DNA from: Cirrosporium novae-zelandiae
Taxonomy: Eukaryota
Direction: 5' to 3'
Length of the DNA: 29,753 bases
NCBI GenBank assembly: GCA_026023565.1
Contig: JAPETS010000053.1
Coordinates: forward strand, 124,001-153,753
Below the pieces are notes generated by a model. That model was not told the origin of the DNA and did not search any database. It saw only the letters and a program-made list of their open reading frames with translations. Both the position numbers and the translations under genes were made by a program. Of the stretch, positions 1-29,753 are shown one piece after another. Every line of letters begins with the position of its first letter. Within the stretch, counting starts at the first letter, position 1.

Positions 1-980
1 CCCTACCCCTACTTTACCCTACCCCCCCCTTATCAAGGAATTTTTAAATTTAAACCAAGTCAAAGTTCAAGTTCAAGTTTTTTTTTTCCTGTAATTATAA
101 GGATGGACCTGCGAGGGGGGAGGGAGGAAGAAGAAGAAGTATATTATATATTATATATATTTTAGGGCAATGAGGAGGAGGAAGGGAAAGAAAGGGAAAT
201 TGTTGATATTGATGTTGATATTGAGTAGTGTGTATGTATGTCTATTCGGACAGTACAAGACAACAACTAGATATCCATGTCTATATCTATATTCTATAGA
301 AGAAAGAAAGAAAGAAAGGGGGGAAAGAAAAGAAAAAAATCTTTTGCTAGAATTTCGATTTTTATATCATCTTATTTAAATGGGGTAGGTATAGTATATA
401 TGCTTACTGTACTGTACCTTCTCATATTTACGAAGTCAATATACCCTAACTTTTAATACTTCAACACATCCCCCCCCCCCTACCGTGAAGCCCTAGCCCT
501 AGTTTCGATTCCAAAGATAATAGGAGAGACCTACACAATATTACGGCCCTTAGAGAAAGTGTAGCCTTATCTTGTAATCATTTATTTGGACCTATTTGTC
601 AATCCATCTACAAAGTAATTATTGCTGATTTAGGATGGTTGGTTGGTTTTGTATACACCAGCTCTCTTCTCATTCCCCCTAGACTACCACTGCAGTCTTA
701 CGATTTCGCGGTCGAGTGGTAGGTAGGTCGGTAGGTAAGTGAGTATGTGACGGCGAAATAATACTAATGATTTGTACTAGCTACCATGTTCTTTTTGATA
801 TGTATGCTATATACTAACGATATATGTACGTGACATATCAATAGCGAAATTGAATCCTATCCAACACCACCGACGCCAACCTTACCAAACCTAACTTAAC
901 ATATGACGCCTCGCTATGCAATCTATCTACCGTATATGCAACATCAGCAAAGGAAGCGACAACAGCCATAAATAAGGCCA

Positions 981-3900
981 TCACCGTCTTCCCCAGATCT
1001 TCCAGCCTCCCTTCTTATCCTTCTGCCTCTCGGCCTCATAATTTTCTTCTTCGACGTGGTGCTTGCCAACGATAGTCAAGAAGACTTGGTCTAACGTCGT
1101 TTGGGCTACCGAATAGTACGCCAGATCCAGGGAATCCTTGTTGTTCTCAAGCAAAGTAAAGAGGGATGCTATGGTAAGGGGTTTCGTGTTGGAGGGTTCG
1201 GAGACCTCTGCAGAAGCCTTGGTATCATTTTCATTATCCTCTACCGAGATTGTGGTAGACGAAATGTCTTTTGTTTTATAGTTGGGTGGGGGGTTCTCTC
1301 CTGCAGGTACGAGGTGATGTGCAGGTACACTGAACCTCATTTGTCCATGCCATGTCTTTTCTTCAACAACTGCACTAGGGAAGTGGTCAATAACCCAGGC
1401 CCGTATCCGTTCCATCTCTTCTTTGTCGGTATGTGGTGCGGTTCGAGTGACGATTTGCACGTGGTAGGTATTCCCATGTTTCTGCCTGAGGTATTCACTG
1501 CTGCCCAAGGCCAACATTCTCCCAGCAATGATGCCTACTCTGTTCGCCAGGGCATCCGCCTCCTCCATCGAATGTGTGGTTAGTACCAGAGAACGGCCGG
1601 GAGCTACAGATGCGAGGGTTTTCCACATTACACGTTTCGAAGCGGCATCCATACCCGAAGACGGTTCGTCGAGGAGGAGAACTGAAGGGTTACCCATGAG
1701 TGCGATGCCCAAAGACAATTTCCGTTTGTTGCCTCCGGACAGTTTTGCGGCCATGCGGTTAGAGAGTGTCTGCAGGCCCACGGCGCGGATGACTTCCTGA
1801 ACATTATGTTCCACATTAGGCACGCCCCGGATTCGAGCATAGAAGCGCAAGTGTTCCAGCACGGTCATTTGATCAATGGCGTCAAATTGTGGGCATACGC
1901 CAAGATGGGCCCTGGCGGCTGCGCGATCCCTATTCATAGCGACATTCTCAACAAAGACCTCGCCGCTACGAGGTTTTATATCACCTCGAATGATACTAAT
2001 GCATGTTGATTTGCCGGCACCGTTTGGTCCGAGCATAGCAAATAGTTGGCCTGGTTTGACATCGAACGAAACATTCTCTAATGCCACGTTTTTGCCAAAA
2101 GTCTTTGTAAGGTGATGCACGCGAAGGCCGTCGTCGGTTGGAGTGCTAACACTCGTAAGATCATTGGAAATCTCTTCATCCACGTGGTCAGCCTCTTCGG
2201 CATCTTTCGAGCGGAACTTGCTACGTTCCCAGAAGGTTATGAATGAACCGCTGTCCCACCATAATAACACTCCAAAAAGGAGAGCTCCCTGAATAATTAA
2301 ATAGAGAATCGGGCCACCGTATAATCTGATGCCGCCTGGATAGGAGGCAACATGTTCATCCCGGCAAAGTATCGAGAACTCATTTAGAGCAACAAAAAGA
2401 GAGCGAAGCAAGTTTCCAGCAGGAGTTATTGTGGCAATAGCAAAATGAGTGATATCGACCATCGAATCGATCTTATTTGTCGGGGCATATGTAAGCACCG
2501 ACAAATATGCAATGAAGTATAACAGAAACATCCCGGCCTGGCCGCCAGCAGAAAAAGCGAATGTCGCCAGCGACGAAGTGGTAAAGAGCGATACAACTAG
2601 AGAATTAACGGTTAGCTTGTCAATATTTCATGCAACCAGTACGGCTATTAGTATTTAAGCACCTTCCACCTTGGCCACTTGAGATACTAAGCGGCTTTCA
2701 AAGCAGAAATATTCACCGTTCATTTGCGGAAACCTTTAAGCAAAGTTGACTTACCATATGAAAATAGCGTAGAGGTGAATCCATAAAGGAAAAAGACCAC
2801 GAAGAGATATTCTGGATGATACCACATGCCTGAAGACGCCGAGTAGATGATAATGGCGAGAACACTAATGGTAATGACAAACATGAAATCAAAGATAATA
2901 TATGCTAACCAAAGAGGGAATGTTCTAACACCGTTGGAGTAGTGGAGGCTGCGAACATTGTGAAGACGCTCAATATTTGGGTATAACCCAAAGAAAGCAG
3001 GATAGGCACACATTGCTAATCCGAAATAGACAATCAGTTGCAAGGTTTTCCCGCTAGACGGGTCCCACGGTATATCAAAGGCTTCGTATTGGTTTTGGAT
3101 GCTAATATTTGTGAGAAGAACATCCATGAAATTTTGCGTGATTGAAGCGTATGACGGGTTATATCCGTTGCCTCTGTAAGCAAATGTGGGGGGTGAGCTA
3201 TCATCCCCTAGGAAGAATCCTCCAGGGGTAATGTTGGCATAACTAGTTGAAATATAATCGTTGAATTCCTGTAGAGTATCAACCATATGAAGTTTACTCC
3301 TCAATGCCGTCATGTTGGTGGTTTCTGAATCAGAACTAGATCCGGACCCGGATCCAGAAATGGAGCTGGTGAAGAGTTCTAGGGCGGTATCCCCCAGCTT
3401 GCTACGAGGTCCAGCCACAACTTTAAAGTCGTAATCGAGAAACGAGGATAACGTGTATGTTTTGCTATATGATATCTGACCTCCCTGGTCAGGAGAGCAT
3501 GTAGCACGCGATACATTCTTTAAAAACAAAGTTGTAAGTCCGGCAGCAATGACAGGTATCACCAGGGCAGCAGCATGTGGCAGGTAGTTACGGCGGATGA
3601 TGGTCAAGCGCTTCTTAAACAAAATCAATGCTTGGAGAGGCATCCCGATTCGTCTGCCAGTCAGAAGTTGGGGGCTCTGGTCGTCACCGTTGACCACAGT
3701 GTCGGAAGACTGCTCATCCACTTCTGATTTTATGGATGCATCGGGGTACTGTTTATCAGCCAGGTTCACTTCTTCGGCTAATTTCAGAAAGACGTCCTCG
3801 ATGGTAGGACCTAATACTTGATAGTCGTGGATGTCGTGATTCTCCAGCCGCTCCATTACTTTCGCAGCTTCTGCTGAATTTGGAACGGTATATACGGTCC

Positions 3901-6197
3901 GGCCGTCGTTCATCTTTTCGGACCTGGCTCCTAAGAGGTCTTGGGATTTCTCAAACATAGTTGGTTTCTCTGAGTTACCGTTGACATATATCCGGTATCC
4001 GCCACCGATATTCTGTTTTAGTTCTGCTGCCGAACCTTCGGCTTTAAGAACACCCCGTGATAAAATCGCAATCCGATCGGAGAGCAAGTCAGCTTCGTCA
4101 AGGAAATGTGTAGTTAGGATGATAGTTCTTTTTCCTCTTTCAGCCAAAAGAATGTCCCAAATCTTCCGTCGAGATAGTGGATCAATACCGGAGCTGACTT
4201 CGTCCACCGCACATGTAGAGCTTCCTCCTGTAAACATCATAGCCAGTTGAAGCTTTCTTTTCTGTCCACCAGATAAAGTCCGTGATTGCGCGTTGAGTTT
4301 TCGGTCTAGGTCACAAGCTGCAACAAGGACTTCAATAGCATCGTCGCTGTCTTTTGACCCTGTTGATTTCAACCGATTGAATATGCGTACATGCTCTTTG
4401 ACAGTAAGTTCGTCCCATAGGACATTCTTTTGTGGACAAAGTCCTAAGCCACCGGTGCTGTTGACTGTAATCGTCCCGGAAGTTACCTTCGTAAGCCCAC
4501 TGATGGCATCGAGGGTTGTACTTTTGCCGGAACCGTTGGCCCCAAGAAGGATTAAAATATTTCCTTGCAAAGCTGTCAAGCTCAAGTTGTCAACAGCAAC
4601 AACATCTTCATGATGGTGACCGAATAAAGGAGATATACGTCGTTGGATCCAATTCGGACGGAAAATCTTGGTGAATCCGCTTAATATCACATCTCGAGAT
4701 ACGCCATTGACTTCACTGTTAGGAGCTAATGTTCTCCCCTCGGATGCAGTTCCGTGTAGTTTTCGCTCAACTAAAGCCCCAAGGAGGGGATAGACTATGA
4801 TATGGATTATCATAAAAATCCAGAGCACTATGCCAGACAAAACCCATGGATTTTCTGGGGCACTTTTAACCAGATTCGTGGCCACATCCTGTCTCTCCCA
4901 TCTGGCCATAAGGATAATGAAGTAGGTATAAGTCATTGGGGGGAAAAAGAGACTTAGGAAAGTAACCACTCCGGTGCCTGACTTTGCAGTAACAACTTGT
5001 GCAAAAACAGCAAGAAGAAGTGATATAATGACAGACACTATACCGCTTAGCTGTGCCTTTCGGAAAAAGGAGCCTAGAAATACAGAAAATGATGACAGCT
5101 GGAGGCCTCCTAGAAAGTTGAACACGAGCAAGACGCCAATGGATGTCTTTTGAAAAACTCCGAGAGATAGAATAATTGCCATGACAATCCATCCAGGAAG
5201 ATACATGATATCAAAAGCTAGATGGTGAGACAATAATCTAATAGCCTGTGGTTCCCAGCGACGAGTATTCGGCATCATGGCATCTATGAGCTGGGCCATG
5301 CCCAGTTCTCTCTCTATTGCAATCATTCCAACCAATTGATAGGCCACGCCAACTATAGCAATGTAGAATGCGACCCCTAGAATATCAATTATGCCGCCCA
5401 TGTATCGAACACGGATCTGAGCCTGTCTCTCCTTTTGGGAAATAGTGGTGTAGGGATAGTCATAAGTAGCGCCGGGCAACGCGGATCCATCAATAGTACT
5501 ATTTAAAGAGGCGATTTCAAAGTCTATGGCGTGCTGAAGAGGAACAACATATATGTCCTGATCATTCTTACTGCTGGTAATATCAATCTTCTCAGCCAAG
5601 GCGCCATCAGCTCGCAGTGTATAATTCCATACGCCTCCAGATCCTTCAGTCGGCGAGGAGTGGAATACTGCAGCTGCGAAGCATGTCGAAACACCTCGAA
5701 TTGAATTGTGACATGTTGTCAAAAGGTCTTCATCCTTCGATACAATCTGGACTGTTTTTCCGTCGGCTCGGATAGGAGCGGCGACATTTTCAATAACCTT
5801 TGCAATATGCCCTCCGGTGTAGCCATTGTTCACAAATACAAGTCTATCTCGCCCACCGCCAGCGTTATTGATCGCATTGGTCAAGGTTCTTATCGCTGAC
5901 CCGTCACCGATTCCATACGTGGATGGAGGTACGAATAGATTCCTGGCATAGGCTCTGGAAGCTAGTTAGTATCTTTAAACCAAGCGGTAAGTAAAGTATT
6001 GCTCTCAAAATATAAATTTGCTTATGGCACGTGAGCATATGGAAATATATACAAAACTAAATTCACACTCACAGGAACCAGATGAATACTATAGGTAGAA
6101 TAAGAGCTCTAGCTGGCGTGGAAATAATATGACGGACAAGAGTAATCAGAATGTCCTTGAGTGCCAGGGTCCAAGTCTGGCGCAAAAAGAGCCTCAT
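981..6197 (-). CDS. ABCA-subfamily full-length ABC transporter (TMD-NBD-TMD-NBD), ~1646 aa. Exons 6197-6073, 5954-2755, 2596-981
   Basis: ORFs 2720..5884 and 981..2531 join in frame across an intron at 2754-2597 (GTAAGT...GCTAAC...TAG). An upstream exon MRLFLRQTWTLALKDILI... joins across an intron at 6072-5955 (GTGAGT...ACTAAC...CAG). NBD1 has GANGSGKST, LSGGQKRKL, VDEVSSGIDP and TTHFLDEAD. NBD2 has GPNGAGKST, LSGGNKRKL, LLDEPSSGMD and TTHSMEEAD. The C-terminal QTTLDQVFL and large exocytoplasmic loops are ABCA hallmarks. Confidence 0.95.
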
Positions 6198-8753
6198 GTT
6201 TGTTTGAGCAGAGTGAGAGGTGAAAGTTCAGAAAATTGGAGTTGCGGAACTGATATCATATTGCTTTAGCCGGAGGAGATACCCCAATAGTTGAGAGGAT
6301 CGAACATGCCAAGAGCGGAGAGGACGAATTTCACCATCATCACTAATACCTGATTCAGATGTCTCTGGCATAAAAAATAGAACATTTCTCTTCTGGCGGC
6401 TACCCTTGGCTTTGTTGATTTCTTTGATCCTTCGTCGGCCGTCTAAAGCCGTTTTCTCCGGGCCAAGCCAGCGATCCTTCGGTACTTTGAATGTTAGCCC
6501 CTTGGAGTCACTGGAGCCTTTCCGGATACAGTTAGCTTTCAACGTCATTCGTGTCAGCATCAGCATGATAGGCTTAGTCAAGTGCAAATATTGTGTGGTA
6601 AAACATTAGTTGACCAGTATTTATCATCATTTCAATTGAGCCTTATCCTGAATTTGTGGAGAAAACAGTGGGGACAAAGGAATAAAAAATCATAAAAAAT
6701 ATACTTGAGTACATAGCACTCGGCCTTCGGCATTCGGCAAGGTAGCAGCGTGACCAGTATGCAAGACGTCTAAATACTAGTTAATAGCTTAGCATTGTAC
6801 AAGACCTCACTCTTCTGCTCATTGATTCCTACACAATGAGCGCTGCCTGGTTAAAGCCCTCAGCCTCTCAGCAATTTATCCTCGAAATGGATGCTATTGT
6901 CATACAATTTAGCTATAATTAATAAATGTCAGGAGATAGCGGTTATCACGGATGTTCACACATCTCTCTAGCATTGACAAAAATATTCAAGTCAGGGGTA
7001 ATTACTAAGCATTGTGGCAGTGTGGCAATATTAATCAAAATCAGAAATTAAGAGAGCAGTTGCAAGTAGATGGATGAATAAGGTATGAACCCTAAGTCCG
7101 AGTTCAAGACGGAGCAACATAGTAATGCGATGCATCTTCACTAGACAAATATCAAGTTAAGGACATCTTCAAGTTATATATATATTTTGCTGCACCTTGA
7201 CTGTTGAACGAGGTTACACAATACACAACTTTTGAGGACTTGGCAGAAAATCATGTAACAGGAACGTGGCATATGCATCAGGACGGAAAGAGGTTCCATT
7301 GAACTCTCTGAACTCTCGCTTGTAAGCTCTGCGGTCCAATCAACAAACCAAAATTCATGTGCGGGAATCCTTGGACTATATCATCGCCACCAGGCCAATA
7401 TCTCCATCCTACCGTTTGTAAATAAACAAACATTGTTCCGAGGCCTAGAAAAATCATGCAGCTCCGGTGCGGTTGCTACCGCTAGATGTCAATATGTTAG
7501 TAGCCTGATCATATCAAATTCACAATGATATTTGTGAGGTATCAATATCTTGGTGACCATAAGCCTTGAATAGGTGCTTGAAATATCACCATCCAGTTGA
7601 AAGCCACGCTGCACTGGCCCTAAATCATCTGACTGTGCTCCAAATAACTCAATAGCATTAACATTGAATTAATTTGTGGTTAAGGATGGCAGAAAAAGCA
7701 TGGAAAAGTCACGGGTCCATAGAATCGATTTTCGGCGTTGTGGCATCAATCCTATTATTGTTCAGTCTAGTAAGTAGCACATTAAATCCTCATGAGGACT
7801 TTGTGTATCTTTCAAATTGCTTTCTGGTAGGTAATAATGTACATCCAGACACGTTATCAGAGGCCGGAAGCATGCGTTTTAAAGGGCTCGATTAGAACGT
7901 GCAAATGATGTACATGCCGAGAAGCTTTTGATGGCTGCTTCGATCCGCAGCTGCTCAAAGCTTTTCAAAAGGTTGGTTAATTATCTGGCCAATTGTCTTG
8001 ATTGATCGGTGAAGAGGTTGGAAAAATGATACACTCGGTTTTGCTGCTTCAGGAACCGAAATGGAAGTGCCAAAATAAGAGCCCGGCGTGCTTGGTTGAG
8101 GCTCCCTCAAGGGTTGTGCCTGTAAAATATTGCCAGACCCATCAAGAATACGACCCGTCTCGTCTCGTCTCGTCTAATAAGCAATTGTAGATAACAGCTC
8201 GGGCCTATATGTGCACTGCAGGTACGAGAACTAAAAAGGCCATCCTTACTTGACTGTGGCGATTTGGTGGTCAGTATTTTATGGAGATGTGAAATTTTCA
8301 TGGGGTTCTCAGCTGGAGATGAAGTTGATTCTGAGCGAGTTTCGTCAACGTTTGCAGTGGTATTGATTCTAGCCAATCAAGTCAATTAAGTTGTACAAAC
8401 AGGCCAATTGGCAAAGAGTGATGTGTTTCGAAATCAGCAGTAAGGCTGATCAGAAATTTAGCGGCAGCGAATCAGGACAATAAACGAACAAGAGATACAA
8501 ACGGCAGGATTACCAGGGTCGGGTCCTCACAGCGTCTAGTTGACGGGCAACGTCAGCTGTCGAGAAATTAAGTACTTGCTTCAGGTTGCAGATTTCGGGA
8601 TTAGGATATTGGTCTCAAAAAGTGATAGATACAACAAACAGAGTATTCCCGAATATTAGACCGGTTCATGTGTAAATTGTGTAAATTGAATTCCTCAAGG
8701 ACCTGTGGATAGGTTCGGTGGAAATGAAGAGGAAGAGGAAGAGAGGAAAAGTT

Positions 8754-8788
8754 GGTGAGTGGGTGAGTGGGTGAGTGGGTGAGTGGGG
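8754..8788 (+). repeat. (GGTGAGTG)4 tandem repeat matching the G-quadruplex consensus
   Basis: Four 8-nt units giving G3-N5-G3-N5-G3-N5-G4 at 8761-8788. Confidence 0.8.
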
Positions 8789-8818
8789 TGAATGTAAAGG
8801 CCGGATCGAGGCGAAGCG

Positions 8819-8885
8819 AGGCACCAGGCACCAGGCACAAGGGTAACAGAACTCTTAAGGTGCCTTAAGGTGCCTTAGGGTGCCT
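8819..8885. promoter_or_regulatory. Cluster of six AGGCAC motifs (3 forward, 3 inverted), candidate TF-binding array
   Basis: AGGCAC at 8819, 8826 and 8833. Its reverse complement GTGCCT at 8860, 8870 and 8880. The function is inferred. Confidence 0.4.
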
Positions 8886-9699
8886 GAACCCTGAAGGTCC
8901 AGGTGTTTAGGTCTTAGGTCACGCTTTGCCGCCAAAACTAAAAGGATCCGGCCCGCCATACCGGCAATCTCCGGCCCAAGTTACTGGCTTCTTCAAGGGG
9001 CTCACGGGGGTTCCTGGGCCCTTTACCTTTGTCCAAGATAAACATTCAGATTGGCTCCTTCAATGTCAACTCCTTGAACATTTGACTATTCGCTTGTTTC
9101 ATATATGTTATCGTTCATATTAAACTATTAACCATTAACCACGTCCTAAGGTTAATAAAACCAACTTCAATCACTTGAGCTAACTTTTAATTGTCCTCAC
9201 CAAGCGCTCATTCGGTACCAAAAAAACCTTTCTGTCACGAATCACCGGCGAATCCCGAAAGGGAAGAATAGTCACAGATGCATCCCCTAGACCATCATGA
9301 AGTCAATGCTGAGATGAAGAAGCTGCAAAAGCGGCATTTATGGATCATCAGCCAGGAAGAGGCAGACCATGTCCTAAAAGTACTAAAATGATGATCCGTA
9401 TTTTGAAACCTTCCCTGTGCTTTTGATATGAGGTAGATCATGGGCTTACCCTATCTAATCCTTCAATCTGCATTATTTCTTTCAAGGAATTTCGTGGCTC
9501 TGTGGCGGCTGGCTGTACATGTTACTCTTAAACATTTACTTTTCTCTTCTACTTCCCTTTCCCTTCCTTACCTCCCCTTCCCTTCTTTTCTGCACTCATT
9601 CATAACACCGTTTGCTAGCAACGTGCATCCTTGACAGTCTTCAGACTCGTCGTCCATTCCTTGAATACCAACTATAACAGACCTCTGGAAGGACCCTGT

Positions 9700-9708
9700 T
9701 ATATAAAA
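9700..9708 (+). promoter_or_regulatory. TATA box of the GH71 gene
   Basis: TATATAAAA about 100 nt upstream of the ATG at 9806. Confidence 0.55.
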
Positions 9709-9805
9709 CCTCATCAATAGAGAATCACGAGATTCCATCTCTCTAACACTCGTTGCCATATCAAGACATACCACCTTCCCACCACATTCCGATTGCTGGA
9801 ACATC

Positions 9806-11132
9806 ATGCAGTACATTCATTTACTCTCTTGCGCTCTGGTAGCAGCAATGAGCATCACTCAAGTCAACGCAAAGGCTGTCTTTGCACATATGATCGTAAG
9901 TCAAAACAGGGTCCACCAAGTTCTTATACTTACCTGCTTCATAGATTGGCAACTGTGCTTCCATGACAGAATCCGATTGGGTAAATGATATTACCCTTGC
10001 GAAAAGTGCCTCGATCGATGGATTTGCCCTCAATATTGGCGACGATGACTACACATCAACCGCCCTTCAAAATGCCTACTCGGCCGCCGCAACTGTTGGC
10101 GGTTTCTCCGTGTTCCTCTCCTTCGACTACGCTGCCTATGCCTGGGATGCCTCTTCGGTGATTGAGACCATCAACACATACAAAAGCTTAGACGCGCAGT
10201 ATTTGGTGAATGGCCAACCTCTCGTTTCGACCTTTGAAGGGACTGATAACCAAGATGACTGGGCAAATATTAAAACTCAGACCGACTGCTTCTTCATGCC
10301 CGACTGGACATCTATTGGAGCTGTAGACTCTTTTCCCCTCACGAAAGTTGATGGTGCGATGTCTTGGGATGCATGGCCAGAGGGTGCAGAAGACAAGACC
10401 ACCGTTTCTGACATTGCTTGGCAAGCAATCCTGGGTTCAAAGCCCTATATGATGCCTGTCTCTCCTTGGTTCTATACCAACCTACCTGCGTATGGCAAGA
10501 ACTTCCTCTGGCGCGGTGATGATCTCTGGCATGAGCGCTGGCAACAGGTCGTCGAGGTATCCCCCGAGTTTGTCGAAATTCTAACCTGGAACGACTTTGG
10601 CGAAAGTCACTATATCGGCCCGATCTATGAGACCGGCATTCCTTCGGGTTCCGAACGCTATGTCAGCTCCATGTCTCACGATGCATGGCGCGAAGCTCTT
10701 CCTTACTACATTGCAGCCTACAAATCTGGCAACAGCACTGTTCCTAACGTCACTGAGGAGAAGATTGTCTACTGGTACCGACCAAACCCTGCGAGCTCTG
10801 GTTCTACGGACGGTACTGTTGGTAACAATCCAGACTATCAACCTACCCTGCCTCCTGCTGAACTCTCCCTTGACAAAATCTTTGTCAACGCCATTGTCTC
10901 TTCTCCGGCATCTGTAAGTGTGCAAATTGGTAGCAACACCGCCACTACTTTAAAAGCCATGACTTCTGGAGTGAACCACTTCAGTGTACCGTTCAATGGT
11001 CAGACTGGCAATGTCACAATCACGATTTCAAGAGACGGACAAACGGTCGCCACCGTTGAAGGTGCCGAGATATCAGACTCCTGCGACGATGGCATTATCA
11101 ACTGGAACGCCATCACAGGTTCATCTTCATAG
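9806..11132 (+). CDS. Secreted glycoside hydrolase family 71 alpha-1,3-glucanase (mutanase/Agn1-like), ~425 aa. Exons 9806-9895, 9945-11132
   Basis: Signal peptide MQYIHLLSCALVAAMSITQVNA is followed by KAVFAHMI|IGN across a 49-nt intron at 9896-9944 (GTAAGT...TAG). GH71 motifs: IDGFALNIG, FLSFDY, PLVSTFEG, FFMPDW, SWDAWP, YMMPVSPWFYTNLP, WRGDDLW, ILTWNDFGESHYIGP, HDAWR, YWYRPNP. Confidence 0.95.
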
Positions 11133-12764
11133 CACGCTCTAACTTCATCTAAAAGGTTACTATGATTGAACCAATATTCTTCATTCAACATCACACTCAT
11201 GTTTGTGTGAATACTGTTTATTTCAAAAAAAATCAGGGGAAGCTTTACATAAAGCCGGACTTTTTTTCAATTCTGAACATTCATTAACTTATCTTAACAT
11301 TCTTTTCATTTTTAAAAACTTTCACGACGATTACGTGCATACGCATTACTGCTCACTGTGCGTGGCTTGGAGAACTGACCTTTTTCTTGCCGCAACTTTT
11401 ATGAAGGGGTGGAATGGATGGATCTGTCCTTGTCTGGCATGCTGTTTCTTACAAAAGTGCTCCGGAGGCTTGTTATGGCATGGGTACAAGCGAATCAATG
11501 TTTTGAGTGAGCAAGCAGGATGGAACACCGGACAAGAGTGTAGGGTGTTTATGGTATGACAGGACCTAGGGGAGGGAATTTCGGGGGTGGTGTTTTTTGC
11601 TGGATACCTTTTGACTTTGGAGGATTTGGGGGGATTCTAGAAGGATTAGGAGATGTTGGAGATAGATGTAGCTGAACGGGATTGGATAGACCAGAAATGA
11701 GAAAATTTCTACCTCGATGACATCCAGGGGTTTGAGTTTGCTTTTAATCATCTAAACCAATATCCGAGAGCAATCTCGTTAACAGAATATTCTATATGGC
11801 TTCTAGATTGGGTATTCGTGCCCTTATTCCCCCACCCGACAAATGGGTCATATGTTTTACGTATCATTAAGAGATATGAGGGCCGGGGTGCCTCGGCTAT
11901 CTAGATACCTAGGTAATTACTAGTATTTAGGCTGGTGGGTGAATAACCTTGCCTACCAGAGTAACTATCTTCTATGACTGTTCTAGGACCGCACGGGCCT
12001 CCTAGGGTCTATGCCCTGTGATGATGGTGGACCATAACAGGAGACCACCATTTACTATATTCAAGTGGCTAGCAACATATAGGAAACTTTCTTACTTATC
12101 CAGCCAGTCAGTCAATCAGTCAATCAACCAGAATGAATCGAGCAAGCGAGTTTCTTCAATTCTTAAAACAAAATGAAGCCTTTTAATATTTATAATTGTA
12201 TTTACATATTTCCCCTTTCCGCACAGCATATATATCTTCTGCTAGCTAAACTGATAAGAAGGAAATAAAAAAAGAAATATGGACATAAACATCATCTTTC
12301 AGCCCTAACCTTCAGGCAGGCCATCTATGGAAATATAGAACACCAAGGCTTGATTGGACCCAAGTCAAACCCCTCCCGATCCGAGACATCCAACCCCACA
12401 GCCTTTGTTGATAGAGGCCATGGTTCAGACTCCAGAAACCAAATGGATAATCATCCGTCAAAGGACGAGCATTGATAGTGCTGCCAAATGTTTTACTTAA
12501 TTGTTGTGTGTGTATGCGTATGCATTGTGTTTAATGTGTGTGTGGGTTTCTGTTTTGCTTAAAGGAAGATGAGATAATTCTGGATGGGTGTCTCTTTCTT
12601 TTTTCTCCGCTCTCTTCAATTTATAATTAGTGAACGAGGCGGTTATTACTTCTCGTCGTTATCATCGTCTTCTTCCATTCCCACCACCGCTACCACCATT
12701 CATAATTTCATCCACCCATCTCAGACACAAAGCAGGCAAAAAAACCTCTCAAACCCTCGTCCCG

Positions 12765-13730
12765 ATGCCTCGCCCAACCTTCACCCCCTCCAGACCGCTC
12801 ACCTGGATCCCCCGCACTCTCCGCAATCGAAGAATCGAAGCGATGCCATCTCGAGAAACGGCGCTCCTAAAGCTAGCCCTGAAGGTGATACTCCCCTCCC
12901 TGGTCTTCACAACTACTCTCATCAGCGGCTCCGTTGTCGTTAGCTACACGCGCTACGGGAGCCAGCCCGTTCCCTCGGGGTTTGTCATTACCATGTCAGC
13001 TGTTTTTGCCGCATTGATGCTTACGGGCTTCTCGTTGTATGTGTATCGTCGGTACCGGGAGCTGGGGGTCGGGGAGAGCAGATGGGTGGATCTAGAAAAC
13101 GAGTGGCCGGATCAGAGGTCGCCGTTTCGGAGGGGGTGTTGTGCCATTGCAGATGCGAATGCGGATGTGGATGTGGAGGATAACCCCCCCGAGGGAATCG
13201 AGAAGATATACGAATCACCTCTTAATCAACAACGAGCATCACAACAAGAAGAGAGAACAAGCCAACCAGAATTACAACAACACCAACATCCCTCAAGATA
13301 TCTCAGGCCGTCATCGGCGCACATCACACGACCCCCTAGCACCACAGAAAACCCCAGATCCGCCACCACCAACCAAGAAATAAACCCGCAAGAGGCCCCT
13401 CCTCCTCCCCCTCCCACCTCAGAAGCCATCCCAACCCTAACCCCCACCAACCTCCACAAACCCCTTCCAATCCCCGAACCCTTGCACGTCCGGCCACCGT
13501 CCAAGGAATTCCAGCGGAAACCCGTTACGCCCGGGTTACGGAGAAGGGACTCGGGACCTAGGTGGAGTGGGTATCAAATACCCAGGCGTTGGGGTGCGGG
13601 TGCGGGTGCGGATGGGCAGGGGTGTTTGACTATTGATGAGGAGAATTTTGGAAGGGAGAAGGGGAAGGGGAAGGAGAGGGAGAGGGAGAGGTGGGATCTA
13701 TGGGGGGGTGGGGGGTTTAAGGGGAAATAA
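12765..13730 (+). CDS. Hypothetical protein (~321 aa) with two predicted N-terminal TM helices and a proline-rich disordered tail
   Basis: First ATG of the 12630..13730 open frame is at 12765 (alternative 12843). Hydrophobic segments LALKVILPSLVFTTTLISGSVVVSY and GFVITMSAVFAALMLTGFSLYVY are followed by basic RRYR. No recognisable family, and the 3' end is low complexity. Confidence 0.6.
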   Translation: MPRPTFTPSRPLTWIPRTLRNRRIEAMPSRETALLKLALKVILPSLVFTTTLISGSVVVSYTRYGSQPVPSGFVITMSAVFAALMLTGFSLYVYRRYRELGVGESRWVDLENEWPDQRSPFRRGCCAIADANADVDVEDNPPEGIEKIYESPLNQQRASQQEERTSQPELQQHQHPSRYLRPSSAHITRPPSTTENPRSATTNQEINPQEAPPPPPPTSEAIPTLTPTNLHKPLPIPEPLHVRPPSKEFQRKPVTPGLRRRDSGPRWSGYQIPRRWGAGAGADGQGCLTIDEENFGREKGKGKERERERWDLWGGGGFKGK

Positions 13731-13840
13731 GGGGGAGGGGGTGTATTATCTTTATTTTTTGGGCTTGCGTTGGAGTTTTTTATGTTTATATGTGTGGATG
13801 GGTGGGTGATGATAACGACAACGATGGGATTTCATAACGG

Positions 13841-13908
13841 AACGAACGAACGAACGAACGAACGAACGAACGAACGAACGAACGAACGAACGAACGAACG
13901 AACGAACG
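13841..13908 (+). repeat. (AACG)17 perfect tetranucleotide microsatellite
   Basis: 68 nt of uninterrupted AACG units. Confidence 0.95.
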
Positions 13909-15474
13909 GGGTGCAAGGTGCATACATTACATAGGCTATCCAGTCCTATATTCTTATATTCCCATATCACGAACAAAATCCATAAAGCCTCCCTCCCTTT
14001 CCCTTCATACCTCAAAAAATCCCACTGCAACAGAGTTAAGATTATATTTCTAGTTATTCCCTATTTCTATTCCTATTTCTTTCTTTCTTTCTTTCTTCCT
14101 ACCAACTCTTTCCCCCACTCCTCACTCCAAAAAATTAGACATCTGCATCCCCATCCGCATCCCATCCCACCCCGTTCCGCTCTACTATGCCATTATAGAT
14201 TACATAAACTCGAGATCAGCCAGACTGGTTGGTTGGTTAAGTAGTTAAGTTAGGTTGGATGTTGGGGATGGTTAGTGAATAGTGGTTGTGTGTTGGATAG
14301 ATGTTTTTGGGGGGGGGGATGGAGGGAATGGAGGAGGGGTGTGACGGTAGGTTAAGAGTCAACTCGAGGTAAGGGAGATTTGGATAGGAATTATTGGATT
14401 CCAAGAGCCTAAATCCTAGAGCCCATATGTGCGTATATGTGTGTATGTGTGTACGTATGTGTGTGTATGTGTATAAGAGGCAGAAAAAGAAGGAAAGAGG
14501 AGAAGGAGAGAAAATGTCCTCACCCTTACTCTCCCAATCCAATCTATCCATCCATCTTATATGAATACGCCCTAAGCTAAGCAGTAGTAGCTATAGCATT
14601 TCATTTCTTTCCTAACGAGAAAGGAAAAAAGGATAAATCTCAAGGATGTCTTGAATGGCATTGTGTATATATATATGTGCTTGGTTAGATAGAAGTGGTA
14701 GTGGGATCTTGGTGGGATTGTGTATGTTGTTTATTAGCACAGCTAGCTGGTTATGGACACACGAGGAATAAAAGAAACTCGATTGGCTCTGAGTAAATAA
14801 ATAAATGAATCATATCCCTCGCGTGCGACCGGGGAGGATGTAGAGGCTTTATGCATAATTTTTTTTCCCTTTAAAACTGGAATAACGGGAATAACGGGGG
14901 GGGGGGAGAAAGGTGGAAGAGAAAGGTTCACTAAGGATAGATAAATAGAGATAAATAGAAATATGAATAGGGAATACTGGAAATATGACCCCCCTAAACT
15001 ATTTTAATGGAATTATTTAAATTATGAAGTATGAAGGAAAGTGGGGGATGGATAGATAAATAGTAGTGAATGAAATAGCTTTAATAAGTTGTCAAGTTGG
15101 TAGTATCTAGAAAGGATATTTTACTATGGGGCGTTCCATTTTTTTTTATTACTACTGAAAATTTATGGTTCATTGTATTACGGAAGCCTAGATAGGTAGA
15201 TCGGTCACTTGTTAGACTACTGTCAGAGTCATAATCGGGAGTCAGAGTTGGAGTTTCACTTTTCAACTTTCACATGAGGTGGTTAGTGGTAATAGTAGTG
15301 ATGGGTGACTTATATATCGTGATAGGAGGAGGGGGAGGGGGCTTGGTCTCGAAAGCTGCCGGATTACATCCATTCCGTTCCCTTATCACATACACATTTG
15401 GCAATATGGAGTTTAAGTATCGTATCGTGTTCTTGTGTGTGTGTACAGGTCGTCATCTCACATCACATCACATC

Positions 15475-15559
15475 ATGGGAGCTTGTTTTTCCAAGGCAGG
15501 TGGAGTGGGGTATTACGAGAAGTATATGAAGGAGGAATATCTCGCTCGAGATCTGAATC

Positions 15560-15591
<32 letters not shown>

Positions 15592-16575
15592 CGACATTCC
15601 CATACTCCTCCTCCATCTCTGCCACCTCTTCCTCTTCCTCCCGCTGTTATTGCTGCACACCCCGCTCTCCCAGAACTGTATCAAAGTCGAAACCACACCT
15701 ACGAAGTGATCCGTTACCTTCACCGGGCGGAGGACGGGGCCTTCAACGAGGGCATAGCTCTAGTGCAGCGAAAAGGAAACGCAGAGCGCAGATGCATTAT
15801 GAAGAAGTTGAATCTGACTCCCTCGAAGCCTGGGCTGGATTTGCGGCAGGAGATTGAGATAATGAAGCGGTTGAGACATCGAAATATTGTTGGGTTTGTG
15901 GATGAGAGTTATAGTGGTGGTGGTGGTGGGGGCATGGGATACCTGTTTATGGAGTTGTGTGATCGGGGGTCTTTGTATGGGTTGTGGAGTAATTATGTAG
16001 ATAAGGGGGAGTTGATTCCAGAAGGGTTTCTATGGCATGTATTTAAGTCGCTAGTTGGTGCGATCTGTTATATACATCATGGAATTCGGGAGGGCCAGGA
16101 AATACCAAGTCCGGATAGTAGGAAACACTGGGAGAGTATAATCCATCGGGATATTAAACCTGATAATGTGATGCTCAAGTCGAGGGTCGGGGGGGAGTAT
16201 CCGTCGGTCAAGCTTGGAGACTTTGGGCTCGCTATTTCGGCGGCTGAACTCCAGGTGCGCCAGATGCGGGGAGAAGGTTGCTGTGGGACCATGGCCTTTG
16301 CACCACCGGAATCTGAAAATGGATTCAAAGGCGATGTCTGGAGTCTGGGAGCAACCATACGATACATTTGCATGCCAAAAGACCAACGAGGTCGCTGGGA
16401 ATATAGTCTTGAGCTGCAAATGGCTGTTGATTACTGTTTTCTCCAGAAGAATAACCGACCATACGCCCATCAGCTCTCCCGGATAGTTGCCAATCAGGGT
16501 GATATCTGGAAGCACAAATATCCGAACTCTACCGACATCCCATTGCCTAGCTGGGCTTTCCAGAATGTATCCTAG
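15475..16575 (+). CDS. Ser/Thr protein kinase, NEK/NIMA-like with an atypical Gly-loop, intronless, ~366 aa
   Basis: Motifs: CIMKKL (catalytic Lys region), LRQEIEIM (alphaC Glu), LRHRNIVGF, YLFMELCDRGSL, IPEGFLWHVF, IIHRDIKPDNV, KLGDFGLA, GTMAFAPPE, DVWSLG. The start is placed at ATG 15475 (MGACFS) rather than 15274 because a TATA-like TATATAT lies at ~15311 and the upstream frame looks non-coding. Confidence 0.88.
15559..15591 (+). repeat. (CAA)11 coding repeat (poly-Gln) in the kinase N-terminus
   Basis: Eleven consecutive CAA codons, in frame. Confidence 0.9.
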
Positions 16576-16906
16576 GTGGATTAGAGAGGGTGTATAGCTT
16601 ACTCGGTCTTTAATGAAAATATGTGTACTGAGAGGAAAGTCCCTATTAAGGTAGAGACTACCATGTTGGAGTTAGGTTAGCGTTAAGGTTTCCCAAAAAC
16701 TCATAAATATATCAAAACCAAGCAATTGACAAGTGATACATGGAAAGCCCTTAAAAGCTTAAAAAACACGGGGTAGAAATGTTTTTTGTTCACAAGCAAT
16801 CTCTGATTATGGTAGCTTGAAGATTTCAATTCATTTCTAGTACGGAATACATGAGTTTTTGAGCTGTACAAAGCGCTATGAAATCCGGGATAGAAAACTC
16901 AATCTA

Positions 16907-17808
16907 CTACGGCTTTGTAGCAAGAATACCTATTACCAATTAGTACGGTTCAGGCTGACAGAGTAGAAAACATACGCTCCACATCCGAGACTGCCTGGTT
17001 TAGGATCTGCTGCATGGTCTTGGGGTTCTCGAGTTCCTTATGAATCCTGGCAATTACAGACTCTGCAAGTTCCTTTTGTTGCCGGTTCTTGACCTGGCCT
17101 TCATAGCGAACCCAAGAGTCAAGAACTTGCTTAGCCTCAGCAGCAAGAGCAGTCTGTTGCTCGAGCTCAAAGGCTTTGGCTTCCAACTCAGCGGTTTCCT
17201 TTGCAAATGTTAGTCATGGAAATACCCATGTCGATTCAACCGCATACCTTCGAGACCGCAAAGAGCTGCTTTGTGATGTCTACTACCCCAGACATCTGGC
17301 TGACGCTTTCAATTCGTGCTTTAACGGCATTGGTATGATCGGTCCTGGCAGCATAAAGAATTGACTTCATCTTCTCAATCTGTCCATCGGCCCACTCGGT
17401 GTACATAGGACCAGCATATTTGAATATACCATAGATGACAGTCAGAATACAAAAGGCAACAATTGATTCCTCGTTGAAAACGTAGAGTTCATTGCTGATT
17501 GCAGCAATTGAAGCTCCGGCACCAGCCGAGAGAATTGCAGCCTTGGATACTAGACTATTTCCAGGCAAAGAATCCAAGATTGACTGAGCCTTCTTTTTTG
17601 GGTCCTCGGTGGGCACATTTGAGGCGAATCGGACTGATGAGATGGGTATAGATACAGCAGACACGGCGGGAAGAGTGCGAGCTAGGAGGGCTGTTGGTCG
17701 GACGCGGGCGGCGCCTAGGGGATGGTTAATATGACCTAATTATTCTGATATCAATTGATCGGCTGAGGAGATCTTACTGATGGCCGTTCTTGCCAATCGA
17801 GAAGCCAT
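16907..17808 (-). CDS. ATP4: Mitochondrial F1Fo ATP synthase subunit 4 (subunit b), ~247 aa. Exons 17808-17778, 17714-17248, 17198-16976, 16929-16907
   Basis: Arg-rich presequence MASRLARTAISAARVRP. Conserved segments DPKKKAQSILDSLPGNSLVSK, ISNELYVFNEE, LFAVSKETAELEAKAFELEQ and KQVLDSWVRYE. Three introns (63, 49 and 46 nt) with GTAAG/GTATG donors and branch sites restore the frame. Intron 2 uses an AAG acceptor. Confidence 0.97.
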
Positions 17809-18046
17809 TATAAGTGAGGGGAGATGGGATATTTGGACTTGATGGAAATGAGTGTAATCTTGAATGCGATGAGGTTTCTCTCCGGTGGTACGGAAAACGG
17901 ATTAGTTCGGTTGAGGTTAGTCTGGCGTGTCTGGTCCAAGGCCGACGGAGCAAAAGTTTGGTTGCGTCACAGGCTAAAATGCTCTCCGTAGAGAATTTCA
18001 AAATTATTCTTTTGCTTGAAAATCTTCTTGGCCAGCAATATTCAAT
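17809..18046. promoter_or_regulatory. 238-bp bidirectional promoter region between ATP4 and NOC4
   Basis: Head-to-head start codons at 17808 (-) and 18047 (+). Contains GCGATGAG (PAC-like) at 17866-17873. Confidence 0.7.
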
Positions 18047-19770
18047 ATGCCATCATTACTAGGAAAGGCTGAGTTGGCAGTGCAAGCTGGCAAAAAACGT
18101 AAAAGGGATGCCAAGTTACAGCAAAATGAGCCAACTATAAAGCGTCGAGCAACATCCCCCTCAACACCAGAAGACAAAGACGAAAATAAAGACCCTCAAG
18201 CTCAGATACTTTTACTCGAGAATCAGATATTAGAGTCCAGACGAAACCTGAATAATGTCGCGCACCTGGTCGAGAAATTTCGGACAAGCCATTCGGATAC
18301 CACCATCAGAAATACGGCTGCCGTTTCACTATGCAGAGTCTTCTGTAGGTTGATAGCTGCTGGGAGCTTGACAACAGCACCTCAGACAGAAGAAAATGAG
18401 GTTATAGTTACAAAATGGTTGCAGGAAAGATATTCAGAATACACCGAGGAGCTCTTCCAGATGCTACGAAATGGCGATCCAAGCGATTCAAGCACTTCTT
18501 TGACATTATTCATGCGTCTCATCAAGGAGGAAGCAACCCATCTCCCAATGAGCCAGAGCAAGTTATGGGACTCTGATGGATTGTTGAGCCGTCTTTTCAT
18601 AGCTCTCCTTGGTCTAGATGATGACGAGTCGGATACCCTCGCAGAATTCGTTCAGAAGTACATGATGGAGTATGATGACATCCGATACTATGCATTTGAC
18701 TGTATAGCAAAACTTGATGCCGATATCTTGCCCACCCGAGTTCTCGAAAATATTCTTCACGTTCTTGCAGAAATCAGTGAGGTGCCCCAGAAAAAGGATG
18801 ACCTAGACAGCTTCTATATTTCGGAACAGAAAAGGATCAAGGGTACATTACGCTCTGTAGTAGCCCATAAACGAAAAGCACAAGAAGCGTGGTTGACTTT
18901 GTTGCGAGGATCTATCAGCAAGGAACTGCGAAAAGAGATTCTTAGACTGATGTCTTATCGAGCTGCTCCCTGGTTTCTCAACCCCGAGCTACTTATGGAT
19001 TTCCTCACAGACTCATTCGACATCGGCGGAGCAACATCGTTACTTGCACTGTCAGGGCTTTTCCACCTCATGCAGGAGAAAAACCTGGATTACCCTCAAT
19101 TCTACCCAAAGCTATACTCGCTACTCGACTCAAAGATTCTACACTCGAAACACCGTTCTCGCTTCTTCCGTTTACTCGACACGTTCCTTGATTCTACACA
19201 TCTGCCTGCGGCTCTGGTTGCAAGCTTCATAAAGAGACTATCAAGGCTTGCGCTAAACGCACCGCCGTCTGGTATCGTATTGACCGTGCCGTTTATCTAC
19301 AATCTTTTCAAAAAGCATCCAGCATGCACGTTCATGATGCATCGGGAGATTCGAAACAAAGAGGAGAAACAAAAGCTGGAAGCAGATGGCATAGACGACC
19401 CTTTCAGGATGGACGAGACTGATCCGATGGAGACCTGTGCAATAGACAGCAGTATTTGGGAGATTGAAATGCTTCAATCGCATTATCATCCAAATGTTGC
19501 CACCCTTGCGAAAATTATTTCTCAACAATTTACAAAGCAGGCTTATAGTCTCGAAGATTTCCTCGACCATTCTTATGGAAGCGTAAGTCTTCACCATCTT
19601 TGGTTGGTATTACGACAGCTGACAATCTCTAGATGCTGGAAGGTGAATTTTTCAAAGAAGTCAAAAAGGACCCTGTGATAGAATATCAAATCCCAAAGAG
19701 GATATTCACAAAGGGTGAAGGGGATTCTGCAGACGAGGATAGCTTGCTGGTAAAACTTTGGGACTTTTGA
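18047..19770 (+). CDS. NOC4: Nucleolar complex protein 4 (CBF/Mak21 domain, 40S biogenesis), ~557 aa. Exons 18047-19582, 19633-19770
   Basis: Motifs: LMDFLTDSF, SLLALSGLF, NLDYPQFYPKLYSLLD, HSKHRSRFFRLLDTFLDSTHLPAALVASFIKRLSRL, AIDSSIWEI, HYHPNVATLA, EDFLDHSY. A 50-nt intron at 19583-19632 (GTAAGT...GCTGAC...TAG) gives the C-terminus ...LLVKLWDF*. Confidence 0.95.
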
Positions 19771-20244
19771 GTTAATTTAATGGCGAATTAACTTGACATA
19801 TACCCTTAATTGCACTTTTATAAATTAATTACCGAGACGGTAAAAATGACTAGAATTGGAATATTGATATAGATTGATATCTATAAATGTACTATTTGTA
19901 GCGTAGCCGAGCTGAATATGTGGGTTGGTATGCGGTAGGGATGGCGATCAAGGGATCAGGATCAAGGAATCAAGGAAGCCACAGAGGCGATGAGGCGAAG
20001 CACTTCCTTTCAATATGCTACGCACGTTTTCCGCGCAATCTCGACAATTCTCTTGGCTCAATGCCTCTTATTTCTATTAGATTATATAGAAGACATGGTG
20101 AAACCCTTCAGGTTCATTGATAATTTCTAATACATCCCAACAAATATATATGTATACCCTCGGCAATTGAGGACAGGTCACAAGAAAAGACAAGAAAAGG
20201 CAAAAAAGACTGTCATAAGCATTAACAGAAGATCAGCAGCAACA

Positions 20245-22357
20245 ATGCCACTTAAGGATATTCTCAAGAAAAAAGATAGAATCGCGCAGGAGCAGTACCC
20301 TAATTCTCCGACTTCGACTCAAAGCCTTAATGTTCCTCAGTTTACCTTTGTGCGCACCGACACCCATACCGAAGAGATTATACACCCACCATCCTTTGCC
20401 GGAGATGCTACACCAACGGAATCAGAGAAAGAAGAAACTTACTCTGTCAAGCGTTTGAGTCGTTTTCGACGAAAATCAAGTCCTCCTAAACCCTCTTCTG
20501 ATAATACTCCTCCCCATCGCGGGAGACGCATGAGTGAACGTTTCCACATCCGACCATCGTCACGAGGCTCGAGCGATAATGTTCCTTCAGATTTACCCCA
20601 AATTCCAGAAGCTGGTGCGGCGCCAGAGGAGCAGGAGGCACAATGGGAAGAAAGAGCGACGAAACTTGCTCAAGCAAACCCAATAGTAAATAGCAACAGG
20701 CCCGAGCCTTCTCGCGGTCGGAGCGAGCCTTTCTTAGGGAACAATACGGGTTTATCTTCAAACGATAGAAGTAGAAGTAGGAGCCGGAGCATCAGCAATG
20801 CCGAGGGAGATGTATGAAACAATTATTCATGTCGATCTATGGAGACTGATCATCGGTGCAGGATCATATACAAGAAGCGATCCGTTTACATGAAGAAGGG
20901 CGTAAGTAGCCACCTCCAGATAATGATTTTCATTGATATGATCATCCACTTATGATGCTTGGATCACTTAGGTCTCGAAGAATCTACAGCAATGTTTGGC
21001 CGCCTTGCCGATCCCAACGGCGTAAACAATGCTCTCAGCCAGGTGCTCTATGGTCTTGCGTTGCGGTGAGCAGCCTCCCCACACGACCCTTTTGCCCCCC
21101 AGACTGATAATCCTTTCTACGTCCAGTCACGGATGGGGGATTGAAATCAATACCTCGAAAGGTCTCACATACCTCTCGCTCGCCGCATCCAACTCCGCGG
21201 CCGTCGAGGAGATGGCCCTCCAATCCGGAATGAAGAAAGGAGGAGCCGCGAAAGGCGAACTTGTGCTCGCCATTTACGAATTAGCAAACTCGTTCCGTAA
21301 CGGATGGGGCGTTCACAAAGACCCAGTAGCAGCGAAGCAATACTACGAAGCGGCAGCGAACTTGGGAGACACGGACGCCATGAACGAAGTTGCATGGTGC
21401 TATCTCGAAGGCTTTGGGTGTAAGAAGGATAAGGTGAGAGCTATAATTTCTATTGCCGTATCGATTCCCTCGCACGATTTCCCGTTGCGTTTATCGTACC
21501 TATGGTTCAACGGTGCCTGAACCCGGGGTCTGGAGGAGCAATATTGCATCAGCCTTGAATTGCTGCCCGTGTGCCCTCCCTCCCTACTCACCAGCCATAG
21601 AGAACAGCCACGGAAGAAATGAGGCGGTGTGGGCTTCGCATTGGCCTTGCAAACGGCTCTTGTTGGAGAAAAGGCCGATTTGCGCAAGGAACGGGTTGGG
21701 CAGCAATGCTTTCATCACCTCGTCCCATTCAGAACTTCTCAACTCAAAAAAGGCGTGACGAGAGTAGTGGGATAGAAGCTGACTGATTTGTCCACAGTAC
21801 ACGGCAGCCAAATATTACCGGTTGGCTGAGACCAAAGGAAATAAAACGCTAGGCAATACCTGGTTAGTTGTCTCCATTTCCATTTTTTCCTTGGTTTCAT
21901 AGACCTTATGCAAGCCTTTCTCACACCAAATGCACAAATCACGTATTTGGAAATTTATAATTCTTTCCTGTTGTGGCTTTCTTGGGCATCATCAGCCATT
22001 ATTTTCCTCAATCAGCCTTGTCACCTGTGCTGCAAGGAAAATCTTCCTATTTGGCACCCTCAACAAACTGTGGTCGGTGGTGTCACAGATCGCATAATCT
22101 CGTCTCGAATGATAGGCTGACAGCGAATCTACAACCACACCCCTCTATCGGCAAACCCCTCCAACCAGGACACCCAAAAGCCACACCTTTCATTTGTCTT
22201 TTTCCCTTGTGTCACTTTCCGAAATTTCCACGCGCATACGTACATATCTCAAACATGATGGCTCCCACTATTTCTTACATGTCGGGAAAAAAACGTGGCT
22301 GACTGGTGTGTGAACAATAGGATTTGGAAGCCAAAGTACGACCCGAAAGAAGCATAG
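20245..22357 (+). CDS. Sel1-like (SLR) repeat protein of the Nif1/Dsf2-like type, ~369 aa. Exons 20245-20811, 20862-20901, 20972-21065, 21127-21433, 21798-21862, 22321-22357
   Basis: A disordered S/R/P-rich N-terminus is followed by the spliced sequence IQEAIRLHEEG-RLEESTAMF...SQVLYGLALRHGWG...LAIYELANSFRNGWGVHKDPVAAKQYYEAAANLGDTDAMNEVAWCYLEGFGCKKDK-YTAAKYYRLAETKGNKTLGNTW-IWKPKY. All five GT-AG introns keep the frame. Confidence 0.9.
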
Positions 22358-23092
22358 CGCCTGGTGTTGGTTTGTGATTTCAACTTTCAAAAATTACCGT
22401 GTATGGGTATGGTATGGAAAGGTAACCGGGGTGTGCATATTGTCTTGTGCTCATCTTATCCTGGAGCATGAAGACTTTGTCGGTCTCGACCTTTCTCAGA
22501 TTTCTTTAGGAATGAATATTTTGTACTTGGGCACATTTCTTCGCCCTACTTTGGGCTTTGATTTAGGGAAATAGGGATCAGGGGGATTAAGGGTTGCACA
22601 ACAAATTGAGATGTGAGGATGAGTCAATGGCTGAACGGATTTTTACTTGTTGTTTTTTTTTTCTATTGGCATAATTCCTTTACTATTAGTGATTCGTTGC
22701 ATCAGATATACGAAGATTTTTTTTTTTATTTTCTATCTCCTCGGGTTTGGGGTTAGGAGTCATAGAAAGATTTTTTTGAGGTTGAAACAGAGGTTTCGCA
22801 TCCATCAGTATTCAGTACTACTCAGTACATTGATGAAGTTTCCATCAACACGGAACTTATCCTTGATCTATTTTTTTTTTCTTTTTCTTTTTGATATATG
22901 TACTTGGCTAATCTTGGTAATTCACCAGGCCTTGAATCTTGGCATACATTCATCTTTCTCTTTCTCTCTTCGAGAGAGAGAGATTCAGGCAAGTATGAAT
23001 TCCAATCATCTCTCATATCCAACTCGATTCGATTCGATCTCGAACTCGAACTCGACTCCCTACGCTTATCCCATCCATGATAGACATACAGA

Positions 23093-23150
23093 TCGCCATC
23101 GCCATTGCCATCGCCATTGCCATCGCCATCGCCCATCGCCCATCGCCATC
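23093..23150 (+). repeat. (TCGCCA/TTGCCA)n degenerate hexamer repeat
   Basis: About 9 units of GCCATC/GCCATT. It produces the spurious IAIAIA, HRHRH and GDGNG ORFs. Confidence 0.85.
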
Positions 23151-24797
23151 TGATCCCAATCCCTCACCCTCAACTCAAACCCATCAATCCCATCAAGCAA
23201 ACGCAGCACAACGCAGCACCAGCACCAGCACAACACAACCCCCTCCTTTTCCTTCTCCTCGACTTCTTCACCCCCCCCCCCTCCCCCTCCTTCACCTTCG
23301 AATTCCCCTAACCCACGACCTAACCCTCGCCTCTAGCTTCTTCTTCTTCTTGACTCCAACAATCTCCAAACAAAGTTATTAACCTCTACGTACCTACGTA
23401 CCTACGTACATACTATGGTAAATGTACATACATACATGCATGCATACTTGCATAACTATGCTGCAGAAACCGAACCTAACCTAACCTAACCTAACTGAAG
23501 CTAAGTCAAATTAAGCTAATGCAGATGCACAAGCGGGCTGCCGGCGCATTCCTTTCCCATTCCCTTCCCCATCCGAAATCCTAACTTCGACTCAATGACT
23601 AGACGACAAAGTAAACGCAAGTGAAGGGTTTAAACGTGGCAGAAGCCCTCAACAAACTACGAATGGTCTAAGCAATTGGGGGGTTTTCTTGAATAAGTCC
23701 TTTTTTTGATACGGATACAGATACATAGATACGTAGATACGTAGATACACACACGGAGAGAGATACATGGAGAAAATAAAAAAAAATAAAATAAAAAGTT
23801 TAAATTTTTTTTGTGTGTTTTTCTTTTTTTGCGAGCTTGAACCCCTCCCTCACTCACTTATGCTTCTACCCCCCCTGCTCCCTGCTCTCCCACTTCTACA
23901 CATTGCACTCCCCCAACTCTTTTGTTTCGTTTCAAAACCCTCCGTAAAAACATAAAAACACAAAACACACAAAAACCCATGAACCCGGTACGGCCCGTCC
24001 CGTACCAGCTGGCCCTTCTTTACTTTACGGCTCTAGGTCTCTAGGTCTCTAACATATAAAATTCATCTACGTTGAGGATCGGGATTTGTAGGTTTTTTGT
24101 AGGATTTGGATTGGGAATGGACGAAGGAGAAGAAGAGGAAATATATACGTACAGATAGGTATTTGGAATTGGGGAGGGGGGTTGTTGTATCATTACCCCC
24201 CTCCGTCGTCGTTTTCCTCCGACTTCAACTGCTCCTAGTTAGTATTTTTCGTAAATAACAAAAAAATAGAAAAAGATACTTCACCTATATACATGCCTGT
24301 AATTCAATTAACTGAACCATTTCTTCGTAAAAAAAAAAAAAAGAAATTTCAGAGACCTAATTAACTCGCTTATGCGAAAATACACAATACACCATCCATG
24401 TCCATATAGATAGATAGAGAGATAGCGTGGTAGATAGACATGAAACCTAACCCCTCCACCCCCTCCCCCCCTCCAAAAAAAACTGAAACATAAAAACATA
24501 AAACATAAAACATAAAAAACCCAACGCACACACACAACCACAAAAAAAAAAGGAGGGGTCCAAGCAATCCCAGGGCGGAGGAAGGAATATGCAATATGCA
24601 AAATCCAAAAAAAGTTCGTCTACAGTAGTCTAATTAGCTGTAACACGGTGAGTGGTGGGTACTCGAGTAGGTTATGTAGATAGGTGGGCACTAACTACTA
24701 ACTAACTACTTAGGGTGCATACGTGAGTGCGTGGGAGCGTGGATGCTGGCACATCCAACATGTGCAAGCGAGCGTGCGTGCATGTGTGCAGATTATG

Positions 24798-24841
24798 CGT
24801 ATGTGGTATGTGGTATGCGGTATGCGGTATGCGGTATGCGT
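24798..24841 (+). repeat. (GYGGTAT)n heptamer repeat
   Basis: gtatgtg gtatgtg gtatgcg gtatgcg gtatgcg gtatgcg. Confidence 0.8.
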
Positions 24842-25160
24842 GTATTTGCGCATGCGGTATATGCGCGATGAGGTTGGTAGGTTGGTAGGTAGGTAATTAT
24901 ATGGTCTATGGTCTGTGTTTTTTCTCTTTCTTTGTACTTTGTGAGATTATGAAATTGTTATTGTTGGGATGGGGGGGATATGGAAAATGGAAATTTAAAA
25001 ATGAGAAAAGTACAGATTTGGAGGGGGACAAAAGGGCAAAGAGAAGATGGCGAAGAGGGTAAAGAGTAAAGGGGGGCAAGGAGAAGAAGATGATGATGAT
25101 GAAGAGGAGTAGAGAGAAAAAGAGAGAGAAGAATTTCTATCTCCTAAATTTCTAATACCT

Positions 25161-25242
25161 TTTGTTTGCTTTGCATTGTTTTGTTTTGTTTTGCTTTGTT
25201 TTGCTTTGTTTTGCTTTGTTTTGCTTTGTTTTGCTCTTTTGC
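25161..25242 (+). repeat. (TTTTG/CTTTG)n pentamer/decamer repeat
   Basis: Repeated TTTTGCTTTG units. Source of the spurious LCFVL-type ORFs. Confidence 0.85.
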
Positions 25243-26911
25243 TCTCTACCTTCTACTTCCATTTTCATTTCTACTTCTCTTCATTCATTCACCCATCGAC
25301 CATCAACCATCTACGATCTATCCAACTCTCCCTCGACCTCTCCCTCCCAGACCCCCCATCCCCCCCCCCAATAAAAAACCCGAAAACGAAAGAACGAACG
25401 AACGAAAGATCAGCCACACCATCAGACCTCTTCGTTGTTATCCCCCCTTTCATTTGTCGGTTTCCCATAAAAACTTGTGGGGAAAAAGGGGGGGTATATC
25501 ACATCCGTATTATTACTCTATGCTTTTCTACTCTATGGGATCATACCACGAAGGAAGCTGGAGAACCAAAGAAAAAGAAGAGGAAAAAAACAGAGAGAGA
25601 GAGAGAGATCTAATCGGATCTTGACCGTAACTATGAGTCAGAGTTGCGGAGAATAGGCCCAAAGGAATATGGGAAGGAAAAAAGGATCTACCTAGTTGTT
25701 TTTTGCCCCTCGAGTTTAATCGGTGAGTGTGTTGTGTGGGAAAGTTTACTTGAAAGGAAATTTCAATGGAATTGGTTCTTTAGAATTAGGGTTATTTTTT
25801 GGAGATAGATACATTCCATATTATATGCATGTATGCTCATCTCCCGTGGCAAACAATAGCTTATTTCGCCATTTCACCATTTCAAACAAAATGTGGCCAT
25901 CATAAATACATAGATCCATAAAATAGTAATCATTCATCAAATCATTTTTTCATAAAATATAAAAAAAACAAAAGAAATTCGTTCCTTGGTCGAGGAGGTC
26001 GTGTCGAGTTCTCTCTCACATATAAACAGAGAGACCCTCATCGGAGATCAGATAAGAGTAGAATAAACAGAAGACAGTTAAACCAATTCCCATCTTCAAG
26101 CCGATCCCATATCAAATTACCCAATGACAAAAAACTCCTGCCGGCCTTTCCTGATAAACCGTAGATCCCAAAGCTAGATAAAACAGATACATGAAAACCC
26201 AAACCATAAAAGATAAATGCAGATACTGTACTGTCGATCCCGTTCTGGTCTCAGATGATGCGAGACCAATCGAACTGCTGAAAGCTACTTGATTGCTCAA
26301 GTTTCTGTCGTTGTAGAAAGAATATGTAATAGTAGGTGTGGCGGTGAAAAGAGGAAAGTTGAAGGTTGTGACGATCGTATTTTCGTTATGGAAAATATCC
26401 TCCCGAATTTCGATATCGATGTACTGTATGCAAAGCTTCGCAGCTACCCGTTCCGTTATCGACTCCACCTCGACTCTGCCAATCCCCAATGCAATCCCCA
26501 GTGACCATCCTCAATGCCTTTCCGACAATGCTGATCATTCTGAGGGACCTCCCATGTCCTTGTACTGTTCCATTATCCATAATCCATATCCATATACCCA
26601 TGTCACATACCACATGTCCATACCAGTCTGTGTTCTGTGTTCCTGTTCTTCCATGACCCATCCAAGGCAAGGTCCCAGAGCATCCGGTGCTTGGTCCATC
26701 CCTATACAACCCAGCGCAATCAATACAACGCACTGCCATCGCTCAAGTGCATTCTTCAATGTACTTCGTGCTATTCCCTAAAGCTAAAAAAAAACAATGT
26801 GCAGTGGAATGAAGGTCAAATACTAATATGAGACGGAACATAAGAAAGGTGGAGCAGATTGTCCAATGTAGAGGTTTATATCTGTCGTTGTATCATGGCT
26901 CGAGTCTTTGC

Positions 26912-28949
26912 TCAAGCGGAAACGGCATTGTCGCCCTTTTTCTCACAATGTCTTTGCTGTCGGTTGCACTCTGCGACCATGACTCTAAAGTCCCGTACAA
27001 CATCTTCGGGTACTTTTTCCCAAAGAAGGCTTCGTTCATATACATCACCGCTGGAGCTTTTGCTGTCGCCTCTCATTGCGGCGAGTGCTTCTCCCAAGTT
27101 TGGACGATGCGATATCGAAGCAGATATCGATAGAGCAGGTTGCTTTGTTAGGAAGGGATCATGCGTAGTCATGCTGTTATATTGATCAGGGGTAAGACTG
27201 AACAGCTGTGCAGCTTCCTGATCTTCTTTTGTGTCGATGAGCTCATGTGAAAGAATGTCTAGTGATGATGGAGCAGAGTTGGAGATGCTAGCAATTTCAG
27301 ATGCTGAAAGCGTCGTCTTGTGTTCTGTCCAGGCGGGGGCAGAAGGCCGGGCAGTGTTGGTTGAAGAAGGAGCAAGGGAAGAAGGGTTGGAGAAGTCGAC
27401 ACCAGCAGATCGGGTGACGGCTTCGATAGCAGAGGTTGCTTCAGCACGATAAGAGTCCATGATGCGAGGAATAGGAGAGGATGAGGATGAGGTGTTGGAG
27501 TTGTTGGATGCAACCCAGGCACCAAAGAGCAGAAGAAGCCAGATGCCTGGTGGGATACTGCTGGATTTGGAGTTTGATGTGTCCTTGCTGAGAGTGGGTT
27601 GAGGCTCCGACTTCTTGATCTTGACACTTTCGAATTGGGCTGGTGAGTTTTGCATTTCAGTGTCGTCGGCAAAGTCGGTAGGCATGGTAAAGTCTTCCCA
27701 TGGGCTGTTTTCCATGGTAAGGTTTTCAAAGTCGGAGAATTCGGCAGAGAAGCCGGTGGAGCTTGGTGCAGCCGACATGAGGTTGTTTTCAAGCCTCTGG
27801 ACTTGCTCCATCAAGAAGGTATTCTTCTTTCGGAGCTCGGCTGTCTGGAGCGTGTAGTTCTGGATCTCCTCTTCTCGTTGTTGTTGGAGCGTCTCGATAT
27901 TTTGCGAAAAGTACTGCTGTTGTTCGATCCACTGAGCTCGCTCCTTTATGTATTCTGATTCTCGTACTCTCATGCTCTCGAGGTCTTCTTCTAGTTGTTG
28001 AATGTACATTTGCGACTGTTTCTTTTCTTCCTCGAGCTTTTCGGTGTGTTGCTTCTTTCGTTGTCGCGAGTCAAGGCTACAAGTTGGTCAGTAATACTTT
28101 CTAGGATAATGAATTGAGATATACATACGCTGCCTGCCTATTTCGGAGTAGCCTCTTCTGTTGTTTGAGTTCTTTGATCTCCTGTTCATCGGTTGATTGG
28201 GCGATCAACTGATCTATTGTATCCAAAGTCCTTTCCGCAGGTATCTCGAAGCGAGCATTCTTCTTGCGGATCCCATCTCGTCGTAGAATGGGGGATGATG
28301 CACGGTGATAAGGATTAGGTGATTCAGCGCGCATTCTCTTTGGGTAGTGATGCGCCTCTGGCATCCACCCTTGGTTGCTTGCCTGAGGGGACATGGTCAC
28401 CGACATGGCGGAGGAGTAGACGGAGCTGTTTCGGAACGGACCTCCCACCGAGTATGGGTCTCCCATGGTGACAGGTGCGTTTCCGAATGCAGTTGTGGGA
28501 TTTCGATCGTGCTCCCAAGGTAAGCCGTCAAAATTTTGTGTGGGAGTGATGGATCCAGATGCGGGTTCTGGAGCCCATGCGGCAGCAGGGTGATCTTCTG
28601 CGGCGCTTTGTGATGTGGCGGGGAGGAATGGATTATTTTGGCCGTGGAAATAAAATGGCGCTGGTGTGTTGATGGGTTGTCTGGATTGAACTTGGAAATG
28701 TTGTTGTTGAGCGCATTCTTGGAAGGCTTCTTCGTCGCTGGTTAAACCAGGTCGCGGTGCGAGACCGACGGTATTGTCCTCAAAGGACTGTCTTCTTGAG
28801 CCATCCATCATGGTAAGATCTGATGGTTGTGAGTCAAGGATTCTGTCGTCAAGTACGGCAAGTTCGTCGTCTTCGACAAAAGATGGTTTGGATTCGAGTA
28901 CGTTTGAAGTTGGGGTGTAGAATTGTGAATTTGAGGAAAATCGAGCCAT
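26912..28949 (-). CDS. bZIP transcription factor, ~661 aa, with a hydrophobic segment downstream of the zipper. Exons 28949-28129, 28076-26912
   Basis: The basic region is split by a 52-nt intron at 28128-28077 (GTATGT...ACTGAC...TAG): KQQKRLLRNRQAA|LDSRQRKKQHTEKLEEEKK, followed by a long coiled coil. It is preceded by DGIRKKNARFEIPAERTL. Splicing joins ORFs 28101..28949 and 26912..28009 in frame. Confidence 0.93.
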
Positions 28950-29290
28950 TATCGATAGCGGCGATATGTGGTATTGATAGGTCCGAGGCGGTGAGGGGTA
29001 GAGGGAAACGGAGTGTACGGATAAGAAGGGTTAATTGTAGTAAAGTTAGAATAGATAAGTAATAGATAGGACGAAGATGGCGACAATAATTGTGTAGCGA
29101 GCAACAACAAAGAATGAAGCTCTGCTTTGAAGATCAGGAGTCAGTAGCAGACATTCACAGTGAGTCTGCAATACTGAGAAGAAAGTAGATTTGTGTGTGT
29201 GAAGTTCCAAGAGGAAACAGAGGCGTAGATCACAATATACATAGCCAGGGAGGGGACCCTTATGTAAGAAGAAGAGGTGAAGAGTGGGAA

Positions 29291-29325
<35 letters not shown>
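29291..29325 (+). repeat. Poly-G(35) homopolymer upstream of the bZIP gene (poly-C on its sense strand)
   Basis: 35 consecutive G residues. The exact length may be affected by sequencing error. Confidence 0.85.
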
Positions 29326-29326
<1 letters not shown>

Positions 29327-29753
29327 GGTGTAGTGAGTGTGTGTGTGAGTAGGTAGTGTGGACTGCTGTAGACAATTTTTTTTTCGCGTGTTTGGCTTTG
29401 CTTGATGGGCTCTTTGATGGAACGAGGGTATGTTGAGAGTGATGAGTCGATATGGCCCATCAGGGTATGATGGGATGGGGAAAATCGTAGATCAACTAAG
29501 GCAGGAGGCAGTTGGACCGTAATAGTAATAGGTTAACAAGCTCACGATCTTTTGGCACGAGCGATACCATGTTTAGCAATAGTTAGTAGTGGGTTTTGTA
29601 TTTTGGATTCCTATCTGGTTAAGCAGGGGGGGGGGGGTGAGGAAAAAAAAGATATTCTCACGAGTAAGAATTGACCAGAGGGGAAAACTCGATAGGATGA
29701 GAATTGTAGATAGTTACTACTAGAGAAGAGTTTGGACCGAAAGACGAGGCGAT

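Follow-up and report, generated by a model that had tools for sequence, protein, structure and literature searches.

The window analyzed here, a 29,753-nt stretch of contig JAPETS010000053.1 of Cirrosporium novae-zelandiae, carries on its forward strand a Sel1-repeat gene, DSF2/Nif1-like by name in public records. The features of its exons 4 to 6 and of the introns between them are collected in Table 1. The peptide encoded by exon 4 matched 1317 homologues, the top one being P0001 with 100% identity. The joined product agrees with the homologues at both junctions (KKDK followed by YTAAKYYRLAE, and GNTW followed by IWKPKY), and homologues spliced at the intron 4 point continue from KKDK into F/Y.AA..RLAE. 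The segment 21434-21797 is a true spliceosomal intron, and its position in this DSF2/Nif1-type Sel1-repeat gene is ancient. Publicly available gene models for the family, including the window's own protein record, often read through the intron 4 donor and therefore end in a wrong C-terminus.

Table 1. Features of intron 4 and neighboring parts of the gene (positions in the window)
Feature	Position	Strand	Remarks
Exon 4 of the Sel1-repeat gene	21127..21433	+	Translation, C-terminus ...EGFGCKKDK; aligned with homologues
Intron 4	21434..21797	+	U2-type GT..AG, phase 0, 364 nt, GTGAGA...CCACAG, 52% GC
Hairpin GGTTCA/TGAACC	21504-09 / 21518-23	+	z -0.40
ATTGCTGCCC, 5' arm of 10-bp stem	21559..21568	+	Inverted copy of motif core, specific to this lineage
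Local helices, two alternative registers	21637..21689	+	Second register in minimum-energy fold
GCCTTGCAA, possible displaced motif 5' half	21644..21652	+	Comparison by eye with L026, cGCCTTGCAAG-TTGGG
TTGGGCAGCAATGC, window copy of motif 3' half	21696..21709	+	Model R1: 21680-21713, 16.9 bits
GGGCAGCAAT, 3' arm of 10-bp stem	21698..21707	+	Inside conserved motif
Hairpin TCCCATT/AGTGGGA	21723-29 / 21766-72	+	7 pairs including one G-U; z -1.33
Branch-site consensus GCTGAC	21778..21783	+	15 nt ahead of AG
Intron 4 3' splice site AG	21796-97	+	Sequence
Exon 5	21798..21862	+	65 nt, codes for YTAAKYYRLAETKGNKTLGNTW
Intron 5	21863..22320	+	458 nt, GTTAGT..AATAG; long like intron 4
Exon 6	22321..22357	+	Codes for IWKPKYDPKEA, then stop codon

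A preceding sequence-only reading of the window had proposed a 364-nt intron with a GCTGAC branch site at 21778, and both were found as described; the commonest branch hexamer among the orthologous introns is GCTGAC or GCTAAC. The same reading had considered the length of the intron to be unusual. This is true relative to introns 1-3 of the same gene, which are only 50, 70, and 61 nt as read from the sequence, but not relative to intron 5 with its 458 nt.

Intron 4 in orthologous loci and RNA-derived contigs

The objects for comparison were 80 metagenome orthologue loci, from which 37 non-redundant genomic lineages with 49 unique introns were drawn. Didymella-, Plenodomus-, Delitschia-, and Lepidopterella-like lineages were represented, along with many without assignment and the window itself. 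Intron 4 occupies an orthologous position across lineages and was present and long in all 37 of them (187-574 nt, median 291), and the orthologous introns vary freely in both length and flanking sequence. Intron 3 was missing in 19 of 34 lineages and measured 53-105 nt where it was found. Short or unconserved orthologous introns, which would have spoken against the sequence-only reading, were not what we observed: these introns are always long and contain one deeply conserved block. Pleosporales-like lineages also have a very long intron 5 (605-1211 nt) with a conserved block, TACACGTGGC, built around a palindromic CACGTG core, and their intron 4 has further conserved blocks, among them TCACCGGTC, GCGAACGGTCAGCTTGGG, and TTCGGCTGATGCGG. 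Only one order has these extra intron 4 blocks, and they may be no more than a sign of close kinship. A search for copies of intron 4 within the 1.1 kb at 21300-22400 revealed only short matches at chance level.

Exon 4 was joined directly to exon 5 in 11 of the 80 orthologue loci. The exact 362-nt GT..AG segment missing from contig L029 is present in L014, which comes from the same species, and comparison of L011, L018, and L020 with the genomic locus L023 showed removal of intron 4 at homologous sites. These RNA-derived contigs prove, for the orthologues, that intron 4 is spliced at exactly the sites given here. Contig L014 is 100% identical to the genomic locus L013 over 428 nt, covering exon 4 and the start of intron 4. 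Its intron 3 (about 74 nt, GT..AG) is spliced out and its 362-nt intron 4 is kept, so that this orthologue represents a retained ("detained") intron; L010 and L012 probably represent further molecules of this type. Retention in assembled environmental RNA contigs may reflect only slow splicing of a long intron and not regulation. The read-through tails into intron 4 comprise 4-140 codons and are mutually unrelated, and a Pfam search of four intronic open reading frames gave no match.

Predicted folding of intron 4

The sequence-only reading had interpreted the intron as an unclassified structured RNA, either a functional noncoding RNA or a switch, in which a 10-bp stem closes a domain and two inner helices toggle between alternative pairings. 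Every stem listed in support of this interpretation exists. The arms ATTGCTGCCC and GGGCAGCAAT are fully complementary, the segment 21671-89 can pair with either 21645-57 or 21637-48, and the hairpins at 21504-23 and 21723-72 are both present, the second one between the conserved motif and the branch site. The minimum-energy fold contains the 10-bp stem together with the second register (21671-89 with 21637-48), and the stem includes the only conserved block of the intron. In the window, this block pairs upstream better than in 97.7% of shuffles (stem duplex of -22.0 kcal/mol versus a shuffle mean of -16.6, p 0.023).

However, the expected folding better than shuffled controls was not observed. 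On the plus strand the whole intron folds at -109.4 kcal/mol versus a shuffle mean of -112.5 (z +0.54, with 69 of 100 shuffles folding at least as well), and a repeat gave z +0.48; for the minus strand z was +0.82. Sliding 120-nt windows over the intron ranged from -1.5 to +1.5. Against a whole-intron z of +0.5, sub-domains picked post hoc reached only -1.1 to -1.7, namely, -1.13 for the stem-closed domain 21559-21707 and -1.66 for the inner 66 nt around the alternative registers, where 7% of shuffles fold equally well. Among 2000 dinucleotide shuffles, 105 (5.3%) contained a perfect inverted repeat of 10 bp or longer, which also weakens the case for a structured RNA.

Comparison of lineages pointed in the same direction. 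Among 33 lineages there was no conserved upstream partner of the motif that pairs better than chance (mean z -0.15, Fisher p 0.26), and the predicted partner site differs by lineage, being local, far upstream, or downstream. The covariation anticipated in orthologous introns amounted to zero: RNAalifold of 10 related introns retained a single invariant hairpin of 4 bp, and its covariation term was 0. In 33 sequences, 86% of the cells of this mini-hairpin were paired and 0 pairs had changed on both sides; no compensatory change could be seen because its 3' side is invariant. By eye, the segment of about 43 nt with the competing registers is missing in the closest motif variants, L026 and L036, in which the two motif halves adjoin each other. 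The Rfam comparison agreed with the sequence-only reading in finding no known family, with no match inside intron 4 at E up to 10 when 20000-23500 of the window was searched and 0 matches at gathering score in 20 orthologue loci (104 kb). Intron 4 is without detectable conserved secondary structure, and with whole-intron folding at the level of shuffles, zero covariation, and no conserved partner, the interpretation as a structured RNA or pairing switch is close to refuted and retains very little probability.

Alternatively, the intron could host a small stable RNA, snoRNA-like or a stable intronic RNA, with the motif as its guide or protein-binding core. Fungal introns host snoRNAs, and those of filamentous fungi likewise lie in spliceosomal introns of protein genes that exceed the local length norm. 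Intron 4 is always long enough for such a guest, and several extra blocks are conserved within the Pleosporales-like lineages. However, covariance models detected neither snoRNAs nor other Rfam families in the window or the 20 orthologue loci, no tRNA-like gene was found, and the part conserved across classes is only about 25 nt, lacking flanking boxes and a terminal stem. The extra blocks are limited to one order and may mirror kinship. We consider a hosted RNA improbable.

A conserved linear motif

The conserved block is a linear motif, ccGCCtcaCnnnTTGGGCAkCAatgc, found in 33 of 37 lineages. It occupies about 25 nt, reads GCCUCAY-N3-UUGGGCAKCAAYGC as RNA, and lies upstream of the branch site at 40-224 nt from the 3' splice site, a fivefold variation in distance. 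The core T[TC]GGG[CT] was found in 33 of 37 lineages, TTGGGC in 27, and GGGCAGCA in 15. In 100 shuffles an 8-mer was common to at most 5 lineages and a 6-mer to at most 14, and every other 8-mer of the real introns was common to at most 6. One 10-mer was retained in 20 of 37 lineages, with exon 4 peptides 72-85% identical to that of the window. Tuber-like and Rasamsonia-like lineages have a long intron 4 with no recognizable motif, and therefore intron length and motif are separable.

The sequence TTGGGCAKCA was present as a single plus-strand copy in each of 33 of the 80 loci, and its positions coincide with the intron 4 matches of model R1 wherever a locus is in both lists. At a threshold of at least 16 bits, model R1 found the motif on the plus strand in 52 of 81 sources, the matches being located at model-building positions or at the same offset after exon 4. 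In the window copy the 5' half (GCCTCA) is not adjacent to the 3' half TTGGGCAGCAATGC, and the copy scores only 16.9 bits. Judging from the comparison with L026, GCCTTGCAA could be the motif 5' half displaced by about 43 nt from the 3' half, an assignment of low confidence. Only 3 matches to the motif 10-mer occur in the window, one of them coding and one in intron 5. On the minus strand, model R1 matched 21553-21631 with 15.8 bits around ATTGCTGCCC, an inverted copy of the motif core that is specific to this lineage.

Once the first motif had been masked, the search for a further one yielded nothing beyond branch sites and CGCCTC, near the chance ceiling, and k-mer sharing among the 37 lineages showed no other intron 4 sequence conserved across classes. 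A literature search found no description of intron 4 or its motif; matches to the motif 10-mers were apparently primers and guide sequences, as far as the available parts of those sources indicate.

It could be supposed that nothing here is functional, the long intron and its motif being neutral remnants and the stem a product of chance. Folding indistinguishable from shuffles and the free variation of intron lengths and flanks would fit such a supposition. However, 20 of 37 lineages share the 10-mer at the above level of exon 4 divergence, and intron 4 never falls below 187 nt and was never lost, in contrast to intron 3. Given the conservation statistics, a neutral origin is unlikely, and its chances are the slimmest of the explanations considered here.

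Several specific roles of the motif were rejected. Pairing with the start of exon 5, where GCUGCCCAA could encode Ala-Ala-Gln, does not hold, as synonymous sites of the exon differ and the motif is unchanged; among positions in exons 4 and 5, the largest advantage over a shuffled motif was about 2.6 kcal/mol. For the downstream intron, exon 5, intron 5, or the 3' untranslated region the best partners were scattered, and the intron 5 block TACACGTGGC is present in Pleosporales-like lineages only and is not complementary to the motif. A decoy 3' splice site (cut after GGGCAG) was rejected, since 12 of 33 lineages have T or C in place of the G. An origin as a coding relic or micro-exon is at odds with the absence of 3-nt periodicity and with seven consecutive positions that are invariant or nearly so. 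A perfect 10-bp match to the motif was noticed just past the stop codon in locus L058.

The motif could also act at the DNA level, as a transcription factor site, intronic enhancer, or internal or antisense promoter, the long intron then housing regulatory DNA. Its linear character with no pairing partner and the variable distance to the splice sites are consistent with this, and the Pleosporales-like intron 5 block with its CACGTG core resembles a factor site. However, in every intron 4 match of model R1 the orientation is fixed relative to the transcript, although conserved context would give the same result, and besides the motif nothing in the intron is conserved across classes. The motif is not known to match any factor motif; it may bear some resemblance to snRNA segments, G-triplet intronic enhancers, and calcineurin-response or other factor sites. 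A DNA-level element appears less likely than splicing control but is a real alternative.

Possible role in splicing control

Intron 4 is not junk, and splicing control is the best guess for its role. We estimate at roughly 55% the probability that the motif is a gene-specific cis element of the pre-mRNA, tuning whether an intron that is obligately long is removed or retained. The conserved element would act on the pre-mRNA as a splicing-control site specific to this gene. A candidate trans-acting factor would bind it, possibly as displayed on the 4-bp GCCY/GGGC mini-hairpin, and the element would set the efficiency with which the hard-to-splice intron 4 is removed. Transcripts retaining the intron would continue into a non-conserved tail and then reach a stop codon, and the last 33 residues would therefore be lost. 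In the window, the 10-bp stem would join the 3' half of the motif to the lineage-specific inverted copy, and it represents either chance or local masking of the motif site.

Long introns with internal pairing have a possible analog in yeast. Goguel and Rosbash, and Rogic et al., reportedly described "zipper stems" between the 5' splice site and the branch site in long budding-yeast introns (RP51B/RPS17B). They likewise concern a long intron in a fungus with otherwise short introns, and in the minimum-energy fold of the window the two ends of the intron are drawn close to each other by the long-range stem and by pairing of the 5' end. The structural distance between the 5' splice site and the branch site in 37 introns had a mean z of -0.26 (t-test p 0.18, Wilcoxon p 0.09, 25 shuffles per intron), and in the window z was +0.69. 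The sequence of zipper stems is not conserved. That of the intron 4 element is, but its pairing partner is not.

In fungal TPP-riboswitch introns of the NMT1/THI4 type, splicing is controlled by long-distance base pairing, according to the accessible portions of the reports (PMC3597705, PMC5882874). These also have a conserved element within a fungal intron, with a presumed effect on splice-site choice or retention, but intron 4 shows no TPP or other Rfam match, conserved fold, covariation, or ligand-binding core. In plants, the available excerpts describe the elements 45ABC in RBP45 genes and DEAD in DEAD-box helicase genes as pre-mRNA elements mediating auto-regulation by alternative splicing (PMC13485355, 10.64898/2026.01.23.701338). 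Like them, the intron 4 element is specific to a gene family and clade-wide, and a link to alternative splicing or retention is proposed here. However, the plant elements are, in the same excerpts, structured and located in genes for RNA-binding proteins, which makes a feedback loop obvious, whereas the intron 4 element is linear and its host, a Sel1-repeat protein, is not known to bind RNA. Introner-like elements and stwintrons of Pezizomycotina are presented, in the parts of the papers at hand, as lineage-specific gains with many similar copies at new positions (PMC9024468, PMC12403724). They likewise involve introns of unusual length or complexity from the same subphylum of fungi; by contrast, intron 4 keeps one orthologous position across classes, with a single copy of its motif per locus.

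Very few conserved elements inside fungal introns are known; besides TPP riboswitches and snoRNAs, the established cases comprise a small number of autoregulatory structures in yeast. In the present case, one orthologous intron has been kept at a length of at least 187 nt in every lineage sampled, with neighboring introns of the same gene of about 50-100 nt, and a block of about 25 nt has survived divergence deep enough for the loss of intron 3 in 19 of 34 lineages. The motif, the intron length, and the retention in RNA together offer a concrete, mutable target for the study of regulated splicing in filamentous fungi. One paper places proteins of the DSF2/Nif1 type (SppD) in an orthogroup related to the septal pore and the cell cycle. 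In a more far-reaching and unlikely version of the splicing-control proposal, a dedicated factor found throughout Pezizomycotina would dock on the motif and gate removal of the long, slowly spliced intron, with the site in the window, after gaining an inverted copy, additionally gated by the 10-bp helix. If true, a DSF2/Nif1-type Sel1-repeat gene would be post-transcriptionally switched across several fungal classes, and the lineage of the window would represent a structure-gated form, in which a 10-bp RNA helix sets access to the motif.

The host gene and its long fourth intron

The window encodes a Sel1-repeat protein, and the model of its gene was read from the window sequence and checked against an alignment of spliced homologues (see the table). 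The exon 4 peptide was 100% identical to a public hypothetical protein from a Cirrosporium novae-zelandiae MAG (class Xylobotryomycetes) and 75%–83% identical to Pezizomycotina proteins named HCP-like, DSF2, or 'cell cycle inhibitor Nif1'. The orthogroup of SppD, a septal-pore protein of Aspergillus, is described as including Nif1 and Dsf2 (PMC10023807). The public model of the window's own protein reads through the intron 4 donor (...KKDKVRAIIS...), as do those of several homologues, and the homology-supported C-terminus is ...KKDK YTAAKYYRLAETKGNKTLGNTW IWKPKYDPKEA. Public models that continue past KKDK, the last residues of exon 4, with V... stop inside intron 4 (P0001, P0002, P0014, P0025, P0048, and P0085; window 21434-21520).

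Coordinates of gene features and direct repeats in the window
Feature	Window position	Length	Loci of the intron 5 observation
Intron 1	20812-20861	50 nt	
Intron 2	20902-20971	70 nt	
Intron 3	21066-21126	61 nt	
Exon 4	21127-21433		
Intron 4	21434-21797	364 nt	
Exon 5	21798-21862	65 nt	
Intron 5	21863-22320	458 nt	L003, L015-L017, L019, L027, L031, L054, L063, L064
Exon 6	22321-22357		
Direct repeat pair, intron 4 / intron 5	21547-21561 / 21990-22004		
Direct repeat pair, intron 4 / intron 5	21548-57 / 22011-20		

A search of metagenome contigs using the exon 4 alignment yielded 80 orthologue loci (L001-L080), in which exons 5 and 6 were placed by peptide patterns. Intron 4 is real, ancient, and obligately long: an intron after KKDK was found in the window and in 57 of the loci (58 sources), bounded by GT..AG in every one, with a length of 187–574 nt (median 291). 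These sources collapse to 49 unique sequences and 37 clusters. Intron 3, used as a control from the same gene, was 53–105 nt long in 15 of 34 lineages and missing from the other 19. Several of the lineages without an intron at this position (before HGWG) sit on long genomic contigs, which points to repeated intron loss there, unlike at introns 4 and 5. The lineages, assigned by the best named-protein match, include Tuber-, Didymella-, Plenodomus-, Delitschia-, Lepidopterella-, and Rasamsonia-like ones, while about 20 matched no named protein above 83%. One locus, L002, carries an intronless full-length orthologue (236-1384, plus strand; 382 aa) and a convergent uninterrupted ORF of 617 aa (2312-4165, minus strand). 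It may be a cDNA, assembled from a pair of overlapping transcripts, or represent a lineage that has lost all introns of the gene; therefore, we do not claim that intron 4 was never lost.

Intron 5 is also long, in the window and in orthologues (82–1,211 nt, n = 31). In Pleosporales-like lineages with versions of 605–1,211 nt, the middle of the intron contains a conserved block, aTACACGTGGCg, whose core CACGTG is palindromic.

Absence of a conserved fold

The sequence-only reading had regarded intron 4 as a structured RNA element with mutually exclusive pairings. All the stems it listed were found in their places, and none exceeded the chance level. The folding energy of the intron was −109.4 kcal/mol versus −112.5 kcal/mol for dinucleotide shuffles (z = +0.54), 69 of 100 shuffles being equal or better; when the test was repeated, z was +0.48, and for the minus strand it was +0.82. 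Among regions picked post hoc, the domain enclosed by the 10-bp stem (21559-68/21698-707) had z = −1.13, the inner 66-nt region around the supposedly competing pairings (21637-21689) −1.66, and the two hairpins −0.40 and −1.33. Perfect inverted repeats of at least 10 bp occurred in 105 of 2,000 shuffles. No Rfam match was obtained inside intron 4 at E up to 10, no tRNA was detected by ARAGORN, and the intronic ORFs had no Pfam match. Downstream of the gene, at 23383-23446 on the minus strand, two microRNA families matched weakly, with 24.9 and 21.1 bits where the gathering scores are 90 and 81; we take these matches to be due to chance.

A conserved strand-specific linear element

Intron 4 lacks a conserved fold and holds one deeply conserved, strand-specific linear element. 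BLASTN comparison of the window's intron 4 with the other introns repeatedly returned a match to one spot, intron positions 262-284, around which the consensus is ccGCCtcaC-nnn-TTGGGCAkCAatgc. Neither the T at position 0 nor the GGG varies, and C follows GGG in 32 of 33 copies. Of the 37 lineages, 33 had the core T[TC]GGG[CT]; weak variants stand where expected in L065 and L070, and none was seen in the Tuber-like and Rasamsonia-like introns. Of the 37 lineages, 15 share GGGCAGCA and 27 share TTGGGC, while in 100 shuffles of motif-masked introns sharing did not exceed 5 lineages for any 8-mer and 14 for any 6-mer. In each of 33 of the 80 loci, the 10-mer TTGGGCAKCA is present exactly once, on the plus strand, and the loci contain no other copy on either strand. 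Built from the 33 copies, a model (R1) detected the element at ≥16 bits in 52 of 81 sources, with all such matches located on the plus strand, at the model-building positions or at an equal offset past exon 4. The motif lies 40–224 nt upstream of the 3' splice site.

The 3' half of the window's motif (21696-21709) is the 3' arm of the 10-bp stem. The window's copy of the motif scores only 16.9 bits because the 5' half is not adjacent. The same model also matches 21553-21631 on the minus strand (15.8 bits), and therefore the 5' arm of the stem repeats the motif core in inverted form. This stem is lineage-specific and could mask the motif site or result from chance.

A second copy of the 10-mer (TTGGGCATCA) is located in intron 5 of the window (21982-21991, plus strand), adjoining short direct repeats (CATCAGCC...) common to the intron 4 region just upstream of the stem's 5' arm. 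This copy was not reported by R1 at E up to 10 and may be due to chance or a trace of local duplication. A third match (1499-1508, minus strand) falls within the coding sequence (..RMLALGSSEY..) for an ABC transporter with open frames at 981-5965 on the minus strand and is unrelated to the intron element. Pleosporales-like introns 4 (L019, L023, L025, L027, L031, L003, and L063; alignment A2) contained the additional blocks TCACCGGTC, GCGAACGGTCAGCTTGGG, GTACAGCCTCGA, and TTCGGCTGATGCGG, which could reflect either function or mere close kinship; a CACCGG-like block was also found in L061 and L070.

No test indicated that the motif belongs to a structure. The motif's best duplex with the upstream intron did not surpass that with shuffles of the upstream sequence (n = 33, mean z −0.15, Fisher p 0.26), with 3 lineages below p 0.05 versus 1.65 expected, the window among them (p 0.023). 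No position stood out as a partner in exon 4 or exon 5, and downstream partners were scattered. In partition-function folds, the GGGC of the motif was mostly paired, as would be expected of any GGGC, with a local, far upstream, or downstream partner varying by lineage. From ten Pleosporales-like introns, RNAalifold recovered nothing but a 4-bp hairpin, GCCU/GGGC, without covariation. Over all 33 copies, 86% of its cells were paired, with Y opposite G, and compensatory changes are absent because the 3' side never varies; such a mini-hairpin is possible but unproven. In structural distance, the 5' splice site and the branch site were no closer than in the 25 shuffles made of each intron (mean z −0.26, p 0.18).

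Retention of intron 4 and its possible control

Exon 4 was joined directly to exon 5 in 11 of the 80 loci, of which 7 also join exon 5 to exon 6, one is cut short, and 3 RNA-derived contigs (L015, L028, and L029) enter unspliced intron 5. L011, L018, and L020 match genomic locus L023 with its introns fully spliced out, and L015 keeps intron 5 alone. For at least one orthologue, an assembled RNA contig still carries intron 4. This contig, L014, matches genomic L013 with 100% identity over 428 nt, covering exon 4 and the beginning of intron 4; intron 3 of L013 (GT..AG, about 74 nt) is gone, and intron 4 is kept entire (362 nt). L029, from the same species, is devoid of introns 2, 3, and 4, with intron 5 still in place. 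L010 and L012 have no genomic twin, lack introns 1–3, and contain intron 4; they look like further retained-intron RNAs. Read-through of intron 4 adds tails of 4–140 codons that are mutually unrelated, and therefore retention makes no conserved protein isoform.

In open-access papers and preprints, neither the intron nor the motif was found to be described. The main rival reading is that the motif is a DNA-level element. With roughly even odds, we infer that it is a cis-acting control site on the pre-mRNA, governing removal of a long intron in hosts whose introns are otherwise short. Retention of intron 4 would yield unproductive or truncated messages.
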